The position numbers and the translations under genes were made by a program. The notes beneath the pieces were generated by a model. The model was given only the letters and a program-made list of their open reading frames with translations. It made no database searches and had not been told where the DNA came from. A stretch of DNA of 64,000 nucleotides, taken from positions 1 through 64,000 of IMG/VR virus record IMGVR_UViG_3300033475_000013. The stretch is one strand, 5' to 3'. This stretch comes from a virus (taxonomy: Duplodnaviria > Caudoviricetes). Position 1 is the first letter of the stretch. Each line of letters begins with the position of its first letter. This document shows, one piece after another, positions 1 to 64,000 of the stretch.

Positions 1-2
1 CA

Positions 3-515
3 AAACTCAATCATTGGGTAGATGATTCCAGTAAGTTATTTCAGAAATATATCGTGATGCACATTGATGACACAGCGATGGAGCATCGGAATGTGCATGG
101 TGTTAACTGGAATATTGTGGCAATCTTTTTAGAGACGAAAGGATACACTGTATTCCAAATCGGTACAGGTAAACATAGAGGAGGCATCAAATTTAATACA
201 CCGGCCACTATGTTATCTTATGCTATCGCCGGGGCTGATTATTTTATTGGTATTGATAGTGGGAATGCCCACATCGCTGTTGGCCTTGGCATTGAATCAT
301 TCATAATCTCAGGAAGTGTTGATCTTAAAAACAGGTATGCTGATTTTAGTAAGATCCATGTTATTCAGAAGGCGTGTCCGATTGGTAATGATGGTTGCTA
401 TCACTCTGTAGTTGGAGTAAGTGGTGTTGATTGTGCTGTAGATAAGAAGACTCCTCCATGTATTACGTTTACGACTGAAGAAATTATTGCTAAACTAAAC
501 GAAGTTATAAAATGA
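3..515 (+). CDS. Glycosyltransferase family 9 (heptosyltransferase-like), 5'-truncated by the window edge
   Basis: Frame is open from position 3. ADYFIGIDSGNAHIAVGLG matches the GT9/WaaF-WaaC DSGxxHxAxA motif; C-terminal Cys-rich segment as in many GT9s. Confidence 0.8.
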   Translation, partial: KLNHWVDDSSKLFQKYIVMHIDDTAMEHRNVHGVNWNIVAIFLETKGYTVFQIGTGKHRGGIKFNTPATMLSYAIAGADYFIGIDSGNAHIAVGLGIESFIISGSVDLKNRYADFSKIHVIQKACPIGNDGCYHSVVGVSGVDCAVDKKTPPCITFTTEEIIAKLNEVIK

Positions 516-1033
516 GGACTTATCATTCAGAAGCCGACAAGGTTAGAGATTTGCCACAAGTAATGCAATACATTATTGGTAGCATTATAGATTTTGGTTG
601 TGGGGATTCAAAAATTACTCCAGACGCAAAAGGTGTAGATGGAAGACCACTACCTGGAGTCGATTATGTTACTGACAATCCATTGATACTTGATTTCATA
701 GGAGAAAAATTTGATACGGTATTTTCATCTCACTTCCTTGAGCATTTATCTGATCAATACTCAGCTATTGAGTGTTGGGGTGATGCATTAAATATTGGTG
801 GTCATCTTGTCCTATATCTTCCTGATGGTGACCATTACGATAATAAAGAAAACCTGGAGCACATGGTCGATATAAAATATGATCCATTTATATTCTGGAT
901 TAAGCGCGCATTCTGCGGAGAAGGGAAAGATTTTCGAGGAGATCATTTACCAAAAGTTTTTGATTTAGTTGACTCAGGAATGGACTTGAGAGAAGGGTGT
1001 TATTCATTTTATGTTATACTTCGAAAGGTATGA
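512..1033 (+). CDS. Class I SAM-dependent methyltransferase
   Basis: IIDFGCG SAM-binding motif I; FDTVFSSHFLEH (Methyltransf_11-like). Confidence 0.85.
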   Translation: MRTYHSEADKVRDLPQVMQYIIGSIIDFGCGDSKITPDAKGVDGRPLPGVDYVTDNPLILDFIGEKFDTVFSSHFLEHLSDQYSAIECWGDALNIGGHLVLYLPDGDHYDNKENLEHMVDIKYDPFIFWIKRAFCGEGKDFRGDHLPKVFDLVDSGMDLREGCYSFYVILRKV

Positions 1034-1278
1034 GTGTTGAATCAATTTTTTCTGATCACTATGATGATCTTTCGATTGAAGCACAGGTGCATCTTAAAAA
1101 AATTTATGAATGGTACTTAGTTCATCCTGATGGATTTCTGCCTAAAGGAGTAGAATTGAATGATAAGCAGTTGAAAGTATTAATTTACAATATTTCATTG
1201 TTGTCAGCATGGGCAATAGATGATGAATTGCCTCTGGTAATACTCGATGATTTTATTAAACCACTATCCGATAATTAA
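1030..1278 (+). CDS. Hypothetical protein
   Basis: ATG at 1030 overlaps the previous stop; fills the operon. Confidence 0.55.
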   Translation: MSVESIFSDHYDDLSIEAQVHLKKIYEWYLVHPDGFLPKGVELNDKQLKVLIYNISLLSAWAIDDELPLVILDDFIKPLSDN

Positions 1279-1279
1279 A

Positions 1280-1903
1280 ATGACAGAACAAGAATTAATG
1301 TATGCCTCAGAGGAGGACATCGCTTTTTTCCATAAATGCACTATCGGATTGCCTTCTGCTGCTGGATTTTCAGGTACAGGATTTGATGCTAGTGGTAATA
1401 GGATTCCCTTCGGATGTGGGCCACATTCTGTTAGATGCTTACGTGAAATTGTTGACTTTGTAAAACCATCTGGTATTATTGAGGTTGGATTAAATTGCGG
1501 ATGGTCTTCATCTATGTGGTTAGAATTGGCACCTAATGCTAAAGTTCTATCTATAGATATAAGTGATAAAGCTGAAACAATGGAGGCAGGAAGTATATTA
1601 TTACATAGGTATTCACCACGATTTGAATTTATGATTTGTGATAGTGCAAAAGCATTCGAGAAATGGCCTAGCACACTTGAATCTGTAAACGCAGATCTTA
1701 TCTTCATAGATGGGGGACATCTGGAGCATCACGTAATGGCCGATATTAAACTCGCTCTTGATCTAAAAATTAAGTGGCTGGCTTTCGATGACATCCTTGA
1801 GCAGTTTGGCCCAGGAGTATTGCCTGCTATCGCAAAGTATCCTGAACTTGAAGAAGTGAAGACACTCGGCAATATTGCTCTATATAAAAACACATCAATA
1901 TGA
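1280..1903 (+). CDS. Class I SAM-dependent methyltransferase (Methyltransf_24-like)
   Basis: IIEVGLNCGWSS motif I; DLIFIDGGH..VMAD and LAFDD motifs. Confidence 0.85.
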   Translation: MTEQELMYASEEDIAFFHKCTIGLPSAAGFSGTGFDASGNRIPFGCGPHSVRCLREIVDFVKPSGIIEVGLNCGWSSSMWLELAPNAKVLSIDISDKAETMEAGSILLHRYSPRFEFMICDSAKAFEKWPSTLESVNADLIFIDGGHLEHHVMADIKLALDLKIKWLAFDDILEQFGPGVLPAIAKYPELEEVKTLGNIALYKNTSI

Positions 1904-2832
1904 GTAAAACTTTAGGCGGCGTTACAATGGCATGGAACGCAATTTCACAGGACTATTCAATTATCGAATGTCTTGAGTGTTTATACCAATTATGCGATGC
2001 TGTATCAATTTCTTTTGGTGGTGATGATGGAACAACAGAACTTGTCTCTAAATGGATTTTTGATAAATTATCAGATAGACCATTTAAACCTGTAATTTCT
2101 CACTACATCTCACAGGCACAATGGCTTGAGCAAAAAGGTAGAGAGAAACTTTCTTATTTCAGCAACATAGCTATTGAACTATTGAACACTGATTATTTTT
2201 ATTATCAACAAGCTGATGAGATCACGCACCAAGATTCCTTTCCATTCATCCGCCAAGCAATAGAAACTAATCAAGAAGCATTCTTAATCCATCGCCTCAA
2301 CTGTTGGCACTCTGCTTACACAGTACTTAATGTAGAGCATAACCGAAAGCCAGTAAGCACACATGTAATCAGGCTTGCTAAGAAGCAATACCGCTGCATA
2401 GATGATGCTGAGTCAGTCATGGCATCAGCGTCTACAGACTTTATTGATCAGATTAGAATGTATCATGTTGGATTTGTACGCGATAAGGATAAGCATCTGG
2501 TTAAGATAAAAAATATGCAGGAAGAAGTATTTCTTTTTGCTGAAGCGGATAGAAGGATACATGATTGTCCAGATGGTTTTGATGCTTGGAAATTTGGATT
2601 CAAACCTGAAGATGTAGAGCCAATAAAAGAGCCGCTGCCAAAGTTTATTAAGGAGTGGGCTGAATACAGGTTAGTTTCTCCTTTTAAGGATAGCGATTTT
2701 GAAATGGCTAAAGAGTGGCTTAGTTCTATGGTTGATAAAAACCTATTTTATGATTTGATAATCAAAGATCAAAAATCATTAATATCATTAGCTAATAATT
2801 TGTGGTGGAATCTAGCTAAACAATATCAATAG
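1900..2832 (+). CDS. GT-A fold (family 2-like) glycosyltransferase
   Basis: N-terminal strand/helix pattern with DDGT; YYQQADE DxD-like motif; YHVGFVR late motif; lies in the GT/MTase cluster. Confidence 0.65.
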   Translation: MSKTLGGVTMAWNAISQDYSIIECLECLYQLCDAVSISFGGDDGTTELVSKWIFDKLSDRPFKPVISHYISQAQWLEQKGREKLSYFSNIAIELLNTDYFYYQQADEITHQDSFPFIRQAIETNQEAFLIHRLNCWHSAYTVLNVEHNRKPVSTHVIRLAKKQYRCIDDAESVMASASTDFIDQIRMYHVGFVRDKDKHLVKIKNMQEEVFLFAEADRRIHDCPDGFDAWKFGFKPEDVEPIKEPLPKFIKEWAEYRLVSPFKDSDFEMAKEWLSSMVDKNLFYDLIIKDQKSLISLANNLWWNLAKQYQ

Positions 2833-2857
2833 TTCGCTTTACGATGAGCGATAACGT

Positions 2858-3295
2858 TTATTTCTTTAGTTTTTCAATTTGTTCAATATAGTTTTCAAGA
2901 GCTTCCATATAATCCCAAAGATCGCTATCTTCACTATAATCAGATCTTAATGGCTTTCTCAGTATTTGTTCTTTCGGTTCCTCTTCTTTAGCAAGCTTTA
3001 GGATTGCTACTTTCTTGTACTCACCCATACAAATATGATCGTAATTGGTACAATATTCATTGTATTTAGGCTCACATTGACTGCAAATTTCTTTCACTTC
3101 ATACTCAAATCCCTCTACTTGGAATGTCTGACCATTTTTAAGGCCATATTGATTTGTGTAAGCAAACTCATTTGGTGCACCACGCCATTTTAAAGTTGCG
3201 TTAAGTATTTCCGGATTATCAATTCTAATGTTCACACCATCAATAAAAGCGTAGAACACATTAGGAGATTCGAATAGAATAGTTAAAGTTTTCAT
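2858..3295 (-). CDS. Hypothetical phage protein
   Basis: ORF in tightly packed minus-strand operon. Confidence 0.6.
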   Translation of the reverse strand: MKTLTILFESPNVFYAFIDGVNIRIDNPEILNATLKWRGAPNEFAYTNQYGLKNGQTFQVEGFEYEVKEICSQCEPKYNEYCTNYDHICMGEYKKVAILKLAKEEEPKEQILRKPLRSDYSEDSDLWDYMEALENYIEQIEKLKK

Positions 3296-3678
3296 GGCTT
3301 CGAGTTTTTGTATTCTTCCATTGCTTTAAGCAAAGCAGAATTGAATTCATCATTTAAAGTTCCAATATCAATGCCATTTTCAAATAGAATAGTTGTTGCC
3401 GATTTATATTGTATCCGATCTATCTCAGCAGCAATAAAAGCACCAGCAACTTTTAGACAATGAATTCTATCTTTTTCTATCCTTTCACGAATAGACCAAG
3501 CCCAATCAGGTGCGGGTAATTGACATGGCATTCCGTCTTTAGCTATAAAAGCAATTGCGCATGCAGCACGGATCAAATCTGAGTCAGGGTATTTTCTAAT
3601 ATCATCTTCAATAGAATATCCGTGTTTTGAAATTTGTTCAGAACGCTCTTCAGCGATTAATTCAATTCCTGTTTTCAT
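3292..3678 (-). CDS. Conserved phage hypothetical protein; paralogue of 38004..38294
   Basis: TGIELIAxER...AGAFIAAEIDR is nearly identical to the 38 kb ORF. Confidence 0.75.
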   Translation of the reverse strand: MKTGIELIAEERSEQISKHGYSIEDDIRKYPDSDLIRAACAIAFIAKDGMPCQLPAPDWAWSIRERIEKDRIHCLKVAGAFIAAEIDRIQYKSATTILFENGIDIGTLNDEFNSALLKAMEEYKNSKP

Positions 3679-3726
3679 AATTATTATTTTTTCATAGTTC
3701 TAATAGAATGTTGAGTACTTTGGTTT

Positions 3727-4155
3727 TTAGGGCTTGGAATATCTACAACTATTCTCACATTTTGGGTTACTATCACAATACATAAAAGGGCAACCATTTA
3801 ATGATGTTGCTTTCGTTTTATAGAATTCATCAGACTCTATTTCCTTCTTAAGCTTAAGAAAACGTTCATATTTTTCAAGCCTTCTTTTAGTCAGAAGTTC
3901 AGGGTTTAACAATTCAAGAATTTTATCCGAAGAATCATAATTACTTATGACCTGAATTATCTCTCTATTAGGCGATTCACCTATAAAAATAATCAAATCA
4001 TCTTCTGATATTCTTCTTTTTATTTTGTTAATGAATACAAAATCTTCATAAGAATTATCAGATTCTCCAAACGCACCATGACCATTTGTCAATATCCTAC
4101 TATGGATTAATCCTAAAGTTTTAGCTTCTTTTTTAGTTATTATTTGTGCTTTCAT
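3727..4155 (-). CDS. Hypothetical protein
   Basis: ORF in operon. Confidence 0.6.
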   Translation of the reverse strand: MKAQIITKKEAKTLGLIHSRILTNGHGAFGESDNSYEDFVFINKIKRRISEDDLIIFIGESPNREIIQVISNYDSSDKILELLNPELLTKRRLEKYERFLKLKKEIESDEFYKTKATSLNGCPFMYCDSNPKCENSCRYSKP

Positions 4156-4373
4156 GGTTCAACTGTTTCGATTAGTTCAAGAAATCTTTTACATTCACTG
4201 ATTTGAATATCAATTTTATTCCATTGATCATTGACTAAAGCAATTTGTTCAAGCTCAGATATTCTCTTTTCAATATCTCTTTTAAGGGATGATTTGAAGT
4301 CGTCACGACCTTGTATGTAATCAAGTCCTTTATGGAGATCTATCCAAGCTTGTTTAGCTTTCTCCTTTGTCAT
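4152..4373 (-). CDS. Hypothetical protein
   Basis: ORF with 4-nt overlap to the next gene. Confidence 0.55.
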   Translation of the reverse strand: MTKEKAKQAWIDLHKGLDYIQGRDDFKSSLKRDIEKRISELEQIALVNDQWNKIDIQISECKRFLELIETVEP

Positions 4374-4456
4374 AATAAAAATCGGGTTAACCCCACACCC
4401 GAAGGCCTAAACTGTGCGATACTTCGCTGTACTGGACTCTACGTCACATGACGCTA
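4374..4456 (-). ncRNA. 5-nt-periodic (NGY-NN)9 array A plus 3' hairpin; candidate vrRNA-like guide
   Basis: Minus strand: cGTca tGTga cGTag aGTcc aGTac aGCga aGTat cGCac aGTtt aGGCCT, then hairpin CGGGT-GTGGGGTTA-ACCCG and a T-rich tail. Confidence 0.8.
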
Positions 4457-5026
4457 TTATAATAATTTTATAGTCGTTAACTCAAATCGTCCGAACATAC
4501 CATTATTTGAAGGCCTAAATGAGCCTATCCCAACATATTTACCAGCATACTCAATGATTTGTTCGATAGTCTGAATAGTGATTGAGTCCTCGTCAATTGA
4601 AAGCGTGAATTCAGCGCTCCATTCAGACCATTTTGGACGAACAACGATTACACGAGCCTTTACATTCCTATTGACAGCAGATCGTTTATCGATGCTATCA
4701 AAATCTGGCAATAATATTTGGTCAGGCGAAACCATAAACATAGCTGCCACTATCTGTTTCATGGATTTTGAACGGCCACCAACTTTAGCTTTCACGTAAG
4801 AACCTGCTGCAATTAATGCCCCTCTAATTTGTTCAGATGGTATAAAACATTGTTCATCGGAATTTCGATAGCAATGATATTCCGCACGAACAAGATCCTC
4901 TTTTACTAACTCTGGACGTTCATGAATTGGGCCTCGTTGCTTCTCCCATTGCTCAAGCTTTTGATCATCCATACGGTGTTGCATGTATGGTGTAATTCCT
5001 TTAATTTTTACTTTGTATATTTTCAT
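4457..5026 (-). CDS. Stand-alone RAMP/Cas7-like (RRM-fold) protein, Vipr-like
   Basis: N-terminal strand YKVKIKGITPYMQH; FIPSEQIRGAL (RAMP IPxxxxxGxl motif); RPKWSEWSAEFTL; C-terminal Gly-rich loop GKYVGIGSFRPSNNGMFGRF. No other cas genes nearby. Confidence 0.75.
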   Translation of the reverse strand: MKIYKVKIKGITPYMQHRMDDQKLEQWEKQRGPIHERPELVKEDLVRAEYHCYRNSDEQCFIPSEQIRGALIAAGSYVKAKVGGRSKSMKQIVAAMFMVSPDQILLPDFDSIDKRSAVNRNVKARVIVVRPKWSEWSAEFTLSIDEDSITIQTIEQIIEYAGKYVGIGSFRPSNNGMFGRFELTTIKLL

Positions 5027-5033
5027 AAAATTG

Positions 5034-5115
5034 GATCACTTTACCCCACAATGATCAGAGGCCATTACTTGACTACACTTCGCCCCACATCGCTTGGCTT
5101 TGCAACGCATCAGCA
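5034..5115 (-). ncRNA. 5-nt-periodic (NGY-NN)9 array B plus 3' hairpin; candidate vrRNA-like guide
   Basis: Minus strand: tGCgt tGCaa aGCca aGCga tGTgg gGCga aGTgt aGTca aGTaa tGGCCT, then hairpin GATCAT-TGTGGGGTAAA-GTGATC. Confidence 0.8.
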
Positions 5116-5142
5116 TAAGTTTTTAAAGTTTAACTGAGTCTT

Positions 5143-5829
5143 TTAAAATTTAATCAATGCCCATTGCATTCCGATACCTACACTTGGTCTATTCTGAATC
5201 GGATCATAACCAACGTAAGGCCCTATACTGAATCGCTTGTCCTTGTAATCCTTCATCAGCACACTGGTGCTATTGGTGATTTTTGCATTCGGATTACCAA
5301 GCATTCCAGAGCCATACAATCGTTCTTTACCGAACAACCACTTTTTCTTTGTACTCATGGTCATTGTGATCACGTCAGAGTAGGTGTATTTATATGGCGC
5401 ATGTAAACTGTCATAGATAGTAGCACGGAAAGCCAGGTATCCGTCCGACACATTCAAGTGCGTAGAATCCATGGACCTTCCAGTACTATCTGTGTAGTGG
5501 TTGTGCGTGATATAAGAATTGCCAGAGCCATGAGCAGTAAATCCTGCCTGCATCACAGCCTTAACTGATTTGAGTTCGATGCCCATCTGCTCGATTTGCC
5601 TAGCTAAGACAGGATAATTTTTTTCAAGGTCTTTTGCTTTCATTTCAGCAGCAAACTTCTCTGCCACCAGTTGACCATTCTTTGTTTTGTGATAATGTAT
5701 AGAGTCGTTCTTCTCAGCAACAACAGATGAGAGTGATTGTTTATCATCCTGAAGGACGTTGACGCGGTGCAGAAGGAAAGCAATGATGAGAATTGCTATG
5801 ATAGTGATTATGATGACGTACTTGTTCAT
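5143..5829 (-). CDS. Membrane-anchored protein, putative spanin-like lysis protein
   Basis: N-terminal TM helix, coiled coil, beta-rich region, C-terminal FSIGPYVGY...GIGMQWALIKF. Confidence 0.45.
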   Translation of the reverse strand: MNKYVIIITIIAILIIAFLLHRVNVLQDDKQSLSSVVAEKNDSIHYHKTKNGQLVAEKFAAEMKAKDLEKNYPVLARQIEQMGIELKSVKAVMQAGFTAHGSGNSYITHNHYTDSTGRSMDSTHLNVSDGYLAFRATIYDSLHAPYKYTYSDVITMTMSTKKKWLFGKERLYGSGMLGNPNAKITNSTSVLMKDYKDKRFSIGPYVGYDPIQNRPSVGIGMQWALIKF

Positions 5830-6203
5830 AATGGTATACCATTTATAATGTTATTGACTTTAATTATTCGTTCTAATTCAGACTCTTGATTTACATCAAC
5901 ATCTTCTCGTCCGCAGATTTTATACAAAAATTGTATGTAATAAACTTGTGTTAATAATCTCTGAATGAGATAATAATTTTCCGGAACCATAATGTTCAAT
6001 GAAGGATCGTGATGATCAATTTCTACTACATGAACTTTATACCACACTCCATCCCTTTCTATTCTAATCAAAGTGCTAGCGTATGTTTTGCTATTTTGTT
6101 TTTCAATTAGAATATCAGGATAGATAGGCGATCGCTCTTTAAGAGTGTAAATTTTTTGTTTGAATTTATCAGCATCTGAACAAATCTCTTGTAATGACTT
6201 CAT
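5826..6203 (-). CDS. Hypothetical protein
   Basis: ORF in operon. Confidence 0.55.
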   Translation of the reverse strand: MKSLQEICSDADKFKQKIYTLKERSPIYPDILIEKQNSKTYASTLIRIERDGVWYKVHVVEIDHHDPSLNIMVPENYYLIQRLLTQVYYIQFLYKICGREDVDVNQESELERIIKVNNIINGIPL

Positions 6204-6466
6204 GATTTTTGTTGGTTAATCTCTAATTCAATAGTTATCTCGTTAATATCCATCAAAGGCTCAAACCATGTTTGAGGAAAACATGCAATACGCCCATCAT
6301 TTCTCGGGCTGAATTGATGCTCGACCAATCCTATACTATTAGGAAAAGTAGATGAGTATTTTTTTACAGTGACTATATCACCATAACCAGGGCCTTTAAA
6401 TATACCTAACCACATACCGGTAGGATGAGTACACACAACTTGCTGGCCTTCTTTGAATCTTTTCAT
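6200..6466 (-). CDS. Hypothetical protein
   Basis: ORF in operon. Confidence 0.55.
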
Positions 6467-7041
6467 ACCATCTTCTCAATTAACCCACACAAAATATGAA
6501 TGATCTGAATATGTATGCCTTGAATGGGTCCGGCGTACCCTTCATGCGGCACTCTGATCTCAACATCAGCAGGACCAAGTAAATCCTGTATCGTGCCTCC
6601 ATCATTACCAGACAAAAATACGACATACATGTTCTTTTGAATAGCGGTCTGCACAGCCGCGAACACATTCTCTGAATTACCTGATGTAGAGATGGCCACC
6701 AGTACATCCTCTGGTCGTCCATGTGCCTCGATCCACCTGGAGAACACGCGATGGTAACCATAGTCATTAGCCACGCAGCTGAGATGTCCAGGATCACTTA
6801 TAGCGATAGCAGGAATTGGTTTACGGTCATCTTTATAGCGTCCAGTTAACTCGCTTGCAAAGTGCATAGCATCCGACATGGAGCCACCATTGCCGCAGGT
6901 GATGATCTTGTTACCTTTTTTGATGCTTGATGCCATCAGCATTGCGGCATTCTCTATAGCTTTGATGTTCGTAGAATCGGCGATGAACTTATTCAGCAGG
7001 CGTGCTGATGACATGAGTTCGTGTAGGATTTCTTTTTTCAT
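6463..7041 (-). CDS. gmhA: Phosphoheptose (sedoheptulose-7-phosphate) isomerase
   Basis: [37 protein letters not shown] and [12 protein letters not shown] follow the GmhA/LpcA SIS-domain signature. Confidence 0.95.
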
Positions 7042-7343
7042 GATTTTTTATTTAGAAAATCTTCAATTTGATCATTTAATATAGTAGCCCTATCAGGAAG
7101 GAATGCTAAAGATAAAGTCAATAATTCCTTTGCTTTTGATAGTTCTAATTCCAAATCCTTTTGCTTAGATTCAAGAGAGGTGAGGTCTCTTTGCATTGGA
7201 ATCACAAAATTGCTAAACATCTGTTTCAGCATAACTTTACATTCTTGTTTATCCATTGGTGTAGTCCCAGGAGCCTCAATAGAAACACCAATATGAGCGA
7301 AGATGTATTTATCCAGTGAATCTTCAAATTCTTGTTGTGTCAT
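7038..7343 (-). CDS. Hypothetical protein
   Basis: ORF in operon. Confidence 0.55.
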
Positions 7344-7675
7344 ATTCCTAATTCTTTTTTAATGTCCTTATACGTTCTGCATGGCTCAGCCTTTCTAATC
7401 TTCACCACTTTCATCAATAGCTTCAAGTCATCATAACCCATGTTTTCACTCCGATTCATCCTGCGCCGGATTTCAAGATGCCTGATCATCCGCTGAATTT
7501 TATCATGTTTCAATCCGAGAATAGCAGAGACTTCAAGTGAGGTGAAATATGTTTTCGCTATCCATCCATGCAATTGAAAGTCATACCAGAATAGTTTCTT
7601 CGCTGTCTTGACATACACAGTGTCAGAAGTTGGTGGATGCTTTTTAAGGTCATGGAGAGAATTTATTATTTGCAT
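7340..7675 (-). CDS. Hypothetical protein, possible HTH
   Basis: FTSLEVSAILGLKHDKIQRMI is HTH-like. Confidence 0.5.
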   Translation of the reverse strand: MQIINSLHDLKKHPPTSDTVYVKTAKKLFWYDFQLHGWIAKTYFTSLEVSAILGLKHDKIQRMIRHLEIRRRMNRSENMGYDDLKLLMKVVKIRKAEPCRTYKDIKKELGI

Positions 7676-8802
7676 ATCTCATTATAAGCGGATAACACTT
7701 TCTTCCATTCTAGTATGGATACTTTCTTCTTACATCCGGAATCAATAGTATCAATGACTAATTTAAAATCATATCCACTAACATTTACTGATGTTATGAC
7801 CGGATTTACAGCTTGATTTAAAGCAGCAATATCAAGCCACTTATCTTCAGGCTTATAATAAATTCCTCTCTTACTCACCTCAATTTCAAAAGTTCCACCT
7901 TCACAGCGTAGAGTAATTACTTTTGTTTGGGCTGCGGTTATTTCTTCTGGAGTGGCTAGTCGATAGCCTGATTTTGTTTCATGACATTGATCTTTGCTTC
8001 GAAATAAATTTTCTCTAACTCTCTCAATTAATTTGTAAGGACCAGCTTTATGTGATTTACCATCAAAAAATATCCAATCACCAACCTTAAACTTTTCTTC
8101 ATACACTGGCTCAAACCAGAGATCAAGAACACCAGCTTTCTTTAAAAAATCAGAAGCAGGAGAAGTAAAAGTAAAATTGTATCCTTCTGCATAATTGGTA
8201 AGTTTCCCATTTGAAAATCTTAGGATAGCACTAGCTGCTTCTTCATACTGTTTGCAATCATCCTTTAATTTGTAACCGATTATTTTCTTTTCCATAGTTT
8301 TAGGTTCTGATCCATTGAATGTTTGGGGTGAGAAATGTGAAATAATTTCTTCTTTTGTGGCCTTTCTTAACCACTTTGAAGCCTTTACACCAACGCCAGA
8401 CATCCAATGTTCTTTGAGATTATACTCATCAGTTATAGCACCATGTAATTCACTTTTGTAAAAGTGATTTTTCTTATAGGCAATTCTATAATCATTATCC
8501 ATTACAAGATTCTTATGACAATAAAATAATTCACCAGGATTTATATCATCATCATCAACCATTGCAGCTAATGCCAGAACAAGATCAGGATTGGAGGCTG
8601 ATACATCATAACGATCTCTGTAATTTCTAAGATGATCATATCCCAATGTTCCAAGTTCATCACACCAATTAGTGAGTAAATACCTATCAGTATTCGTTAT
8701 TTTACTGCCTATCACATATCCTAATTCAAGTAATTTAATAGATAATTCTTTTAATTGTTCGGTTGTGCCTTCAATGGCAAGCGGATACTTAAATTTTTTC
8801 AT
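7666..8802 (-). CDS. Hypothetical phage protein, 378 aa
   Basis: Long ORF with an internally repeated LRKATKEEI / YRLATPEEI motif. Confidence 0.7.
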   Translation of the reverse strand: MKKFKYPLAIEGTTEQLKELSIKLLELGYVIGSKITNTDRYLLTNWCDELGTLGYDHLRNYRDRYDVSASNPDLVLALAAMVDDDDINPGELFYCHKNLVMDNDYRIAYKKNHFYKSELHGAITDEYNLKEHWMSGVGVKASKWLRKATKEEIISHFSPQTFNGSEPKTMEKKIIGYKLKDDCKQYEEAASAILRFSNGKLTNYAEGYNFTFTSPASDFLKKAGVLDLWFEPVYEEKFKVGDWIFFDGKSHKAGPYKLIERVRENLFRSKDQCHETKSGYRLATPEEITAAQTKVITLRCEGGTFEIEVSKRGIYYKPEDKWLDIAALNQAVNPVITSVNVSGYDFKLVIDTIDSGCKKKVSILEWKKVLSAYNEICK

Positions 8803-8989
8803 TGTTGTTTAGTTTAAAAATAATCTACTCATCTCAAGTCCATGCTGCACCCGCAGCGTTAAATTCCAGTCATAGATCCTGCGTAGTTTCCATTCTGGCC
8901 TGTTCATCAATTCTTCGTAACTCATCTCCATGTAGAGATTCAAATAAATCCATTGAGCGTCGTAGTTGAATGAGAAGTAGGTGTCCATC

Positions 8990-9712
8990 TTAATCGCAAT
9001 GACATTGTGGAGGAAACATGTCTTCATGGAAGTAATCGGTGTCTATTTTGAATCTAGTGCCAGATAATACCAATCGCGTTATAAAAGCAATGAAATTATC
9101 TTTCATAAGACCCCTGGTAAACGGTATCTCAGCAACGGCTCCATCAATTGATATTTTCATTTTCTCAGTAGAGCCATTAGATGGTATTGATAAAAAATGA
9201 TATTTTTTTACCTGTTCTTTTTTGGTGGCGTAATCTTCATGAAGTGTGAGATCATAAGTTTTTTCGCCTGTTGAAAGATGTATTTCATACCATCCATATT
9301 GTGAATTTTTTTCCATGCGTAAATCGCAATCATCATAATACTTCACCTCGGTGAATTCAACAAATTTCTTTAGAAATTCAGAAAATAACATTTCACTTTC
9401 TTCGCGCAATAGAATTTCTTTTACTTGTGGTAAATAAGTCTGGCTCAGTGCGGTGTTGGCAATAGCATCTATCTGATCACTTAGTTTTTCATTCAACATC
9501 GTAATGATGTCGGGTAACTGAAGAGGGTAACTGAATTTTTTATCAATCAATGCTTCTTCAATTGCCTTTCGATAAGGAGAATTGTAACCACTGTAATATT
9601 CTTTCAGTGCCTCAATTGCGCCTTTCATTGCAAATTCATTAGCTTTCTCTTGCAGCACAGCAAGATCAAGAACTGGTAATATCTGGTTTGTCTCCATTAT
9701 TTTTTTATTCAA
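8990..9712 (-). CDS. Hypothetical phage protein
   Basis: 240-aa ORF. Confidence 0.7.
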   Translation of the reverse strand: MNKKIMETNQILPVLDLAVLQEKANEFAMKGAIEALKEYYSGYNSPYRKAIEEALIDKKFSYPLQLPDIITMLNEKLSDQIDAIANTALSQTYLPQVKEILLREESEMLFSEFLKKFVEFTEVKYYDDCDLRMEKNSQYGWYEIHLSTGEKTYDLTLHEDYATKKEQVKKYHFLSIPSNGSTEKMKISIDGAVAEIPFTRGLMKDNFIAFITRLVLSGTRFKIDTDYFHEDMFPPQCHCD

Positions 9713-9876
9713 ATAGTTTTAATTTCTTTACAAGAATCATAAAGACTCTTAATATCAGCGCGTTCATTTCCAGTACACTGATTGCTGTTTAGGGCAATAT
9801 GAATAGACTTTTGTAACAAATGATATTCATACTCAGTTAAGTTTAAGATTCACTTCAATGCCGTGTTCTGATAATT

Positions 9877-10170
9877 TTACTGTTGTTTGCATTCTCTTTT
9901 GGTTAGTTTTTTATGAAGATGACTAATCAATTCTTTCTGATTCTCACACCGAGATTTAAGCTTCTTCACTCTCAACTCAAGAAGTTCAACATACTTCTCA
10001 TTGATTGTCTTAAGCCTTAATTGTAATGAATCAATCTTATGCTTTAACTCTTCGATGTAAGCCTCATCCTTACCTTTATCAACTTGATTCTTTCTAAGCA
10101 AGGTATTCTCACACTCCAGCTTTTTGATTTTGAGCAAAAGGTCTTCTTTGGATATCGAATAAAGTCTCAT
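9877..10170 (-). CDS. Coiled-coil hypothetical protein
   Basis: Heptad-rich K/E/L sequence. Confidence 0.55.
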   Translation of the reverse strand: MRLYSISKEDLLLKIKKLECENTLLRKNQVDKGKDEAYIEELKHKIDSLQLRLKTINEKYVELLELRVKKLKSRCENQKELISHLHKKLTKRECKQQ

Positions 10171-10526
10171 ACCAAAAGAGCGTTAGCCTTATAATCATCA
10201 CAAAAAGGATTATTTACATCCCAGTAAAAAATCTCGTGATAGCCAGATAAAGAATATCCCATGTCACGATATAATTTACGATACAACTCATGATTTTTCT
10301 TCACTCCAAGCAGATTGAATAAAACAAGAAACTCATTTAGTAATTGACTGTCATCAATCAATTTACGAACTGATGGATTCGCCTTCCAACGGATCACATC
10401 ATCATCATCAATAATGATTTCATGTTTATGATGTGGTTCATTCCTGAGAATTTTTTTATACTCTGGAACTGAGTCAATTATTTTGGCTATCTCTTCGCTC
10501 ATTATCTTTTGGTTTAAATGATTCAC
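10167..10526 (-). CDS. Hypothetical protein
   Basis: ORF in operon. Confidence 0.6.
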   Translation of the reverse strand: MNHLNQKIMSEEIAKIIDSVPEYKKILRNEPHHKHEIIIDDDDVIRWKANPSVRKLIDDSQLLNEFLVLFNLLGVKKNHELYRKLYRDMGYSLSGYHEIFYWDVNNPFCDDYKANALLV

Positions 10527-10622
10527 TCACAACAATTGATCTGCTATCACGCAGATGAGGAGCAAGCATCACAGGTTCGTAACGCTTGCCATCCACTACT
10601 ATTCTTACTCTTCGTTTTACCA

Positions 10623-11093
10623 TTAGAATGATCGATGAAGAGTCCTCTTAAACAAATCCGTCGTGAGCACAATAGCCTGTGAATGGAAAGGCTTGCCCGC
10701 TACAATCAATGGTTTATTCAACACCGCCATCACAACCTTACCAGGCTTTGCATCACGCTTGAGTGAATTGAATTGTTTCTTCAGCTTCGGATATTTATCC
10801 GTGAATGATTTGAGCTTACCAATACCTTCTTTGGTAAGTGTCATCTTGTACTTGTTACGTACCACAGCACCACGTTTGTTCACTGATGGCATAGTCGCCT
10901 TATCTCGAAGGATATAACCTCCACCAGCCTTGTGCTCCTGCATGTTACGAACATGTACTTCCATTTCTTTTACAGGCTCTTCACGATGGTACAATCCCAT
11001 CTTACGGCGATCAGAACGTGGTATGTTCTTCACATAGTTTTTGTCTTTCTTATAAGCCTCATTGGGCTCGTTGACTGTTACTTTTCTGCTCAT
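10623..11093 (-). CDS. Basic Lys/Arg-rich hypothetical protein
   Basis: Likely start MSRKV at 11093, overlapping the upstream stop. Confidence 0.6.
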   Translation of the reverse strand: MSRKVTVNEPNEAYKKDKNYVKNIPRSDRRKMGLYHREEPVKEMEVHVRNMQEHKAGGGYILRDKATMPSVNKRGAVVRNKYKMTLTKEGIGKLKSFTDKYPKLKKQFNSLKRDAKPGKVVMAVLNKPLIVAGKPFHSQAIVLTTDLFKRTLHRSF

Positions 11094-11371
11094 GATAGTT
11101 TTACAATTAAAGAGTTTAAATATGATTTTCGATTTTGTTTTGATTCCGTTCGATACTGTGTAATCACCAGAATTAGTTTGCGGCGGATAGTGACAAGTAT
11201 AGTGAACACACCTTCCCGCTGGCGAAGCATCCATTGCCAGATTTGTGTCGGCATTGCTATCCATCCACACAGATAGCCTGCATTCACAATATGAACAAAC
11301 ATCTTGCGATGGGTATAGTGTGGTTTACCATGGCCACTTCTGCCGTACTCGGGAAAATATCTATAACTCAT
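11090..11371 (-). CDS. Hypothetical protein
   Basis: ORF with 4-nt overlaps on both sides. Confidence 0.55.
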   Translation of the reverse strand: MSYRYFPEYGRSGHGKPHYTHRKMFVHIVNAGYLCGWIAMPTQIWQWMLRQREGVFTILVTIRRKLILVITQYRTESKQNRKSYLNSLIVKLS

Positions 11372-11643
11372 TTCTTACCGCGTTTTTTGTAATCACTGAA
11401 TACATGCCAATTGTATTTTACTCGTTTGCCGTCACACCACTCGACACTGTCACGACTGATTACAGTATACCCAATACATTTTTGCTTTGTAATCTTTGAT
11501 GGATTTAGTTTGCCATTAAGGTGAACACCTGAATACCAGCCAGCACTAAAAACAAGTGCCAGAACGAAAACAATCAATAAGCCATTTACTGTGCCTCGTA
11601 AGGCATTATGGCGCTGAGCATTTTTCTCTTCGTAGTAATCCAT
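11368..11643 (-). CDS. Small membrane protein
   Basis: Single TM segment GLLIVFVLALVFSAGW. Confidence 0.55.
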   Translation of the reverse strand: MDYYEEKNAQRHNALRGTVNGLLIVFVLALVFSAGWYSGVHLNGKLNPSKITKQKCIGYTVISRDSVEWCDGKRVKYNWHVFSDYKKRGKK

Positions 11644-11650
11644 AAATCTG

Positions 11651-12232
11651 TTATTTTAATCTTTCCGACAAATCAGCGTTTTTATACTCAACAAATTTTA
11701 AGTGTTTGTCAATAGTAGACCGACTAAGCCCTGTTTGTTTAATGATCTCGGAGATACGCGCACCATTGCTACGCAACTCTTCAACCTGGCTTAGCTTATC
11801 TGCATCCGTAAACCTTCTCCCAAGCTTGCGCCCCTGGCTCTTCACATAAGCAAGCCCTGAGATCGTACGCTCTGAAATCAAGTCCCGCTCAAACTCAGCA
11901 ATAGAGGCCATGATATTGAATATTAGTTTGCCCTGGGAAGTAGTGGTATTAAAGTTATCGTTGAGTGAAATGAGATCGACCTGCTTCTCTTTAAAATTGT
12001 TCACAAGTGAAATGAGATGCTGTAAAGATCTTCCTAATCTATCAAGTTTATGAATGACTACAGTATCACCTTCCTTCAGTGTTGCAATCATTTTATCAAG
12101 TTCCGGCCGACTGGCTTTTGTGCCTGTTATTTTTTCAGTGAAGATAATCTCACAGCCATACTTCTGAAGGTCGGACACTTGCCTGCCTAAATTCTGATCT
12201 TGCGTTGAGACGCGGGCGTAACCTATTTTCAT
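11651..12232 (-). CDS. Small serine recombinase (resolvase/invertase family)
   Basis: MKIGYARVST with catalytic Ser, VIHKLDRLGRS, AEFERDLISERT, C-terminal HTH. Confidence 0.95.
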   Translation of the reverse strand: MKIGYARVSTQDQNLGRQVSDLQKYGCEIIFTEKITGTKASRPELDKMIATLKEGDTVVIHKLDRLGRSLQHLISLVNNFKEKQVDLISLNDNFNTTTSQGKLIFNIMASIAEFERDLISERTISGLAYVKSQGRKLGRRFTDADKLSQVEELRSNGARISEIIKQTGLSRSTIDKHLKFVEYKNADLSERLK

Positions 12233-12500
12233 TTCTTTGATTTTAATTTGCGTTCAAAATCATCCCAAAGGGATTTATAAACAATCATTGGTATCACATA
12301 GCCCACGACAACAATAAATGCTATAATCAATACCGTTGATACTACTGTGATAATTATCTCTTTAGGTGTCATTGTTGTATTCTTAAATTTAGTTTGCTTT
12401 TTGTTAAAAGATTGGAGGCTCGTTTCCCTTTCTTATCTGCTATACAAAGGCAAGTGTTACGTACCACATTTTCCTTCTTTACAGAATCATACTCGACCAC

Positions 12501-12878
12501 TTACGTTTTCGCGGGAGCACTCCAATTTTTAATTTCTATTTTAACCAATCTAAACAGCAACTGAGCCCAATCCTTTTTGGTAATGTCCAGGTAACAGCCG
12601 GAAAGCTTAAGCATGTAAAGAAACTTAATGACTACCTCATCATCTTGCACATAAAACTTAATCGACTGGCTTTCGGTCTTACTGTAACCGTCAAACTTGT
12701 ACAAGTAGAATTCTCCGTGGTCATCTTTCATCTTGACATTAATAATATCACCGTACTGGTCAGGTGCCATCAGCTTTTCAAAATTAGTTTGCCGTTGCTG
12801 CAAAGCTTCTATTGCAAACTGGCGAACTTGGCGCCGCTCTGCTTTAGAGGAAGACGGATTTATAAAGGTTGTTTTCAT
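12501..12878 (-). CDS. Hypothetical protein
   Basis: ORF in operon. Confidence 0.55.
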   Translation of the reverse strand: MKTTFINPSSSKAERRQVRQFAIEALQQRQTNFEKLMAPDQYGDIINVKMKDDHGEFYLYKFDGYSKTESQSIKFYVQDDEVVIKFLYMLKLSGCYLDITKKDWAQLLFRLVKIEIKNWSAPAKT

Positions 12879-13864
12879 GCTCTGATTCCAGTTATTTCAA
12901 AAAACTTATCTGAGTCAAAACCAGGCAAAGAAGTAAATACAGATTTCTTTTTATCCGTTAAATTACCCCAAAGATTTGCCCATGCTTCTTTGATTGGAAT
13001 AGTTTTTAAATAACCTTCTGTAGTTTCGTGCTTAGGATTTTTTTCTTTTTCTTCAGCACTCATTAATGAAGATGGAACCCAAATTGTAAAGTCAAGATTA
13101 GACATGATTTGGCAAGCTTCGTGATTCTCCCAATCACGCACATTTATATCAGTCAATTTATCAAATAAAATCAATTTAGGGTTTGATTCGGTGCAGAATG
13201 CGCCCGAATTCCTGTAGCCCGAATTACTGTCGCCCGAATTCCTGTCGCCCGAATTCCAGTTGCCCGAATTCCAGTTGCCCGAATTCCTGTTGCCCGAATT
13301 CCTGTCGCCCGAATTACTGTCGCCCGAATTCCAGTTGCCCGAATTCCAGTTGCCCGAATTCCTGTTGCCCGAATTACTGTTGCCCGAATTCCAGTTGCCC
13401 GAATTCCAGTTGCCCGAATTACTGTCGCCCGAATTACTGTCGCCCGAATTCCAGTTGCCCGAATTCCTGTCGCCCGAATTCCTGTTGCCCGAATTACTGT
13501 TGCCCGAATTACTGTCGCCCGAATTCCAGTTGCCCGAATTAGAATGACCGGTATTGTCCTTTCCTTCATTGGCTAAAAATAAAACTTCAGACCACTCAAT
13601 GATGCGAATGATATGAAGCTTATTAGTACAAACTTTAGAATCTTCATCGTGTGTTTGTGTTTCTCCTAACGCTTCAACTTCGCAGACAATATTTTTTGGA
13701 TCAAAATCGTAATACGAAAAACAATCAGAAGCTTTCAAACAAAAATGTAAGCCTGAACGACAAATTGTTATTGGAAGAGGCACTTCAAAAGTCTTGCCGA
13801 CTTCGTATTTCATATTGTTTTGTTTCGCGGTAAAATCTGGATTGAATACTTTATAACCTTTCAT
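12875..13864 (-). CDS. Phage pentapeptide-repeat protein ([ND][WRS]NSG repeats)
   Basis: N-terminal GYKVF...YEVGK...GLHFC domain; 23 xxNSG repeats; C-terminal domain. Confidence 0.85.
   Translation of the reverse strand: MKGYKVFNPDFTAKQNNMKYEVGKTFEVPLPITICRSGLHFCLKASDCFSYYDFDPKNIVCEVEALGETQTHDEDSKVCTNKLHIIRIIEWSEVLFLANEGKDNTGHSNSGNWNSGDSNSGNSNSGNRNSGDRNSGNWNSGDSNSGDSNSGNWNSGNWNSGNSNSGNRNSGNWNSGNWNSGDSNSGDRNSGNRNSGNWNSGNWNSGDRNSGDSNSGYRNSGAFCTESNPKLILFDKLTDINVRDWENHEACQIMSNLDFTIWVPSSLMSAEEKEKNPKHETTEGYLKTIPIKEAWANLWGNLTDKKKSVFTSLPGFDSDKFFEITGIRA
13202..13546 (-). repeat. 23 x 15-bp coding tandem repeat
   Basis: Unit (A/G)AC-(TGG/AGG/AGT)-AAT-TCG-GGC on the minus strand; 345 bp equals 23 units. 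Confidence 0.95.
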
Positions 13865-13892
13865 ATATATGTTTTTTAAAATTAGTTTGCGC

Positions 13893-14168
13893 CTATGGCT
13901 TTACAGATTTCAAAAGTTCCTTAATGTGTCGCTCTGTTTCTGCGATATTGTAAGACTGAAATACAATCCATCCGCCGTATTGCTTATTATGGAATTTGCG
14001 GCCTCCTATCTTCTTTGCACGGCTCAAAGCAAGTGCGTAACGTGCGTCTAAAGAGGTAAATTCATCTTTATCAGTGAGTAGATTAAGAAAGTGGCACACG
14101 TAACGAGGGTTACCGTTCGTGTCGTTATTGATTCGAGTAAAATCTATTTTACTTTCAATTGTTTTCAT
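13893..14168 (-). CDS. Hypothetical protein
   Basis: Likely start MKTIESK at 14168. Confidence 0.6.
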   Translation of the reverse strand: MKTIESKIDFTRINNDTNGNPRYVCHFLNLLTDKDEFTSLDARYALALSRAKKIGGRKFHNKQYGGWIVFQSYNIAETERHIKELLKSVKP

Positions 14169-14172
14169 GGCC

Positions 14173-14658
14173 TTAATTGATTTCTTGTAGTTGTTCAATC
14201 TCTGATTGAGTAAAAAAATGTTTAACATCGTGCCATTGCTCAACACAAAGTTGCCATGTTGAATAAGCTTTTCGAGAATCTTCATCGTAACCATATTCAC
14301 TGCAAAATTCCTCAAAGTTCCCCGGATCACTTTTAACTATGCAACATAGCACATCATAAGCGGTAGGTTTTTGTCCATTTGGATTATCAACAAAAGTACT
14401 CCATGACCTAATGTCATTTACTCTTTTAGAGTGTTGTAAGTCTTTTAGTTGAATTCTGTAGGAATGTGCAGTTGATTGGCCAAAGGTTAGTGATAATGAT
14501 TTGTTCCTTTGTTCAGGTTTTTTAAAGACAATAGCATATTTGTCTCGTGATTCTTTCTCACCTTCAAAGTAAGGACCGAAAGAAACAAATCTAGCTTCAA
14601 AGGTAATTCCACAAGCTTGCATAAAGTCAATAGCTTGTTGTTCGTATGTAGTTTTCAT
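14173..14658 (-). CDS. Hypothetical phage protein
   Basis: ORF containing PTAYDVLCC...FEEFCSEYGYD. Confidence 0.65.
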   Translation of the reverse strand: MKTTYEQQAIDFMQACGITFEARFVSFGPYFEGEKESRDKYAIVFKKPEQRNKSLSLTFGQSTAHSYRIQLKDLQHSKRVNDIRSWSTFVDNPNGQKPTAYDVLCCIVKSDPGNFEEFCSEYGYDEDSRKAYSTWQLCVEQWHDVKHFFTQSEIEQLQEIN

Positions 14659-14776
14659 AATTTATAACCCGGTTTATGGTTACCGGAAACATTTTTTAGT
14701 TTCTCCAATTGTTTCTTTATGCGCGCACTCATCTTCGTTGTAGACATGACGGATAGGATGAGTTTGTCTTCTTTAG

Positions 14777-14977
14777 TCAGCATAGTTTTGATTCTTTAGG
14801 CAGAGATCCAATGAATACCATTTCGTATTCTTCCTCATCAACCGGATATCCTTGTTCACCATCTTTAATAATGATATGTCCAGCTAATTCAAGATTATAC
14901 CCTGCGTTGTATTCTGGATAGGTTTCATCAGGAACGGCAGTTTTTCTGTAAATCGCATATAAGCTATCGGTTTTCAT
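14777..14977 (-). CDS. Hypothetical protein
   Basis: Short ORF. Confidence 0.5.
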   Translation of the reverse strand: MKTDSLYAIYRKTAVPDETYPEYNAGYNLELAGHIIIKDGEQGYPVDEEEYEMVFIGSLPKESKLC

Positions 14978-14989
14978 AATGTCGCGCGT

Positions 14990-15886
14990 TTAGTGAGTAT
15001 TGATTTGACCCCAACCCATTTTCTTAGCAAAGAGATTGATCTCTTTGCGCTCAATCTTATGACAACCAATAGTAAGAACACCATTCAAACCAAGCACGGT
15101 ATAACCATCAATCACAAATCCTATAACATCTTTGCCGCTCTTTATTCGCTCAAATAATATTTTGGCCTGCTTAACATTTACCCGCGCACCGTGCGAGGTC
15201 TCCACTACATTATCTGAAGCATTAAATCTCAAATAAACCTCATCAACATGATAGTATAACCTAATGTTTGCACCGCGTTTCCATTTCGCTATCTCTTTCT
15301 TTGCTTTTTCACGCCTTTCATTTTCTTGTGCCAACTCCCTACGTTGTGCCTCTAATTTTTGAGCCTCAAACGTGCTTTGTAGCTTGCTTAAATCCTGATC
15401 TTTGGCAAAGGCATACAATGCCACAAACGTATCGAATGTGAAGATTTTAATAGAAGTGTTGATAGCTGCCAGATATTTATCCACACGTTCAGCAATAGCC
15501 ACAATTTCAAGCTTTGCTTTATCATGAGTAACTTTGCGGCGTTTAGTGTCTTGAATAATAAGATATTGCTCATGCATCTCTTTACCAAAAGCCAGTATAT
15601 TACTATTAGCACCTTCAGACGGATCATTGCAGTAAACTAATTCTTTATGAGTTATAGCCCGCTGAACTTGGTACATATGCGAACTAGTCGTTACTGAATA
15701 CCTGCGAGTGGTAAACAATACTCTATTGTTATCAATCATGCGCGCGATACAAAAATGATGGCCATAAGAATAAATTTTGTCACCATTAAAAAACAGGTTC
15801 TTACCTGCGTTTCTACCTTCAGTCTGTGATTGTTTAGACCAAATATGCGCTACTTCATCGGTCGGAAATACTTTTTTCTGTCTCAT
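14990..15886 (-). CDS. Hypothetical phage protein
   Basis: 298-aa ORF with a central coiled coil. Confidence 0.7.
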   Translation of the reverse strand: MRQKKVFPTDEVAHIWSKQSQTEGRNAGKNLFFNGDKIYSYGHHFCIARMIDNNRVLFTTRRYSVTTSSHMYQVQRAITHKELVYCNDPSEGANSNILAFGKEMHEQYLIIQDTKRRKVTHDKAKLEIVAIAERVDKYLAAINTSIKIFTFDTFVALYAFAKDQDLSKLQSTFEAQKLEAQRRELAQENERREKAKKEIAKWKRGANIRLYYHVDEVYLRFNASDNVVETSHGARVNVKQAKILFERIKSGKDVIGFVIDGYTVLGLNGVLTIGCHKIERKEINLFAKKMGWGQINTH

Positions 15887-16230
15887 CTCCTTAAACCTTA
15901 TTTAGACCAAACACTCATTTTATTAGCAAATTCCATAGAGTCAATCTGAGTCTCTAATCTCATTTGCTTTTCAAAGGATGAAAAAGGCTTACTTGCCACT
16001 GGTTTTGGAAACATGTAGATAGCAGTGATAACCGCCGCAATTCCGATAATGATCTTGATTGTCTTCATTTTTGTATCCCGTTTTGCGTGTCCCGGTAACG
16101 TTTTTGTCTGTGATTATGATGTAAAGATATTAACAGATATTAAGAAGTCAATACGTCAAGCAAACTATTTTTTAAATATTGTGTAAGTTGTTGATTGTCA
16201 GAAAGAATAATTTTTTGTTAGGAATGGATT

Positions 16231-16791
16231 TTAGGCCGTTTGGCGTGCTTTATAAGTTGGTAAATCCTCACCAATCACAATAGATCTTATTGGACAGTCA
16301 TCATCAGGATTGATATAACGCTGGAATAATTCAGCCTGTTCCTTGAAATATAAATCCATAACCTGAATACCAAAATCAGTAATGCCAATGGCCAACGAAT
16401 CAGGCGAACTAACATACTCATAACTACCCAAACAACCTTTATCTAACAAGCCCTGAAGATAACCGCTAAACTTTGCCTTCGTCTTGAAACTACCAGTAAC
16501 AATCTTAAGAAATACTGTTTTACTAATTACCTGCCTGCCTAAATTCTCAAGCAATCCAGATAACAATAACAGACAATCAACCTCAAAGCGGTTAATACCA
16601 TAAGCCTGATAAACCTTGTCACGGTAACGAACTAGTAATTGCGTTTTGTAACAACGTTGCATATGCCTCACACTTGTTTGCAAATATTCGGCCGGTGTTG
16701 GCTTAATCGTGCCAACCGTGGGTTGCGCGGTGCGCTGCGTTACGGTGTAAGATGGAGAAATTTTAGTAGGCTTTTCTGATGATTTACCCAC
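16231..16791 (-). CDS. Winged-helix (MarR-like) DNA-binding protein
   Basis: YGINRFEVDCLLLL ... YLQGLLDKGCL ... IGITDFGIQVM matches the MarR wHTH pattern. Confidence 0.5.
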   Translation of the reverse strand: MGKSSEKPTKISPSYTVTQRTAQPTVGTIKPTPAEYLQTSVRHMQRCYKTQLLVRYRDKVYQAYGINRFEVDCLLLLSGLLENLGRQVISKTVFLKIVTGSFKTKAKFSGYLQGLLDKGCLGSYEYVSSPDSLAIGITDFGIQVMDLYFKEQAELFQRYINPDDDCPIRSIVIGEDLPTYKARQTA

Positions 16792-16924
16792 AAAATTATG
16801 TTTGGTTGCGAAGATTTGGTGTTAAACGTTCGATTATTACGAACTATGATCCAAAAATAGTTTAATCCAGCTTCAGTGTCAAGCTTTTATATGCTCTTAT
16901 TTTGAAAATATTGAAAACAGAGGC

Positions 16925-16971
16925 CCCCGGGTCTAGAAAAACCGATTGCCCAATCGGTCAGCGACCCGGGG
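16925..16971. repeat. GC-rich nested inverted repeat
   Basis: CCCCGGGTC (16925-33) pairs with GACCCGGGG (16963-71) and encloses ACCGATTG-CC-CAATCGGT (16941-58). Confidence 0.85.
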
Positions 16972-17004
16972 ATGGTCTACCGCCTGGCGCAGGGAGGTAT
17001 CCTT

Positions 17005-17307
17005 TCAGAATGGGCACCAGTTTTGGCCGTGAATGGCGATCATATCTTTTATCCAGTCATCTTTGGAAGCGAACGGGCTCATTAGAGGCTCGTCACGCGA
17101 AATTATTCGTGGGTAGTGTGTTTGTACGTCTGCATGGTCGATCCAAGCGGAGACGCGGTTTGAGATGAGTCGTCTGGCTTCTTTTCCGGAATCATGGATG
17201 TCGAGGTCGAGGGCTTTGATGAGTTCCTGGACGTTTGGGAGGTTCAGGATTTTGGATTGTTGCTGGTTGAGTATCATGGATTCGAAGGTAAATGAAAATA
17301 TTAACAT
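17005..17307 (-). CDS. Hypothetical protein
   Basis: 100-aa ORF in a higher-GC patch. Confidence 0.45.
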   Translation of the reverse strand: MLIFSFTFESMILNQQQSKILNLPNVQELIKALDLDIHDSGKEARRLISNRVSAWIDHADVQTHYPRIISRDEPLMSPFASKDDWIKDMIAIHGQNWCPF

Positions 17308-17317
17308 TTGTTAATCT

Positions 17318-17510
17318 ACTATCCCGGTCTAAAATTTTATTTATTGTTTTTTTCACCTTCCCACTGGTCACAGATACTAACTCTCCCGCCCCTTTGATAT
17401 ATTTCTCTAAAAAGAAATATATCTACAGGGAGTGACCGGGAGAGTTGATCAGTTGTATTCGGTTGACTCTCCCGGGATAGTCCGGGATAGTCCGGGAGAG
17501 TCGGGGGACT
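17318..17510. repeat. Cluster of CCGGGA(T/G)AGT 10-mers in direct and inverted orientation (iteron-like)
   Basis: Copies at 17318(rc), 17436, 17466(rc), 17472, 17482, 17492; 9/10 copy at 17380(rc). Confidence 0.85.
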
Positions 17511-17620
17511 CTATCAAAAATTTGGATATTATTTCAATTTTTTGCTACTTTGAATTTCTGATTGAAATTTTTCGAAGTAGGACTCGAAGGATTTTGGTCT
17601 GGTTTAAATCCACCTATAGA

Positions 17621-17660
17621 AGCCCGAGCAGACGTCCTACACTGCCGGGTTTTTTATTTT
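17621..17660 (+). terminator. Intrinsic terminator-like hairpin
   Basis: AGCCCG-A-GCAG loop CTGC-CGGGTT followed by a T tract. Confidence 0.55.
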
Positions 17661-17661
17661 C

Positions 17662-18132
17662 ATGAAGAGAATCCCAATTCACTTTAAAAAAATTACTCCT
17701 GAGGTTTTAAAGGAGGCCGCAATGATTGTTGATCAAGGATCAAGAGTTCGGTTTTACAAGATTAAAAACAGCACGGTGCACAAGGTTTATATCAAAATCT
17801 TCCGGATAGATGATGATATGGATACGGAATTTATGTACCACCATTTTGGCGGATACTATTACGTGAAGGACAGTAAGTGCATTCGTGATCAGAAGAACTA
17901 CTGGCTGAACATCCAGCAGCATCGGGCTGTTCGGCTGATGCAATTACTTCTGCCGTACCTGACGCTCAGGAAAGAGGTTGTGGAGTCTATTTTGGCTTAT
18001 TATGATTCGAAGAAAAAGAATAAGAAGCGGAGATTGACGGCTGAAATGAAGGCTGAGCGGGATCAGATTTATAAAAATTACAAGGAAGCACAAGCCAGGT
18101 TTATGGAATGTGTTAAAAAATCAAAATCTTAA
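17662..18132 (+). CDS. Degenerate LAGLIDADG homing-endonuclease-like protein
   Basis: EAAMIVDQGS in place of LAGLIDADG; FGG; YWLNI; AVRLMQLLLPYLTLRKE; C-terminal R..IY helix as in single-domain LAGLIDADG proteins. Confidence 0.6.
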   Translation: MKRIPIHFKKITPEVLKEAAMIVDQGSRVRFYKIKNSTVHKVYIKIFRIDDDMDTEFMYHHFGGYYYVKDSKCIRDQKNYWLNIQQHRAVRLMQLLLPYLTLRKEVVESILAYYDSKKKNKKRRLTAEMKAERDQIYKNYKEAQARFMECVKKSKS

Positions 18133-18134
18133 TT

Positions 18135-18536
18135 ATGAAGAACAGACAAGAACTAGCCTATATCTATGACTATTTTGGATACGCTGTTATCCATTTGAAA
18201 GGGGCTAAAGACAAACGAACTAAAGTTGAATTGTATTTTGTGAAGGATGAGAATGGTCTTTGTAACAGACTCACCATGGAAGGCTATCAATGGCGATTTA
18301 AAAATGGTTATGCTTACATGAGTGGATTAGTTGCTATTTCGTTTTTAAAAGGCATTGTTGATTTGATTCGTATAAAGCGATGTCAGGTGAAAAAGATAAT
18401 TGAGTTATATGGTATGGATCAAAATCCCAAAAATAAATCCAGAAAGATTGTTCTTCGAGATGCCATTCATAAGGATAACAAGAGAACAGATCCGGTTTTG
18501 GATTACTTAAAAAGGCATAATGCGGACTTTTTTTAA
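18135..18536 (+). CDS. Degenerate LAGLIDADG-like protein
   Basis: ELAYIYDYFG; AISFLKGIVDLIRIKRCQVKKIIE; RKIVLRDAIHKDN resemble the LAGLIDADG scaffold without the catalytic DGEG. Confidence 0.5.
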   Translation: MKNRQELAYIYDYFGYAVIHLKGAKDKRTKVELYFVKDENGLCNRLTMEGYQWRFKNGYAYMSGLVAISFLKGIVDLIRIKRCQVKKIIELYGMDQNPKNKSRKIVLRDAIHKDNKRTDPVLDYLKRHNADFF

Positions 18537-18564
18537 CTATCCCAATACTCCCGAATTCAAAAAA

Positions 18565-18584
18565 CCGGGATAGTCCGGGAGAGT
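18565..18584 (+). repeat. Exact 20-bp copy of 17482..17501
   Basis: CCGGGATAGTCCGGGAGAGT at both positions. Confidence 0.9.
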
Positions 18585-18614
18585 GGGACACTTGGATTGA
18601 AAGGTTAATTTTTC

Positions 18615-18622
18615 TATGTTTG
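18615..18622 (+). promoter_or_regulatory. Bacteroidota sigma-70 -7 box
   Basis: TATGTTTG fits TAnnTTTG, with TTG about 20 nt upstream; precedes a short ORF and the tRNA cluster. Confidence 0.45.
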
Positions 18623-18731
18623 AGCCATGAACAATAATCAATTGCATCCGCAACGACTTTTACCAGAAATTCTGGAGGTCATCGCTATGCAGTTTGGATA
18701 AGGATATACTTTTTAAACGACGCAAATGCTC

Positions 18732-18758
18732 AAAGCCTCCCTGATCAGGAGGCTTTTT
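18732..18758 (+). terminator. Intrinsic terminator-like hairpin just upstream of the tRNA cluster
   Basis: AAAGCCTCC-CTGATCA-GGAGGCTTT followed by a T tract. Confidence 0.65.
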
Positions 18759-18766
18759 GTTTTTAT

Positions 18767-18842
18767 CAGGTATTGGGGAAGTCCGGTCGTTCCCGCCACA
18801 CTTGGAATGTGGAGCTCGTTGGTTCAAATCCAGCATGCCTGA
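18767..18842 (+). tRNA. tRNA-Pro(TGG)
   Basis: Acceptor CAGGTAT/ATGCCTG; anticodon arm CCACA-CTTGGAA-TGTGG; T arm GTTGG-TTCAAAT-CCAGC. Confidence 0.9.
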
Positions 18843-18849
18843 CTTTTAT

Positions 18850-18922
18850 TGCCGGATGGTGGAATTGGCAACACATCAGACTTTGATTCTGAAAATTACA
18901 GGTTCGAGACCTGTTCCGGCAA
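18850..18922 (+). tRNA. tRNA-Gln(TTG)
   Basis: Acceptor TGCCGGA/TCCGGCA; TCAGA-CTTTGAT-TCTGA; ACAGG-TTCGAGA-CCTGT. Confidence 0.9.
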
Positions 18923-18924
18923 CT

Positions 18925-18998
18925 GTGATCGTGGGCAAGTGGCTTAAGCCGCGAGATTGTGGTTCTCGTATTCGCCGGTTCGAATCCGGTCGATCACC
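18925..18998 (+). tRNA. tRNA-His(GTG)
   Basis: Acceptor GTGATCG/CGATCAC; CGAGA-TTGTGGT-TCTCG; C73 discriminator. Confidence 0.9.
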
Positions 18999-19008
18999 AA
19001 AAATTAAT

Positions 19009-19088
19009 GCCCCTGTGACATATGCAAACTGGCACAGCTGACGGTTTTAGACACCGTGTTTTTGAGAGTTCGATTCTCTCCAGGGGTA
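19009..19088 (+). tRNA. tRNA-Leu(TAG), atypical (expanded D region, short variable loop)
   Basis: Acceptor GCCCCTG/CAGGGGT; ACGGT-TTTAGAC-ACCGT; GAGAG-TTCGATT-CTCTC. Confidence 0.75.
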
Positions 19089-19092
19089 CAAT

Positions 19093-19166
19093 GGCTGCAT
19101 GGCGAAACTGGCAGACGCGTCAGACTTAAAATCTGAATTTTACGAGTTCGAATCTCGTTGCGGCTA
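19093..19166 (+). tRNA. tRNA-Leu(TAA), short variable loop
   Basis: Acceptor GGCTGCA/TGCGGCT; TCAGA-CTTAAAA-TCTGA; 5-nt variable loop; ACGAG-TTCGAAT-CTCGT. Confidence 0.85.
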
Positions 19167-20210
19167 CAAAAATTTCTCGATCAATGTTCTGAAAGCGAGT
19201 TCGGCTTGCTGTTCAACGACGGCATTTCCTGCCATGCGAAGAAGGTCTTCTCTAAAGTTGTACCCATTAATTGCATAACCCAGGCTGGATTCAAGACGAG
19301 GCTCTTCGAATTCGAATTGATTTGGTCCTTGTCCTGCTGGAAAAAGACTTGTCTGGGCAATTGATCGCACCGATTCCTCCCATCGCTTCTTTGCATTTCC
19401 ATGCCGGCCGTGTCCTTCCAGTCGAGACTGGAAGGAGTTGTCCATTGTCTGACTTGAACTGGTAATGCTGTTCCTCCTTGTTGAAATTTTGTTTTTCTGT
19501 TGGTTGAACTTGATAACGATGTCGTCCACTTTCTCACTGTCTCCGCCAGATATAACGGAACGGTGTTCTGGTTGGCATTTGACTTCCGATAATCCAAGCA
19601 CTTCTGCAAGGTCTCCTCGTCTCTTACTCTGTTCAGAGCAGTAAGTGTCGGCCACGGCAAGGATGAAGAGACGTTTTCTAAGATGTGGCGTGCCCACTTG
19701 CTCCGCAGCGAATATGTCCGCTTCAACTTTGTAACCAAGGCTTGATATTCGTTCTCTGACTTCCTGGTATCCGATATTGAGGTGGTTTGCGACGTTTTCG
19801 AAGAAACAGAGAACAGGTCTAACTGCGTCGATTCCATGTTCAAAGAAGGGGAAGAGATGTCGTGGATCGGCGACTCCGTTCTGTAGCCCGGCTTGTGAAA
19901 ATGGTTGACAAGGATATCCTCCAGTGAGGATGTGTATTTTTCGGTAAAACTGTTCGTACGGGAATGTTTTAAGATCAGTCCAGATAGGCACTGGAGCCAC
20001 CATACCTTGTTCCATTTTCGCTGCCACATTGTAGGCGGCAAAGGATTCGATTTCCACAATAGCGGCATATTGGAGAATTCTAGCTTGATACATTTTTTCT
20101 CCTTGATGTGGGTACCGTAGTGCTGCAATTCCTCGTTCCAGTCCTCGATCAAGTCCACCTTGTCCGTGGCAAAGGCTGAGTGTAGCGAGTGTTTTTTCGG
20201 GATTATCCAC
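19164..20210 (-). CDS. C5 cytosine DNA methyltransferase (alpha polypeptide)
   Basis: Motif I LCHGQGGLD; motif IV GYPCQPFS; motif VI FENV; motif VIII PHLRKRLF; motif X LRMAGNAVV. Confidence 0.92.
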   Translation of the reverse strand: MDNPEKTLATLSLCHGQGGLDRGLERGIAALRYPHQGEKMYQARILQYAAIVEIESFAAYNVAAKMEQGMVAPVPIWTDLKTFPYEQFYRKIHILTGGYPCQPFSQAGLQNGVADPRHLFPFFEHGIDAVRPVLCFFENVANHLNIGYQEVRERISSLGYKVEADIFAAEQVGTPHLRKRLFILAVADTYCSEQSKRRGDLAEVLGLSEVKCQPEHRSVISGGDSEKVDDIVIKFNQQKNKISTRRNSITSSSQTMDNSFQSRLEGHGRHGNAKKRWEESVRSIAQTSLFPAGQGPNQFEFEEPRLESSLGYAINGYNFREDLLRMAGNAVVEQQAELAFRTLIEKFL

Positions 20211-20212
20211 AT
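19181..20212 (-). CDS. Alternative-frame methyltransferase beta polypeptide (TRD and motif IX)
   Basis: 343 codons with no stop inside the MTase gene; WPTL/WTTS/WTTPSSLDWKD repeats and LNPAWVMQLMG (motif IX-like). Confidence 0.7.
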   Translation of the reverse strand: MWIIPKKHSLHSAFATDKVDLIEDWNEELQHYGTHIKEKKCIKLEFSNMPLLWKSNPLPPTMWQRKWNKVWWLQCLSGLILKHSRTNSFTEKYTSSLEDILVNHFHKPGYRTESPIHDISSPSLNMESTQLDLFSVSSKTSQTTSISDTRKSENEYQALVTKLKRTYSLRSKWARHILENVSSSLPWPTLTALNRVRDEETLQKCLDYRKSNANQNTVPLYLAETVRKWTTSLSSSTNRKTKFQQGGTALPVQVRQWTTPSSLDWKDTAGMEMQRSDGRNRCDQLPRQVFFQQDKDQINSNSKSLVLNPAWVMQLMGTTLEKTFFAWQEMPSLNSKPNSLSEH

Positions 20213-20381
20213 CTTTAATTTTCTAATTTTTTTAAATTCTCCAATTCAAATATTGCTTCTGTCAAAACATCAATGGCAACATCGATTGTTTTTGAACCAA
20301 TAACAAAAACCATCACACCACGGACAGTGACATGATATGTCGGTATACTTTCCGGCTTCTCTGACTTTTCTTTCTCGTTAC

Positions 20382-20651
20382 TCATTTCTTTTCAACTTTA
20401 AACCACACATGCATCTCAAATCCAAAAAAACAAAACCGGATGGCGTATGAGTCCCAGCTACAATACCAGTGCTGGATTCCGATGTACACCGGATCAGATG
20501 CATCAAACAATAATCGCTTATGGATAATTTTCCACCTGTTAGTAAAATAGATACGATTAAATTTTGTCACATACTTTATTTTCTTTGGCTTCTCTTCCCA
20601 ATACTCTTCAGGGTAAGGATGCGTTTCATCTACTATAATTTCTTGTGCCAT
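20382..20651 (-). CDS. Hypothetical protein
   Basis: ORF in operon. Confidence 0.5.
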   Translation of the reverse strand: MAQEIIVDETHPYPEEYWEEKPKKIKYVTKFNRIYFTNRWKIIHKRLLFDASDPVYIGIQHWYCSWDSYAIRFCFFGFEMHVWFKVEKK

Positions 20652-20920
20652 GGTAATTTTTTAAGTAACATTTTACCTACCGATTCAGATACAGCTAGGT
20701 TCCATGAAATTATAGCTGATGATATTCCTGGGTGAGGATCCTCCACCCTGTATCCATTTTCAACGAGCCAAACTTTTATTTCATAAGATGGACCAAGAAG
20801 CGAAACACTATACTTACCACGAACTGATGCTTCACGGATCATTTCGATCATTAATTTTTTTTGATTCTCTATGGATTTTGCATATCCATCAGAAATCTTT
20901 TTTGCTTCAATTGCTGTCAT
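20633..20920 (-). CDS. Hypothetical protein
   Basis: ORF in operon. Confidence 0.5.
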   Translation of the reverse strand: MTAIEAKKISDGYAKSIENQKKLMIEMIREASVRGKYSVSLLGPSYEIKVWLVENGYRVEDPHPGISSAIISWNLAVSESVGKMLLKKLPWHKKL

Positions 20921-21093
20921 AACTCATGCATTTTGTATATGATCAATCAGAAGTTCAGTCGAAACCTTATCAGGATGAAGGCCATTACGATAAGTGATTA
21001 TCCACTCATCATGCTCAGCGTCATACGTTACTGTTTTGATATTGCAGTCAGCGATCATGTCGATCAATTCTGAAATTGTTGTATTTTCCATAA

Positions 21094-21384
21094 TTATTCC
21101 TTTAAGGTTCCGACTTCTTTTGAGTACGCTAAAAATTTTTTCACTTTTTCCTTCTTTAGTTCAAGTGCTGGCTGATTAATGATATGTGGAATAGCACCTT
21201 CTTTCTGTAACATCTGCATGATGGCATACAGATCATTGAATTCATAAACTATTCTATCAGCATTCGTAAATTCTTGTCCAGGTTGAATCTCTTCCAAAGT
21301 AAACCGAAGAGCCTTTGATGCACGTTGTGATACCTCGTCACACTCCTCCATGAGCATGATCAGCAGATGTTCTTTTCTTGTCAT
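21094..21384 (-). CDS. MazG-like nucleotide pyrophosphohydrolase
   Basis: LMEECDEVSQRASKALRF ... EFNDL matches the EExxE...ExxD all-alpha NTP-PPase pattern. Confidence 0.65.
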   Translation of the reverse strand: MTRKEHLLIMLMEECDEVSQRASKALRFTLEEIQPGQEFTNADRIVYEFNDLYAIMQMLQKEGAIPHIINQPALELKKEKVKKFLAYSKEVGTLKE

Positions 21385-21640
21385 TTTGTTCAGCTTTATA
21401 TTTTTTCAATTCTTCAAACCACTTGAGTCTTTCAGTGGCACTATCACGCAATTCTAAATATCGTACCCACTTTTCACTTCGTGACCACAAATATTTAACT
21501 CTCAATTCTTCTAGGTAATCTTTCTGTTCTTGAATGCGCTTATCAATGAAATCATCATCCATCAAAAGCTTCATTGCTGATTTTGATATTTCACTCATAA
21601 CCAAGTATTCGTTTAGCTTCCTCCAAGGCCTCGCGGCCAT
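21338..21640 (-). CDS. Hypothetical protein
   Basis: ORF in operon. Confidence 0.5.
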   Translation of the reverse strand: MAARPWRKLNEYLVMSEISKSAMKLLMDDDFIDKRIQEQKDYLEELRVKYLWSRSEKWVRYLELRDSATERLKWFEELKKYKAEQNDKKRTSADHAHGGV

Positions 21641-21773
21641 CGAAAGAATTATGTTTTACTAATACACAATTTTCATCTTCAATATATTCTGTCTCCGGGT
21701 TACACTCGCACACATAGCCAACAAGGTTATGCTGCTTCTCTTCATCAAGAGGATAAATATGAAAAATCTCCAT
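21591..21773 (-). CDS. Small hypothetical protein
   Basis: HN..CECNP..HNSFDGRE. Confidence 0.55.
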   Translation of the reverse strand: MEIFHIYPLDEEKQHNLVGYVCECNPETEYIEDENCVLVKHNSFDGREALEEAKRILGYE

Positions 21774-21776
21774 ACA

Positions 21777-23393
21777 TCAAAAAGGCAAATCTGGATTATC
21801 TTCACTCTGTTCTTCAGTATGATTCTCCATCACAATACTCTCGCTCGGATAGGCATCAAACAAGGATGTCTGCTGCACAGCTTCAGCCATCGGTATCAAC
21901 CTGCCACCTTCATCATTAATCATCAACCGCCAGGTTGCACTCGGATCATTGATCTTACCATCCTTCACAATCCATCCTTTATTTCTAAACTCACGGATGA
22001 GTTCAGCCGTCTTATGCTTGGATGTTTTAAAATTCGATTTTATTTCTGCTGTTAATTCTCCACCTTTCAATACGCCACCATCAAAAATCTTAATGAGGAT
22101 ATCACGCTTGGTATCAACCTCTGTTGCTTCAGGTGCAGGAACACCAACAATAAGCGGAAGTGAATCAGGCTTCGGACCATGCTCCAGGTAGAACGGTTCA
22201 AACTCTTCATCACGGGCACTCTCGCATTTCACCTGGGTGATGCCAGTCTTATCATCTTTATTCAGTTCGTATGTCAGCTGAGCTTTGTTGAGTAACTCCG
22301 TTCCGATGTGTCCACGCGCATTACCATCTGTCTTATTCAAATGCAGCACTTCAATAATGTGTACATTGTATTCCAGAATTAATGATTCAAGCCACACAAT
22401 CAATTCAGTCGTTTCAATCGGATCATTGATGTTGTTCATCAGATCACGCACGCCATCAATGATGATAATCTTCGGTTTATTCTTCCAGTACTTGATGGTG
22501 TACTTGATAAAATCACGACGCTCTGCCGGCGACATACCACGCATGAAGAAGATCGGAAGTTCAATACCAGTTAGTTTTTTTAATTTCTCGCGCATGTTCC
22601 ATACGTGTGACTTTCCCTGCTCAGTATCAAAACATAGTACATCATCAGCAGTGGCTGATTTGTTCTGAAGAAAATATTGATAGACAAGCCATACTAAAAA
22701 TAAAGTCTTACGTGACTTTTTCTTTCCCAGGAGCAATGAATGGTTTCCGAGTGTAGCGACAATTATTCCGAAGATGGTGATGAGAGGAATTTCTGCTGGA
22801 GGTTGTTCGGTAAGCAGGCGCGTCTTCCAGAGTTCTTTTATTTTTGATTCATTATTTTCAACTTCAATTCCATCCTGAAGAGCTTTGATGGAGTTGAGCG
22901 ATGTTTCAAGAATTTCAAAAGCATCCGTAGTATCTTCGTAAGATTGATGATGCAGCGATGATGCAATTTCAATGATGCGCCGCTTGATGGCCATCTCCAC
23001 AATGACCCTGGCGTGATATTCAATATTGGAAGCAGAAGAAACTTTAGATGTTAGCTCAGCGATGTAATAAAAGCCACCAACAATTTCGAGTTTACCTGTT
23101 TTTTTAAGATGATTACCAACTGAGCGCATATCAATTGGATCTTTCTGCTGGTGCAGATCAGAGATTGCAGTATAAATTTCTTTATGCTTCTCTGCATAGA
23201 AATGTTCGGCTAATAAAAATTTTTCTGTGATTAAAAATGCATCTTTCTCCAGCATTATGCTACCAAGAACGGCTTCCTCCATCTCGATTGCCTGTGGCGG
23301 AAGCTTACCCAATGATTCACTAATGTCTCTAGGAACCAATTTCTGATTTTTCCCTTGACTCAAGCGTAATGGTGTTTCTCTTTTACCCTCCAT
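21777..23393 (-). CDS. Replicative helicase-like: DnaB N-terminal domain fused to an AAA_25/RepA-type ATPase
   Basis: PPQAIEMEEAVLG...HFY...PIDMRSV...SSASNIEYHARVI (DnaB-N); Walker A GKKKSRKT; FDTEQG; IIIDGVRD; LHLNK; RGHIGTEL. Confidence 0.8.
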   Translation of the reverse strand: MEGKRETPLRLSQGKNQKLVPRDISESLGKLPPQAIEMEEAVLGSIMLEKDAFLITEKFLLAEHFYAEKHKEIYTAISDLHQQKDPIDMRSVGNHLKKTGKLEIVGGFYYIAELTSKVSSASNIEYHARVIVEMAIKRRIIEIASSLHHQSYEDTTDAFEILETSLNSIKALQDGIEVENNESKIKELWKTRLLTEQPPAEIPLITIFGIIVATLGNHSLLLGKKKSRKTLFLVWLVYQYFLQNKSATADDVLCFDTEQGKSHVWNMREKLKKLTGIELPIFFMRGMSPAERRDFIKYTIKYWKNKPKIIIIDGVRDLMNNINDPIETTELIVWLESLILEYNVHIIEVLHLNKTDGNARGHIGTELLNKAQLTYELNKDDKTGITQVKCESARDEEFEPFYLEHGPKPDSLPLIVGVPAPEATEVDTKRDILIKIFDGGVLKGGELTAEIKSNFKTSKHKTAELIREFRNKGWIVKDGKINDPSATWRLMINDEGGRLIPMAEAVQQTSLFDAYPSESIVMENHTEEQSEDNPDLPF

Positions 23394-23524
23394 AACAGAT
23401 GTAAATCTTTAAAAGATGGAGATTTTGGCCTGAAAAAGAGGAAAAAGTTTTTATCATAAGCACAGTTGAGTTGAAGCCGGGGGAATGAAGGTAAAAAAGT
23501 TTCGTAACAGATGTTACTTTTGCA

Positions 23525-24022
23525 TTAATAATTTATTTTTTCATGCCAGCACAATATCTGGCCTGAAAATGTCTTGGGATGTTTAAACCAATTTTTAAAA
23601 TCTATAACTTCCAAACCATCATTATTAGCTATTTCATGGATGTAAAGATTCCTATCAGTTAATGATCGACCATCAATGTAAGTTTTACCTTCTTCACCAG
23701 AAATATCAAAATCCCAAACTTTTTTTAATTGAATATCTGGGGCAAGTATAATTTGTTTAGAATTATAAGGTCTTCCTGACCAGATGCGAGGACTAAACCA
23801 ATCTCCTTCTTTCCAGCGATGACCAGCGCGAATAGTGTGATACTTTGGTACAGCACTATAATACTCATGCCAATCCCAAAAATCATTAGCGTTATTTGGA
23901 ATTTTAAAATCAGGAATGATGTCCGCTAATCCAGCATAAATTTTTTCGATAAAGAGAGTTGATTCACCTTTACGAGGATGGTATGATGGAAATTTTTGAG
24001 AGAATGTAATTACCTTACTCAT
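23525..24022 (-). CDS. ASCH/PUA-like protein
   Basis: KYHTIRAGHRWKEGD motif. Confidence 0.5.
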   Translation of the reverse strand: MSKVITFSQKFPSYHPRKGESTLFIEKIYAGLADIIPDFKIPNNANDFWDWHEYYSAVPKYHTIRAGHRWKEGDWFSPRIWSGRPYNSKQIILAPDIQLKKVWDFDISGEEGKTYIDGRSLTDRNLYIHEIANNDGLEVIDFKNWFKHPKTFSGQILCWHEKINY

Positions 24023-24203
24023 CTTTATGCACAATTAATTCATGTGGCATCAACTCATGTTCTTTCCCATCGGGATCAACAACAATAAACCTGGCGCCGA
24101 GACTTCCGTCAGCACCACGCTTATGACGCACGCGATCAATGATACCTTCAACCTCAGTTGATTTAATGGTGGCCTTCTTTCCTTTATAGTCTTCGAATGT
24201 CAT
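24015..24203 (-). CDS. Small SH3-like hypothetical protein
   Basis: Beta-rich 62-aa ORF. Confidence 0.5.
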   Translation of the reverse strand: MTFEDYKGKKATIKSTEVEGIIDRVRHKRGADGSLGARFIVVDPDGKEHELMPHELIVHKDE

Positions 24204-24646
24204 TTCAGTAATGCTTTATAGTTTGTTTGTTTTAATGATTCAAAGAACGTTTGATCTTTTTCAATCTGATAGACGTATGGTAAAAATACTTCAATGAATT
24301 CAGCTTGCTCAAGACGAATTAAAGTAGCCTGTATTTCTACCCAATCACAACAAATTTTCCATGCCGTACGCGCAGACTGTTCTGTTAGATTTTTAAGTGC
24401 CGGTGTTGATAATCGCTTGTATGACTTTTTCAACGCCTGATACACGTTATCAACTTTAGCAGGAAGTTTAAAAGGAACAGATGAACCGTTAACTAAAACC
24501 ATGAAAGAGATAGATACTAACTGTCCATCTTTGTAATTTTTGTTAATATGATCTGCACCAATAGAGACGAGTATTTCTTCAATTCGAGCAACTGACTTTG
24601 ATGCCGCAACGGTAGAAGTATAATTCTTGATATTTATTTTAGTCAT
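24200..24646 (-). CDS. Conserved phage hypothetical protein
   Basis: FKLPAKV...QSARTAWKICCDWVE...EVFLPY. Confidence 0.7.
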   Translation of the reverse strand: MTKINIKNYTSTVAASKSVARIEEILVSIGADHINKNYKDGQLVSISFMVLVNGSSVPFKLPAKVDNVYQALKKSYKRLSTPALKNLTEQSARTAWKICCDWVEIQATLIRLEQAEFIEVFLPYVYQIEKDQTFFESLKQTNYKALLK

Positions 24647-24873
24647 ACAAAAAACATTTCAGTGATTACATATTTACTTCCTTCAACTTTATTATTCTCT
24701 ATCCACATGAGACAGGCATCAAACGCAGTAGCATTATCTTCCAGGATCGGATCAAATGGTGCCTCATACAAAATATTAAAACATGACTTTGATGGAGCGG
24801 GCGTATTACCTAGCAAAATTATTTCTGACTTCTTCTGCTGATATTCGATGACACAATATTTCCACTCCATCAA
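24643..24873 (-). CDS. Hypothetical protein
   Basis: ORF in operon. Confidence 0.5.
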   Translation of the reverse strand: MMEWKYCVIEYQQKKSEIILLGNTPAPSKSCFNILYEAPFDPILEDNATAFDACLMWIENNKVEGSKYVITEMFFV

Positions 24874-25232
24874 TTATCGCGTTCATCGTTATACTCCTCC
24901 TCCTCTTTGTCCTCCTCTGATTCAACAGGAACGTGAGCAGCTAATTTTTTATTAGCCTTCTCCATAAAATCCTTAACATCCCAGGAAGTGATCGGTGCGA
25001 GTGCTAATCGTTTCGCATAATTACGCGCAGTCTCTTCATCGATTGGATTGAGTGCGTAGATAGCAGATGGATTCAATAACCGTGTGAATGCTGGATTGGT
25101 ATCATTCTCTGGTACATCAACCTGAAGGAATGCAGCGCCACCAAGATTACGTTCCGTTACACGTCCTGCTATTTTTTGATGTCCAAATAATTCAACCAGA
25201 CACCAAACGTCAAATTTTTGTTCGTCTTGCAT
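24870..25232 (-). CDS. Conserved phage hypothetical protein
   Basis: WCLVELFGHQKIAGRVTE...AIYALNP; acidic tail. Confidence 0.7.
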   Translation of the reverse strand: MQDEQKFDVWCLVELFGHQKIAGRVTERNLGGAAFLQVDVPENDTNPAFTRLLNPSAIYALNPIDEETARNYAKRLALAPITSWDVKDFMEKANKKLAAHVPVESEEDKEEEEYNDERDN

Positions 25233-25245
25233 ATTGATTTAAAGT

Positions 25246-25734
25246 TTAGTCATTACTGGATGATCCACAATCTGATGATGATGAATCGGAAGATGAAAAG
25301 TCGGAACTACCGGAATTGTCACTCCATGAATCACTGCTGCCTCCGCCACCGAAAGAACCACCACCTCCATGGTCCGAGTGATGTTCGATATGATGATGTG
25401 GAGGTATGTCTTCATTCATCATACTATTGATGATGATTGATTGCTCTGGAAGACTTATAATTGGCACATCATCTTCCTTTCGAATAGGAACAGAACGAAT
25501 ATCGTCTTTATTTTTCTTACGCTCTTGTTCTTTGTTAGCCGGATGAAAGTGGATTTGTTTAGCTTGTGCTATCTTTATCCTATATTCTGAATCTGCAAAA
25601 TGCATAGCCTCATCAACATCAGACTGACGGTACTGTTTGAAAACTTTGATTTCATTGTCTACTTTTTTTGAAGACTTAATGATGAAATAAACAATAACTG
25701 CGACAAGCAATAAAAATAGAATGACGTATACCAT
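25246..25734 (-). CDS. Membrane protein with Ser/Gly/Asp low-complexity tail
   Basis: N-terminal TM; GGGGSFGGGGSSDSW...SSSDCGSSS. Confidence 0.7.
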   Translation of the reverse strand: MVYVILFLLLVAVIVYFIIKSSKKVDNEIKVFKQYRQSDVDEAMHFADSEYRIKIAQAKQIHFHPANKEQERKKNKDDIRSVPIRKEDDVPIISLPEQSIIINSMMNEDIPPHHHIEHHSDHGGGGSFGGGGSSDSWSDNSGSSDFSSSDSSSSDCGSSSND

Positions 25735-25781
25735 AAAAGTTACATTTGTTAATATTATGACATTTAATTAAATTTGCGCTT

Positions 25782-26027
25782 ATGGCTAAGAAAGACAAAA
25801 TTTCATCAATCATATCCCTTCGCGCATTATGTGAGAAAGCTGAGATCATCCATCACCGTGTGTACCATGCTCTGAAAGGAACGCACAAATCATCTTACAA
25901 ACCTCTGGAGCACATTGAGAAAACAAAACTGGCTAACACTATTTATAATGAGATAACACCAATGCTTAAAGCGTTAGGCTTTGGCATTACCATTCACCGG
26001 ATTAAAGATCCAACTCTGGAGCCGTAG
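25782..26027 (+). CDS. Small putative DNA-binding regulator
   Basis: Lone plus-strand gene preceded by TAAATTTG (25769-76). Confidence 0.55.
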   Translation: MAKKDKISSIISLRALCEKAEIIHHRVYHALKGTHKSSYKPLEHIEKTKLANTIYNEITPMLKALGFGITIHRIKDPTLEP

Positions 26028-26562
26028 CCTTGTCCTCTTCATCCATAAAGGATGTTGATGTCTTCTTTTTCTTCTCTCCCTTTTCAACACGAAGAATTGG
26101 CTTGTGTTGGTTGATCTGATCAATCGACATCTCTTTAGTGTACTGCGGCCACTCAGCACCGACAATATCGACACCAACCATTAATGAATATTCAGGATAT
26201 GGAATAATGTACACTGGAATACCTTCTTCTTTAAAGCCTTGATCAAGCTGTTTGTCAGCAAAGGCACGATTTGCTTTTAGTGCTTTCAAACCTTTAGTTG
26301 GATGAATAGTAATTCCAACAGGCTGAAGTTCGCCATCAATGCCAGGCGTACCTTCTTTGATGTAGTCCATGAATTCTTTCTTCAGTTCTTCCAGTTTGTC
26401 AATAGCACGGGATGCCATCGATGACTGGCGCTCAAGTTCATGAGTCTCTTCTTCTCCGAGATTTATTTTCTCTACATGCTGAATCACTTCAGCGGCATTT
26501 GATTTGATCCATTCAGCCAGGGCCTCATAGGTTGATGTTTGTGATACGCAGCGGTGTCGCAT
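26002..26562 (-). CDS. Hypothetical protein
   Basis: 186-aa ORF. Confidence 0.6.
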   Translation of the reverse strand: MRHRCVSQTSTYEALAEWIKSNAAEVIQHVEKINLGEEETHELERQSSMASRAIDKLEELKKEFMDYIKEGTPGIDGELQPVGITIHPTKGLKALKANRAFADKQLDQGFKEEGIPVYIIPYPEYSLMVGVDIVGAEWPQYTKEMSIDQINQHKPILRVEKGEKKKKTSTSFMDEEDKATAPELDL

Positions 26563-26564
26563 AG

Positions 26565-26774
26565 TTAATTTTGTTTAGTTTGAATGTTCTTAATGTTGTC
26601 ACGTATTTTCTTAAGGTGCTCATCAAGCAGCGTGAGCAATTGTTTTTTCTCGGATGCATCAATAACGTCTGACTTACCATCTAATGCAGCACATACTTTA
26701 ACATAAGTCCATCGTTTACCATGCAGGCGGATCAAATCCTTGTAAAAAGCGTTTCGGTTGATGTAATTATCCAT
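26565..26774 (-). CDS. Small putative regulator
   Basis: First gene of the leftward unit. Confidence 0.55.
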   Translation of the reverse strand: MDNYINRNAFYKDLIRLHGKRWTYVKVCAALDGKSDVIDASEKKQLLTLLDEHLKKIRDNIKNIQTKQN

Positions 26775-26779
26775 GGCGA

Positions 26780-26787
26780 CAAATCTA
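26780..26787 (-). promoter_or_regulatory. Bacteroidota -7 box for the leftward unit
   Basis: TAGATTTG on the minus strand directly upstream of the ATG at 26774. Confidence 0.5.
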
Positions 26788-26903
26788 AATTTAAAATTTG
26801 AAATAAAAAATTTGAAATTTATTTTTTATTAAGATTCTTTTTATTTGATTTGTACCACGCAATCAGAAACTAACAAGAGAACATCACTCTTAAATACTTT
26901 ATT

Positions 26904-27761
26904 ATGAGCCAACTCCAGAAATTTGAACAAGCCATTAAAGAGGCTAAATCTGTTAAAGAACTTTTTACACTTCCTGATGTAAGAGATCGTTTTATTAAAA
27001 ATTATCAAAGTGTCACCAATCGAGATGATGGTGAGAACAGATTGGAACAGGAGCGATTCGCTTACCTACAGATCATTGCCGATAAGCCAGACCTGCAAAA
27101 AGTTGATAATTTTTTTCATGTCGCAGCTTTGATCTATGCTGGTACAACTGGGCTGAGCTTCCGCGACAATAAGCTTTATGTGCGCTCAAATGGTAAGGGA
27201 GGACTGAAAGTTGATTCAAGTCCTGCTGGTAAACGTGAAATGTTCCACATGATGCCAACTGTAAAGGATGTTCCTGAAGGTGTTATTGTGTATATGGGTG
27301 ATCATTTCGTTCATGATAAACGGAACCATTGTGTGAAAGAACACTGGAGCACAGATAAGACAAAAGAACTCAATAACATCGATAACATCAGGGCCACGTA
27401 TCAAACTATTACTTATAAAGATGGTACAGCAAAAGATGTGGTCGTTTATAATGATGAGATCAGGAAGGCTATGGCGAAGAGCCCGATGCAGGGAGATAAG
27501 TCTACCTGGGCAACCTGGACGGCAGAGATGGCGAAGAAGACAGCAATGAACAGAGCATTCCGCTTGTACCATCACTATCCTGACAATGTGGTACTGTATG
27601 GTCCATCTGTTGAAGCTGAAGATATTTCGCATGAAGATGTTACTATCATGCCAGATGCACCGGTTTACTCTACTGATGGAGAAGAGGTTGACACTACTAC
27701 AGGTGAGGTAATAAATCCTCTTCCTGATGCGAAAGAGTCATCGCCAAAAAGTTTCATGTAA
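26904..27761 (+). CDS. RecT-like single-strand annealing protein
   Basis: GLSF...LYV; WTAEMAKKTAMNRAFR matches the RecT EMAKKT motif; acidic tail with DTTTGEV. Confidence 0.8.
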   Translation: MSQLQKFEQAIKEAKSVKELFTLPDVRDRFIKNYQSVTNRDDGENRLEQERFAYLQIIADKPDLQKVDNFFHVAALIYAGTTGLSFRDNKLYVRSNGKGGLKVDSSPAGKREMFHMMPTVKDVPEGVIVYMGDHFVHDKRNHCVKEHWSTDKTKELNNIDNIRATYQTITYKDGTAKDVVVYNDEIRKAMAKSPMQGDKSTWATWTAEMAKKTAMNRAFRLYHHYPDNVVLYGPSVEAEDISHEDVTIMPDAPVYSTDGEEVDTTTGEVINPLPDAKESSPKSFM

Positions 27762-28127
27762 AGATATTGGGCATTTGAATAAAATAAAGTTCGCGTAGAG
27801 TGATAAAAGCTTTATGAGTGTCGGTGAGAACCCGGCATGCCCTGAAATAAAGTATCCTGCTTGAAGATAAACAACGAGTGCAGATTACAAACTCACTATA
27901 GCCAAGGCTAGTAAACTGTTCTAGCAGTTAATGTTTATTGTAGAGGTAGTTTTATGAATAGATTCATGTAACAGTGTCCAGCGGCAAAGGGATTGGGGCG
28001 GCGATGCTCATGAACGTGATACCGTATATAATCTAGGATAGCCATTGTTGAGACCTAGATGTAAATGGGCTTGAGATTAAGATTATTCCACTAGAAAATT
28101 GGACAGGATATTTTTAATTAAAAAATT
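27762..28127 (+). ncRNA. Candidate structured non-coding RNA
   Basis: 366-nt gap with no substantial ORF and several hairpins, including a T-loop-like TGTCGG-TGAGAAC-CCGGCA. Confidence 0.35.
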
Positions 28128-28313
28128 ATGGATGAATTCATCAAATTAGCTGAAGAGATGCGTGATGCGCAGAAGAATTACTTCAAAGCCAGACGCAATC
28201 ATGATGACGAAAAATCTCAATACTATCTGGCCTTATCAAAAAGACTGGAAGGTGAGTTTGATGCTTTCATTTTGAAGTATAAGAAGGATAAAGAGCAACC
28301 TAAATTGTTTTGA
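28128..28313 (+). CDS. Small hypothetical protein
   Basis: MRDAQKNYFK...SKRLE. Confidence 0.6.
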   Translation: MDEFIKLAEEMRDAQKNYFKARRNHDDEKSQYYLALSKRLEGEFDAFILKYKKDKEQPKLF

Positions 28314-28316
28314 TGT

Positions 28317-28556
28317 ATGGAATTAATTGAAGGAATGGGCAATGAAACGATGCCGAGTGTTATAAAAGATCCATTCAATAAAAACAAAATTGAAATGGTT
28401 GCCATTTACCTAATGAAAAGTATGTTTGATGACAAGTATAATGCTTCCGGTAAAATAAAGTTTAAAAATGGAAATACCGTTGGAGAGCAGGAATTTACAG
28501 GAAAATCAATTGATGACATTATCATTCAAATGAAAGCAGTTCTTAAAGATTTGTAA
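28317..28556 (+). CDS. Hypothetical protein
   Basis: ORF in operon. Confidence 0.55.
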   Translation: MELIEGMGNETMPSVIKDPFNKNKIEMVAIYLMKSMFDDKYNASGKIKFKNGNTVGEQEFTGKSIDDIIIQMKAVLKDL

Positions 28557-28568
28557 ACCAAAAATAAT

Positions 28569-29045
28569 ATGGAATTAAACGAGAACATTCTAAAAGAAAT
28601 CAATAAGCAGTTGCCTCAATTGGCCGCTACTGAATTAGTGACATTTATTGAAGATGCAAAAGGAACAAAAAAACTCCTTGAAGTAACTCAGCAAAATGTA
28701 AAAACAATGCAGGCGGAACTTAGTGCACTTCGCGAAAAGGAATCTAAGTTTAATAATGCGACTAAAATGATGGAAGATGCTGAAAAACTTTCTAAAACAG
28801 CAGACGCACGGCAGGCTGATATGGAGTTGACACTAACAAAAGAAAAGCTTTCACAGCGTGATTTTGTGATTCAGAAATTCGAAGGTTTCCTGTCACTGCT
28901 TGTTAAAAATCCAAGAGCCATTGAAATGATTTCCGGAAGTGAGAACTTCTCTAATTCAACTTATTATGACGGATCAAGAAATGTTAGAGAACACCTCCAT
29001 TCTTCAACTTCATCACAATCAGAAAAGATTGAAACAAAAGACTAA
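28569..29045 (+). CDS. Coiled-coil hypothetical protein
   Basis: Heptad pattern. Confidence 0.6.
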   Translation: MELNENILKEINKQLPQLAATELVTFIEDAKGTKKLLEVTQQNVKTMQAELSALREKESKFNNATKMMEDAEKLSKTADARQADMELTLTKEKLSQRDFVIQKFEGFLSLLVKNPRAIEMISGSENFSNSTYYDGSRNVREHLHSSTSSQSEKIETKD

Positions 29046-29263
29046 TGCAACTCGAAAAAACTTTCACCGACAGCAAAACAGTATCTGGTATCCGCTACAA
29101 TCCAGAAACCAAAGTTTTATCCATCACCTACGTAACGGGCAAGACTTACGACTATGCAGATGTGCCTGAACGTGTTGTTGATCATGCTATGAACGCTGAG
29201 TCTATCGGAAAATTCGTCAACACCTACATCAAAGAAGAATATAAATACAAACTTGTTAATTAA
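29045..29263 (+). CDS. KTSC domain protein
   Basis: SKTVSGIRYNPETKVLSITY..GKTYDY..VP......AESIGKFVNTYIK. Confidence 0.9.
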   Translation: MQLEKTFTDSKTVSGIRYNPETKVLSITYVTGKTYDYADVPERVVDHAMNAESIGKFVNTYIKEEYKYKLVN

Positions 29264-29269
29264 TTTGTT

Positions 29270-30496
29270 ATGGCAGAAGAAACAACATCACTCATAAAGC
29301 TTGAACCTATCTTAAAACAAATGCAGGAGGTAGTGCCTCGCATGCAAAAAGGAAGTGCTAATAGTGTTGCTGCCATGCGGCAGATCACCGAAATCACTTC
29401 GGATGAAGATCTTCAAAATGCTACTGGCGTACTTGTCGCTGTCAGAAATACATTCGATGCCATACAGAAATTACGCAAGCCTATCACGGAGGAATTTGAT
29501 AAGTTAAAATCTGAATTGATGGAGTTTGAGAAACTGGTTAGCCAGGACTCAAAAGACAATGAAGTAGCACGTATCCGAAATCTTATTGGCGCCTATAACC
29601 AGGCTAAGCTGGACAAGAAACGTGAAGAAGAACTCAAGGCCCAAAAACAAAAGGACAAAGAGAATCATAAAGTTGATATTTCATCTCGACTGAAAAAGAA
29701 ATTGGCCGATCTGTTAATTGAACGTGTGCGCCAAGTTCATGAAGGAAGTAAAAAACATTTTGATGTTCCGCTTGAGCAATTTGATGAACGTGCCGCTCAG
29801 TTTAAAAAGTTCAAGCCCGTTCTTAAAAAAGAGCAGTATGATTCATGCTTCATCACCGACTACAATAAAAGCATAGTATCAGAAGAAGAGTACATTCAAC
29901 TTGTTGCCGATCTTCAGGTAGAAGAAACGTATGCCAAATGGAGCGAACTTGTGCTGGAGCAAATTGTACCGAAGGTTAATGAGTGGATTGGACGTATTCC
30001 TGAGTTAAAACAAAAACTTGTTGATCTGAAAAACGCTACAGATGAAGAAAGCAGGCTAAAGATTGAGAAAGAACAGAAAGAAAAGGCTGAGCAGGAAGAG
30101 CGCGAGAGTAAGGCAGAGATTGAGAACATGCAGAAAGCCTCTGATGAAAATATTCAGCGTGAAGCTGCCGTTGATAAATTACAGAATGAATTCCGGGAGC
30201 AGGCTATTACGCAGCAACTGGAAGATGCAGGTCCGACTAAATTGATTTTGAAGTTCAAGGATGATAAGCCTGTGAAAGCTATCTGTGAGATCATCTATCA
30301 TAATTTCAAACATGATAAATTCCCTAGCATCATAAAACTAGATAAGGACAAGAAGCCTAAGGTTGATGAGTATGGTTTCCCGGTATACGTGGATTGGTTG
30401 GACTTACTGGTTAGCTTCTTTGTTAAGTATGGCGACGTTAACATAAATGGTGTAGAATTGAAAGAGGTCACCAAAACTATTGTGAGAGCAAAATAA
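29270..30496 (+). CDS. Long coiled-coil protein of the recombination module
   Basis: RKPIT..FD motif and extended K/E coiled coil. Confidence 0.65.
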   Translation: MAEETTSLIKLEPILKQMQEVVPRMQKGSANSVAAMRQITEITSDEDLQNATGVLVAVRNTFDAIQKLRKPITEEFDKLKSELMEFEKLVSQDSKDNEVARIRNLIGAYNQAKLDKKREEELKAQKQKDKENHKVDISSRLKKKLADLLIERVRQVHEGSKKHFDVPLEQFDERAAQFKKFKPVLKKEQYDSCFITDYNKSIVSEEEYIQLVADLQVEETYAKWSELVLEQIVPKVNEWIGRIPELKQKLVDLKNATDEESRLKIEKEQKEKAEQEERESKAEIENMQKASDENIQREAAVDKLQNEFREQAITQQLEDAGPTKLILKFKDDKPVKAICEIIYHNFKHDKFPSIIKLDKDKKPKVDEYGFPVYVDWLDLLVSFFVKYGDVNINGVELKEVTKTIVRAK

Positions 30497-30539
30497 TCAT
30501 GTACTTATTCTTCGACACCGTTAAAGAAGTGATTTTAAA

Positions 30540-31133
30540 ATGAGTTACTTCGATCATCATTACGTCTCGAATTCTGATCTAAAGAAACTACATCATAAGC
30601 TGGCAGGAAGAGTTGATCAACCGAATCTTCAGGAGATTTATGATGCTGGTACACTCAACCATAATGCGCTACTGGAGCCATATAAATGTGACAAAACTCA
30701 TCCTGGTTATCCACTGGCAAAGACAATGGCCGAAACTGTACTAAGAGATGAATTGTGTAGAAAGATAATTATGCATCATGACTTCAGACGCGAGCATGAG
30801 TGGTATAGAAGCAACAGATGGGGACTTAAAGGCGTTCGGTGTAAGACTGATGGAGATAGTAAGGAATTATCAACGATCTTTGAATACAAGGGGCTGGCGA
30901 TTACTACTGAGAAAGCATTTGATGCCGCTATTCTTCATCACGATTATGATGCTTCGTGTTACTATTATTTAAATGTTGTTGGCTATAAATACTATTTGAT
31001 TGCTGGCGTATCGAAAGAGAAACCGAAGATGCTTTTCAAACGGCTATACACTAGAGACCATGATGTTTATTCCAGCGGAGGCATTAAGATTGAGACAGAA
31101 ATTAGTGAGTGGAAAAATTTTGGATTTGTATAA
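30540..31133 (+). CDS. PD-(D/E)xK exonuclease-like protein (RecE/DUF3799-like)
   Basis: VSNSDLK, GTLNH, RCKTDG...FEYKG, YDASCYYY. Confidence 0.7.
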   Translation: MSYFDHHYVSNSDLKKLHHKLAGRVDQPNLQEIYDAGTLNHNALLEPYKCDKTHPGYPLAKTMAETVLRDELCRKIIMHHDFRREHEWYRSNRWGLKGVRCKTDGDSKELSTIFEYKGLAITTEKAFDAAILHHDYDASCYYYLNVVGYKYYLIAGVSKEKPKMLFKRLYTRDHDVYSSGGIKIETEISEWKNFGFV

Positions 31134-31145
31134 AAATTAAAAACT

Positions 31146-31436
31146 ATGTTGACCGGAAAAATTGATTGTTCTAAGATTGAAAAAGCCAGATTGTTTAATG
31201 GTAAAGATGGCGCGAAGTATCTTGATATTATTTTGATTCCTACGCCTAATGACAAGCATGGTAATGACTACATGATTGTACAGTCCATTACAAAAGAGGA
31301 ACGTGCTGCCGGGCAGAAAGGTAAAATACTTGGCAATGCTAAAGAATTAGGACAGCGAAGTAATGCTCCTCAGCAAGGAAATGATGGATGGGGAAGTGCT
31401 CCATCTAATAGTGATATTGACGGACTTCCTTTTTAA
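31146..31436 (+). CDS. Single-stranded DNA-binding protein (Bacteroidota phage type)
   Basis: KIDCSKI...GAKYLD...GKILGNAK; C-terminal DGLPF. Confidence 0.7.
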   Translation: MLTGKIDCSKIEKARLFNGKDGAKYLDIILIPTPNDKHGNDYMIVQSITKEERAAGQKGKILGNAKELGQRSNAPQQGNDGWGSAPSNSDIDGLPF

Positions 31437-31439
31437 GAT

Positions 31440-31856
31440 ATGATAGTTGTAGTCGGAGGCTGTTTTGATGTTTTGCACGTCGGGCATATAAACATGCTTA
31501 TGTTTTGTCGCCAGATAGTAGGACAAAATGGAACTGTTATTGTCAGCATTGATAGTGATGATAAAATCGCTAAAGATAAAGGTGCGGACAGACCTATCTT
31601 CAATGTCTTTGAACGCGAAGATGCACTTATGGCACTTACAGCTTACGGAAATAAAGTAGTTAATGAAGTGCTTCGTCATCATGATAATGAAGAGTTACTT
31701 CAAATCATTGAGAAAATAAGGCCTGACTACATCGTGTCTTGTGATGAATATCGAGGACGTGTGGTCGGTGCTGAGTATGCTGAAGTTATTTACTTCAAGA
31801 AAGATGCACGATTTTCTTCTACTAAAATAATTGAGGCATGTCGAAGAAAAGAATAA
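31440..31856 (+). CDS. hldE: Heptose-1-phosphate adenylyltransferase (HldE/RfaE domain II)
   Basis: GGCFDVLHVGH (HxGH), DSDDKIAKDKGADRPI, IRPDYIV..DEY..RVVGAE, FSSTKII. Confidence 0.85.
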   Translation: MIVVVGGCFDVLHVGHINMLMFCRQIVGQNGTVIVSIDSDDKIAKDKGADRPIFNVFEREDALMALTAYGNKVVNEVLRHHDNEELLQIIEKIRPDYIVSCDEYRGRVVGAEYAEVIYFKKDARFSSTKIIEACRRKE

Positions 31857-31995
31857 GATGCACAATTATTAATAATGAATTTGCTTGTGATCTTGGTAAT
31901 GGTTGGATTTATTGGTTTGTGATGAATGGAAATCATTATTACGCAAAACCACTTTTTGGCATATTCGATCCTTTACCTAAAGACTGGAATAATTT

Positions 31996-32874
31996 ATGAC
32001 TAACGAAGAAATACTACAGCGTGCAAAAACTTTGAAGATCGCCATCATCGGTGATCTGATCGAAGACCGATACATCATTGGTGACGTGCATCGAGTGTCA
32101 CCTGAAGCTCCAGTAGTAGTAGTTTCAAAAACATCAGAGACTACATATGCGGGCGGTGCAGGTAATGTGTTTATGAACCTGGTTAATCTTGGAGTTGATG
32201 CATACCTTTTCACCCGAGGTAATCCACGTGCTGATATTCTTTGTGATAGCATCTTCATTCACCCTGGTAGAACTCCAATTAAGACACGGATCATGTCTAA
32301 CAATCATCATCTGCTTAGAGTGGATGATGAAGAGAGTAATCCGGATATAGTAGAGTATGATGATCTGACGTGGAAGGAAGATTTTGAAAAATTATTTCCT
32401 TCACTTGATGCCATTATATTCTCTGATTATCATAAAGGAACTATCAGTCCATCAATATCGAACACCATTATTTCACTGTGTAATGAATTTAACATACCGG
32501 TGTTTGTGGATGCGAAGCGTGATTTTGATAAGTACAAGCATGCATTGATGATTAAATGTAACAAGCATGAGGCCAAAGATATTGATGTTGAGAAACTAAG
32601 GAGTGATTTGAAGGCCACATATTTTGTGGTGACTACTGGAGAAACAGGTATGACTGCTTTTTATTATGGCAATATATGGCTTACACTAGCTGTTGATGTC
32701 GGTGTAGTAGATGTGTGTGGTGCTGGAGACATTGTAATTGCTATAGCAGCGATGGCTTTCGCTGCCGGAATGAACATGATACCAGCACTTGATCTATCGA
32801 ATAAAGCAGCAGGTGAGAGTTGTAAGCATGCTGGTGTGTATGCGTTGACGAAAGAAGACTTTTTAAAATTATGA
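31996..32874 (+). CDS. hldE: Heptose-7-phosphate kinase (HldE/RfaE domain I, PfkB family)
   Basis: IGDLIEDRY..GDVHRVSPEAPV, GGAGNV, SDYHKG, VDVCGAGD. Confidence 0.92.
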   Translation: MTNEEILQRAKTLKIAIIGDLIEDRYIIGDVHRVSPEAPVVVVSKTSETTYAGGAGNVFMNLVNLGVDAYLFTRGNPRADILCDSIFIHPGRTPIKTRIMSNNHHLLRVDDEESNPDIVEYDDLTWKEDFEKLFPSLDAIIFSDYHKGTISPSISNTIISLCNEFNIPVFVDAKRDFDKYKHALMIKCNKHEAKDIDVEKLRSDLKATYFVVTTGETGMTAFYYGNIWLTLAVDVGVVDVCGAGDIVIAIAAMAFAAGMNMIPALDLSNKAAGESCKHAGVYALTKEDFLKL

Positions 32875-33116
32875 GTTTGTATTCAGTTGTGCAGGATATG
32901 TCATCAGGCGAGACAATTGAAATATCTGATTATGTCTATTCTGATGTCTTTATTTCAAAAGATCCTTACGAATGGTTTAAAAATTCTTTACTTGTTTTTG
33001 CTGGTCATAGACCAAACTTAACAACAAAAGAAAAAGAAGAATTATTCTGCCGTCAGACTAATTGCATAATAAAGCATGATATAGTGACAATGAAAATTTT
33101 CATTACAAAAAAATAA
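32871..33116 (+). CDS. Hypothetical protein
   Basis: ORF in operon. Confidence 0.5.
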   Translation: MSLYSVVQDMSSGETIEISDYVYSDVFISKDPYEWFKNSLLVFAGHRPNLTTKEKEELFCRQTNCIIKHDIVTMKIFITKK

Positions 33117-33118
33117 TT

Positions 33119-33652
33119 ATGGAAACAGTTACAAACTTATCACCATCTCATAAATTAAGACCTGCATTATGTCTTGATTTTGATGGCACTATTAGAAGAA
33201 GTCCTAATGGTAATACGTTTATTAAAAACTATCAGGATATTGAATTGATTCCTGGGATGGAAGAAAAAATATGGAGTTTCAGAAATAAAGGATATTTAAT
33301 TCTTGGCATCTCCAATCAAGCAGGCGTTGCTCATGGTTTTAAATTACCAATGGAGATTGAATTAGAACTTCAAACAACTCTTAATTTATTTAAAGAAAAT
33401 CCATTCCACATAGTGAAGCATTGTTACCATGATGGTAAAGGTAAAATTGAACCATACAATCATCGTTCATTATTACGGAAGCCAGATATAGGCATGTTAG
33501 CCGTAATGGAGCATGATGCGTGGAATGAAGGGTTTGTAATTGATTGGGACAATTCTCTTTTTGTTGGAGATCGTCCAGAAGATCAAGAATGTGCTCGTAG
33601 AGCAGGAATGCCATTTTATCATGTTGATGATTTCAAAGGATTAGATGATTAA
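33119..33652 (+). CDS. gmhB: D,D-heptose-1,7-bisphosphate phosphatase (HAD IIIA)
   Basis: LDFDGTI, GISNQAGVAHG, RKPDIGML, FVGDRPEDQECARRAG. Confidence 0.8.
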   Translation: METVTNLSPSHKLRPALCLDFDGTIRRSPNGNTFIKNYQDIELIPGMEEKIWSFRNKGYLILGISNQAGVAHGFKLPMEIELELQTTLNLFKENPFHIVKHCYHDGKGKIEPYNHRSLLRKPDIGMLAVMEHDAWNEGFVIDWDNSLFVGDRPEDQECARRAGMPFYHVDDFKGLDD

Positions 33653-33857
33653 GTTCACTCCAATCAATCACCAATTCTCTCTCTTCAACTTCAATGACAC
33701 GAAGCCAAAGACGAAGATACCTATTAAGCGTATCTCGAAAGAACGATATGAGCAGGCGGTGAAAGAATTGAAAGAAGGAAAAGAAAAGAGCATGTTGAAT
33801 ATGCTTAGAGATTTGAATGATTCATTGGATAGATACGAAAAAAGACATGGCATATAA
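33645..33857 (+). CDS. Hypothetical protein
   Basis: ORF in operon. Confidence 0.5.
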   Translation: MIKFTPINHQFSLFNFNDTKPKTKIPIKRISKERYEQAVKELKEGKEKSMLNMLRDLNDSLDRYEKRHGI

Positions 33858-34434
33858 AACTGAAAATAAAACAATGTGTATCTGCATAAAATGCGGAAAG
33901 CCAATTCAATATGATCAGGAAGATGGATATTGGGACAGCAAAGAGACAGATGAAAATTCCACGTTATGGACACCTATGTGTGAGGATAAAAAATTTCATG
34001 AACCAACATTGCATGTAAGAGGCGATAAAGGGTATTACTATATGAAAAAAGAAATTATACCGAGAACAATTTCTATTGATTTTGATTCTACCTGCGTGCT
34101 AAACGAATGGCCACAGGTTGGCGAAAGTATTGAACATTGTGTTGATGTATTGAAGCGATTGAATAAGGCAGGCCATACTCTTATTCTCGTGACTATGAGA
34201 GCAAACAATCTGCTTGATGATGCTGAAGAATGGTTTCGAAATAATGACATTGAAATAAAATACTCTAACTGCAATCCTGAGTACGAAACTGGATCTCGAA
34301 AAATTTATTCTCATTTAATTTTGGATGATAAATCGATTGGTGTACCACTGATTAACAATCCGGAGATACACAAAAAGCCATTCGTTGATTGGGTTAAGGT
34401 TGAAAAAATATTGGAAGAAAAGGGATACTTATGA
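33817..34434 (+). CDS. HAD-superfamily phosphatase with N-terminal Cys-containing extension
   Basis: ISIDFDSTCV, LILVTMR, LILDDK. Confidence 0.7.
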   Translation: MIHWIDTKKDMAYKTENKTMCICIKCGKPIQYDQEDGYWDSKETDENSTLWTPMCEDKKFHEPTLHVRGDKGYYYMKKEIIPRTISIDFDSTCVLNEWPQVGESIEHCVDVLKRLNKAGHTLILVTMRANNLLDDAEEWFRNNDIEIKYSNCNPEYETGSRKIYSHLILDDKSIGVPLINNPEIHKKPFVDWVKVEKILEEKGYL

Positions 34435-34688
34435 AATACACAAACTTTCCAAAAGCAAAAGAACTTGTAAGTAAAATTGACAAGTACTATGAAAAATTGA
34501 ATGAAATCAATGCAACTCCTATAGTTGTCATTCAAACATTTGGTGCTAGATACAATATTTTCACTATCGGAACTGATGGCAATTGTGAACATGAATACAC
34601 ACAATTAACAAAAGAATTTATTGAAAGAATAAAGGCTGATCTTACAGACAGAATCAATGAACTGATAGCAGAACTTGAATTGCTATGA
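34431..34688 (+). CDS. Hypothetical protein
   Basis: ORF in operon. Confidence 0.5.
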   Translation: MKYTNFPKAKELVSKIDKYYEKLNEINATPIVVIQTFGARYNIFTIGTDGNCEHEYTQLTKEFIERIKADLTDRINELIAELELL

Positions 34689-34930
34689 TCCGCCCAGAGA
34701 TTATCTATCTCGAAGAACCCATTCTTATAGCTGGCATTAAAATTTTACATTCCAGAGAAGGATTGGTTTATCTGATTGATCATTATAAGTGCTTGCTGAA
34801 ACAAGATGTAAAAAGATTACCAGAGATCACGCAGCACATGGAGTTGCTTATTAAAAATTGGGAGATTCATTTAGAACTTTATAAAAAACAGCATGATCAC
34901 ATTACGACCGGAACAGAGAGCAACAGTTGA
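34685..34930 (+). CDS. Hypothetical protein
   Basis: ORF in operon. Confidence 0.5.
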   Translation: MIRPEIIYLEEPILIAGIKILHSREGLVYLIDHYKCLLKQDVKRLPEITQHMELLIKNWEIHLELYKKQHDHITTGTESNS

Positions 34931-36128
34931 TAAAAGTCTTGTTATCTTAAAAAGATATAATCTCCTGTATCTGGCGGCTCAGGTAAGAACTGGAAAAACT
35001 TTTATGTCATTGACTATTGCCAAAGAAATAGGATGGCGAAGAGTATGTTTCATAACCAAAAAAATGGCCATCTCCAGCATTAAGGAAGACTATCAAAAAT
35101 TTGGTCATTTATTCGATTACATCAATATCACAAACTTTGAACAAGCAGAAAAACTTCATCCCGAGTATGATGGTTATATCGTAGATGAATCAGTTTCCAT
35201 TTCTGCTTTTCCCAAACCTGGCGTATACTGCAAGGCACTTAAAAAAGTAATTCAAAAGAAGCCAGTAATACTTATGTGCGGCACGCCTTGCCCAGAAAGC
35301 TATTCTCAGATTTTCCATCAATTCTGGATTTCTTATTTCTCTCCATTCTCTCCATACGCCAATTTTTACCGATGGGCCGATGATTATGTCATCAAAAAGA
35401 TTGTATACCGAAATGGATTTCCGATCACAGAGTATAAAAATGCCAAGCAAAAAGAAATCATGGAAGTGGTCAATCACTACATGGTCACACTCAGTCAGGA
35501 AGAGGCTGGCTTTGTTAGTCACGTTGAAGAGGAAGTAGTGTGGGTAGATATTGATAAGCGTGTATATCAACTGATGGATGTGCTAAAGAAAGATAAGGTG
35601 TATAAAATGAAAAATGGCAATCATATCGTATGTGATACACCAGTTAAAATGCAGAGTGTCTTCCATCAGTTATCATCAGGTACAGTTATTACAGAAGAAG
35701 ATAAACGGGAACTGATTGATGAAAGCAAGGCTTGGTTTATCAAATCAAAGTTCGCCGGACAGAAGATTGCTATTTATTATCAGTTCGTAAGTGAGGGTGA
35801 TTTACTTCGAAAGGTGTTCCCGTTGAACACGAATGTGCCGGAAGTATTCAATGAACATGAAAATATTACGTTTATCTGCCAATTATCAAGCGGCAGGATG
35901 GGCGTTAACCTGAGCACAGCGGATGCACTTGTGCTCTATAATATTGCATTCTCTGCCATTACGTACTGGCAAGTAAGAGCCAGGATGCAGTCACACAGCC
36001 GGACCAAGGCGAGTAAGTTGTTTTGGATATTTAGTAAGAATGGTATTGAGAAGTATATCCATGCCGCGGTGACGAAGAAAAAAGATTATACGCTTAATAT
36101 TTTCAAAAAAGATTTTGGAATAAAATGA
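34893..36128 (+). CDS. SF2 (SNF2-like) helicase
   Basis: QVRTGKT Walker A, IVDES, MCGTP, GVNLSTAD, QVRARM. Confidence 0.8.
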   Translation: MITLRPEQRATVDKSLVILKRYNLLYLAAQVRTGKTFMSLTIAKEIGWRRVCFITKKMAISSIKEDYQKFGHLFDYINITNFEQAEKLHPEYDGYIVDESVSISAFPKPGVYCKALKKVIQKKPVILMCGTPCPESYSQIFHQFWISYFSPFSPYANFYRWADDYVIKKIVYRNGFPITEYKNAKQKEIMEVVNHYMVTLSQEEAGFVSHVEEEVVWVDIDKRVYQLMDVLKKDKVYKMKNGNHIVCDTPVKMQSVFHQLSSGTVITEEDKRELIDESKAWFIKSKFAGQKIAIYYQFVSEGDLLRKVFPLNTNVPEVFNEHENITFICQLSSGRMGVNLSTADALVLYNIAFSAITYWQVRARMQSHSRTKASKLFWIFSKNGIEKYIHAAVTKKKDYTLNIFKKDFGIK

Positions 36129-36628
36129 TTAAGGAAGCCTTCTTTTCCCCATGTAGACAATATCGATATCGCCTAGACAGGACATGGAACCGTAATTTAC
36201 CCACAGCAATGTGTATAGGACTCAATCCGTCTACAGCAGATGAGCACGAAGATGATGCTACCATTGAATCCATCATCCGTATTTTAACCCACAATGGATA
36301 TGGAGCACTGAGAATGTGTAATGTATTTGCTATTATATCACCAAATCCTGAAGATATTCGTTCATGCCCAGATCCAGTGAAGGAAAATGATAAATGGCTT
36401 ATTGAAACTATAGAGTACTCCCACATTCAAATACTGTGCTACGGCAACTTTAAACAAGTAACCTATCGTCTACCGTTCATCAAATCAATTATCACAGAAC
36501 CAATGTGTTTCGGACACAACAAGAACGGATCACCAGTCCATCCATTATATAAGAAGGCAACAACACAAATTATTAAATTTAATGGCCCAAGAGTCCAAAC
36601 TTCAGATACGAATCACCAAAAAGCTTAA
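36125..36628 (+). CDS. DUF1643 family protein
   Basis: QYRYRLDRTW, IGLNPSTAD..EDDATI, NVFA, PVHPLY. Confidence 0.85.
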   Translation: MIKEAFFSPCRQYRYRLDRTWNRNLPTAMCIGLNPSTADEHEDDATIESIIRILTHNGYGALRMCNVFAIISPNPEDIRSCPDPVKENDKWLIETIEYSHIQILCYGNFKQVTYRLPFIKSIITEPMCFGHNKNGSPVHPLYKKATTQIIKFNGPRVQTSDTNHQKA

Positions 36629-36851
36629 AAAATCAGGCTGGCTGGTGACTAAAATCATGTTGTGCTCTACACCTGGATGGCCTGATATTTACGCCATCCG
36701 AAATAAAAGATCTATCCACCTGGAAATAAAATCTAAGGGCAAAAAAGCCGAACCATTGCAGGAATACGTACATTATCAGATAAAAAAGCAGTCCGGAGAG
36801 GTATACCTGATTGACACATGGGAAAAATTTCTTGCCTTAAAGTTGGATTGA
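36582..36851 (+). CDS. VRR-NUC family nuclease
   Basis: ESKLQ...GWPD...LEIKS...PLQ. Confidence 0.85.
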   Translation: MAQESKLQIRITKKLKKSGWLVTKIMLCSTPGWPDIYAIRNKRSIHLEIKSKGKKAEPLQEYVHYQIKKQSGEVYLIDTWEKFLALKLD

Positions 36852-36929
36852 ATATTAATATCTGTTAATATTGTGCTCAGCAATGCGTCAAGAAAGAGAG
36901 GGCTTGATTCATTTTTAGGAATGGTTAAT

Positions 36930-36963
36930 ACCCGCCAGATTCGCATCCTGGCGGGTTATTTTT
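36930..36963 (+). terminator. Intrinsic terminator
   Basis: ACCCGCCAG-loop-CTGGCGGGT followed by TATTTTT. Confidence 0.7.
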
Positions 36964-36976
36964 AAACAGAAAGACT

Positions 36977-37186
36977 ATGAAAAAAGACAGTTTCTTAAAG
37001 TACTTATGGGACGGCCCACTTAAATTATTCCTTGCCGCCACAATCGTATCATGTGTTATTTTTCCTTTATACTGGAAAACAACGGCATTAGGTATCAGTG
37101 TTGATGGTCCAATCACATGGAGTATCTTCGGTGGAATCTGGACATTGATTATCGTGATCAACTATTTTAACTGGAAGAAATTATGA
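36977..37186 (+). CDS. Small two-TM membrane protein
   Basis: Two hydrophobic helices and a basic C-terminus (holin-like shape only). Confidence 0.5.
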   Translation: MKKDSFLKYLWDGPLKLFLAATIVSCVIFPLYWKTTALGISVDGPITWSIFGGIWTLIIVINYFNWKKL

Positions 37187-37659
37187 AAATAATCATCTCC
37201 TTCGTCATCCTGCTATTTCCAACATGGTTTGAAGTTTACCGAGATCGCAATGGTGATGTACATCCAAACTACGACTGGAAATTCAGAGGACTTACCTGCA
37301 TCATTTCCGGATTTTTAGCGCCATACGGAGTTCATGATTACATTAGTTGGGAGTCTTACGTATTGACTTCATTTAAATACACGCTGATCTCAGTGATGAT
37401 GTTCACATCAATCTTTCCTTACTGGATTAATTTCATTCATCTGAAAAACAATGTTACTCGGTTCTCAGGTGTTACGAAGTCACATCGATATGATTTTAAA
37501 TTTCTTACTTACTCTGAAATACTAAAGCATGTGCTCACTCACCTTTCTGATACCGCATGGCCAGATAGTAAAAAATGGTATCGGTCTTTAAGATGGGTAG
37601 GAAGGCTTGTTATTTATATTTTAATTTTGTGTGTCTCAATTTATCTGTTATTTGTATGA
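37183..37659 (+). CDS. Multi-pass membrane protein
   Basis: Several hydrophobic segments. Confidence 0.55.
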   Translation: MKIIISFVILLFPTWFEVYRDRNGDVHPNYDWKFRGLTCIISGFLAPYGVHDYISWESYVLTSFKYTLISVMMFTSIFPYWINFIHLKNNVTRFSGVTKSHRYDFKFLTYSEILKHVLTHLSDTAWPDSKKWYRSLRWVGRLVIYILILCVSIYLLFV

Positions 37660-37997
37660 ACTTACTGTTAGTTTTTTTCTTATCGTTATCAAGCCTGCTT
37701 GACCAAGCTAAGGCAGTCGCCAACAAGCCAAATATTCAAGATGAACGGGTGGTTAAACTGGAGCAGCGTATCGCTGATGAATATGAAAAGTGTGGCGATA
37801 TCTGTGTTGATCGTTTACTGGATGGACTACCAACTGATTGGTATAGAGGCATTGATCTGTATATCAATCATTCCGATGCAGAGGTTATTCACATGATGAC
37901 TACTGATCTGACAGCTTTTTATAAAAATGCTAAATCAGTGTCTGTGTCGGCAGAAAGTTTTGATGGGTATTCGATTATTGTTGTTGTGTCTTATTAA
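37656..37997 (+). CDS. Putative secreted protein
   Basis: Signal-peptide-like start MNLLLVFFLSLSSLL at 37656. Confidence 0.5.
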   Translation: MNLLLVFFLSLSSLLDQAKAVANKPNIQDERVVKLEQRIADEYEKCGDICVDRLLDGLPTDWYRGIDLYINHSDAEVIHMMTTDLTAFYKNAKSVSVSAESFDGYSIIVVVSY

Positions 37998-38003
37998 AAA
38001 ATT

Positions 38004-38294
38004 ATGACTGGAATTGAATTAATCGCCCAAGAGCGAAATGAACAAATCGAAAAGCATGGATATTCCATCGAAGGAGATGTCGAAAAATATCCAGATAGTG
38101 ATTTAATAAGAGCAGCATGCGCAATTGCTTTCGTAGCTAAAGATGGAATGCCGTGTCAATTACCTGCGCCTGATTGGGCATGGGCTATTCGTGACAGGAT
38201 AGAAAAAGATAGAATTCATTGTCTAAAAGTTGCAGGAGCATTTATTGCCGCTGAGATTGATCGGCTTAATAAAGTTTCCGAGCCGACCTCTTAG
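38004..38294 (+). CDS. Paralogue of 3292..3678
   Basis: Near-identical core protein sequence. Confidence 0.75.
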   Translation: MTGIELIAQERNEQIEKHGYSIEGDVEKYPDSDLIRAACAIAFVAKDGMPCQLPAPDWAWAIRDRIEKDRIHCLKVAGAFIAAEIDRLNKVSEPTS

Positions 38295-38655
38295 CCTGCG
38301 GTGATGCAGCGCTCTTATTCACATTTCTTTTCGACTGTCTCATCTGCTTTTTAGAAGCATTACCCATAAGCCCAACAGCACCAGCCAGCGAAGAGTATTT
38401 ACCATCGCCACCAACACGTGGAGCAACACCAGAATTATATTGTTTGTTGCCTTTCATTCTTGAGGCATCTTCCTTAACTCTGCTTGCAGATTGGCCTTGG
38501 TAGTTCTCACCTTCAGTCCGTTCCAAATCGCCTTTCTTATTACGTTTCACAACAGCACCAGTTTCAACGCGCTCTTCATCACTTTTCTGATTATGCTTCA
38601 TGATGGCTGATTTACTTTTCTTGCTGGGATCAGTTACATTTGTGAATATCTTCAT
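38266..38655 (-). CDS. Highly basic small protein, possibly DNA-binding
   Basis: K/R/S/Q-rich; lone minus-strand gene before the packaging module. Confidence 0.55.
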   Translation of the reverse strand: MKIFTNVTDPSKKSKSAIMKHNQKSDEERVETGAVVKRNKKGDLERTEGENYQGQSASRVKEDASRMKGNKQYNSGVAPRVGGDGKYSSLAGAVGLMGNASKKQMRQSKRNVNKSAASPQAKRSARKLY

Positions 38656-38661
38656 GATTTT

Positions 38662-39204
38662 ATGTTAAAGTTTTCTGAGTTTGACGTTTGCAAACAATTC
38701 GTCCATAAAGATAAGGCAAAATTATTTTTATACCTCGAAAAGATGTATTCGAAGGATTCGCCACTCAACAACATACAGAACCTATCCGAACGAAAACGTG
38801 CTGCATGCCTTCAAGCAAAGCTCAGCGATAAAGATCCAGAGATGATTAAAATCATGGATTTACAGCATGAAGAGGTGAATAAATTGATTTTTGCTTACCT
38901 AGCTGAATTTCAGAATCACAACAAATACTTGAAATTATGCAGTGATCAGCAGCTTTTCTGGGACATCCAGAAGATTCTTCTGAGCCCAATCGGTGTGGAG
39001 GATGAGGATAAAATCATGGAGAAATACAAAAAAAGGGGAGATTTATCAAAGACTGCTGATGAGGTGCTGACCAGAATTAACAAATTATTCTCCGACATCT
39101 TCGCCCACGAGGACACACAAGAGATGGCACAGACAGTAATCGCCACGCAGATGTTAAGACCAGAAGATCGGGCCAGACTTAAAGAGAATGTTTCAGCAAA
39201 CTAA
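38662..39204 (+). CDS. Protein upstream of TerL (possible small terminase)
   Basis: Position and helical composition only. Confidence 0.45.
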   Translation: MLKFSEFDVCKQFVHKDKAKLFLYLEKMYSKDSPLNNIQNLSERKRAACLQAKLSDKDPEMIKIMDLQHEEVNKLIFAYLAEFQNHNKYLKLCSDQQLFWDIQKILLSPIGVEDEDKIMEKYKKRGDLSKTADEVLTRINKLFSDIFAHEDTQEMAQTVIATQMLRPEDRARLKENVSAN

Positions 39205-41329
39205 AAATGAATATCGATTTAAGTATTTAGTCACTGCGATAACAGGTGAAGGAATTCCTTGTGTCTATCTTCCAGAAGTACCTGAAGATAAAAAAATCTT
39301 ATTTACCCAGGAACAAAAATGGACACGGCCTACTGCGCCAGATTTTATAAAGAAAGGAATCAGAGAATACGCAAAACGCGTTCAGGCTGATCCGAATTAT
39401 ATCCATCCACTTCAAACAGAGATAAACAGATGGGCTGATCAGGAATGGGAGCGATCAGAAAACGGAATTTGGTTTTGGAATAATGGAGTTCCAACGTACA
39501 TCACTGGGTTTTATTATTGGTATCTGACGGCATGGCAGACAACATTCGGATTTCCTACTTACAGAGAAACGGATAAAGAATTAAGTTATTTTATAAAATA
39601 TTGTGAAGAAGATCCAGATAGCTATGGAGCACTTCTAAATACTATACGTCGTTATGGTAAGTCATCGTTTATGGGCGGATGGGCTACCTATAGAACGACA
39701 CGCAATAGAAATCATTATTGTGGAATGCAGGGTGAGAACGATAAGAAGATTGGTCAGTTCTACACACAAATGATTAAATCTCCATTCAAGAAGTTGCCAT
39801 ATTATTACACACCAACGTATGACACTACGTCAGCTTTAACTTCAGACATAAGATTTGAGCAACCGGCAAACAGAAGTAAGACATTAATCATTGGAGATTA
39901 TGATGAATCTCAGGATTTAGAATCTGTTATTGATTATAGACCATCAGGTGTTGGTGAATATGATGGATCCATGCTTAATACTTATCTGATGGAAGAGGCA
40001 GGTAAGATTTTAAATTGTAATGTGAATGATCGATGGGCTATTGTTAAACCATGTTTACGAAAAGGTAAGGACTTACGAGGTAAGGTTTTCTTCGGCACAA
40101 CGGTCGAATTTATGGATTCTTCCGGTAAGGGTGGAAAGGCATACAAAAAATTATTCTACGAAAGTGATTTCAATCAGCGCCAACCTGACGGTAGAACCAA
40201 ATCAGGACTTTATGTTTGCTTCCTTCCAGGAGATTGTGCTCACGAAAGTTTCTTAGATAAGTGGGGACACCCGTTACGAGAAGAAGCTAAGAAATGGATA
40301 TTACTTGAACGCGAATCTTATAAAGATAATCCAAAAGAACTATCTGGATTGATCAGAAGATTCCCACTTTACATAAAAGAAATTTTCTACATCAATACTG
40401 ATCGATGTGAATTCAATGCTACTATTCTTCAGGATAGAAAATCAGAATTAGAATCGATGTCAACTCCTATTCTTACCAAGGGAGAATTTTACTGGCTTGA
40501 TAATAAACGATTCACTGAAGTCCGCTTCAGACATAATCCACATACAGGTTGGTGTTGGGTACACTCACTCATTAATGACATCAAAGAAACTAATCTTGTT
40601 CAGCGAAACATATCTTCATCTATGCCAACATTCGGCCCGATGAATAATATGAAATTTATTTCAGGTGTCGATCCGGTGGACCATGGTGTAGTGATAGAAG
40701 GTAAAGGTGGTGATGAAGAATTTGTGAGCACACGTAGATCACGACCTGTACTTTTTGTGAAAAGAAAATATGACTCAGCTATTGATGGAATTGTAACGCA
40801 AGAGATACTGGAGCAACGGGCAAAAGAAAAATATCAGTACAAAACCAATCGCTACATAGCCATGATGGATGTTCGCCCAAACGATCCAAATGTTTTCTAC
40901 GAGCGCGCCTTGATGATGATGTGGTATTTTGGATGTAGCCTTCACCCTGAAAGCCAGAAGCCAGGCATTATAAATTATTTTTATGAGCAGGGATGTGGTG
41001 AATTCATCCTTAATAAATATGTGGCTGAGTCTGGTTATAAGAGAAACACCACGATGGATGGTACACCAGCAAGTCAGCCAATCATTCAGGAGTATACCGG
41101 CGCACTGGCTACTTACGTTGAATATTTTGGGCATACTATTCCTTTCATTGATCTGGTTATTGATCTTTTGGAATTTACCCCGAAGAAGACCACTGAGTAT
41201 GACTACTCGGTAGCAGCAGGATTCACCGAACTTGGTGGTAAAATACAGCCCAAGACGTACACGCAGCCTATGGTTGATATCCATGATTTCATGCCCGGAT
41301 TCGATGAATATGGCAACGTTGTTAATTAA
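39188..41329 (+). CDS. terL: Terminase large subunit (crAss-like)
   Basis: IRRYGKS Walker A, LMEEAGK Walker B, FGTT, nuclease GVDPVD and C-terminal YDYSVAAG. Confidence 0.9.
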   Translation: MFQQTKNEYRFKYLVTAITGEGIPCVYLPEVPEDKKILFTQEQKWTRPTAPDFIKKGIREYAKRVQADPNYIHPLQTEINRWADQEWERSENGIWFWNNGVPTYITGFYYWYLTAWQTTFGFPTYRETDKELSYFIKYCEEDPDSYGALLNTIRRYGKSSFMGGWATYRTTRNRNHYCGMQGENDKKIGQFYTQMIKSPFKKLPYYYTPTYDTTSALTSDIRFEQPANRSKTLIIGDYDESQDLESVIDYRPSGVGEYDGSMLNTYLMEEAGKILNCNVNDRWAIVKPCLRKGKDLRGKVFFGTTVEFMDSSGKGGKAYKKLFYESDFNQRQPDGRTKSGLYVCFLPGDCAHESFLDKWGHPLREEAKKWILLERESYKDNPKELSGLIRRFPLYIKEIFYINTDRCEFNATILQDRKSELESMSTPILTKGEFYWLDNKRFTEVRFRHNPHTGWCWVHSLINDIKETNLVQRNISSSMPTFGPMNNMKFISGVDPVDHGVVIEGKGGDEEFVSTRRSRPVLFVKRKYDSAIDGIVTQEILEQRAKEKYQYKTNRYIAMMDVRPNDPNVFYERALMMMWYFGCSLHPESQKPGIINYFYEQGCGEFILNKYVAESGYKRNTTMDGTPASQPIIQEYTGALATYVEYFGHTIPFIDLVIDLLEFTPKKTTEYDYSVAAGFTELGGKIQPKTYTQPMVDIHDFMPGFDEYGNVVN

Positions 41330-41364
41330 TCACTATTTTTGATTAACATTTCCAACTCTACAGT

Positions 41365-41679
41365 ATGGCTAAAGAGAATCTCAGAAAGACAATGGAACAG
41401 GTTTTAGAAAATGCTCCAGAGCCAGAAATCAATCAAGAACATGTCAATGACTGGCATACTGCAAAATCAGCAGAAGCATTTAAGACCATTCACCGGGATT
41501 TAAGCGCAGAAAGGATTGGTACTTTTAATATACGAGCCGCCATCTCCGCACCAAAGTCTATCAAATATCGTCAGATGGCAATTGATTGGGAAGGTGGTAA
41601 TCGTGGAGATTACATCTTTATGGATGCCAGTGGAAATAAAATGATACTTCCATACAAACTTTTTAAACGATTATTTTGA
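41365..41679 (+). CDS. Hypothetical protein
   Basis: Lies between terL and portal. Confidence 0.55.
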   Translation: MAKENLRKTMEQVLENAPEPEINQEHVNDWHTAKSAEAFKTIHRDLSAERIGTFNIRAAISAPKSIKYRQMAIDWEGGNRGDYIFMDASGNKMILPYKLFKRLF

Positions 41680-44075
41680 TGGATCCACTGACCAATCTTA
41701 GTAATACCAGACTTGTAGATTCTTCCTTCGCCACGAAGGGGTCAACATTTCCAAACGAATTTGTATCGCCATTAATAAAAGAACTTCCGGAGTATGGCGC
41801 CATGTATGCCAAAAGCATCTATGCTGCCAGCGGAAGATTTGGAGGATATGTGTTTTGGAATGATACTGAATATCAAGCTTTACTTGAGGTATCACAAGGT
41901 CGGCAGAGTATTGATAAGCTCAGGAACATGTTCGGCTTCTTCCGGGAGAATAAAACTGATCCTTTAGATGATGGTTCTTCAAGTCTTGCCTATCTGGATA
42001 TCCAGGTTTTAAATCTGGCACCAAAATACGTTAATCGGGCAGTGGCGAAGATAATGAACCTAGAATATGATGTCCAGCTTGAGGCTGTAGACTCTGTTTC
42101 GGTACATGAAAAGAAACAATATGAAGCCAATCTTCAGGCTTTTTATGAATTCAGAGGTTGGCTTGATGATCTTAAGATAAGCCCAAAAGAACTATTTCCT
42201 GATCTGGATATTGATATTTTACCAGAATATCCAGATGAATTGATGTATGAGATGCTCACCAATCCAAAGATGCAGAAGGCCATCGATGGTGAAGAGGCGC
42301 TTACATTGATGCAGCAGATCAATGACTTTAATCAGAAAATGCGCATGATGGTGCATGATAAAGTCGTTTATGGTCGTGGGCACATCCATTGTTACCGGGA
42401 TGAGAATGGGATACCGAGAATTGATCACATCAATCCAAAATATTATGTCGGTAGCTATGTGGAGGATGAGAACTTTGAGGGACAGGAGTATGCCGGATTC
42501 TTTGATTTCCCAACCGTAAGCCAGTTTCGGAAAGAAGCATCGGGTTATTTAACCGATGAAGAGATTGAAGAAATTGTTCAGAAGTATGCGTACATGAACA
42601 ATATTCAGACAACCTATAGCCCACTCCGGGCCAATCAAAAATTCGATGGACTGAATTATATTCCTGTTTTACGCTTTTATTTCCTAAGCCAGGATGACCG
42701 GGTATTTGTAAAGCGAAATAACAAAAATGGCAATCCAACCATTTTTGAGCGTAGTTTAGGATGGAAGCCAAGTGAAGATGATCCAAGATTTGGTCAAGAT
42801 GGAGATTCAGACATAATCCGCAATTCATATACCAGTGTCTATGGCGGCACCTGGATATTGGATAGTGATCTGGTGTATAACTATGGTAAAAAGGAATATC
42901 CACGTTCTAATCTTGTTGATCTTACCTTGCCAATAAAAACTTTCGCTCCACTTTACAAAGAAGGAAGAACGGTGAGTTTCTGCGCACAGATGATTGAGCC
43001 ATTGTTTATGATCAATGTGGCATGGAATAAAATCAAGCAGATTTTAGCGCAAGGATTCATGGGCGTGCAGGAAATTGATTTTACTCAGTTGGAGAAAGTA
43101 GCGTTAGGTAAAGGTGGTCAAGCATGGACACCACGTGAAGTTTACAAGCATTTCCTGCAAACCGGCAGATTAATCAAGAGATCGCCAGTTAATAAATATG
43201 ATCAACAGTACTCTGGTAGTGCTGTTGAGGCTGGACAGACCGGATTACAAATGAGTGATTATTTGAGTGTCCTAACTACTGGCATCAATATGCTTGAGCA
43301 GTTGACAGGAACTACAGTGGCTGAATCTACCCAGATGCCAGATAGACTTCCTGTTCGTGTAATGGAGCAATCCCAGGCAACAGGTGATCTTGATATGGAA
43401 TATCTTTTTAATTCATACACCTACATGTATCGCGCTGTTTGCACACAATTACTCGGGATGGTGCAGCAGGCTAAGCGTGATGGAATTGGAATTGCGGGAT
43501 TTATTCCTTCTCTGGGTAAACACGTTACTGTTTCCGATCGGATTGCGCTTTGTGATTATGGATTGTTTTTGGTTAAGTCACCTAGCGGAGCTGAATGGCA
43601 ATCGCTTTGGGATGATCTACAGATTGGTCTTCAAAATGGAACACTTACTCATCTTGATGTGGCGTACATTAAGGATATAAAGAATCTGAAGAAAGCTCGT
43701 CAGATACTTGGAATCAGGGTTAAGGTTAATGAGCGTAAGGCTGCGCAAATTAATGCGATGAATCAGAAAGCGGCCATGGATGCCAATCGTGCGGCAGCTG
43801 CTGATAAGGCTCAGGGAGAACTTTATAGCCTTCAGGCGAAGGGACATATTGATGAGGATTTGATCAAACTTAAGGGGCAGATCGATGAGCACATTATGGT
43901 TTGTGATAATGAACTGAAAGCTGCGATGAATGATAAAACCAATCTGGTTAAACAGCAGATCGCCAAACAAACCAGTGTGGATGAGATTATTAAGAAGTCA
44001 GTTGAGAATAAAGCTAAATATGCTCAGGTTGCCGCAAAGGAACGTAGTGATAAAGAAAAATCAGATTCTAAATGA
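41676..44075 (+). CDS. Portal protein (crAss-like, about 800 aa)
   Basis: Size, position after terL, LNLAPKYVN...LEAVD motif, helical C-terminus. Confidence 0.85.
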   Translation: MMDPLTNLSNTRLVDSSFATKGSTFPNEFVSPLIKELPEYGAMYAKSIYAASGRFGGYVFWNDTEYQALLEVSQGRQSIDKLRNMFGFFRENKTDPLDDGSSSLAYLDIQVLNLAPKYVNRAVAKIMNLEYDVQLEAVDSVSVHEKKQYEANLQAFYEFRGWLDDLKISPKELFPDLDIDILPEYPDELMYEMLTNPKMQKAIDGEEALTLMQQINDFNQKMRMMVHDKVVYGRGHIHCYRDENGIPRIDHINPKYYVGSYVEDENFEGQEYAGFFDFPTVSQFRKEASGYLTDEEIEEIVQKYAYMNNIQTTYSPLRANQKFDGLNYIPVLRFYFLSQDDRVFVKRNNKNGNPTIFERSLGWKPSEDDPRFGQDGDSDIIRNSYTSVYGGTWILDSDLVYNYGKKEYPRSNLVDLTLPIKTFAPLYKEGRTVSFCAQMIEPLFMINVAWNKIKQILAQGFMGVQEIDFTQLEKVALGKGGQAWTPREVYKHFLQTGRLIKRSPVNKYDQQYSGSAVEAGQTGLQMSDYLSVLTTGINMLEQLTGTTVAESTQMPDRLPVRVMEQSQATGDLDMEYLFNSYTYMYRAVCTQLLGMVQQAKRDGIGIAGFIPSLGKHVTVSDRIALCDYGLFLVKSPSGAEWQSLWDDLQIGLQNGTLTHLDVAYIKDIKNLKKARQILGIRVKVNERKAAQINAMNQKAAMDANRAAAADKAQGELYSLQAKGHIDEDLIKLKGQIDEHIMVCDNELKAAMNDKTNLVKQQIAKQTSVDEIIKKSVENKAKYAQVAAKERSDKEKSDSK

Positions 44076-44440
44076 AGCCAACACACGTAAAGCCTCAATT
44101 GTACACTTACTATTTTTTAGCACTAAAGGATATTGCGAAAGACTTTGGTTATAATCTAGTTGTGCATGGATCAATGGCTAGAGACTTAGATTTAATTGCC
44201 ATACCATGGATTAATGATCCTAAACCAGAACTTGATTTGATCAATGCTTTAAGTAAGGAACTTACTGGAAATATTGCGCACGAAGATCATTGGAGAGATG
44301 TTTATATGTACAGTGAATTGCCAGCAGGTAGACATTCGTATGTTATTAATCTGAATCGAAGACAATCTAACAAAGATGGAAATTATCAAGATGATCCTCA
44401 GTACTATATTGATATTTCGGTTACACCATTATCCACCTAA
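44072..44440 (+). CDS. Minimal nucleotidyltransferase-like protein (Pol-beta fold)
   Basis: VHGSMARDLDLIAIPW fits the GS...DxD motif; third acidic residue in YYIDIS. Confidence 0.55.
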   Translation: MKPTHVKPQLYTYYFLALKDIAKDFGYNLVVHGSMARDLDLIAIPWINDPKPELDLINALSKELTGNIAHEDHWRDVYMYSELPAGRHSYVINLNRRQSNKDGNYQDDPQYYIDISVTPLST

Positions 44441-44497
44441 AAAGTGGCTTTTTGCTTTTGATTAAAACTATTCTGAACTTTATGTAAAGATTACGTT

Positions 44498-45775
44498 ATG
44501 GCAAAACAAATTTATGACTTGGATAAAGATGACATGGTGGATGTTGTAGAGCCGCCAGCATCAGAAAAAAAGGTTGAGGATAAAACCAAAACTGAACCCG
44601 ATCCTGCTGAGGAAGAAGAGGAGGAGGAAGAAGAAGTAAAGACTACCGCCGAGAAGGAGAAGGAAAAAACTGATCCCGAAGAAGAGGAGGAAGAGGAAGA
44701 AACTGAAGAAGAAAAAGCCGCTCGTATTGAGGCTGAAAAAAAAGAGAAGGAACAAGAAGAGGAAGAAACTGAAGAATCTGTAGATAAAATTCTTGAATCC
44801 AAATTCGGCGAAAAGTATGGGATTAAGAGCGAAGAAGATTTAAGCACCATCCTTTCTGAATCAGAAGAATTGCTGGATGAAGTAGCCAGCCTCCGCGAAG
44901 AAAATAAGGCTTTAAAAGAAAAGCCAAATACGCCTAGCTTTAAAAGCAAGACCAATGAGGCTGTTTATAATGCCCTGAAAGATTACGATATTGATAAGTT
45001 GTCTGATGGTATTCACATGATTGCCGGCCTTATCAGTATGGATTTGGATAAAACAGACCCTAAACTTATCCTTGAGCAGGCATTCATTATGGAGCACCCA
45101 GAACTGAGTCTGGATAAAGCACGTAAGAAATTCCAGCGTCGGTTTGATGAAAAATATACCATCCAAAATGCGGATGATTTAGATCCAGCCGATCTTAAGG
45201 AAAAAAAGGAAGACCTTGAAAGTGACCTTGAAATAGATGCCGCAAAGGCCAAAAAGTTCATCAAGGAAAAACAAGCAGACTTTAAAACTAAAAGTGAAGA
45301 TAAAGTAGAAACCGAAGAAGTGCCTAAAGAAATCCAGGAAGGTATCGCAAGTCATACCAAGGAATTCCAAGAGCACATGACCGGAATCGACGAATTGATC
45401 TTTGCCGATGATGACAACGATAAGCATCCATTCCGATACAAATTCAGCAAAGAAGAGTTGGGACAGATTAAAAAAATCGTTGGTGACCACCTATCCAATC
45501 CAAATGCCTACGATGGCAAGGGTAAACTGGTTGGTGGTTTTGATCCGGAAGAGAAATTTCAACAAGCAGCGTTCCTGGTAGCAGGTCCTAAAATGGTAGA
45601 AGAAGCGCGAAAATCAGCAGCGAGAATTGCGCAGATTATCAAAGTAGAGGATGTAGCTCAAAAAAAACCAAAACGCAAAGCAGTAGGCAGTGGCGATATT
45701 CAGGATGACAGCATTGATGCTCAGGCTGAACGCATGGCTAAAAAGAAAGAGGCAGAAAGAAAGGCACGAAGATAG
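44498..45775 (+). CDS. Acidic scaffolding-like protein
   Basis: Poly-E N-terminus; directly upstream of the capsid gene. Confidence 0.7.
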   Translation: MAKQIYDLDKDDMVDVVEPPASEKKVEDKTKTEPDPAEEEEEEEEEVKTTAEKEKEKTDPEEEEEEEETEEEKAARIEAEKKEKEQEEEETEESVDKILESKFGEKYGIKSEEDLSTILSESEELLDEVASLREENKALKEKPNTPSFKSKTNEAVYNALKDYDIDKLSDGIHMIAGLISMDLDKTDPKLILEQAFIMEHPELSLDKARKKFQRRFDEKYTIQNADDLDPADLKEKKEDLESDLEIDAAKAKKFIKEKQADFKTKSEDKVETEEVPKEIQEGIASHTKEFQEHMTGIDELIFADDDNDKHPFRYKFSKEELGQIKKIVGDHLSNPNAYDGKGKLVGGFDPEEKFQQAAFLVAGPKMVEEARKSAARIAQIIKVEDVAQKKPKRKAVGSGDIQDDSIDAQAERMAKKKEAERKARR

Positions 45776-45857
45776 AATCTTCGTCCAATCAAAAAGTGTG
45801 CAAGTGAGTTCGGGGTTAAGATATGAACTATGTTTTATCTAAAACCCAAGAAATAAA

Positions 45858-47312
45858 ATGGCATTATTCACGGAAGTAAATACCTGGCAGGATTTCGCAG
45901 TTGCCGCCCGCGAAGAAAATCCGCTTATCTCCCAAATGAGCTTTATCCATAAGCCTCAGGTAGGATCGGTAATGTTTGACGTCAATCCACTGGAAACAGA
46001 TATCGGTGAGATGTTCAAAATGGGCCTCATGGAAGAGGTTAAAGGAGAAGAAATCATTCACCATGAAGCAGCAAAAAGATTTGATGCTCCTTATGTGAAT
46101 TCGGACGCCACACAGTCAAATGTGTATGGAACAGCTGCTGTTATTAATGGCGATGATGCACTTTATGTCGGGCTTGATTATATCCAGCTTGAAGACATTA
46201 GCCATAGCCCACAAACTGGTCCTAATGCACTGAAGTACTCATACCCACGTACTGGTCAATTGATTCAGTTCAAAAATAAAGGCGTATGGAGAATTTCAGG
46301 TAAAAGAGAGTCTATCCCTGGCGCTCACCGTCTTTACCTTGTAAAGATTTCAGGTCCATCGCTTGCCAACACAATCACCAGTGCTGGTGGTCTTTATGGT
46401 GGTGATCAGTTTGGTGTTATCGGTTCAGCTTTCGAGGAAGCAACCTATGGCATGCAAAAAGGTATTGTACCGACCTCTAAAACGTACACCAATTATCTGC
46501 AAACATTCTCTGATTACTATGATCAGACAGATATTGAAGCCACGAATGAGACTTATCCATTCATGTACCAAGGCAAGGAAATCAATTTCGTGTATCCAAG
46601 AGGTATCTCTGATACTGAAATGCGTTTCGCTTTCATGGAGCAGTCTGGTCTATTCCTGACTCCTTACGGTGCATCAATTGCCGGTTTCGATAAGAACGGC
46701 GTTGGTGTTACTATGAACACGACTCAGGGTTATATGCCAAACTTGGAGTTGAATGCTCCTAAGTTGTATTATGACAATAACCCGACAGTGGCATTGTTTG
46801 AGCAGATTATCCGTCTTCGTAGAAAATTGAACCAAGGCCGCGAATGCTTGATGCAGTGCGGTTATGAATTCCTTCTGAAGGCTAAGGATATCATCACTCA
46901 ATTCGGTGTTAACGGTAGCATGGTGTATAACCGTAGCACTGTTGATTTGAATATCGATCAGATTAAGATCGGCGGATTCGTATTCAACATGAAGGAATTG
47001 ATGATTTTGAATCACCCTGATGTGACAGCAATACCTGGATTTAACTATCCATGGTACTTCATCATCGCGCCAATGGATAAAACCAAGGATGCGAAGACTG
47101 GTATTATGAAGGATGCCTTCACAATCATGTGGAAAAAAGCAATTGGTGGTGGAGCACGTGGTCACTACAAAATGTGGATGACTGGTGCCATGGCCGATAC
47201 TCCTACTGATGATCAACAAGTAAGACGTATCCATTTGTATTCAAGAAAGGGCACCCGGGTGGTAGCAGCATCTAAGTTTATCTTAGGTCAGCGCTTACAA
47301 CCTGCTGCTTAA
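45858..47312 (+). CDS. Major capsid protein (crAss-like)
   Basis: 484 aa; position; YTNYLQTFSD and IGGFVFN patterns; followed by a terminator. Confidence 0.8.
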   Translation: MALFTEVNTWQDFAVAAREENPLISQMSFIHKPQVGSVMFDVNPLETDIGEMFKMGLMEEVKGEEIIHHEAAKRFDAPYVNSDATQSNVYGTAAVINGDDALYVGLDYIQLEDISHSPQTGPNALKYSYPRTGQLIQFKNKGVWRISGKRESIPGAHRLYLVKISGPSLANTITSAGGLYGGDQFGVIGSAFEEATYGMQKGIVPTSKTYTNYLQTFSDYYDQTDIEATNETYPFMYQGKEINFVYPRGISDTEMRFAFMEQSGLFLTPYGASIAGFDKNGVGVTMNTTQGYMPNLELNAPKLYYDNNPTVALFEQIIRLRRKLNQGRECLMQCGYEFLLKAKDIITQFGVNGSMVYNRSTVDLNIDQIKIGGFVFNMKELMILNHPDVTAIPGFNYPWYFIIAPMDKTKDAKTGIMKDAFTIMWKKAIGGGARGHYKMWMTGAMADTPTDDQQVRRIHLYSRKGTRVVAASKFILGQRLQPAA

Positions 47313-47336
47313 GTTGCCATAACGTCGCAGCTATAA

Positions 47337-47366
47337 AGGTTCAGGGACTTGTTCCCTGGCCTTTTA
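47337..47366 (+). terminator. Intrinsic terminator after the capsid gene
   Basis: AGGT-T-CAGGGA-CTTGT-TCCCTG-GCCT followed by a T tract. Confidence 0.7.
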
Positions 47367-47415
47367 TTTATAGATAAAATATTAAAATTTGTAAACAATC
47401 TAAACAAATTAACAC

Positions 47416-48555
47416 ATGTCAAAGAAAGCTAAAACACCAGCAGCACCATTACCTACAATGGATGAGATGCAAAAAAACTTCATGGAAGAAGAAAGCGGCA
47501 AAGATTCTACTGGAGATTTAAATACAGAGGAAGAGGAAGAGGAGGAAGAGGAAACTGAGCGAGAACCTGAACCTGAAAAAAAAGGACCACATTTAACTCG
47601 TGAAGCCAGACCCGGGAAAGCCAGAGGAGGAAAAGAAATTGAGGGTTCTTCAGTCCGTGTTTATCGGGAAGATAATAAATTCATGAAGCGCAGGCCAACA
47701 CAACTTCAGGGGCTAAGTTCTCAGATGCTTCCTCCAATTACCAAAAAGAAATTGGCGATGTATGAAGTTATTGGTAAAAATGAAGTCGATCCTCTAACAA
47801 GAGAGCGAATTGTTTCTCCTACTTTAATTCTTCCGGGTAAATACATCATCTATGATCCGTTTGGAGAAGATGTTTTAAAAAGACACATTTTACTTCGAAA
47901 TGTTACCCGAACAGAAACGGTGGTAAGGGATGGAAGAGAAGTACCTGAGGAAACAACGGAAGATTTAATTTTCCCTGATGGTTTCAAATCAGTGGCTATA
48001 GAGCGAAATTATCTTGAATATGTGCTGTTAGAACTCCATCCGCTTAATGAATCCAATAAATTCCGTGATCGATCTCAGGCACCTGCATTTAAGCGCATTG
48101 ATCTTGGATATCGCAAGGATTGGGCAGAAACTACTGCTGGAATGGATTTAGCTTTTGAGGCTGAAAAAATTGTTGTTGGTATGCGGAATGGAGATGAAAT
48201 TATCACGTATGCTACGGCGGCAGGAATTCCAACCGCAGGAAGAATGATTGATAGTGGGGACACTTCTGTTAAAATGGATCTTCGCAGATTCGCCAGACAG
48301 AGCCCAAGAGATTTTTTCAAACTCAATAAACACAATACCATGGCCATTAAAATGGCGGTTTTGGAAGCTATTGATCTTGGATTGATTGAATATTTTGTGG
48401 ATCGAAGAGACTGGTTATTCTCAACGGATGGCGGATCACTTGGTCAACATTTACCTGGGCAAGATCCGACAGAAACACTTATTAAACTTCTTCAAAGAGA
48501 AGAATACCAAGAAGTCTATGCAAAACTTCAAAATCAACTCAATTATTGGGAATAA
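47416..48555 (+). CDS. Conserved post-capsid protein of crAss-like modules
   Basis: Acidic N-terminus; DLRRFARQSPRDF...AIDLGLI. Confidence 0.6.
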   Translation: MSKKAKTPAAPLPTMDEMQKNFMEEESGKDSTGDLNTEEEEEEEEETEREPEPEKKGPHLTREARPGKARGGKEIEGSSVRVYREDNKFMKRRPTQLQGLSSQMLPPITKKKLAMYEVIGKNEVDPLTRERIVSPTLILPGKYIIYDPFGEDVLKRHILLRNVTRTETVVRDGREVPEETTEDLIFPDGFKSVAIERNYLEYVLLELHPLNESNKFRDRSQAPAFKRIDLGYRKDWAETTAGMDLAFEAEKIVVGMRNGDEIITYATAAGIPTAGRMIDSGDTSVKMDLRRFARQSPRDFFKLNKHNTMAIKMAVLEAIDLGLIEYFVDRRDWLFSTDGGSLGQHLPGQDPTETLIKLLQREEYQEVYAKLQNQLNYWE

Positions 48556-48582
48556 TAATTGAAACAAAATAGTTTGTAACTT

Positions 48583-48607
48583 AGGGGTCGTAATTGACCC
48601 CTTTTTT
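48583..48607 (+). terminator. Intrinsic terminator
   Basis: AGGGGTC-GTAATT-GACCCCT followed by a T tract. Confidence 0.75.
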
Positions 48608-49273
48608 ATGAGCTTAGTACCTTCCTTTACAATAACTCAGCAAGATGGTGGTGCCACCGCGCTGGCAGTCAATACTACTCCGTACGGGTCGCCAAATCAA
48701 GATCGAAATCAAGCGGCAGAGTATGTACTATGGTCAAAAACAGACCAAAACGGATTACGATCATTCAATAACCCGGACCAAGGAAACGTACTTACTAATC
48801 TTCAATACAGTGTCCAAACACCAGTTGATGGATGGTATGAATTGATCCGGTTAAGAATTCAATTTTATAATGCTGGTGCTAATTATGTAGAAGAGCAATC
48901 CAGCGGAGGAGTTATCACACAATATGCAAGTATTTTTTATTACGGAACTACTGGTAAAGTTTATCAGGCAATTACACCGTCTATTGGTCAATCACCAACA
49001 GATACTAATTACTTTGTTGAAGTTCCTGACCTAAGTGTCATTCTAGCCAATACCAACATTGAAGTTTATTATCAGAATTTTTATGGTGAATACAATACCA
49101 ATGTGTGTATCCGAGATAAAGATTTAGAGAATTGTAATTGTGGTGGAGGAGATGAAGCACTTGATCTATTGTATGCACAAAAACAATCAGCTGATACAAA
49201 TTTTGCTAATGGCTATCCTGACCGGATGGAGAAAATAATTCGTGAACTTGAACAAACTTGTACACAATGTTAA
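48608..49273 (+). CDS. Virion structural protein
   Basis: Beta-rich N-terminus, C-terminal CNC...C motifs; position. Confidence 0.55.
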   Translation: MSLVPSFTITQQDGGATALAVNTTPYGSPNQDRNQAAEYVLWSKTDQNGLRSFNNPDQGNVLTNLQYSVQTPVDGWYELIRLRIQFYNAGANYVEEQSSGGVITQYASIFYYGTTGKVYQAITPSIGQSPTDTNYFVEVPDLSVILANTNIEVYYQNFYGEYNTNVCIRDKDLENCNCGGGDEALDLLYAQKQSADTNFANGYPDRMEKIIRELEQTCTQC

Positions 49274-52200
49274 TAGCAGATGCATTTAACATACTCTCAG
49301 AAGCTAATGCAAAAATTGCTTCATTAGGGATAGACATTATTGATCAGGCAGGAACTCCTAAGCAGCCAAAAACAGAACGGCAACTTATAAGAGCACGCCA
49401 GTTATATAATCTTCTTAATAAGTTTATTTTTTTAAATGCTGGCGGTACAGCTATTACAGGAACATTTGGTCAGAATGACGCAGCACTAAACAGGCTTTTA
49501 CTGCAATTAAAAAAAGTAGCAGAGATATTTACTTTTCCTGCTATTCCAAATCCCATAAATTCATTTGTTACATCAGGGCAATCTGGTGGATCACAACTTC
49601 CTGTTGGTGCTTCTGAAGGTGATCTATTATATTTTCATAATGGTGGCTGGACTAATTTTGCAAAAGGCGCTGATGGTACAGTGCTCACATCTTCTCCGTC
49701 AGGACTTGTGTGGAGTTCTGCTGTTGGAAATGGTATTCCATCAGGAGGATTAACTGGACAGTATTTAGCAAAGACATCAAATGCTTCTTATGCAGTTGCC
49801 TGGCAAACACTGACTTTAAATAAAATTACAGATGTTACAGCATCTGCGGCAGAGGTTAATATTCTTGATGGTGCTTTAGTATCCTTTCAGGAAATTAATA
49901 CTTTAATCGGAATTAATACCGGAACAACAATTCAATCTCAACTTGATGGTAAGTTGGGAGGATCACTTGCTAATGGTAAATTCCTAGTAGGAAATGGTTC
50001 TGGTATAGCCACTGCGGTTACACCAACTGGAGATGTTACCTTTAATAACACTGGAGTTTTTGCTATTACTTCAGCATCAATAGTTGATGCTGACATCAAT
50101 GGATCAGCAGCAATAACCAGATCAAAAATAGCTTCTGGAAATATTAATAGAGTTGTAGTTAATAATGGTTCTGGAGTTCTATCAGATGCTGCTGCCATCA
50201 CTGCTAACCGTGTGTTATTATCAGATGCTAATGGCATTCCAACAGCAAGCGGAGTAACAACTACAGCATTTGCATTTTTTGATCCAACATCTTCAATACA
50301 AAATCAATTAGATAGTAAACTCACTGTTAGTTTAACTTCTCCCGCTCAAGGTGATACTATTTATTTTAATGGTACTAATTGGACTAATCTTCCTGTAGGC
50401 ACAGCAGGTCAAGTATTAACAACTGATGGAGTAACTGTATCGTGGGGATCTCCAACAGCTAATGGTATTCCAACTGGAGGAACTACACATCAATATCTTC
50501 GCAAGATTGATGCAACAAATTATAATACAGAGTGGCACACTTTTGTGCTCACTGATGTGTCGGATGTAACAACTACATCAACTGAACTTAATTTATTATC
50601 AGGGTTAACAACGCCTGCTTCAAAACTTAATTTTTCAAGTTCAGTAACGAGTGACATTCAGACCCAACTGAATTTAAAACTCAGCACTTCACTTGCTTAT
50701 AATGCACTATTTGTTGGTAATGTATCTAACACAGCGGGACAATTATCACCAGGTGCAGATAATCAAGTCTTGATGATTATTAGTGGCTCTCCAACATGGC
50801 AGACATTCACTCCTGGTACCGGCTCAGTAACATCAATTGATGTATCAGGAGGAACAACCGGATTATCTTTTACAGGCGGTCCGGTGACAACCACAGGAAC
50901 CATCACTGCTTCAGGAACATTGATCGCTGCTAATGGAGGAACTGGATCATCATCGTATACAAAAGGTGATATTTTAATTGCTTCAGCAAGCACAACTTTG
51001 ACCAAACTTGCAGTTGGTACTAATACTTTTGTATTAACTGCTGACTCAACTCAACCAACTGGTGTTAAGTGGGCAGCAGCACCTGGTGCGGGAACTGGAA
51101 CTGTTACATCTGTAGATGTAACAACAGCAAATGGAGTTAGTGCAACTGGCGGACCAATAACTTCTTCAGGTAGCTTTACATTTTCTTTAGGAGCGATAAC
51201 GCCAACAAGTGTTAATGGAATTGTATTCTCAGGTAGTTCAACACCAACATTATCTGTAACTGGAACCTCATCTATATCAGGCTCAAACACTGGAGATCAA
51301 ACAATCACCCTTACTGGTAATGTTACTGGTTCTGGAACAGGATCATTTGCAACAACTATTGCGGCTGGTGTTGTAACCAACTCAATGCTAGCTGGCGGGA
51401 TTGATTTAACGACTAAAGTTACTGGAGTATTACCAGTATCTAACGGTGGTCAAGGAAACGCATCTCTTACAGCTTACGCTCCTTTATTCGGGGGAACAAC
51501 ATCCACAGCACCAGTTCAAAGTGGAACCACCGGAACTGCTGGTCAAGTCCTTACTTCTAATGGTGCAGGAAGTTTACCTACATGGGCAGCAGCATTAAGT
51601 TATGGTTTAGCAACACAGATACCATTTACAAACGGAAGTGCTAATGGATTCAGCTATTCATCAGCATTTGCATTTGATACTACATATCAGAATTTATTTG
51701 TTGGTGGATCAAATACTTATACAATATCCACACCCGGATATATAAATAACACTTACGTATTTGCTGAACAGACAACATTAACAACAGGTAATACAGCCCC
51801 ATCAATTATCACAGATGCTGTTGTCTTTGGATTTCAAAACTTTATTGGTGATGGAACTAATTATTATTCTGGTTCATCATCACTTACTTATGGTGCTCAT
51901 AACAAAAATTATACTGGCGGCGGATTAGTTGGTGGGTTATATGCAAGATTATTACACTCAGGAGAAGGCAGTGGAGTACATTATCATTTTGGTGGAATTG
52001 CAATTGGTGTTGGAGGTTCATCAGCGACAGGAAGTGAACTGGTAACAGCAGTAGCTACATCAATAAACATTAGCTATAATTCATCTTCACAAACAGCGGG
52101 ACATGGTGCTTATGGTTATAATTCAGTTATTATAGCTGGTCAAGACCATAATATTCCAAGCACATCCCCACGCTCAGCTGTTATTGCTGGTAATGCTATC

Positions 52201-54672
52201 AAAGCTAGAGCATCAGATCCTGATCAAGTTTATGTTCCTAATTTTAATATCGTAACTACACCAGCAAATGATGATGCATTAACTCAAATTTTAGCTAGGG
52301 ATGCAACAACAGGATTAATAAAATACAGAACAGCATCTTCTATTATAGGAAGTGCATTCTGGCCATTAACAGGATCGGCACTATTAACTGGAGCAGTTAC
52401 TATTGATGGAGACATTGGTAGTTATGGAGTAACCTTAGATGCATTAGAGCATTTCACTGTCAATGTACAAGGTGGCAATAGCTTTAATGTCAATGTTGCT
52501 GACACTGGAGATATAAACTTGAGTCCAAACTCAGGAAATATCAATCTAACAACATTTGGAAGCAACGTCACTCAATTAGAAGCATCTGGAACTGGGTATG
52601 TATTTGCCGTATCCGGTGCTGGTATAATGCTGAATGTAAACAGTGATGCAACTGGCGATATTCCTTATCGTAATTCTTCTGGATATTTAGCACGAAGAGG
52701 TATAGGAACATCAGGGCAAGTCCTTACGGTATCCGGTGGATTACCAGTATGGGCAACACCATCTGCTGGATTCGCTAATCCTATGACTACACTGGGTGAT
52801 CTTATTTACGAGGACGCCACTCCAACAGCAGTTAGGTTAGCAGGTAATACAACAACGACAAGAAAATTTTTAAGTCAAACAGGTAATGGAACGATAAGTG
52901 CTGCTCCTGTATGGAATGCATTAGTTAGTGGCGATATTCCAAACAATGCTGCAAATACTACTGGTAGTGCAGCAACTTTAACAACATCAAGATCTATCTC
53001 CATGACTGGCGATGCAACATGGACTGTTAATTTTGATGGAAGTGCAAATGTAACGGCAGCAGGAACTTTAGCTACTGTAAATAGCAATGTTGGCACATTT
53101 GGTTCAGCTACTACATCATTGACTGTTACTGTTAATGGAAAGGGTTTGGTGACCGCAATGAGTTCACAAACGGTTACTCCGGCAGTTGGGTCTATAACTG
53201 GATTAGGAACTGGAGTTGGTACTTGGTTAGCTACCCCTTCATGGACTAATTTTACTTCAGCAATTACAGGTACAGCACCATTTTGGAATACTTCAGGGAG
53301 CACTACGATTACCACACCAACGATTACAGGGAAACCAACCTGGACACAAGCTTCTGAATCAGCAACAAATACATTTCAAACATTTACCCAGGCAGCACAT
53401 ACTGGCGGTAGCCCAGTCGGGATATTGTATACTGGCGGTGCTCACACAACAATAGCTGTTTCTGAATTCACAGACTTCAATTTGAACGCATCAAGGACTG
53501 TAAATTTTGCATCCGGTGGTGGTACGATAGCAAACGAACGCATAGTACGAATTCAAGCTCCAACACTAACCGCAACAACAAACGGTATTACAATCACAAA
53601 GGCCGCTACTTTAGCTATAAGTGATGCCCCTACAGCATTCACAAACGTAACTATTACACAAGGCTATGCTTTGGATATTGAAGCCGGTAAAATGAAAGTT
53701 GGAAGCTTTACGCCCCCGGGCACAACCTTAACAGCAGCAATCCAAACCAGCGGTGAGGTCCGGGCTACAGGAGGTTTTAATCTTCGAAACGTTACGACAA
53801 ATGATAACGCAAAAATAGGATTTTTCATCAATGGTACTGCTGATGTTGATATTTTTGCTAATGCTGCCGCAACATTATTAATAAAAAATATAGGATCAAC
53901 ATCAACAGGTGGTGCTTATGTAAGAGCGTCTGGTACATTATCACCAACTACAGGAACGGCAAATGCAACCAGTGCTTTTCTATCTTCTGTTGCTTGGCAG
54001 GCCAGCGGCGGAACTAATAATTTTTCAGGTATTGAAATTAGTGGTGTAATAAGCACATCTGGTACATGGGCTGGTGATATTCGAGGATTTTATTATAATC
54101 CACAATTAAGTGGAACCACAGGACTTGCAAATAATTATGCTATTCTGGCAACAAGTGGAAAAGTTTTAATTAATGGATCTACAATCACTGCCTCTACTGA
54201 AATGGACATTAGAGGAACAGGTACAACTTCTAGCACAATAAATACTAGGTGGGCAGATAGCGGCAACACATTATTAATGTCATTATTAGATAATGGATTT
54301 TTAGGAATAGGTAATATCACTGCTGCGGTAGGTCTTGATATTAATGTAGGAATAGCAAGTAGACAACAATCACCTGCACAAATAACATCTAATCAAAATA
54401 ATTATGCCATTGGTGCTCAGACCTCATTTAGATTAAATACCGATGCTTCCAGAAATATTACAGGATTAACAGGAGGTGTTGATGGTAAATTTTTATTCAT
54501 AAGAAACGTTGGAAGTTTTAATATTGTGTTTACGCATGAAGATGGAGCTTCTACTGCGGCAAATAGAATTACAAGTTCAACAGCGGGAAATTTAACAATT
54601 GCTCCAAATGGAGTATTAGTATTACAATATGACTCCAGCGCAAGCCGATGGTTTGATGTTGCAGTTAGATAA
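49258..54672 (+). CDS. 1804-aa Gly/Ser/Thr-rich tail or head fibre protein
   Basis: At least 6 copies of a GDxxY...GxxGQVL...W module; GTGTVTSV motifs; C-terminal beta domain. Confidence 0.8.
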   Translation: MYTMLIADAFNILSEANAKIASLGIDIIDQAGTPKQPKTERQLIRARQLYNLLNKFIFLNAGGTAITGTFGQNDAALNRLLLQLKKVAEIFTFPAIPNPINSFVTSGQSGGSQLPVGASEGDLLYFHNGGWTNFAKGADGTVLTSSPSGLVWSSAVGNGIPSGGLTGQYLAKTSNASYAVAWQTLTLNKITDVTASAAEVNILDGALVSFQEINTLIGINTGTTIQSQLDGKLGGSLANGKFLVGNGSGIATAVTPTGDVTFNNTGVFAITSASIVDADINGSAAITRSKIASGNINRVVVNNGSGVLSDAAAITANRVLLSDANGIPTASGVTTTAFAFFDPTSSIQNQLDSKLTVSLTSPAQGDTIYFNGTNWTNLPVGTAGQVLTTDGVTVSWGSPTANGIPTGGTTHQYLRKIDATNYNTEWHTFVLTDVSDVTTTSTELNLLSGLTTPASKLNFSSSVTSDIQTQLNLKLSTSLAYNALFVGNVSNTAGQLSPGADNQVLMIISGSPTWQTFTPGTGSVTSIDVSGGTTGLSFTGGPVTTTGTITASGTLIAANGGTGSSSYTKGDILIASASTTLTKLAVGTNTFVLTADSTQPTGVKWAAAPGAGTGTVTSVDVTTANGVSATGGPITSSGSFTFSLGAITPTSVNGIVFSGSSTPTLSVTGTSSISGSNTGDQTITLTGNVTGSGTGSFATTIAAGVVTNSMLAGGIDLTTKVTGVLPVSNGGQGNASLTAYAPLFGGTTSTAPVQSGTTGTAGQVLTSNGAGSLPTWAAALSYGLATQIPFTNGSANGFSYSSAFAFDTTYQNLFVGGSNTYTISTPGYINNTYVFAEQTTLTTGNTAPSIITDAVVFGFQNFIGDGTNYYSGSSSLTYGAHNKNYTGGGLVGGLYARLLHSGEGSGVHYHFGGIAIGVGGSSATGSELVTAVATSINISYNSSSQTAGHGAYGYNSVIIAGQDHNIPSTSPRSAVIAGNAIKARASDPDQVYVPNFNIVTTPANDDALTQILARDATTGLIKYRTASSIIGSAFWPLTGSALLTGAVTIDGDIGSYGVTLDALEHFTVNVQGGNSFNVNVADTGDINLSPNSGNINLTTFGSNVTQLEASGTGYVFAVSGAGIMLNVNSDATGDIPYRNSSGYLARRGIGTSGQVLTVSGGLPVWATPSAGFANPMTTLGDLIYEDATPTAVRLAGNTTTTRKFLSQTGNGTISAAPVWNALVSGDIPNNAANTTGSAATLTTSRSISMTGDATWTVNFDGSANVTAAGTLATVNSNVGTFGSATTSLTVTVNGKGLVTAMSSQTVTPAVGSITGLGTGVGTWLATPSWTNFTSAITGTAPFWNTSGSTTITTPTITGKPTWTQASESATNTFQTFTQAAHTGGSPVGILYTGGAHTTIAVSEFTDFNLNASRTVNFASGGGTIANERIVRIQAPTLTATTNGITITKAATLAISDAPTAFTNVTITQGYALDIEAGKMKVGSFTPPGTTLTAAIQTSGEVRATGGFNLRNVTTNDNAKIGFFINGTADVDIFANAAATLLIKNIGSTSTGGAYVRASGTLSPTTGTANATSAFLSSVAWQASGGTNNFSGIEISGVISTSGTWAGDIRGFYYNPQLSGTTGLANNYAILATSGKVLINGSTITASTEMDIRGTGTTSSTINTRWADSGNTLLMSLLDNGFLGIGNITAAVGLDINVGIASRQQSPAQITSNQNNYAIGAQTSFRLNTDASRNITGLTGGVDGKFLFIRNVGSFNIVFTHEDGASTAANRITSSTAGNLTIAPNGVLVLQYDSSASRWFDVAVR

Positions 54673-54693
54673 AAAAAATAAACTCTCTCAAAT

Positions 54694-55092
54694 ATGGGAA
54701 TACATAGGAAATTTTCAGGAACCATAACTCGTGCTGCCGCAACAGCAAGTGGATCAGAATCAATAACAGGAATAGGAGGAAAACCAATTATGGTTATTTT
54801 TTATGCAATGTCAGATTCAAATTCATCAATAAATTCAAAAGGTTTTGATGATGGATCAATTGCCACATGTATATTTTGTAATGTAATAACTGGTCTCATA
54901 AATTTACTTGGAGGTACATCAAATTTTGCTAATGTAGCAGAAAGTCAAACAAAATCTATTGACGTGGAAAATACTACACCAAACGGACATAATGCAAATA
55001 TATCAAGCATGGATAATGATGGATTTACATTAAACTGGACAAAAATTGGAAGTGGGTTAGCTTTAACAGTAAAATATATCGCAATCTTATAA
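54694..55092 (+). CDS. Small beta-rich fibre-associated protein
   Basis: DGFTLNWTK motif; follows the fibre gene. Confidence 0.55.
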   Translation: MGIHRKFSGTITRAAATASGSESITGIGGKPIMVIFYAMSDSNSSINSKGFDDGSIATCIFCNVITGLINLLGGTSNFANVAESQTKSIDVENTTPNGHNANISSMDNDGFTLNWTKIGSGLALTVKYIAIL

Positions 55093-55104
55093 AAAACAGA
55101 AATC

Positions 55105-55455
55105 ATGGCCTCATTAACATTAAGTGAAAAAGCAACATTATCTGCCTCTCAATCTTTTAGAGATAGATTTATACAAGGTCTATTCTCAAAAGCTAATGTG
55201 TACATTCAGCAAACTCCACTGAATTTAGCATGGCAGAAGCAAGTTAATTTTGGAAAAAGTTTTACCAAAGGAGCGGTTACATATGATGCAGTTGCTTTAA
55301 CTAGATTTTGGTTAGCAAATTATAATGGAAATGCTATTTTAGATGGCAACAATCAACCTATTGATACAGAAATATTAAATAGTGCCGGATTAGACGTTGT
55401 ATACAATGCTATGGCAAATGTGATTACTGGAGATGATGCTTTACCAATACAATAG
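55105..55455 (+). CDS. Hypothetical virion-region protein
   Basis: ORF in the structural operon. Confidence 0.55.
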   Translation: MASLTLSEKATLSASQSFRDRFIQGLFSKANVYIQQTPLNLAWQKQVNFGKSFTKGAVTYDAVALTRFWLANYNGNAILDGNNQPIDTEILNSAGLDVVYNAMANVITGDDALPIQ

Positions 55456-55546
55456 AGGAAATATGACATCAACAGCCGCAATTATTGTAGTTATTAAAAA
55501 ATAAACTTTAATATCTATCTTTGGTCTACATTAAAAACAAAAAGTT

Positions 55547-56011
55547 ATGGCAAAAATATCAATAACAAACGATGAATTGGTTCAATTTAGAACGGCTGCT
55601 CAAGCTTACATTAATCGTTATCCAGATCGGACAAAGCTTCATTATGCTCTTGAAAGAACGCTCAAAAAAACACTCACGCTATTTGAGGATTACGCCGATA
55701 AAGAAAATGATTACAGGGTGGATGCCGCGATCATCGACGAAAAAACAAAAACATTCACATACCTCGAAGATGTTGTAGGTGGTCAAACAAGACGACAATT
55801 AGCTGTTGATCCTGCAAAAGCAAAAACTCTTCAGGCAAACATGAGAAAACTCGGAAGAGAAAAAGTTGAGATTGAAACTTATTTTACAACTGAGCAACCA
55901 AAAGACTTGGAAGCTATGTGGCATCAAGTTTTTAGTGGTATAGTTATTCCTGAAGAAAGAGAAGATTCAGCAAAAGATGCTCTTACTGAATCGGAAGCAT
56001 TATCAAAATAA
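55547..56011 (+). CDS. Hypothetical protein
   Basis: Preceded by a TATCTTTG -7 box. Confidence 0.6.
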   Translation: MAKISITNDELVQFRTAAQAYINRYPDRTKLHYALERTLKKTLTLFEDYADKENDYRVDAAIIDEKTKTFTYLEDVVGGQTRRQLAVDPAKAKTLQANMRKLGREKVEIETYFTTEQPKDLEAMWHQVFSGIVIPEEREDSAKDALTESEALSK

Positions 56012-56014
56012 GAT

Positions 56015-56659
56015 ATGATTGACGAGGTTTATTCGCTAGTAAATTACATCTCAGATAAAAATGGCCGGGGATATATACCTCCGGCCAAATTTAATTTATT
56101 GGCTAAAACCTGTCAGTTAGAATTTATTTCAACACGGCTTGGTAACATTCGTAATCCAGTACCTGGCTACAAGTCAAACAGACGTATTGATACTGATCTT
56201 CGCCCATTTCTTTATGGTCCTATTCAAGTGCCAATAGACTCTAACGGAAACTTTAATTATCCACCAGGGTTTATGTGGCAGGACTCTTGGCAGAAACTTG
56301 ACTATACTCCAATCACTGATATCCAAAGTGATCAGTATCCTGCGATTAAAAAGAATGCCATCATTCCACCAACGGTAGATTATCCGTACATCATTTTTAA
56401 TAATCCGTACGGATTCATTGATCCTTATTCTATTGGTTCTTTTTTGCTCTCTTACATAAAGTATCCAGATGACCCTGTATGGGCCTACACAACGGTAAAT
56501 GATGAGCCAGTTTATAATCCATCAGCAGCAGTTGATTTTAAGTTAGGATCAATAAGTATGATGGATATCACGGCTCTTATTTTAGAGAAGGTTGGTATGA
56601 ACCTTAATAAAGATCAGATTTTACAATATTCTGTTCAAAAACAACTTCAAGGAACATGA
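56015..56659 (+). CDS. Tail ring/adaptor protein
   Basis: MIDEVY..VNYISDKNGRGYIPPAKFNLLA; YIKYPDDPVW; crAss-like ring pattern. Confidence 0.7.
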   Translation: MIDEVYSLVNYISDKNGRGYIPPAKFNLLAKTCQLEFISTRLGNIRNPVPGYKSNRRIDTDLRPFLYGPIQVPIDSNGNFNYPPGFMWQDSWQKLDYTPITDIQSDQYPAIKKNAIIPPTVDYPYIIFNNPYGFIDPYSIGSFLLSYIKYPDDPVWAYTTVNDEPVYNPSAAVDFKLGSISMMDITALILEKVGMNLNKDQILQYSVQKQLQGT

Positions 56660-57315
56660 GTCAGAAGACACGGTTATATTATGCTCATCGCGTTATCCTT
56701 GCATTACAGGATGATTATCCTTCTCTTGAATTTAAGATACAAGAGCGCGAAGTATTTCCTGTCATTGATGATATCGTTAACCGGATGGCTGAGCAGGATT
56801 ATTTTGATAACTGGAAATTTACGGGTCAAGGAATAGATGAAGCTTTTATTACAACCTTTGATGAGATAACAGTAGTTGATCAGGATAATGAATTGCCTTC
56901 TTATTTTGAGTTCCCATCTAATTATGCTGCATTACCAAACAATCGAGGCATAGATGAAATCTGGCCATTGAAATTCAGAATGAAAGGCGATGATCACTCT
57001 GTAGTTATTATGACACATGCTGATTATCGTCGTTATAAAAGCATGAGGGCTGGTAAACTTGAAGGAAGACTCGGTGGATATCCACAAGGAACAAAATTTT
57101 ATTTTACTTCTTGTGGAGTTAAGAAGAAATATGGCAATATGGGATTGCGTCTTGTTATCAGAAGTTCTAAGGATATTTCTGATACTGCGCCATATCCAAT
57201 ACCAGCGAACAGAGAAGGTGATGTTGTACTTATGGCTATCAAATATTTTGTTGATAAACGTAATGGACAGACTGATGTTGTTAGGGATTCCAAGGATAAA
57301 ATAGCCGCATCATGA
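56656..57315 (+). CDS. Tail ring protein
   Basis: Size and position; YPIP motif. Confidence 0.6.
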   Translation: MSQKTRLYYAHRVILALQDDYPSLEFKIQEREVFPVIDDIVNRMAEQDYFDNWKFTGQGIDEAFITTFDEITVVDQDNELPSYFEFPSNYAALPNNRGIDEIWPLKFRMKGDDHSVVIMTHADYRRYKSMRAGKLEGRLGGYPQGTKFYFTSCGVKKKYGNMGLRLVIRSSKDISDTAPYPIPANREGDVVLMAIKYFVDKRNGQTDVVRDSKDKIAAS

Positions 57316-58082
57316 GTGTAGATAATAGCAGATACTATAAAATTTCAACGATTGTTGATGACTTTTTATCCGATAATGATCTGCACAATAGCTGGTATCA
57401 GAAGGCTTTAAAATGGGGACATAAGGCATTACGTGATATTCGACTTGATATCTACCAGGAAGTCAAGACAGAGTTGTTAAATGTTACTGAGCGCAAGACA
57501 GTAGTTCTTCCTGATGGCTTTGTAGACTGGACAAAGATTGCTGTTAAGAATGGTCAGTATGCAGTTACCCTGGCACTGAATGCTGATTTAACCATTCAGG
57601 AAAGATCAACTTCAGATCAAACCATTTCCAGTATTATGAGTCAGCGCCTGCCTAATGGCACAGACTTTGGGCAGTATGGTGGTTATTATTTTAACAACTT
57701 TAACGGATCTAATTTCCTAGCCGTCGGAGGAGGATTGCCTAGTAAGGGATTTTTCAAAGTAGTACAACATGATAATTGTAAGGAAATATTATTAGACTAC
57801 GATTATAATCTTAATCAGGTTTATCTGGAATACATCACAGATGGTCTTGATGCTTGCGATGAAACAGTTGTTCACCCATACGAATACAATTACATTTTCG
57901 CTTACATGGAAATGCGTTATGAGATGAAGAACAATCCGAAAGCAACTAATTATACTAAAGATGAAGCGCAGAAGGATGTATACTTCGAGGGATTAAAATT
58001 AAGAGGCCGTTATAATGAACTTGATCCGAGAACATTTATTACCATGAGTCGAGCGGAATCCAGAATGACAACTAAACTTTAA
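57312..58082 (+). CDS. Tail ring protein
   Basis: VVLPDGFVDWTKI, YLEYITDG, VVHP. Confidence 0.65.
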   Translation: MSVDNSRYYKISTIVDDFLSDNDLHNSWYQKALKWGHKALRDIRLDIYQEVKTELLNVTERKTVVLPDGFVDWTKIAVKNGQYAVTLALNADLTIQERSTSDQTISSIMSQRLPNGTDFGQYGGYYFNNFNGSNFLAVGGGLPSKGFFKVVQHDNCKEILLDYDYNLNQVYLEYITDGLDACDETVVHPYEYNYIFAYMEMRYEMKNNPKATNYTKDEAQKDVYFEGLKLRGRYNELDPRTFITMSRAESRMTTKL

Positions 58083-58086
58083 GGTT

Positions 58087-58308
58087 ATGAAAATATCCAG
58101 CAACAAAAAGAAAGGCAATTCTGTAAAATCATCAGGAATTGTAGAGAAGAAAATATCTGAAGCTAACGATGAGCGATACAGTGTTCAGAAGATTAGTAAC
58201 GGATATATCACTGAAAAGTCATGGACAGATAAGAATGGTGCTTATCAATGCGTTAAAACTTATTCTGAAAAGAATCCGATTGACAATGAAGCTTCTGAAA
58301 AAGAATAA
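58087..58308 (+). CDS. Hypothetical protein
   Basis: Short ORF. Confidence 0.5.
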   Translation: MKISSNKKKGNSVKSSGIVEKKISEANDERYSVQKISNGYITEKSWTDKNGAYQCVKTYSEKNPIDNEASEKE

Positions 58309-61300
58309 ATGAATAAGAATCCTAATTCTAAATTCACTCCTTTAGGTGGCGCAAATCAAGATGATAGTTTAATAACTCCTTCTCCAGATGCCGCTGGACG
58401 TTCGCTTTTTGAGAATGGAGATTATCGCTATGCCCTTAATTTAAGAATAGGATCAAGCAGAGGAAGTAATTTTGGAGATGGTGAGAATATAAAAAGCACA
58501 TTAGCACTTGAAAATTATATTGGTTATGACAGACAAACCTGGGAGAATTCACCAACCAACTTCCCAGGATCATTAAGCGGATGGAGTGTTTATAATTCAG
58601 GAACAGATTTAGCATTTACTTACGGATCGACTCCGCCAAATATTTTTCCTGGCGCAAAAGTCAGCATTAATTTAAGCACTATAAAACAAACAGTTACTCT
58701 TTATCAGGTTCATCCTATATCAGTGGGTGATTATTTAACACTGAGTTATGCTTTCACTAGAAATCTTGTTAATCCAAGTTCATTACTAATTGTCGGATTG
58801 TATTTAGTCTATCTGGATGGCTCTGGTACTGAGATAGCATCAACGCTAATCGATAATTTAAATTCATACTCATCATCCATTGGACATCCGTCCAATGTTA
58901 TTTCATTGTATGCTACGCAAAATTGTGCAGCTATCGGTTTTAAAATAAAGAATACAACTACAGCAGGTTCGACAATAGAGTATGTTGTTGATCAATTTAA
59001 AATTGATCAGGTATTCAACACCATTGTAACTACTCCACCAGTAGGAAATAATAAAGTAATCGGCAGGTATGAGGACGTAGAATTTCAACGTATTTACAAA
59101 TTTGTTTATAACAGCAATAGCAACCATACGATTTCATACTTTGATCCCAACACATCAACGACGTATGAGATACTGAGATGGTCAGGACTTTCTTTTCAAA
59201 GCAATTATTTTGTAAAGGCTGCAAAGCTTGATAATTGGCTTGCGTTTACAGATCGAAATAATGCTCCGAGATTGATAGATACTGATTCAATACAGAGTCT
59301 TTTCCTTCAATTAGGTTCTACAAATTTTAGAGAATTTCATATCTCATTTCATAAATGGGCACCTACCGTTCCGCCTATACCAAGAAATTTTTTCGATACG
59401 ACTACGAATGTTAATAATTTCGAAAAGCTTAAAAACAAACTGCTACAATTTTCTTATAGATACATTTATTTCGGAAATCTTAAATCGCGCTGGAGCCCGA
59501 TAAGCAAAGGATGTATCACTAATATTTGTGGATCATATTATTCAACGGCTCCTGTGGGTCAGCCTATTCAAACACAGAAGATAACTTCTATTGAGGTTGA
59601 TATACCTGGTTGCATTTATGATGATCCAACATCTTCTGCGCAGTATAATTATTTTGATCACACTGATCTGAAGTTTAAAGTTGCTGTGCAGTATATAGAA
59701 TTAGCATTCCGTGAAAGTGAACTTGATTTATGGAAGCAATGGAAGACAGTTGATGTCAATAATGGATATAATCGCTATCAATATTTTGATGGTTCAGCCA
59801 CATTAACACCACTCGCGCAAGATGATTTTAATCAGCCATTTGATACTGTGCCATTTAAAGCAGGTACAGTAGAAGCTGTTGATAATAGATTTGTGTTCGC
59901 TGACATTCTCGATGAACAACCAGCCGCAACAGGATTATCTGTCGGCAATATTTCTATTGCTAAAAATGGTGATTGGGCAACTTCTGTGAATACAGAGTTT
60001 CCTTCATTAACACCACCACAACGCGCTGATATTTTAAGAAAGAATAGTCTGAGTAATTTCAATTTTAAAGATCGTGCGATATACAAAATTGGCATACAGT
60101 GGCTTCATAAAACTGGATGGAGAAGTGCTATCTATACTACTGATCAATTTATTTACAATGTCGATGATAACAATGTAGGTTCAATAAATGCACAAGTTGC
60201 TTTTAATTTCTTATTGAGTGTGACTCCTCCTGATTGGGCTGTTGGTTACCAGTTATTCAGAACGAATGCATTGAATATAGATGCGTTCATTTATGGAATT
60301 GCAAATAAGTTTGTGCCACTTGTTGATGATGTTTCTACCATTCTTGATCAGACAACTCTACCTGACAACATCAAGGATAGAATTCGTCAGCATTTTGAGA
60401 ACTCAAGAATTATCGATGGTAATGATGTCATAAAGCAGGCTGAGATTGAAGTTAACGCTGCCATTCAGGCTGATAAGAATAAAAATAAGAATCGAAATAA
60501 TTTCCTGAAACTTCAGGAAAATATTGGTAAAGGAAGTGGTGTACTGGAGTTGTATGGAACAAATCGAGCACTTAACAAATATTTACGTAGCAATCCTATT
60601 GCTGTAAAACTTATTCCTGAATTACGCAAAACAAAAGCAATCAATGTACTCGCTGATTCTAGTAGGATTTATATTGATATCAACAACTGGTACTCAGGTT
60701 CTAAGAAAGGATTGAATAAAGAAAATCCGCTAAATAAACTTTATTACAATTATCGTGAAGGTGATCGTGTACGGTTTGTAGGAAGCGATGTTGCTTCGCC
60801 ATCAAATGCTTCACAATTGAAGGAGTATGATGTTCCTATCATTGAATTTACCGGTAAAGGAATAATTATTGAAAAGCCTGCAACAATGCTGTGGATGCAG
60901 GCTGAAGGAGCTCTTGGAGGTTTCTATTATTATAACATAGAAATTTATACTCAGAAGACACCAGATTTAGCCGATCATTTATTGTATGAAGTTGGTGAGT
61001 GGTATCCTGTACTTTATCCAGGTGCAAGTAATAGAGCACTTTCTAAATCAGATTTTGTCTATACAAATAATGCAGCGGTAACATCTGTTACTTATGGTCC
61101 ATTCAATATCTTCAATAAGATACCTTTCTTTTACGCGGACTGTTACATTGTTCCTAAGACTGTTTATCGGGACACATACGCCATTTCTCCAGATGTTGCA
61201 CAGAGTACAGGTAATCCAAGTTCTGGTGTTAATCTAAGCATGAGTCCTGATCCTGATAAAACTTTTGATTATTGGGATAAGTGCGATGGTAGAGTGTCTA

Positions 61301-62439
61301 CTACGTATCAAAATTTACCGATTTCAAAATTCAAGACTACGCTGGCTCGATTCGGAGGCAAGATAGTGGAGCAGTCTTATGTGAATAATCTCAACAATTT
61401 TGTTGACGAAAATCAGTTTTTATATCCTTCAGAGTATGGACGAATCAGAAATCTGATCAATACTTCTAATGCCCAAGTTGAATCTGTAGGAAGTATTCTT
61501 CTGGCCATTGGTGAGCGAGAAGCATGGAGCATCTATGTTAATCGCACAACACTTGAAGATCTTAGTGGTAATACCCAGGTTGGGTTAAGTGATCAGATAC
61601 TTGGTAGTTATAATACATTACTTGGTAGCCATGGCACATTAAATCCTGAGTCTGTATCAAAATATCGTGGTAATGTTTACTGGTGGGATCAGATCAATGG
61701 ATCATGGGTACGCTACGGTCGTGATGGGCTTACGCCAATTTCTGATTATAAAAAGAGAAACTGGTTTAAGGAATTAGGAACCTTACTAATGCCTTATTAT
61801 TTCTCTGGTGAAATTCCTGTTGTGATGAGTGAGTTTGATCCATTCAATATGGAACTTGTTACATTTATGAGTCATAGTTTATTACCTGCTACATTCAGAG
61901 GATATGATGATTATAAGGGTGATACCTTCAGTGAGAACGATAAGCGATGGAAACATTGCCATTCTTATAAGCCTGAGATGTTTGCCAAAATGAATAATCA
62001 ATTGTATTATTTTGATGGTGGCACTATTTATCAATTAGAAGCTGGTCCGGATTATAATACTTTTTCAGGAATCAAGTATGATTCAATGATTGAGCCAGTG
62101 TTTAATACTGATGTTACTGATGTTAAACACTGGAGAAATATTGCTTACATTACTACTGATCGGTGGTCAGTTGAACGAATTTTAAGTGAATATCGTGGCA
62201 ATAAGGCTTTGCAGCAATCAAGAATACAGCTTGAGGCTTTTGAATTGAAGGAAGATACGTATTGGGCAGCTATTAAAAATGACATAAATACTCCAAATGT
62301 TTTAAATCCTATTGTAGAAGGAGCGCCGATGAGAAGCAAAGCTATCCAGGTTTTAATGAAGCTTGATCCAGCAGTTGATTACCTGAGCTTATTCCATTTT
62401 GCATTTGGCTTGTACGATGAATCACCAATAAATACGTAA
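58309..62439 (+). CDS. Tail muzzle/stabilisation protein (crAss-like)
   Basis: GGANQDDS...GDYRYALNLR N-terminus, NRFVFAD, YGTLNPES-like HGTLNPES, YWWD, propeller-like repeats. Confidence 0.75.
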   Translation: MNKNPNSKFTPLGGANQDDSLITPSPDAAGRSLFENGDYRYALNLRIGSSRGSNFGDGENIKSTLALENYIGYDRQTWENSPTNFPGSLSGWSVYNSGTDLAFTYGSTPPNIFPGAKVSINLSTIKQTVTLYQVHPISVGDYLTLSYAFTRNLVNPSSLLIVGLYLVYLDGSGTEIASTLIDNLNSYSSSIGHPSNVISLYATQNCAAIGFKIKNTTTAGSTIEYVVDQFKIDQVFNTIVTTPPVGNNKVIGRYEDVEFQRIYKFVYNSNSNHTISYFDPNTSTTYEILRWSGLSFQSNYFVKAAKLDNWLAFTDRNNAPRLIDTDSIQSLFLQLGSTNFREFHISFHKWAPTVPPIPRNFFDTTTNVNNFEKLKNKLLQFSYRYIYFGNLKSRWSPISKGCITNICGSYYSTAPVGQPIQTQKITSIEVDIPGCIYDDPTSSAQYNYFDHTDLKFKVAVQYIELAFRESELDLWKQWKTVDVNNGYNRYQYFDGSATLTPLAQDDFNQPFDTVPFKAGTVEAVDNRFVFADILDEQPAATGLSVGNISIAKNGDWATSVNTEFPSLTPPQRADILRKNSLSNFNFKDRAIYKIGIQWLHKTGWRSAIYTTDQFIYNVDDNNVGSINAQVAFNFLLSVTPPDWAVGYQLFRTNALNIDAFIYGIANKFVPLVDDVSTILDQTTLPDNIKDRIRQHFENSRIIDGNDVIKQAEIEVNAAIQADKNKNKNRNNFLKLQENIGKGSGVLELYGTNRALNKYLRSNPIAVKLIPELRKTKAINVLADSSRIYIDINNWYSGSKKGLNKENPLNKLYYNYREGDRVRFVGSDVASPSNASQLKEYDVPIIEFTGKGIIIEKPATMLWMQAEGALGGFYYYNIEIYTQKTPDLADHLLYEVGEWYPVLYPGASNRALSKSDFVYTNNAAVTSVTYGPFNIFNKIPFFYADCYIVPKTVYRDTYAISPDVAQSTGNPSSGVNLSMSPDPDKTFDYWDKCDGRVSTTYQNLPISKFKTTLARFGGKIVEQSYVNNLNNFVDENQFLYPSEYGRIRNLINTSNAQVESVGSILLAIGEREAWSIYVNRTTLEDLSGNTQVGLSDQILGSYNTLLGSHGTLNPESVSKYRGNVYWWDQINGSWVRYGRDGLTPISDYKKRNWFKELGTLLMPYYFSGEIPVVMSEFDPFNMELVTFMSHSLLPATFRGYDDYKGDTFSENDKRWKHCHSYKPEMFAKMNNQLYYFDGGTIYQLEAGPDYNTFSGIKYDSMIEPVFNTDVTDVKHWRNIAYITTDRWSVERILSEYRGNKALQQSRIQLEAFELKEDTYWAAIKNDINTPNVLNPIVEGAPMRSKAIQVLMKLDPAVDYLSLFHFAFGLYDESPINT

Positions 62440-62470
62440 GGAATCACTAAATTGTATCAAAATTACGATT

Positions 62471-63025
62471 ATGGGACTAGGAACAGCAGTATCGCTCATA
62501 TCCGAAATATCCAAGGATAAAAATAGCAAGGCTTTAAAGCGCCAGATTGCCCGTGCTCCTAAATATACTATCAATGATGAGGCTTATCAGAACAAGGCGG
62601 TAGCGGAGGGACAAGCTTTTGGACGCGACCGATCGATGATGATGGCGCAGCAAAATTTAGAGCAAGATGCCGCTAATGCTGCAAATCAAGCCAAACAAGT
62701 TACAGGGAGCACATCTGGATTATTGAGTACCATCGCAGCTATCAATGCTAATAAAAACACCAACATACGTGGTATCGCCCAGGATGAAGCTTCTCTTCAG
62801 AATCAAAAAATTCAGCAATTATACAATGTCAATAATCAGATGATTGATGAGAAGGATAAGGCATGGAATTATAATGTTAATATGCCATATCAGATGAAGA
62901 TTGCTGCATTACGTGATAAAATTCAATCGAACACTGAGATGTCTGCTAAAGGACTTGATTACGAAACTTCAACATCAACTGCCTTCATGGGCTCTATGGG
63001 CTCAATGATGGGAGGAGGAGCATAA
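62471..63025 (+). CDS. Putative ejection/cargo protein
   Basis: Gly-rich termini and A/Q/N-rich helical body; position after the muzzle gene. Confidence 0.55.
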   Translation: MGLGTAVSLISEISKDKNSKALKRQIARAPKYTINDEAYQNKAVAEGQAFGRDRSMMMAQQNLEQDAANAANQAKQVTGSTSGLLSTIAAINANKNTNIRGIAQDEASLQNQKIQQLYNVNNQMIDEKDKAWNYNVNMPYQMKIAALRDKIQSNTEMSAKGLDYETSTSTAFMGSMGSMMGGGA

Positions 63026-63028
63026 ACT

Positions 63029-64000
63029 ATGGCATATAGGGAATTCCATCACGAGAAAACTTACGCCAAGCCAGACTTGAGCCATTTTTTGGATGCCTCT
63101 ACTCAGGCTGTGTCCAATCTATTTCAATCCCTTGCACAACAACATAGGCAGAAGCAAAAGAATGTTGATCAGTTTAATTATGATCTCACTAATGGGAAGT
63201 TTGAAAATGATCAAAAAATACTCAGTGAATATGCTACTAATGTAGTTAACCGGGGAAAGCAGGAAATCTTAAATAATGGTAAGACTTCCAGTGAGACTGC
63301 TGGTATGATGAATCAAGGCAAGACATGGCAGCAAATGAGCCAGATTCAATTTGAAAAAGCAAAGAATCTACAGGCTGAAGTCTTGGCCCGAGACTCTAAA
63401 GATCCTTATTATGATGCCCAGGTTGATTTAGCGAAAGTTAAAGAGGCTACCAACGGTAAAGATAATGAGGTTAATTTCTTAGATCGTGGTAATAGACTAG
63501 CTGAAGCAGAGAAAAATCTTGGCGGAGTTGATGCTTTCAAATATGCTAATTACCGCGCTGATTATGTTAAAAATTTAGGGAATGCCTACAAAGAAAAAAC
63601 AGTAGGTAATCCTAACGCTACAAAAACTCAATATGATCAGAGTACTTTCTGGCTTCCAAATGGAAAGCCTGGTGTTTCTGATGATCACGCTATTGAGTAC
63701 ATAAAAAGTGATCCGCAAGGCCGGGTTGATGCTTATTTCAATAAACGTGTTAATGACCAACTTGACTCTGAGATCAGTAAGATGAAGGCTAGTGGCGACA
63801 CGCGTGTATCTTGGATGAAGGGAATGAAGGATGAGGATATCAAAAACGAACTAATCAATGATCCATCAAAAAATATCATCAATAAACAGGATTTTGGTAT
63901 TCGTAAAAGAGAATTAGCAAAGGCTGATTTATCTGAAGCGAACAGAATTAACAGTAAAATATCTGTTGATTATAAAGCCGCAAAGAATGATTCTCAAGGA
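63029..64000 (+). CDS. Putative cargo/ejection protein, 3'-truncated
   Basis: ATG at 63029 (MAYREFHHEK...); frame is open to the window end, so it is absent from the ORF track. Confidence 0.6.
   Translation, partial: MAYREFHHEKTYAKPDLSHFLDASTQAVSNLFQSLAQQHRQKQKNVDQFNYDLTNGKFENDQKILSEYATNVVNRGKQEILNNGKTSSETAGMMNQGKTWQQMSQIQFEKAKNLQAEVLARDSKDPYYDAQVDLAKVKEATNGKDNEVNFLDRGNRLAEAEKNLGGVDAFKYANYRADYVKNLGNAYKEKTVGNPNATKTQYDQSTFWLPNGKPGVSDDHAIEYIKSDPQGRVDAYFNKRVNDQLDSEISKMKASGDTRVSWMKGMKDEDIKNELINDPSKNIINKQDFGIRKRELAKADLSEANRINSKISVDYKAAKNDSQG

Follow-up and report, generated by a model that had tools for sequence, protein, structure and literature searches.

The window, by which we mean the whole 64,000-nucleotide stretch of DNA analysed here, belongs to a 77,943-bp virus record that carries terminase and portal genes and four tRNAs. 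On its minus strand lies a 189-aa gene bordered on either side by a tract of five-nucleotide units that ends in a hairpin. The features of this locus, named after the VIPR (Viral Interference Programmable Repeat) systems with which they are compared below, are as follows:

5064-5108 (-): upstream vrRNA repeat tract, nine G-Y-N-N-N units in the 5' leader of vipr; NN pairs GT AA CA GA GG GA GT CA AA
5027-5063 (-): upstream vrRNA tail, GGCCU and a 7-bp hairpin with loop GUGGGGUAA, then CCAAUUUU abutting the vipr ATG
4457-5026 (-): vipr gene, 189 aa, a minimal Cas7-like RAMP with G-loop GIGSFRPSNNGMFGRF
4456-4485 (-): sigma-70-like promoter match TTGAGT-18-TATAAT within the 3' end of vipr, a match to the consensus only
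4408-4452 (-): downstream vrRNA repeat tract, nine G-Y-N-N-N units; NN pairs CA GA AG CC AC GA AT AC TT
4374-4407 (-): downstream vrRNA tail, GGCCU and a 6-bp hairpin with loop GUGGGGUUA, then a U-run

A preliminary description of this DNA had drawn attention to the 189-aa minus-strand ORF on account of its RAMP motifs, which the ORF at 4457-5026 indeed carries, and to flanks of matching design in which a period-5 G-Y pattern leads into GGCCT and a hairpin containing TGTGGGGT. Reading of the strand and a regular-expression scan agree with this architecture in full. Both tracts lie on the vipr strand and GGCCT opens the tenth period, in register (5059-5063 and 4403-4407). No nucleotide separates the upstream tail from the vipr ATG, and the downstream tract begins 4 nt past the stop codon. 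The bases at the variable positions are not alike in the two tracts, as their NN pairs illustrate and as had been described. Tandem Repeats Finder missed both tracts because their units are too dissimilar.

This arrangement is confined to the two flanks of the gene. The scan of both strands of the 64-kb window returned no further run of six or more GYNNN units, and the whole 77.9-kb genome holds no further nine-unit tract even when two of the nine units are allowed to fail. By our own arithmetic, which takes G at about 0.19 and Y at about 0.5, a nine-unit run is expected by chance about 1e-4 times per 128,000 positions. The window has no CRISPR array or CRISPR-like repeats and no other cas-like gene was detected around the ORF, in line with the initial reading. 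The promoter match would initiate transcription approximately at the first downstream vrRNA repeat; the count of promoter-type matches in the region is not above that in shuffled sequence.

We compared the encoded protein with proteins of known structure. A phmmer search of the PDB gave a full-length match to chain D of entry 36pp, the SUSP1 Vipr protein (E 2.7e-10, residues 1-183 of 189), with an identity of about 29% between the two. For the AlphaFold2 model, which drew on 100 diverse relatives, the mean pLDDT is 95 and the top Foldseek matches are type VII Cas7, Csm3, Cmr4 and Cas7-11 (E 3e-7 to 1e-5, TM about 0.5). The proposal that the ORF encodes a Cas7/RAMP protein, for which a structural comparison with Cas7, Csm3 and Vipr had been suggested, is thus borne out by the homology to SUSP1 Vipr and by the Cas7-type predicted fold. 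Within the G-loop, G166, G168, R171, P172, G179 and F181 are invariant or near-invariant across the family; the window ORF is intact and all near-invariant family residues are present. Pfam has no match for the protein, and its sole match in PHROGs is the unnamed family phrog_4652. Judged by homology and modelled fold, the window protein is a Vipr.

VIPR systems are described in preprints from 2026. In the available text of the discovery preprint, Vipr acts with vrRNAs made of 9-16 YNNGG repeats and an invariant structured tail, recognises dsDNA through the NN bases, passing over one base of the target in every repeat, and silences transcription of competing phages and satellites; seven types (I-VII) are distinguished (bioRxiv 10.64898/2026.04.26.720920). 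This text agrees with the account of VIPR given in the preliminary description, a RAMP protein paired with GGY/NN RNAs that specify a gapped dsDNA target. The methods section further states that loci without YNNGG have 'NNNGG, YNNNG, and NNNNG repeats' and that some vipr genes are stand-alone (bioRxiv 10.64898/2026.04.26.720920). Both the repeat consensus and the gene organisation of the window agree with this methods text and, since YNNNG repeats and stand-alone vipr genes are already listed in the preprints, as far as their text was available, the locus belongs to a known kind.

The closest described system is type II VIPR of Escherichia phage SUSP1 and of a Pseudomonas fulva prophage (bioRxiv 10.64898/2026.04.26.720920 and 10.64898/2026.04.26.720927; PDB 36pp). 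Like these, the window locus is phage-encoded, lacks a CRISPR array, and combines a full-length homologous Vipr, a minimal RAMP with RRM core, thumb and G-loop, with vrRNAs on both sides of the gene and on its strand that share the five-nucleotide period, the invariant G-Y and an invariant structured 3' tail. Unlike them, it does not conserve the first G of GGY (YNNNG) and has Ser in place of the G1-reading Asp, it has no vap1-like accessory gene, its branch being without a conserved vap, and it holds just two guides of nine units each. Its tail, GGCCU followed by a hairpin with loop GUGGGGUNA, differs from that of SUSP1 and, unlike in Felixounavirus VpaE1, no conserved 5' hairpin precedes each vrRNA. 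The Vipr model also shares its fold with the backbones of class 1 CRISPR-Cas systems (Cas7/Csm3/Cmr4 and type VII Cas7; Foldseek E 1e-7, TM about 0.5) and, by analogy with them, the protein may form a filament on guide RNA with thumb-driven periodic base flipping. Class 1 CRISPR-Cas differs in having a CRISPR array, other cas genes and an adaptation module, all absent from the window. VIPR, for its part, has a period of 5 nt with only two (or three) read bases per unit, its guides are hard-wired genes, and its dsDNA target is engaged in a gapped register.

We then asked how widely the gene and its flanks occur together. The Vipr family is large, with 693 relatives at E<=1e-3 in a 90%-clustered collection and 2,664 representatives of 50%-identity clusters. 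GYNNN arrays adjoin the gene, on its strand, in all 14 IMG/VR loci with a relative of 49-70% identity. In a set of 95 loci, which includes 80 metagenome loci added to the IMG/VR loci, arrays of at least seven units lie on the gene strand in 91 and on the opposite strand in 2, so that the periodic flanks looked for around homologues are found. The identical scan recovers the canonical GGYNN arrays of Felixounavirus VpaE1, our positive control. Relatives reach up to 8 arrays and 32 units; the window guides stand at the short end of the published range of 9-16 units, nine units amounting to at most 18 read bases. Among cultured phages, megablast of the locus found nothing, and the relatives returned by tblastn all fall below 30% identity; nearly all of them belong to Felixounavirus-like enterobacterial phages, the group of SUSP1, so the window Vipr has no close cultured relative.

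One Asp-type Vipr relative (P0175; L020:1568-2001 and L021) departs from this layout. The 430-nt gap upstream of it has no period-5 G-Y tract; a TCCAAGGTYTTT-like motif is present there three times instead and may represent another vrRNA architecture.

No accessory gene travels with vipr in this branch. The ORFs next to vipr in the window are not found beside it in 94 related loci, with the sole exception of a 128-aa ORF in three of them, and all-against-all clustering of the neighbours yields no family in more than 7 of the 95 loci, vipr itself and its antisense shadows aside. No DNA-binding or nuclease domain was found among the window's vipr neighbours, where DUF6549 is the only domain detected and the others are domainless. 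The module consists of vipr and its vrRNAs alone, moved among differing phage backgrounds. The DUF6549 match (E 1.6e-7) belongs to the gene directly upstream of the locus (5143-5829, minus strand), which encodes 228 aa with an N-terminal hydrophobic helix and is not kept beside vipr in relatives. In a related 121-kb phage contig, a full-length tmRNA (L005:4123-4526; Rfam RF00023, 90.8 bits) lies about 0.6 kb downstream of vipr.

The tails show signs of conserved RNA structure. In the window, the upstream stem pairs 5050-5056 with 5034-5040 and the downstream stem 4397-4402 with 4382-4387; both loops have nine bases and each hairpin is followed by a T-run. The same type of tail, GGCCU, a hairpin with a common loop and a U-run, recurs with different stems in the closest relatives and is common to both window copies and L003, L027, L028, L030 and L096. 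In the alignment of nine such tails, four stem pairs can be aligned; compensatory changes occur in three of them, and 97% of cells are paired. A second helix, between GGCCU and GGGUU of the loop, is 96% paired and almost invariant in the same alignment, pointing to a possible pseudoknot; because its pairs are invariant, the pseudoknot is only a suggestion. The downstream tail looks like an intrinsic terminator in its sequence. No Rfam family fits the vrRNAs, and no hammerhead ribozymes lie between the arrays. The folding stability of the complete vrRNAs is not above that of shuffles, which agrees with a protein-bound single strand.

The tail type varies by subclade: GGCCU-hairpin tails, plain U-runs and, in L012, a longer hairpin are found. 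Many clade arrays (L001-L014 and L027-L106) end in two or three units that are near-constant whatever the guide, for example GTTTA GTAAA or GTATA GTTCT, and that therefore look like scaffold and not guide. The final one or two units of the window guides resemble such conserved scaffold units.

We further examined the repeat position at which the window departs from the canonical motif. In SUSP1 Vipr, H17 and D177 contact G1 of the GGY triplet, R138 and W178 contact G2, and Y3 is contacted by a pocket with R179 among its residues (bioRxiv 10.64898/2026.04.26.720927). The equivalent residues of the window protein are H17 (H17 in SUSP1), R130 (R138), F170 (W178), R171 (R179) and S169 (D177). The strict GGY motif is absent: the base preceding each G of the window tracts is A in 61%, T in 22%, C in 11% and G in only 6% of units, and across the clade G is found there in 14%. 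Over the 688 units of the first 15 loci this base is A in 40%, T in 33%, C in 13% and G in 13%, with an entropy of 1.83 as against 1.89 and 1.90 for the NN positions. In the VpaE1 control, G precedes G in 84% of units.

The occupancy of the first position follows the residue in the G-loop. G is the preceding base in 14% of 3,374 units from 92 loci with Ser, in 11% of 99 units from four loci (two distinct) with Ala, and in about 22% in the one lineage with Asn. In the six Asp lineages with arrays, the corresponding values are 58%, 84%, 86%, 96%, 98% and 100%. Relaxation of G1 thus tracks the change from Asp to Ser, Ala or Asn, in keeping with the part that D177 is reported to play in the reading of G1. 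This association spans about 11 phylogenetically clustered lineages and is a correlation, not proof; it suggests a direct, testable structure-function rule for how Vipr reads its repeats. The preliminary description had remarked that the first base of the triplet varies and that the system might be a distinct subtype. The first part holds throughout the clade, and the second does not, YNNNG repeats being already in the preprint. Nor does the relaxed GGY affect VIPR membership, because the discovery preprint, in its available text, accepts such variants. The same text, where it deals with the alternative repeat classes, neither explains the relaxed position mechanistically nor gives targets for the YNNNG class.

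Searches with the window's own guides returned no candidate target. Under ten pairing rules, neither guide has a site of at least 85% in its own genome or in the related loci; the absence of a self-target in the genome agrees with the available text of the VIPR discovery preprint. When 196 clade guides were run under the same ten rules on the window genome and on vipr neighbourhoods totalling 465 kb, there was no excess over shuffled guides, and the guides therefore do not target each other's loci. Seven complete genomes of related vipr-carrying phages hold no window-guide site with up to three mismatches. Exact nine-unit patterns, in which only the NN bases are specified (xNN), have 0 and 0 matches in IMG/VR for the two guides. 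In GTDB genomes the guide patterns hit four unrelated sites, none in Bacteroidota and without a shared gene, and these were rejected as chance. The eight-unit patterns, with 29 and 15 IMG/VR matches in unrelated genes or in one redundant marine lineage, were likewise set aside as being at chance level. The genomes matched by window-guide patterns have no proteins in common with the window's phage. As no more than 18 bases of a guide are read, searches of this kind have too little power in databases so large.

The guides of relatives are more informative. One guide family is common to five vipr-carrying phages, L007, L008 (twice), L060, L062 and L070, with the core GTAAT GTCAA GTCAT GTGTA GTGTC GTCCG; it keeps its NN positions, and drift is seen at Y and at the third base. 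Expressed as an xNN pattern in which 16 bases are specified, the family was used to search IMG/VR. At least 80 matches were obtained, and 73 of the 80 listed (targets L111-L190) fall at the start of genes of 73-77 aa, exactly on codons 2-9. The matched gene is DUF2188 (PF09954, E 1e-25), and the site takes the form ATG-(1 codon)-GGx-AAx-AAx-CAx-CAx-GTx-GTx-CC, that is M(x)GKNQHVVP, in which the skipped base always occupies the wobble position and varies among DUF2188 alleles. This signal is far above chance because control patterns of equal information, the two taken from the window guides, give just 29 and 15 scattered IMG/VR matches. A second conserved guide family (L009/L087) had just six matches, a chance number. 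Other guides with several matches in DUF2188 loci were rejected as low-complexity.

The presumed natural targets of this guide family of the window's relatives fit the rule of NN plus a one-nucleotide skip, with the skip at the wobble base, as in the SUSP1 and P. fulva systems. The DUF2188 sites support, at the level of pattern matching, this code, its wobble alignment and promoter-proximal targeting for the YNNNG branch. DUF2188 seems to be a recurrent VIPR target, to judge from these sites; it is not mentioned in the available text of the VIPR papers, and the starts of DUF2188 genes would be the first natural target class for the YNNNG branch.

The canonical gapped code is our default. We also considered whether the third base is read. 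In the branch with Ser, Ala or Asn, loss of the Asp might free the G1 nucleotide to pair with the otherwise skipped base, giving contiguous triplets with two guide bases bulged per three target bases; we hold this as a tentative idea that is probably wrong. As an account of the locus, namely a VIPR system whose Ser-type/YNNNG branch reads one contiguous triplet per 5-nt repeat with no skip, it is improbable. What first suggests it is the variability of the third base, equal to that of the NN bases (1.83 as against 1.89 and 1.90), together with the loss of the Asp that reads this position. In the guides that match DUF2188, moreover, the third base is always one that would keep the target codon synonymous (Lys A/G, Asn T, Gln A/G, His T/C), and transversions of it occur solely opposite four-fold sites. 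However, A/T-rich drift alone yields common wobble bases, and the family guides share ancestry, so that few independent events are represented. In L060, the sole family guide tallied, the third base equals the skipped base at just 1-4 of 8 positions in sampled DUF2188 alleles, which is chance level, and the L062 unit that faces the start codon is ATT, not ATG.

A broader test on 172 clade guides gave a similarly divided result. Read as triplets, the three variable bases of the units give 102 in-frame sense stops, as against 122 +/- 7.5 with the third base shuffled (p 0.0025), stop-free guides number 100 as against 87 +/- 5 expected (p 0.005), and the third base after TA is a pyrimidine in 61% of units compared with 46% overall. 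Yet TGA is undepleted and the antisense frame is without signal. The second guide family (L009/L087) gave no target on which the third base could be compared, and in the solved SUSP1 geometry the skipped base is flipped into a pocket. If true, triplet reading would give VIPR a second recognition code, one that packs more information into each repeat, and the guides of this branch would follow their target genes one codon at a time, for example at the start of DUF2188 genes. Programmable VIPR tools would need different design rules if the third base is read.

Returning to the gapped code, we consider it very probable that the locus is a minimal VIPR system, free of accessory genes, of an uncultured tailed phage. 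The support computed here comprises the homology and fold of the protein, the array architecture, its conservation across the clade, covariation in the tail, the correlation between G-loop residue and repeat, and the fit of relatives' targets to the skip rule. In the working model, two vrRNAs of roughly 80 nt each would be transcribed from the flanks of vipr, and Vipr, a one-domain Cas7-like RAMP, would polymerise along each of them, every 5-nt repeat taking up one protomer. The conserved G-Y would be sequestered by a pair of protomers, and the two bases that follow it would be presented for pairing with dsDNA, every third base being skipped. Capping of the vrRNA 3' end would fall to the tail hairpin or pseudoknot, which would probably terminate transcription too. 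The resulting filament would block transcription of its target, most likely some gene carried by a competing phage, prophage or satellite. Transcription of the vrRNAs, assembly of the ribonucleoprotein, silencing of DNA and the biological target of the window guides are thus predictions of the model, and repression of competitors, the role already proposed in the preliminary description, is its presumed function.

A different view would accept the Vipr homology and take the locus as decayed or repurposed, its tracts being remnants, decoys or leader and terminator elements and its protein inactive or acting on another RNA. Such decay would suit the small complement of just two nine-unit guides where relatives reach 8 arrays and 32 units, the lack of any accessory gene and the fact that target searches with the window guides found none, and the tails do double as terminator-like hairpins. 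But nine units lie inside the published range, and searches with 16-18 read bases are inherently underpowered, their controls alone giving 15-29 chance matches. The ORF, moreover, is intact with all near-invariant family residues in place and a confident fold, and both tracts keep a perfect nine of nine G-Y in register together with an intact tail common to the closest relatives. We regard decay as very unlikely.

Taken as a minimal VIPR system, the locus is a compact representative of an environmental branch that is very large, with one 189-aa protein, two short vrRNAs and a relaxed repeat. VIPR is months old and bench work has been confined to GGY-type systems of enterobacterial and Pseudomonas phages. 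For annotation, stand-alone phage RAMP genes are worth checking for period-5 G-Y tracts.

The host of the phage is probably no enterobacterium, unlike that of SUSP1. Relatives of its portal protein in cultured phages, at only 23% identity, are all in Flavobacterium, Cellulophaga and Maribacter phages, and the portal is thus distantly related only to those of Flavobacteriia phages. The G+C content is 38%, and gene starts are A/T-rich and without Shine-Dalgarno sequences. The portal relatives, the base composition and the Shine-Dalgarno-less starts together hint at a Bacteroidota host.

Two further features of the genome were recorded. A cluster of four tRNA genes lies at 18767-19167 on the plus strand (Pro-TGG, Gln-TTG, His-GTG and Leu-TAA). 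At 13202-13540 a 15-nt unit, GCCCGAATTCCTGTT, is repeated 22.6 times with 91% identity inside a 329-aa ORF (12875-13864, minus strand), so the encoded protein has a long pentapeptide repeat.

What the first reader, a model, noticed from the sequence alone, without database searches (positions are those of the whole stretch)
4402..4456. Array A (downstream): decodable variable dinucleotides
Seen, minus strand, starting right after the stop codon: cGT-CA tGT-GA cGT-AG aGT-CC aGT-AC aGC-GA aGT-AT cGC-AC aGT-TT aGG-CCT. Plus-strand C falls at 4407, 4412 ... 4452 without exception. Inference: if each NN pairs and every third target base is skipped (as I recall for VIPR), the target is CAnGAnAGnCCnACnGAnATnACnTT or its complement. 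A skip every third base would tolerate wobble-position escape mutations if in frame with a gene.
Basis: partly seen in the sequence, partly recalled or inferred. Interest (0 to 1): 0.8.

Follow-up and report, generated by a model that had tools for sequence, protein, structure and literature searches.

The report
Phage VIPR guide RNA, target unknown
The 5-base-periodic tract is a real guide-RNA gene of a VIPR system (a CRISPR-like phage silencing system described in 2026), in a relaxed nGY-NN form, but no convincing target of its decoded sequence was found.

Summary
On the minus strand, 4453-4404 holds ten 5-nt units (nG[Y]NN x9, then AGGCC), starting three bases after the stop codon of a 189-aa gene. 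Nine consecutive GY at period 5 occur twice in the window (this array and a twin at 5109-5060) and never in 100 shuffles.

The gene is a Vipr. Alone it hits PDB 36pp 'SUSP1 Vipr protein' (E 2.7e-10, full length), and its model matches only Cas7-family RAMPs.

All 14 related viral loci and 5 closer metagenomic relatives carry nGY-NN arrays with invariant G/Y and unrelated NN. The 3' tail is a hairpin with compensatory stem changes.

This is therefore a VIPR locus (Vipr plus two vrRNAs) in a complete 77.9-kb phage, probably of Bacteroidota. In this clade G1 of the published GGY is free, and the SUSP1 G1-reading Asp177 is an invariant Ser.

The decoded target stays a formal prediction. Exact 1-nt-skip scans gave 0 viral, 4 prokaryote-genome and 8 metagenome hits, all unrelated. 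The 8-unit hits (15, in 3 independent sites) do not exceed a shuffled control (7) and lie in phages of unrelated hosts.

It is a new member of a known kind; this scan has already logged VIPR loci in over 200 other genomes. The script machine failed, so the pooled skip-rule statistics could not be run.

The parts
5110..5140 (-). Leader of the upstream vrRNA and left edge of the cassette; contains TTATGCTG, which recurs before the array of relative L129
   Evidence: Two other samples are 100% identical to the window from about 5140 downstream and unrelated upstream of it. The leader motif was seen by eye.
5065..5109 (-). vrRNA B guide tract: 9 units nGY-NN (NN = GT AA CA GA GG GA GT CA AA)
5027..5064 (-). 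vrRNA B constant 3' part: TGGCC unit, hairpin (stem 5056-5051 / 5039-5034, loop with GTGGGGTAA), then a U-run that abuts the vipr ATG
4457..5026 (-). vipr gene, 189 aa (a stand-alone RAMP of the Cas7 fold)
   Evidence: PDB 36pp SUSP1 Vipr, E 2.7e-10 over residues 1-183; phrog_4652, E 2e-26; AF2 model pLDDT 78 with only Cas7/Csm3/Cmr4 fold hits; about 693 homologs
4456..4485 (-). sigma-70-like promoter (TTGAGT-18-TATAAT, 10/12) overlapping the vipr stop; it would start transcription near unit 1 of array A
   Evidence: a consensus match only. The region as a whole has fewer promoter-like sites than its shuffles, and a Bacteroidota host would use other promoter motifs.
4409..4453 (-). vrRNA A guide tract (the finding): 9 units nGY-NN (NN = CA GA AG CC AC GA AT AC TT)
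4374..4408 (-). vrRNA A constant 3' part: AGGCC unit, hairpin (stem 4402-4397 / 4387-4382, loop GTGGGGTTA), then a U-run that abuts the ATG of the next ORF (4373)
4152..4373 (-). 73-aa ORF directly downstream; no known family and not similar to SUSP1 vap1; its membership of the system is unproven

Best explanation
Array A is the gene for a VIPR guide RNA (vrRNA). The locus is a minimal VIPR cassette on the minus strand of a complete 77.9-kb phage genome: vrRNA B, then vipr, then vrRNA A. By analogy with the solved SUSP1 complex (inferred), one Vipr protomer binds each 5-nt unit. It sequesters the constant G and pyrimidine and presents the two variable bases, so nine dinucleotides read a DNA target with one target base skipped between them. 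The bound complex then represses transcription of a competing mobile element. This clade uses a relaxed anchor, nGY instead of GGY. That fits its Vipr keeping the residues that hold G2 and Y3 in SUSP1 (R138, an aromatic at W178, R179) while replacing the G1-reading Asp177 with an invariant Ser and inserting four residues in the glycine loop. The RNA ends in a constant GGCC unit, a short hairpin with a conserved GUGGGGUUA loop and a U-run, instead of the long pseudoknot tail of SUSP1. Shown here: the periodicity, the homology, the family-wide pattern of conserved G/Y with variable NN, and the tail covariation. Inferred: expression and processing, the one-base skip in this clade, repression, and the target, which was not found.
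For: Periodicity: 2 arrays against 0 in 100 shuffles, and they are the only such tracts in the genome. Both flank one gene on its own strand. Protein: the window protein alone hits PDB 36pp 'SUSP1 Vipr protein', E 2.7e-10, residues 1-183. It hits the SUSP1 genome ORF at 33% identity, and that ORF carries 9 of the 10 residues numbered in the cryo-EM paper. The AF2 model matches only Cas7-family RAMPs, E about 2e-6. Family pattern: all 14 IMG/VR relatives carry nGY-NN arrays of 6-32 units next to the gene, with G/Y nearly invariant and NN unrelated between phages. Five closer relatives (75-80% identity) show the same, with the same GGCC-hairpin tail. Felix-O1-type homologs carry classical GGY arrays. 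Residue correlation: alignment A1 keeps H17, R138 and R179, turns W178 into F/Y, and turns D177 into Ser, which is invariant in 20 family members. Tail: 89.6% of cells paired against 72.9% in shuffles (0/500), 4 pairs changed on both sides, covariation 0.45 against 0.07 or less when slid; single-sequence folds recover the hairpin. Viral context: direct terminal repeats, 100% complete, with terminase and portal genes. No self-target: best 14/18 and 13/18 under the 1-nt skip, within the shuffled null, as the papers report for native guides. One relative's guide, decoded by the same rule, gives a 19/22 in-frame wobble-skip match, which is some support for the rule in this clade.
Against: No natural target was found. 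Full 9-unit patterns gave 0 hits in the viral collection for both guides. Guide A gave 4 unrelated hits in 596 Gb of prokaryote genomes and 8 unrelated hits in metagenomes. The 8-unit hits are at background level (15 and 29 hits against 7 for a shuffled control). They lie in HMO-2011-type marine phages and in gpJ genes of cyanophage-like or proteobacterial siphoviruses, which are implausible rivals of a Flavobacteriia-type phage. No vap accessory gene is recognisable, and the downstream neighbours differ among close relatives. No expression data could be obtained. The skip rule has been shown experimentally only for GGY type II systems.
Confidence: 0.85

Rival explanations
1. It is a vrRNA, but this clade reads its target by a different rule. 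For example, the free first base of each unit also pairs (three read bases per unit), or the number of skipped target bases is not one. In that case the reader's decoded string is wrong.
For: Position 1 of the unit is free in this clade. The G1-reading Asp is replaced and the glycine loop carries a 4-residue insertion, so the geometry could differ. No target was found under the 1-nt rule.
Against: Position 1 is biased towards A/T and is not evenly variable (by eye). The thumb Arg (R138) and the basic residue at SUSP1 K33, which contacts the backbone next to the skipped base, are kept. The L003 guide gives an in-frame 19/22 match under the 1-nt rule, where about 0.007 is expected (my own arithmetic).
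Confidence: 0.1
2. The arrays are not target-seeking guides. They would be decoy or assembly RNAs, or cis-regulatory leader and terminator elements, that merely load Vipr, for instance to autoregulate vipr or to sponge a rival's Vipr.
For: Array B lies in the vipr leader and its tail abuts the vipr start codon. Decoy vrRNAs are documented in satellites. No targets were found.
Against: NN sets differ completely between close relatives while G/Y and the tail stay fixed. That is the signature of diversifying specificity, and a fixed structural RNA would not show it. The cassette with both NN sets is 100% conserved in three samples.
Confidence: 0.04
3. The periodicity is chance, or a by-product of coding or of simple repeats.
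For: None beyond the short length (50 nt).
Against: 0 of 100 shuffles reach it. There are two copies flanking one gene. The pattern is present in every relative examined. No ORF covers the tract, and Tandem Repeats Finder does not call it because the units are not sequence repeats.
Confidence: 0.01

Closest known systems
Type II VIPR of Escherichia phage SUSP1 and Felix-O1-like phages (Vipr + vap1 + vrRNAs; bioRxiv 10.64898/2026.04.26.720920 and .720927; PDB 36pp)
   Same: A stand-alone RAMP of about 190 aa, detectably homologous (28-33% identity, full length). One vrRNA lies upstream of vipr and one or more downstream. Units are 5 nt with a constant G-pyrimidine and a variable dinucleotide, and arrays have 9-16 units. 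There is a constant structured 3' tail. The system is phage-borne and has no self-target.
   Different: The anchor is nGY instead of GGY. SUSP1 Asp177 is Ser, and there is a 4-residue glycine-loop insertion. The tail is a hairpin of about 30 nt plus a U-run, not a pseudoknot tail. No vap1 homolog is found and there is no conserved neighbour. The host range is probably Bacteroidota, not Enterobacteria. The targets are unknown.
VIPR loci with alternative 'YNNNG' repeats, mentioned in the Methods of 10.64898/2026.04.26.720920 (type classification)
   Same: Read cyclically, nGY-NN is Y-NN-n-G, which is exactly the YNNNG pattern the authors list among alternative vrRNA consensus forms.
   Different: The paper's text does not say which type or clade has YNNNG, and the supplementary tables are not held. 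Identity with a published type therefore cannot be checked.
Class 1 CRISPR Cas7/Csm3 backbone filaments
   Same: The RAMP fold is shared (top fold hits are type VII Cas7, Csm3, Cmr4, Cas7-11). One protomer binds per repeat of guide, and a thumb interrupts pairing periodically.
   Different: There is no CRISPR array, no other cas genes and no adaptation module. The period is 5 nt with 2 read bases, not 6 nt with 5 read bases. The guides are genome-encoded fixed units, not acquired spacers.

Membership tests
VIPR system | A Vipr protein: a minimal RAMP homologous to characterised Vipr | tested here: met
   phmmer against the PDB: 36pp SUSP1 Vipr, E 2.7e-10, residues 1-183. SUSP1 genome ORF, 33% identity. 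Cas7-family fold hits only.
VIPR system | vrRNA made of at least 4 (typically 9-16) tandem 5-nt units with a conserved GGY or related consensus and hypervariable NN | tested here: met
   9 nGY-NN units in each of two arrays. Across 19 relatives G/Y is conserved and NN is unrelated. The consensus is the relaxed YNNNG form and not GGY.
VIPR system | A constant, structured 3' tail after the repeat tract | tested here: met
   A GGCC unit plus a hairpin with a conserved loop; compensatory changes in 4 of 6 pairs; 0/500 shuffles reach the observed pairing. No pseudoknot was sought or seen.
VIPR system | Location in a virus, provirus or other mobile element | tested here: met
   G000 is a 77.9-kb virus record with direct terminal repeats, 100% complete. 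Terminase, portal, helicases and 4 tRNA genes are present.
VIPR system | An accessory vap gene next to vipr (typical, not universal) | tested here: not met
   Neither downstream ORF resembles SUSP1 vap1, and there is no Pfam, PHROG-function or NCBIfam match. Downstream neighbours differ among close relatives.
VIPR system | Guides match natural targets under the 1-nt-skip rule, mostly in frame with the skip at wobble positions | tested here: inconclusive
   No target above background for the window's guides. One relative's guide has a 19/22 in-frame match. Only exact matching was possible in the large collections.
VIPR system | The vrRNA is expressed, co-purifies with Vipr, and represses a matching DNA target | not testable with these tools
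This needs sRNA-seq, a pull-down and a reporter assay.
VIPR type II (SUSP1 clade) | GGY anchor read by H17/D177 (G1), R138/W178 (G2) and the pyrimidine pocket with R179; pseudoknot tail; vap1 | tested here: not met
   H17, R138 and R179 are kept and W178 becomes F/Y, but D177 is Ser and G1 is free. The tail is a hairpin. There is no vap1. This is the nearest characterised relative by sequence, but the window's locus is not a member of that clade.
CRISPR-Cas class 1 | A CRISPR repeat-spacer array together with several cas genes | tested here: not met
   No such repeats in the window, and no cas families among the neighbours.

The most novel reading that the evidence does not exclude
This large, almost wholly metagenomic clade (about 700 proteins) would be a distinct VIPR subtype. 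In it the anchor has shrunk from three recognised bases to two (GY) through loss of the G1-reading Asp, the tail is a plain hairpin, and no accessory protein is needed. Its guides would be aimed at genes next to rivals' VIPR cassettes, as hinted by the L003 guide, which matches its own neighbouring PD-(D/E)XK-like gene 19/22 in frame, with mismatches that may protect the phage's own copy.
Probability: 0.25. Interest if true: 0.5.

Novelty: new member of a known kind. Interest (0 to 1): 0.35.

Why it matters
It extends the newly described VIPR systems to what are probably Bacteroidota phages. It also offers a natural experiment on the code: a clade whose RNA has lost the first G of GGY, and whose protein has lost exactly the Asp that reads that G in the SUSP1 structure. 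That pairing is a directly testable structure-function prediction (swap Ser169 and Asp and ask whether the G1 requirement changes), and it points to a smaller minimal anchor for engineering. On its own the array is one more vrRNA with an unknown target, of a kind this scan has already logged in more than 200 genomes.

Tried and rejected
(1) Exact 9-unit 1-nt-skip scans. Guides A and B in viral contigs gave 0 hits. Guide A in genome contigs gave 4 hits, unrelated to each other and in different ORFs or on the opposite strand. Guide A in metagenome contigs gave 8 unrelated hits.

(2) 8-unit scans. Guide A gave 15 hits. Twelve are one site at the start codon of a phrog_14910 gene in HMO-2011-type Roseobacter/Puniceispirillum phages, with the skip at codon position 2. 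Three are in frame at one conserved motif, QDRPT(D/E)IT, in the Phage-tail_3 domain of gpJ-like tail proteins. Their nearest cultured relatives infect Prochlorococcus or Pseudomonas/Rhizobium/Ralstonia, the ninth unit never matches, and the window phage has no gpJ. I rejected these as background plus a widespread peptide motif. Guide B gave 29 hits in about 17 unrelated groups. A shuffled-order control for guide A gave 7 hits.

(3) Convergence of the two guides on one contig: none.

(4) Cross-targeting among 14 related phage genomes downloaded in full: none for guide A or guide B (one 3-mismatch hit, at the chance level).

(5) Relatives' long guides against all held DNA: L001 (two guides), L002, L007, L012 (two guides) and L129 gave nothing. 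L003 gave only the self-match. Exact viral scans of the L003 and L129 guides gave 0 hits.

(6) Self-targeting of the window's guides under skip 0-3: none beyond the arrays themselves.

(7) Rfam: no family.

(8) vap1 similarity: none.

(9) Not possible. The pooled skip-rule test with shuffled nulls could not run because the script machine was lost. Alternative gap sizes were not tested in the large collections because the scans were exhausted.

(10) The profile search contained SUSP1 itself, so I discount it in favour.

Full report
**1. What is in the sequence**

On the minus strand the 189-aa ORF 4457-5026 ends in TAA (4459-4457). After TAG come ten 5-nt units, CGTCA TGTGA CGTAG AGTCC AGTAC AGCGA AGTAT CGCAC AGTTT AGGCC (4453-4404). 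These are followed by TTCGGGT-GTGGGGTTA-ACCCGA, a T-run, and the ATG of the next ORF at 4373. 4452) are exact.

A twin array lies upstream of the same gene on the same strand (5109-5060). It has nine nGY-NN units, then TGGCC, then a hairpin and a T-run that abuts the gene's ATG at 5026. Nine consecutive GY at period 5 occur at these two places and in none of 100 shuffles. An 8-unit version finds nothing else in the whole 77.9-kb genome. No ORF covers the tract, and no Rfam family matches it.

**2. What the protein is**

Pfam and NCBIfam do not know the protein. It falls in phrog_4652, a family of unknown function, and has about 693 relatives, nearly all metagenomic.

VIPR (Viral Interference Programmable Repeat) was described in three 2026 preprints found. 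It consists of a minimal RAMP, Vipr, plus vrRNAs made of 9-16 GGY/NN pentamers and a constant structured tail. The NN pair with DNA and one target base is skipped between dinucleotides, which produces transcriptional silencing of rival mobile elements.

The window's protein alone hits PDB 36pp, 'SUSP1 Vipr protein', at E 2.7e-10 over residues 1-183. It also hits a SUSP1 genome ORF at 33% identity. That ORF carries 9 of the 10 residues numbered in the cryo-EM paper once the ATG at codon 6 is taken as the start, so it is the published Vipr. An AlphaFold model built without any SUSP1 or Felix sequence (pLDDT 78, pTM 0.75) matches only Cas7-family RAMPs. An earlier profile search contained SUSP1 itself and is discounted.

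**3. The array is a family trait**

All 14 relatives in the viral collection (49-70% identity) carry nGY-NN arrays beside the gene. These have 6-32 units in one to eight arrays, with G and Y almost invariant and NN unrelated from phage to phage.

Five closer relatives (75-80% identity) each carry an upstream array of 7-15 units with entirely different NN. They share the same ending: (A/T)GTAA or similar, then AGGCC, then the hairpin. Felix-O1-type homologs carry classical GGY arrays. Three independent samples hold the window's cassette 100% identical, both NN sets included, while the sequence upstream of about 5140 is unrelated.

**4. The tail**

Eight tails were aligned. They share GGCC, a 5-6-bp stem and the loop GTGGGGT(T/A)A. 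The stems read TCGGGT/ACCCGA, TCCGGT/ACCGGA, TGCGGT/ACCGCA, TTCGGT/ACCGAA, GATCAT/GTGATC and GGAGG/CCTCC.

Pair counting gives 89.6% paired cells against 72.9% in shuffles (0/500 reach it). Four of six pairs change on both sides. The covariation score is 0.45 against 0.07 or less in all slid controls. Single-sequence folds recover the hairpin, while the repeat tract is not unusually structured (z -0.6 and +0.4), as expected for an RNA held by protein. This differs from the SUSP1 clade, whose tail includes a pseudoknot.

**5. Why nGY instead of GGY**

In SUSP1, G1 is read by H17 and D177, G2 by R138 and W178, and Y3 by a pocket that includes R179. Alignment A1 gives these equivalents in the window's clade:

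| SUSP1 residue | Role in SUSP1 | Window's clade |
|---|---|---|
| H17 | reads G1 | H17, kept |
| D177 | reads G1 | Ser169, invariant in 20 members |
| R138 | holds G2 | R130, kept |
| W178 | stacks on G2 | F/Y, still aromatic |
| R179 | Y3 pocket | R171, kept |

Four residues are also inserted after the RP of the glycine loop. The RNA has lost conservation of G1 only. The match between the lost base and the lost contact is an inference from homology, but it is specific and testable.

**6. Context**

The window is bases 1-64000 of a complete virus record with direct terminal repeats. It carries terminase, portal, DnaB-like and other helicases, and four tRNA genes. The terminase's only cultured relatives (about 25% identity) are Flavobacterium and Cellulophaga phages of 60-76 kb. 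A Bacteroidota host is therefore plausible but only weakly supported.

No vap-like gene is recognisable, and the downstream neighbour differs in each close relative. A sigma-70-like promoter overlaps the vipr stop. It is only a consensus match, and it may not apply in Bacteroidota.

**7. The decoded target**

Under the published rule the non-target-strand reading of guide A is CAnGAnAGnCCnACnGAnATnAC(nTT). Guide B is GTnAAnCAnGAnGGnGAnGTnCA(nAA).

- **Self-targets.** None were found: the best scores were 14/18 and 13/18, within the shuffled nulls.
- **Full-length exact scans.** These gave 0 viral hits for both guides. Guide A gave 4 hits in prokaryote genomes and 8 in metagenomes. All were mutually unrelated and at or below the number expected by chance (my own arithmetic).
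- **Eight-unit scans.** Dropping the semi-conserved ninth unit gave 15 hits for A and 29 for B, against 7 for a shuffled-order control.
- **What the A hits are.** They collapse to three independent sites. One is a gene start in abundant HMO-2011-type marine phages of Alphaproteobacteria. The others are an in-frame, wobble-skip match to the motif QDRPT(D/E)IT in gpJ-like tail proteins of siphoviruses, whose nearest cultured relatives infect Prochlorococcus or Proteobacteria.
- **Convergence.** Neither guide has a near-match on a contig hit by the other.

I conclude that no target has been found. The in-frame gpJ hits are best explained by a widespread peptide motif plus chance.

**8. A hint that the rule holds in the clade**

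Nine guides or guide segments taken from relatives were run against about 1.3 Mb of held DNA, allowing up to 3 mismatches. Eight gave nothing.

The single vrRNA of phage L003 (Vipr 66% identical, same tail) matches 19 of 22 bases at L003 4053-4084. The match is in frame, with every skip on a wobble base. It lies within the 204-aa DUF3799/PD-(D/E)XK-like gene that starts directly after the vrRNA tail. By my own arithmetic about 0.007 such matches are expected in all the DNA searched.

The third preprint reports guides that match relatives' VIPR loci better than their own copy. L003 may be such a case, but no better-matched variant was found.

**9. Verdict**

It is a new member of a published kind, in the relaxed YNNNG form that the founding paper lists without detail. 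The decoded string applies the published rule correctly but remains an unverified prediction.

This scan has already noted VIPR loci in more than 200 other genomes, and two notes on this same window describe the cassette and array B.

- The script machine was lost, so the pooled skip-rule statistics could not be run.
- The large collections allowed only exact patterns.
- Alternative gap sizes, host genomes and RNA-seq could not be examined.

Noticed in passing
L003:4053-4084 (+), inside ORF L003:3657-4271: The only vrRNA of this related 78-kb phage, decoded with the 1-nt skip, matches 19/22 in frame (skips on wobble bases) in the DUF3799/PD-(D/E)XK-like gene that starts right after the vrRNA tail. 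The mismatches are in units 1, 4 and 11. Possible explanations are self-regulation, or a guide aimed at rivals' copies of this gene.
   Followed up: partly
window about 5140 (minus strand), compared with L071 and L072: Two other samples carry the cassette (array B, vipr, array A and at least 70 nt beyond) 100% identical, but the sequence upstream of about 5140 is unrelated. This is a sharp recombination boundary at the stop codon of the upstream gene, which suggests the cassette moves as a module.
   Followed up: no
L002:2920-2939 compared with window 4448-4429: The upstream guide of relative L002 begins with NN = GA AG CC AC, the same four consecutive dinucleotides as units 2-5 of the window's guide A. 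Given the number of comparisons this may be chance, or it may reflect a shared target region.
   Followed up: no
window 13202-13540: A tandem repeat of a 15-nt unit (GCCCGAATTCCTGTT), 22.6 copies, 91% matches.
   Followed up: no
window 18767-19167: A cluster of four tRNA genes (Pro-TGG, Gln-TTG, His-GTG, Leu-TAA) on the plus strand.
   Followed up: no
L013:3001-3591: The vipr homolog of this 142-kb phage has an in-frame stop in the stretch matched by tblastn, although arrays flank it. It may be a pseudogene, a frameshift or an assembly error.
   Followed up: no
L134:451 and L135:451: The public gene call for this Vipr homolog (202 aa) starts at a GTG inside the vrRNA tail loop. The real start is probably the ATG about 13 codons downstream, so vrRNA tails can be swallowed by automated gene calls.
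   Followed up: no
L009 and L014, flanks of vipr: Some relatives have six to eight short arrays joined head to tail in one 5-nt phase, separated only by a T-rich unit. This resembles the 'staggered' arrays named in the founding paper.
   Followed up: no

Follow-up and report, generated by a model that had tools for sequence, protein, structure and literature searches.

Two short hairpins in a phage genome, each set directly behind a pentameric array and the unit GGCCU next to a gene for a Cas7-like protein, are quite probably the conserved elements at the 3' ends of both vrRNAs in a VIPR system that the phage encodes. They lie in a 64,000-nucleotide stretch of DNA (positions 1 to 64,000 of IMG/VR record IMGVR_UViG_3300033475_000013), all of which was analysed and which we call the window. 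An earlier note on this stretch had proposed that a functional RNA handle stands 3' of each array, and the homology of the neighbouring protein to Vipr, the vrRNA-like form of the arrays, the tails already published for other systems and the conservation of the hairpin loop all support it. Because the protein is a Vipr homologue and the arrays fit vrRNA repeats, we read the locus as a VIPR system and the handle as a vrRNA 3' tail; the locus has a Vipr protein, flanking arrays of nine units each on the gene strand, and a structured tail.

VIPR systems, which are CRISPR-like, were described only in 2026. They comprise a minimal RAMP protein, Vipr, which is mostly phage-encoded, and vrRNAs made of 9-16 pentameric repeats followed by an invariable structured tail; the repeats are canonically YNNGG, with the variants NNNGG, YNNNG and NNNNG, and the published arrays include ribozyme-processed forms (bioRxiv 10.64898/2026.04.26.720920, 10.64898/2026.04.26.720927 and 10.64898/2026.10.15.759431; below, the 2026 VIPR preprints). 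The tail is treated as what makes a vrRNA competent for formation of the Vipr complex (third of these preprints). Other marks of a VIPR system are small vrRNAs that co-purify with Vipr, an accessory gene (vap) conserved beside vipr, and guides that match their DNA targets under a 1-nt-skip rule. [quoted passage not shown]

The 189-aa product of the gene between the two arrays is, by sequence and by predicted fold, a full-length Vipr homologue of the Cas7-type RAMP class. It matches the SUSP1 Vipr of PDB 36pp over residues 1-183 (phmmer E = 2.7e-10) and a profile of 23 homologues (E = 5e-13), and its AF2 model (pLDDT 73.6) resembles chains of Cmr4, Csm3 and type VII Cas7 (Foldseek probability 1.0, E about 1e-6), bearing out the suggestion that a RAMP gene stands beside the arrays. 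The protein is assigned to phrog_4652, a Pfam search with it gave no match, and the Vipr genes of Felixounavirus (Felix O1-like) phages are about 29% identical to it (tblastn). The genes 3' of vipr vary among close relatives (the 73-aa and 142-aa neighbours here match nothing in Pfam or PHROG), and no conserved vap gene is evident beside vipr in the related loci.

The genes around both hairpins are on the minus strand. An intergenic region of 116 nt lies 5' of vipr and another of 83 nt lies 3' of it, and each holds a nine-unit GYNNN array, then GGCCU, then a hairpin, in phase and in the same register in both copies (copy B upstream of vipr, copy A downstream; Table 1). The earlier note had placed both hairpins and both GGCCU units correctly, on the minus strand; the pairs that it had drawn in stems of 5 bp and 6 bp are also correct, but these are only the cores of helices of 6 bp and 7 bp. 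Immediately after the U-rich tract of tail A comes the AUG of the 73-aa ORF (at 4373). The promoter-like site upstream of array A (TTGAGT, 18 nt, TATAAT) agrees with the consensus at 10 of 12 positions, a consensus match only, in a host of uncertain type; its hexamers overlap the last vipr codons and would place the transcription start close to where array A begins, for a vrRNA of ~70 nt.

Table 1. Positions in the window of the vipr gene, the two arrays and the elements that follow them
Feature	Position	Strand	Basis
vipr gene, Cas7-like RAMP (predicted fold), 189 aa	4457..5026	-	phmmer, profile, AF2/Foldseek; phrog_4652
Array B, nine GYNNN units, upstream vrRNA	5064..5108	-	direct reading; in phase to GGCCU
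Last, near-constant unit of array B	5064-5068	-	direct reading
GGCCU junction unit, tail B	5059..5063	-	direct reading; motif count
Tail hairpin B, 7-bp stem including one G-U, 9-nt loop 5041-5049	5034..5056	-	fold, R2, A3
A/U-rich linker of 7 nt, hairpin B to vipr AUG (5026)	5027..5033	-	direct reading
Promoter-like site, 5' of array A, overlapping the end of vipr	4456..4485	-	consensus scan
Array A, nine GYNNN units, downstream vrRNA	4408..4452	-	direct reading
Last, near-constant unit of array A	4408-4412	-	direct reading
GGCCU junction unit, tail A	4403..4407	-	direct reading; motif count
Tail hairpin A, 6-bp stem, 9-nt loop 4388-4396	4382..4402	-	fold, R2, A3
U-rich tract after hairpin A, 7 U in 8 nt	4374..4381	-	direct reading

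As a comparison set we fetched 105 loci that encode relatives of the 189-aa protein (the sampling is therefore protein-based). These hold 215 periodic arrays on the gene strand; on the opposite strand there is one each in a handful of loci. In the 17 arrays used for a consensus, which have 9-17 units each, position 1 of the unit is G in 99% of cases and position 2 is a pyrimidine in 100%, the other three positions being free, and the pentamer before GGCCU is nearly constant (GUAAA in 12 arrays). Judged by their consensus, the GYNNN arrays are the YNNNG variant of the preprints in a shifted frame rather than the canonical GGYNN. Neither a repeat-spacer array nor direct repeats of 25-40 nt are present here. 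Four of the fetched loci have unbroken in-phase GYNNN tracts of 62-92 units beside their vipr homologues (L077:694-1183, L016:2079-2528, L011:1119-1483 and L090:832-1181), far in excess of the 9-16 units published for a vrRNA; each may be one giant guide or a series of guides that abut in phase.

Both hairpins present the 9-nt loop GUGGGGU(U/A)A (the U-A closing pair is counted), with one position differing between the copies. The combination of GGCCU, a gap and the loop 8-mer occurs twice in the 64-kb window, where 0.01 occurrences are expected, and only these two times in the whole genome of 77,943 bases (which has direct terminal repeats). Both hairpins are the minimum free energy and the centroid structures in RNAfold (-9.0 kcal/mol for A, -5.9 kcal/mol for B), with energies no better than those of shuffled sequences (z of -0.5 and +0.25); since their stability is unremarkable by this measure, the case for the hairpins rests on comparison and not on thermodynamics. 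Pairing of the loop with its flanks into a pseudoknot was rejected, there being no complement of the loop in the flanks. The one candidate partner for the G run of the loop is GCCU(U); this pseudoknot would consist mostly of G-U pairs, with a zero-length linker across the 6-bp stem, and is sterically strained and unsupported, its invariant columns giving no covariation. An 8-nt palindrome spans the loop and the 3' arm in the common tail variant and is absent from copy B. Rfam finds only four tRNAs in the window at the gathering threshold and nothing credible between 4300 and 5200 at E up to 1; the phage has four clustered tRNA genes (Pro, Gln, His, Leu) at 18767-19167 on the plus strand.

Counting the window, we have 18 instances of the GGCCU-hairpin tail from 14 loci. 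The proposal had been staked on conservation of the loop in homologues, and eight of its nine positions are indeed invariant or nearly so across these tails, though the Vipr proteins are only 55-80% identical; GGCCU is kept in 17 of the 18 aligned tails. The stems, in contrast, vary in sequence (CGGGU/ACCCG, GAUCAU/GUGAUC, GUGGU/ACCAC, and UGGAGGU/GCCUCCA in stems of 7-8 bp). Loop conservation is partly built into the sample, because the tails were collected by the motif together with upstream periodicity, a bias that the protein-based sampling and the covariance search described below limit and do not remove.

Pairs were counted on the helix-trimmed alignment A3, the MAFFT alignment A1 having misplaced a gap in the long stems. 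In A3, 93.4% of cells are paired, compared with 67.6% in shuffles; six of the eight stem pairs have changed on both sides, and the covariation score was reached by none of 500 shuffles. When the partner was slid by 1-3 columns as a control, pairing fell to 19-54%. Three of the G-U pairs would read A-C on the opposite strand, indicating that the gene strand is the RNA. An operator acting at the level of DNA was rejected, because complementarity is kept rather than the sequence of the arms and because the G-U pairs fit one strand only. On this comparative evidence the stem is under selection for pairing, and the loop and GGCCU are under sequence constraint, so that the reading of a conserved loop on compensatory stems as the mark of a functional RNA element has held up.

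The covariance-model check suggested at the outset also came out in favor of the element. Model R2, which was built from the other loci only with the window sequences left out, gives two significant sites on the two strands of the 64-kb window, and these are exactly hairpin A (33.2 bits, E = 1e-5) and hairpin B (5035-5055; 24.1 bits, E = 0.002), the next site scoring 9.9 bits. Over 298 kb of related loci, R2 gave no significant match beyond the known tails. A previous model, R1, drawn from short-stemmed tails that were almost identical, proved too narrow, with only 7.9 bits for copy B, and R2 was used instead.

Every sampled tail follows an array, and within the loci that carry the hairpin tail every array ends in it (the 'O' call at L211 is a phase artefact). 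Pattern scans of viral and genome contigs, which are no measure of prevalence, returned nearly all chance matches in GC-rich DNA among the matches listed, and among those passing the upstream-periodicity filter only L211 is a true new instance. This locus (L211:108-249, minus strand, IMGVR_UViG_3300006903_000060) has two arrays with the GGCCU-hairpin tail at the end of a viral contig of 8,965 bases in which tblastn finds no vipr; its arrays may be solo vrRNAs, or vipr may lie past the contig end, which is about 100 nt off. A variant tail at L025:177-205 uses the G-rich heptamer, elsewhere in the loop, as the 5' arm of a 7-bp stem closed by a 4-nt loop.

In a quick maximum-likelihood tree built from 83 Vipr sequences, the hairpin tail belongs to a single subclade, in which 12 of 14 rows carry it, together with L086, close by on a long branch; the tail label changes 4 times, compared with 12.3 in shuffles, a clustering that can be plain co-inheritance. 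Two loci inside the subclade are without the hairpin tail, namely L457, whose Vipr is 75% identical to that of the window, and L034: their arrays (at 730-900 and 1486-1570 in L457) end in GUAAAGU and a bare U run and lack both GGCCU and the hairpin. Close Vipr relatives may therefore not strictly need the tail, which tempers any strict claim that it is a loading signal. Across the Vipr family at large, arrays inside a cluster stop at bare U runs, and the outermost one is often closed by a terminator hairpin that is GC-rich and unrelated to this one. Judged from this distribution, the hairpin tail is a solution specific to its subclade. At L014:2083-2969, eight consecutive vrRNA genes share an end module of ~45 nt (a U run and a 10-bp hairpin with G-U pairs), another clade-specific type of tail.

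These endings bring forward the most serious competitor to a Vipr-related tail, namely that the elements are ordinary intrinsic terminators or 3'-protecting stem-loops with no role for Vipr, the likeness of the loops reflecting recent shared ancestry or gene conversion. As in Rho-independent terminators, a stem-loop and a U-rich tract end a short non-coding gene; the nine nucleotides after the stem hold 5-7 U in 16 of 17 tails, and copy A combines 4 G-C pairs in its 6-bp stem with 7 U in the next 8 nt. The U runs and GC-rich terminators of the wider family, and the two subclade members without the element, fit this explanation as well. The loops of terminators, however, are normally free to vary, whereas here eight of nine loop positions and GGCCU have stayed fixed while six of eight stem pairs turned over and Vipr identity fell to 55%. 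The stems are also short, that of copy B being AU-rich, and a terminator scan that admits loops of up to 8 nt calls neither hairpin, because the 9-nt loop is over its limit and copy B offers just 2 G-C pairs and a run of 4 U. Position weighs further against termination as the whole function: unlike terminators, the tail often ends a few nucleotides short of an essential partner gene's start codon (5-14 nt 5' of the vipr AUG in 11 of the 17 tails measured, copy B among them), where efficient termination would shut off vipr. We consider terminators without a Vipr role unlikely.

Another account would make the hairpin a cleavage signal, comparable to the sites of Cas6, at which an RNase of the host or the phage cuts vrRNAs out of an operon transcript, and neither a terminator nor a cap. 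An A/U-rich single-stranded linker beside a stem-loop is a site preferred by host endoribonucleases, and such a linker adjoins the stem-loop here. The distance from tail B to the vipr AUG, like the 5-14 nt in relatives, also leaves no room for a promoter, so that vrRNA and vipr are probably co-transcribed, and ribozyme-processed forms occur among the published VIPR arrays. Against it, no Cas6-like or other nuclease gene is conserved beside vipr, the downstream neighbors differing between relatives, and no ribozyme or other Rfam family matches at the locus. Cleavage would in any case be compatible with, and not opposed to, a capping role; as a replacement for that role we consider it very unlikely.

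The remaining alternative, a translation signal for the gene behind (either a translational operator or a G-rich loop acting like a Shine-Dalgarno [SD] sequence 13-16 nt before the AUG), can draw on the ability of GGGGU to pair with the anti-SD with one wobble (read by hand), on the variant loop GGAGGU of L003 and on the ORFs that begin 5-14 nt beyond the stem in 14 of 17 tails, yet we give it hardly any credence and rejected the SD version, because a strong SD motif at -20 to -4 is missing from all 78 ORFs of the window and because three of the 17 tails have no ORF behind them (L018 at 494 and 1270, L211 at 8814) even though all sampled tails follow arrays. The sequences before the start codons are A-rich, and the absence of strong SD motifs from A/U-rich upstream regions indicates that this phage does not rely on SD pairing. 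SD-poor, A/U-rich upstream regions are typical of Bacteroidota-type hosts. Together with a DUF6549 (Pfam) match in a neighboring gene, a DUF6808 match also in the window and a weak match to a Flavobacterium phage, they point to a host of that type, and this SD-free phage, from soil or rhizosphere metagenomes, probably infects Bacteroidota. Several distant relatives (L063, L065 and L084 among them) have GGAGG before vipr, and the family thus spans hosts with different modes of initiation.

Returning to the vrRNA tail, we propose that each vrRNA is read from the minus strand as nine GYNNN pentamers that would form the guide, ending in the near-constant pentamer, followed by GGCCU, a hairpin (a stem of 4-8 bp of free sequence under a sequence-constrained 9-nt loop) and a U-rich tract. 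The hairpin and U tract would either end the transcript or, after cleavage in the A/U-rich linker, protect its 3' end, and the folded tail may cap the 3' end, marking where the helical Vipr filament begins or stops and fixing the 5-nt register. By parallel with the 3' pseudoknot of the SUSP1 clade, which has this role, the tail most likely terminates or protects the 3' end of the vrRNA and caps or nucleates the Vipr filament.

Copy B may have a further role. With no room for a promoter between tail and start codon, vipr would be translated from read-through or unprocessed transcripts that bear a vrRNA; such transcripts would carry a complete vrRNA as the vipr leader, and loading of Vipr on this leader could damp vipr translation. 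The stem and U tract are weakest in copy B, which fits read-through, and autoregulation of vipr through it, an idea raised in the earlier note, is plausible and consistent with the conserved spacing between tail and AUG. Two GU dinucleotides in the loop stand 5 nt apart, matching the period of the arrays, and we speculate that the loop may be read by terminal Vipr protomers. A bolder version, possible in our view though doubtful, is that the loop, rather than capping passively, presents a repeat-like pair of units on a stem, on which the first Vipr protomers load and set the 3'-to-5' register, with copy B as a feedback switch.

The locus resembles the type II VIPR systems of SUSP1 and Felixounavirus in having a structured module directly after the last pentamer of each guide array, a tail common to all vrRNAs of the locus, a Vipr gene that adjoins on that strand, vrRNAs on either side of vipr, and arrays within 9-17 units. 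It differs in the tail itself, which in the SUSP1 clade is an H-type pseudoknot of about 40 nt (in the Felixounavirus wV8 locus the loop of the tail hairpin pairs with a downstream stretch, the pattern of a true pseudoknot) and here is a single hairpin of about 21 nt that has no complementary partner, stands between GGCCU and a U tract, and shares no sequence similarity with SUSP1-type tails. The repeats are GYNNN and not GGYNN, Vipr has diverged as noted above, there is no evident conserved vap gene, and tail B abuts the vipr start codon (7 nt), compared with about 75 nt in wV8.

The repeat-derived handles of class 1 crRNAs (the 3' hairpin of Cas6 and the Cas5-bound 5' handle) are alike in setting a constant structured end against a variable guide on a Cas7-like backbone, and in a stem kept by covariation. 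Unlike CRISPR, the locus has no repeat-spacer array and no Cas6 or Cas5; its guide is a 5-nt periodic code and not a contiguous spacer, and every guide seems to form a small gene by itself.

Both VIPR and the concept of a vrRNA tail have been published before, and the locus leaves the known picture of VIPR unchanged. What is new is the tail architecture of this subclade: a constant pentamer, GGCCU and a simple hairpin with a constrained 9-nt loop, placed directly before vipr. A distant Vipr clade (about 29% identity, GYNNN repeats) thus uses a much simpler tail than the SUSP1 pseudoknot. Being compact and easy to mutate, the hairpin tail lends itself to asking whether such tails serve termination, 3' protection, filament nucleation or register setting, and its signature of sequence and structure can help to annotate where vrRNAs end in metagenomic phages. 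A feedback circuit is suggested by the conserved position of an entire vrRNA immediately 5' of the vipr start codon, and if the loop does load the first protomers and copy B does act as a switch, this would be a logic of nucleation plus autoregulation undescribed for VIPR or CRISPR, in which Vipr synthesis would be matched to the supply of free guide RNA.

What the first reader, a model, noticed from the sequence alone, without database searches (positions are those of the whole stretch)
5059..5115. Array B (upstream, in the 5' leader of the RAMP gene)
Seen, minus strand: tGC-GT tGC-AA aGC-CA aGC-GA tGT-GG gGC-GA aGT-GT aGT-CA aGT-AA tGG-CCT. Plus-strand C falls at 5063, 5068 ... 5108. One more TGC sits 6 nt further upstream. 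It has the same unit number (9) as array A but unrelated variable bases, as expected for two guides with different targets. Predicted gapped target under the NN-skip model: GTnAAnCAnGAnGGnGAnGTnCAnAA. Read in frame this is V-[KN]-[QH]-[DE]-G-[DE]-V-[QH]-[KN] (inference).
Basis: partly seen in the sequence, partly recalled or inferred. Interest (0 to 1): 0.78.

Follow-up and report, generated by a model that had tools for sequence, protein, structure and literature searches.

The report
VIPR guide RNA upstream of vipr
The five-base periodic tract is real and is the repeat part of a guide RNA of a VIPR system, a CRISPR-like phage DNA-silencing system published in 2026, so it is a new example of a known kind and its target is still unknown.

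Summary
Observation confirmed. On the minus strand, 5109..5065 holds nine consecutive n-G-Y-N-N pentamers. A second nine-unit tract lies at 4453..4409. The two tracts flank one 189-aa gene (4457..5026). No shuffle of the window gave a run longer than 7.

The gene is a sequence homologue of the solved SUSP1 Vipr protein (PDB 36pp, E 2.7e-10, full length). Its model matches Cas7 folds. All 20 related loci examined (49-80% protein identity) carry such tracts beside the gene on the gene's strand. G-Y is kept, N-N is unrelated between loci, and unit number runs from 8 to 32.

Array B is followed by a conserved tail: a hairpin supported by compensatory changes, then a U-run that abuts the vipr ATG.

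This clade has N-G-Y where SUSP1 has G-G-Y. First-position G is 14% here against 77% in Felixounaviruses. One of the two G1-reading residues of SUSP1 Vipr is replaced (D177 to S). The VIPR paper already lists such "YNNNG" repeats.

No natural target was found for array B, no conserved accessory gene was seen, and no RNA data exist. The scan has noted VIPR on other DNA before (159 notes, at least 135 genomes).

Verdict: a genuine but ordinary new member of a known kind.

The parts
5065..5109 (-). vrRNA-B repeat tract: nine n-G-Y-N-N pentamers (NN = GT AA CA GA GG GA GT CA AA)
   Evidence: Arrays in the same position occur in close relatives L082-L086.
5110..5115 (-). Irregular 6-nt T-G-C-containing unit just upstream of the tract. 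It may be a degenerate first unit or the 5' end region. Function unknown.
   Evidence: No conserved 5' element was seen in relatives.
5027..5064 (-). vrRNA-B 3' tail: conserved G-G-C-C-U, a 5-7 bp hairpin with a conserved G-rich loop, then a U-run ending at the vipr ATG. A pseudoknot between the loop Gs and the C-C-U is possible.
   Evidence: alignment A1. RNAalifold, 4 of 5 pairs have compensatory double changes; the hairpin appears in the MFE fold.
4457..5026 (-). vipr gene (189 aa), a RAMP/Cas7-like Vipr protein
   Evidence: PDB 36pp_D 'SUSP1 Vipr protein', E 2.7e-10, residues 1-183 against 1-187; phrog_4652; the AF2 model matches Cas7 of type VII and type III complexes; 693 homologues.
4409..4453 (-). 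vrRNA-A repeat tract: nine n-G-Y-N-N pentamers, starting 4 nt after the vipr stop codon
4378..4408 (-). vrRNA-A 3' tail. It follows the same plan as tail B with a different stem sequence. Its U-run lies 3 nt before the ATG of ORF 4152..4373.

Best explanation
Array B is the repeat (guide) tract of a VIPR RNA (vrRNA), encoded immediately upstream of the phage's vipr gene. Array A is a second vrRNA immediately downstream. The mechanism below is taken from the SUSP1 system and is inferred here, not shown. One Vipr protomer binds each pentamer and the protomers form a helical filament. The filament buries the scaffold bases (here G-Y; in SUSP1 G-G-Y) and displays the two variable bases. The displayed dinucleotides pair with double-stranded DNA while skipping every third target base. 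The bound complex silences transcription of a rival mobile element. For array B the code would be the nine (perhaps effectively eight) dinucleotides GT AA CA GA GG GA GT CA (AA), each separated by one free base. The conserved hairpin and U-run tail would cap the 3' end. The following are shown here: the tracts, their conservation pattern, the homology of the protein, and the tail hairpin. The following are inferred: transcription and processing, filament formation, the 1-nt-skip rule for this N-G-Y clade, and the silencing function.
For: (1) Two 9-unit runs flank one gene, and shuffles never exceed 7.
(2) The protein matches the solved SUSP1 Vipr over its full length. The residues that read G2 and Y3 are kept: R138 is R, W178 is F/Y (still aromatic), R179 is R, E71 is E (with residue roles from 10.64898/2026.04.26.720927).
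(3) The predicted fold matches Cas7 subunits, Foldseek E 2e-6.
(4) All 14 IMG/VR relatives and all 6 close metagenomic relatives for which DNA was returned have arrays next to the gene on its strand. This gives 64 arrays and 786 units. NN is near-random, about 0.1 bit per position (measured on the 56 arrays/694 units), while G-Y holds.
(5) Close relatives (73-80% identity) have an array in the same position as B, with 8-16 units, unrelated NN and the same tail.
(6) The tail hairpin shows covariation, which parallels the invariant structured tail of SUSP1 vrRNAs.
(7) There is no self-target in the 77.9-kb genome, as the paper reports for natural vrRNAs.
(8) The published Methods list 'YNNNG' repeats as an alternative vrRNA consensus.
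(9) In this clade, an 8-unit guide of L014 matches 16/16 informative bases in an ORF next to vipr in L086. All 7 skipped bases fall at codon position 3, and 0 of 500 shuffled guides do as well. This supports the 1-nt-skip rule for N-G-Y guides.
Against: No target for array B or A was identified. There were no exact hits in viral contigs. The 32 exact hits in genome contigs and 33 in metagenome contigs are about what amino-acid composition predicts (about 30 for genome contigs). They are scattered over unrelated genes. Scans with 8 of 9 units gave only scattered hits.
No conserved accessory (vap) gene lies next to vipr in this clade.
G1 of the published G-G-Y scaffold is absent, so the binding mode is extrapolated.
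The 5' end and promoter of the RNA are undefined.
Confidence: 0.85

Rival explanations
1. Array B is mainly a cis-acting leader. Vipr polymerises on the pentamers just upstream of its own start codon and feeds back on vipr termination or translation. This would resemble TRAP binding its 11 spaced triplets in the trp leader. On this view the tract is not, or not only, a trans-acting guide.
For: The U-run of the tail ends 0 nt before the vipr ATG in the window, and 0-8 nt before it in L082-L086. vipr must therefore be translated from RNA that either contains the array or starts within a few bases of its tail. No target was found.
Against: Array A and the downstream arrays of relatives have the same build but sit after vipr. 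NN is hypervariable, which a pure protein-binding site does not need. In SUSP1 the upstream vrRNA is a functional guide. The two roles are not mutually exclusive.
Confidence: 0.08
2. Array B is a defunct or decoy vrRNA. It is still bound by Vipr but has no current target, or it serves only to titrate a rival's Vipr.
For: No target was found in about 600 Gb of genomes, the metagenome collection or IMG/VR. Solo and decoy vrRNAs are described for SUSP1 satellites (abstract of 10.64898/2026.10.15.759431).
Against: All nine units and the tail are intact. Failure to find targets is expected when the host and its mobile elements are unsampled and only exact matching was possible.
Confidence: 0.05
3. 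The periodicity is a DNA-level or chance feature (iterons, low-complexity sequence, a coding artefact of the plus-strand ORF 4922..5137) with no RNA role.
For: A 71-aa plus-strand ORF overlaps the tract. No RNA data exist.
Against: A period of 5 is incompatible with coding. The feature is strand-specific and co-oriented with vipr in 21 of 21 loci while its sequence is not conserved. Shuffles do not reproduce it.
Confidence: 0.02

Closest known systems
Type II VIPR of Escherichia phage SUSP1 and other Felixounaviruses (Vipr, vap1, four vrRNAs; bioRxiv 10.64898/2026.04.26.720920, .720927, 10.64898/2026.10.15.759431; PDB 36pp)
   Same: The Vipr protein is homologous (about 29% identity, full length). 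vrRNAs lie on both sides of vipr on its strand. Pentamer repeats number 9-16 or more, with a conserved scaffold and hypervariable NN. A conserved structured 3' tail follows the repeats. There is no CRISPR array and no cas genes. I confirmed four G-G-T-N-N arrays around wV8 gp096 and BPS15Q2_59 myself.
   Different: The scaffold is N-G-Y, not G-G-Y (position-1 G is 14% against 77%). The G-loop reads G-I/V-G-S-F/Y-R-P instead of G-V-G-D-W-R-P. The tail is short, about 35 nt, and ends at the next ATG. There is no vap1 homologue and no conserved neighbour. The source is a soil/rhizosphere phage of unknown host with 38% GC.
VIPR systems with alternative repeat consensus ('NNNGG, YNNNG, NNNNG'; Methods of 10.64898/2026.04.26.720920)
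   Same: Read in the paper's Y-N-N-G-G register, the window's units are Y-N-N-N-G. That is one of the listed alternatives.
   Different: The text I could read does not say which VIPR type or clade carries YNNNG, and gives no residue-level reason for it. I could not assign this locus to one of the seven types.
Class 1 CRISPR Cas7-crRNA backbone (type III Csm3/Cmr4, type VII Cas7)
   Same: Same RAMP fold. One protomer binds per fixed RNA step, and a thumb interrupts pairing periodically.
   Different: The step is 5 nt with 2 pairing bases, not 6 nt with 5. The guide is hard-coded in the genome, not acquired. There are no repeat-spacer array, Cas6, Cas10 or Cas11.
TRAP and its spaced-triplet RNA leader in Bacillus
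   Same: Periodic short motifs separated by 2-3 free bases lie in a leader next to a start codon, and each motif would be bound by one protein subunit.
   Different: The protein fold is unrelated. TRAP forms a closed 11-mer ring, whereas unit number here varies from 8 to 32. The free bases in TRAP sites carry no code.

Membership tests
VIPR system (Vipr + vrRNA) | A Vipr protein: a minimal RAMP homologous to SUSP1 Vipr, with an RRM core, G-loop and thumb | tested here: met
   phmmer against PDB hits 36pp_D 'SUSP1 Vipr protein', E 2.7e-10, residues 1-183 against 1-187. H17, R138 and R179 are conserved. The AF2 model (pLDDT 72.5) has Cas7 of type VII and type III as top Foldseek hits, E 2e-6.
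VIPR system (Vipr + vrRNA) | Tandem pentamer repeats (at least 4, typically 9-16) next to vipr, with a conserved GGY-type scaffold alternating with NN | tested here: met
   Nine units on each side of the gene. The scaffold is N-G-Y rather than G-G-Y, which equals the 'YNNNG' variant named in the paper.
VIPR system (Vipr + vrRNA) | NN positions hypervariable among relatives while the scaffold is retained | tested here: met
   56 arrays and 694 units in 15 loci give 0.10 bit at each of positions 4 and 5. Six closer relatives have arrays in the same position with unrelated NN.
VIPR system (Vipr + vrRNA) | An invariant structured 3' tail after the repeat tract (a pseudoknot in the SUSP1 clade) | tested here: met
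   Ten tails were aligned (A1). The hairpin has 4 of 5 pairs with compensatory changes. The pseudoknot (loop Gs with the upstream C-C-U) is only suggested, by one one-sided change in L003, so it is inconclusive.
VIPR system (Vipr + vrRNA) | Not associated with a CRISPR array or other cas genes | tested here: met
   No CRISPR-like repeats in the window. The neighbours have no cas or PADLOC hits.
VIPR system (Vipr + vrRNA) | An accessory vap gene beside vipr (typical, not universal) | tested here: not met
   None of the seven neighbouring window ORFs tested (four downstream, three upstream of vipr) is conserved next to vipr in any of 22 related loci; the only hit is one weak match, w128 to L013. 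No similarity to wV8 gp095. The paper notes stand-alone vipr genes.
VIPR system (Vipr + vrRNA) | vrRNA expressed as a small RNA of about 100 nt that co-purifies with Vipr | not testable with these tools
   No RNA run holds this sequence.
VIPR system (Vipr + vrRNA) | Natural targets obey the 1-nt-skip (NNx) rule, often phased to codons | tested here: inconclusive
   No target above chance was found for array B or A. One guide of relative L014 matches L086 at 16/16 with all skips at wobble positions.
TRAP-type RNA-binding attenuation | A TRAP-fold 11-mer ring protein and (G/U)AG triplet repeats | tested here: not met
   The protein has a RAMP fold. The motif is G-Y, and the copy number varies from 8 to 32.

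The most novel reading that the evidence does not exclude
The upstream vrRNA may have two roles. Its tail ends at the vipr start codon here and within 8 nt in every close relative. The array could therefore be both the guide and the 5' leader of the vipr message, so that Vipr filament assembly on its own leader sets vipr expression (guide-coupled autoregulation). Separately, this clade may define a minimal two-base (G-Y) scaffold that arose by loss of one of the two G1-reading residues. Across four clades, G1 is kept only where both H17 and D177 are present (SUSP1/wV8 and LES-phi2). G1 is free where D177 is S (this clade) or H17 is N (phiHSIC).
Probability: 0.25. Interest if true: 0.5.

Novelty: new member of a known kind. 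Interest (0 to 1): 0.3.

Why it matters
VIPR is a months-old discovery, and natural diversity is what will define its rules. This locus adds a compact soil-phage clade with at least 693 homologues. Its features are a two-base scaffold, a very short tail, no partner gene, and guides on both sides of vipr. It also gives a simple residue-level hypothesis for why the first G is dispensable (D177 to S), which could be tested by mutagenesis and could be useful when engineering shorter or altered scaffolds. It does not change the picture of what VIPR is.

Tried and rejected
(1) My first reading, before I found the VIPR papers, was a TRAP-like or generic Cas7-like RNP. It was replaced.

(2) Rfam gave nothing at the window locus or at the Felixounavirus loci.

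(3) I tested a 'contiguous code' idea: that the free position 1 tracks the target's skipped base, so that N4-N5-n1 reads as codons. Stop triplets are not depleted (38 observed against 41.9 +/- 4.5 in permutations). Exact-pattern hits match position 1 at chance level, at most 5 of 8. Rejected for lack of support.

(4) Target searches:
- Window and own genome, up to 3 mismatches: none.
- 14 related phage genomes: at control level.
- Exact A and B patterns in viral contigs: none.
- Exact B pattern in genome and metagenome collections: 32 + 33 hits, about the number that amino-acid composition predicts for genome contigs (about 30). Ten of them fall on one NeuB-type synthase motif, mostly in related Phycisphaerae, so these are few independent events.
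- 8-of-9-unit scans: 29 + 13 scattered hits, mostly in high-GC phages.
None was accepted as a target.

(5) Expression: no RNA holder is listed for this stretch.

(6) The promoter/terminator consensus scan gave nothing usable. A sigma-70-like site lies upstream of array A only, and the number of hits was below the shuffle mean.

(7) Assignment to one of the seven VIPR types was not possible from the text held.

(8) DNA could not be fetched for P0007's contigs.

Full report
OBSERVATION

Read on the minus strand, the 116-nt gap between ORF 5143..5829 and ORF 4457..5026 contains nine consecutive pentamers of the form n-G-Y-N-N (5109..5065). Before the tract lies an irregular 6-nt T-G-C unit (5115..5110). 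After it lies tGG-CC (5064..5060).

A scan of both strands for G-Y at period 5 found only two runs of nine in 64 kb. One is this tract. The other lies at 4453..4409, which starts 4 nt after the stop codon of the same gene. The next longest run is 5. In 100 shuffles the maximum was 7. The feature is real, non-random and paired around one gene.

WHAT THE GENE IS

The 189-aa product has no Pfam hit and belongs to phrog_4652, of unknown function.

By sequence alone it matches PDB 36pp chain D, 'SUSP1 Vipr protein', over its full length with E 2.7e-10. tblastn finds about 29%-identical homologues in 120 Felixounavirus-type and other phage records.

An AlphaFold model built on 35 homologues (pLDDT 72.5) has Cas7 subunits of type VII and type III CRISPR complexes as best Foldseek matches (E about 2e-6, TM about 0.47).

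A note left on this window gave the name VIPR, which led me to three 2026 preprints:
[quoted passage not shown] These consist of Vipr plus vrRNAs of 9-16 G-G-Y/N-N pentamers with an invariant 3' tail. They recognise double-stranded DNA through the NN bases with one target base skipped per unit, and they silence transcription of rival phages and satellites.
- Cryo-EM structures. One protomer binds per repeat. G1 is read by H17 and D177, G2 by R138 and W178, and Y3 by E71, M72, R179 and others.
- The SUSP1-satellite conflict.

COMPARATIVE TEST

Neither happens.

- In wV8 and BPS15Q2 the homologous gene is flanked by four arrays of 10-18 G-G-T-N-N units.
- All 14 IMG/VR relatives (49-70% identity) carry arrays beside the gene and on its strand. 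So do all 6 closer metagenomic relatives for which DNA was returned (73-80% identity; array scan).
- The first 15 loci give 56 arrays and 694 units. Positions 4 and 5 carry 0.10 bit each and position 1 carries 0.16 bit. Y is T in 88% of units.
- With the six closer relatives, counting runs of at least 6 units, the total is 64 arrays and 786 units.
- The close relatives L082-L086 have an array at the same place as array B. These have 8-16 units, completely different NN, and the same downstream tail.

THE TAIL

Ten tails of this type align well (A1). Each has a conserved G-G-C-C-U, a hairpin whose loop is a conserved G-rich nonamer, and then a U-run.

RNAalifold recovers the hairpin, and 4 of 5 pairs show compensatory double changes. 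Array B's own stem differs from the consensus stem at every position, yet it still pairs.

The loop Gs could pair with the C-C-U upstream to form an H-type pseudoknot, as in SUSP1. Only one one-sided change (in L003) speaks to this, so I leave it open.

In all nine G-G-C-C tails that directly follow a called array, the last NN before the tail is A/T only. The ninth unit may therefore be semi-constant rather than part of the guide.

The U-run ends 0-8 nt before the next ATG in every case, and 0 nt before vipr in the window. vipr must therefore be translated from RNA that reads through or starts at the tail. This is the basis for the autoregulation rival.

HOW THIS CLADE DIFFERS FROM SUSP1

Position 1 is G in 77% of 104 Felixounavirus units but in only 14% of units here.

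In the protein alignment (A2), H17, R138 and R179 are invariant. The G-loop D-W of the Felixounavirus proteins (SUSP1) is S-F/Y throughout this clade. D177 is one of the two residues that hydrogen-bond G1.

Two further clades fit the pattern. LES-phi2 keeps both H17 and D and has G-G-C-N-N arrays. phiHSIC has N at position 17 and arrays with a free first base, although those arrays are short and lie inside an annotated ORF. This is a four-clade correlation, not a proof.

The discovery paper already lists 'YNNNG' among alternative repeat forms, so the variant as such is in print.

TARGETS

Neither guide matches its own genome, as expected for vrRNAs.

Exact gapped searches found nothing in IMG/VR. 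Array B gave 32 hits in about 600 Gb of genomes and 33 in metagenomes. My estimate from amino-acid frequencies for an in-frame nine-codon class is about 30 for genome contigs, so these numbers are chance-level.

The hits fall in many unrelated genes. One cluster of ten sits on a NeuB-type synthase motif, mostly in related Phycisphaerae. I record it as a lead only.

Scans with eight of nine units gave scattered hits. Related phage genomes gave control-level hits. The target is unknown.

As a check of the rule in this clade, I scanned 61 guides (runs of at least 8 units) against the sequences in hand. One 8-unit guide of L014 matches 16/16 informative bases in an ORF just upstream of vipr in L086. 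The match is antisense, and all seven skipped bases fall at codon position 3. None of 500 shuffled guides reached 16.

OTHER POINTS

No accessory gene is conserved beside vipr. The window has no CRISPR array. The genome is a complete 77.9-kb virus record with terminal repeats. DNA holders are soil and rhizosphere metagenomes, and no RNA run is listed.

The scan has met VIPR many times on other DNA: 159 notes in at least 135 genomes.

VERDICT

Array B is the repeat tract of a vrRNA of a VIPR system. It is a new member of a recently published kind. It has a two-base scaffold that the paper mentions, and a plausible structural reason for that scaffold that the text I could read does not give. Target, expression and any leader function remain to be shown.

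Noticed in passing
L014:3683-3722 versus L086:500-522: [quoted passage not shown] All 7 skipped bases fall at codon position 3, and 0 of 500 shuffled guides reach this score. It is a likely natural inter-phage target within this clade.
   Followed up: partly
Genome-contig loci L017, L018, L026, L028, L032, L043, L045, L047 and metagenome loci L066, L079: Ten of the 65 exact hits of array B's gapped pattern fall on the N-terminal NeuB-type (nonulosonic acid synthase) motif, and roughly half of these are in Phycisphaerae-type MAGs. The overall hit count is at chance level, so this is a lead only.
   Followed up: partly
L001:3759-3816 and L001:5152-5209 (Escherichia phage wV8): The 'DR_4' repeat_region features annotated in the wV8 record coincide with the conserved tails that follow two of its four G-G-T-N-N arrays. 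In other words, the record annotates vrRNA tails as plain direct repeats.
   Followed up: partly
L131:3151-3190 and L131:3360-3394 (Listonella phage phiHSIC): Short n-G-C-N-N tracts of 8 and 7 units lie downstream of the Vipr homologue ORF22, inside the annotated opposite-strand ORF21. The homologue has N instead of H at position 17. These are possible unrecognised vrRNAs, and ORF21 may be a doubtful ORF call.
   Followed up: no
window 13202-13540: A 15-nt tandem repeat of 22.6 copies at 91% identity. Its period is a multiple of three, so it is probably a pentapeptide repeat in a coding region.
   Followed up: no
window 4374-4377 and 5027; same positions in L003, L005, L082-L086: Every tail's U-run ends 0-8 nt before the ATG of the next gene. 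No Shine-Dalgarno-like sequence was noticed in that short gap, though I ran no search for one. The genes after vrRNAs therefore depend on read-through or on processing at the tail.
   Followed up: partly
L011:2119-2473 and L016:3099-3518: In two relatives, 6-9 arrays follow each other head to tail. They are separated only by one T-rich pentamer that stays in register. This resembles the 'staggered' arrays mentioned in the VIPR paper (fig. S18 legend).
   Followed up: no
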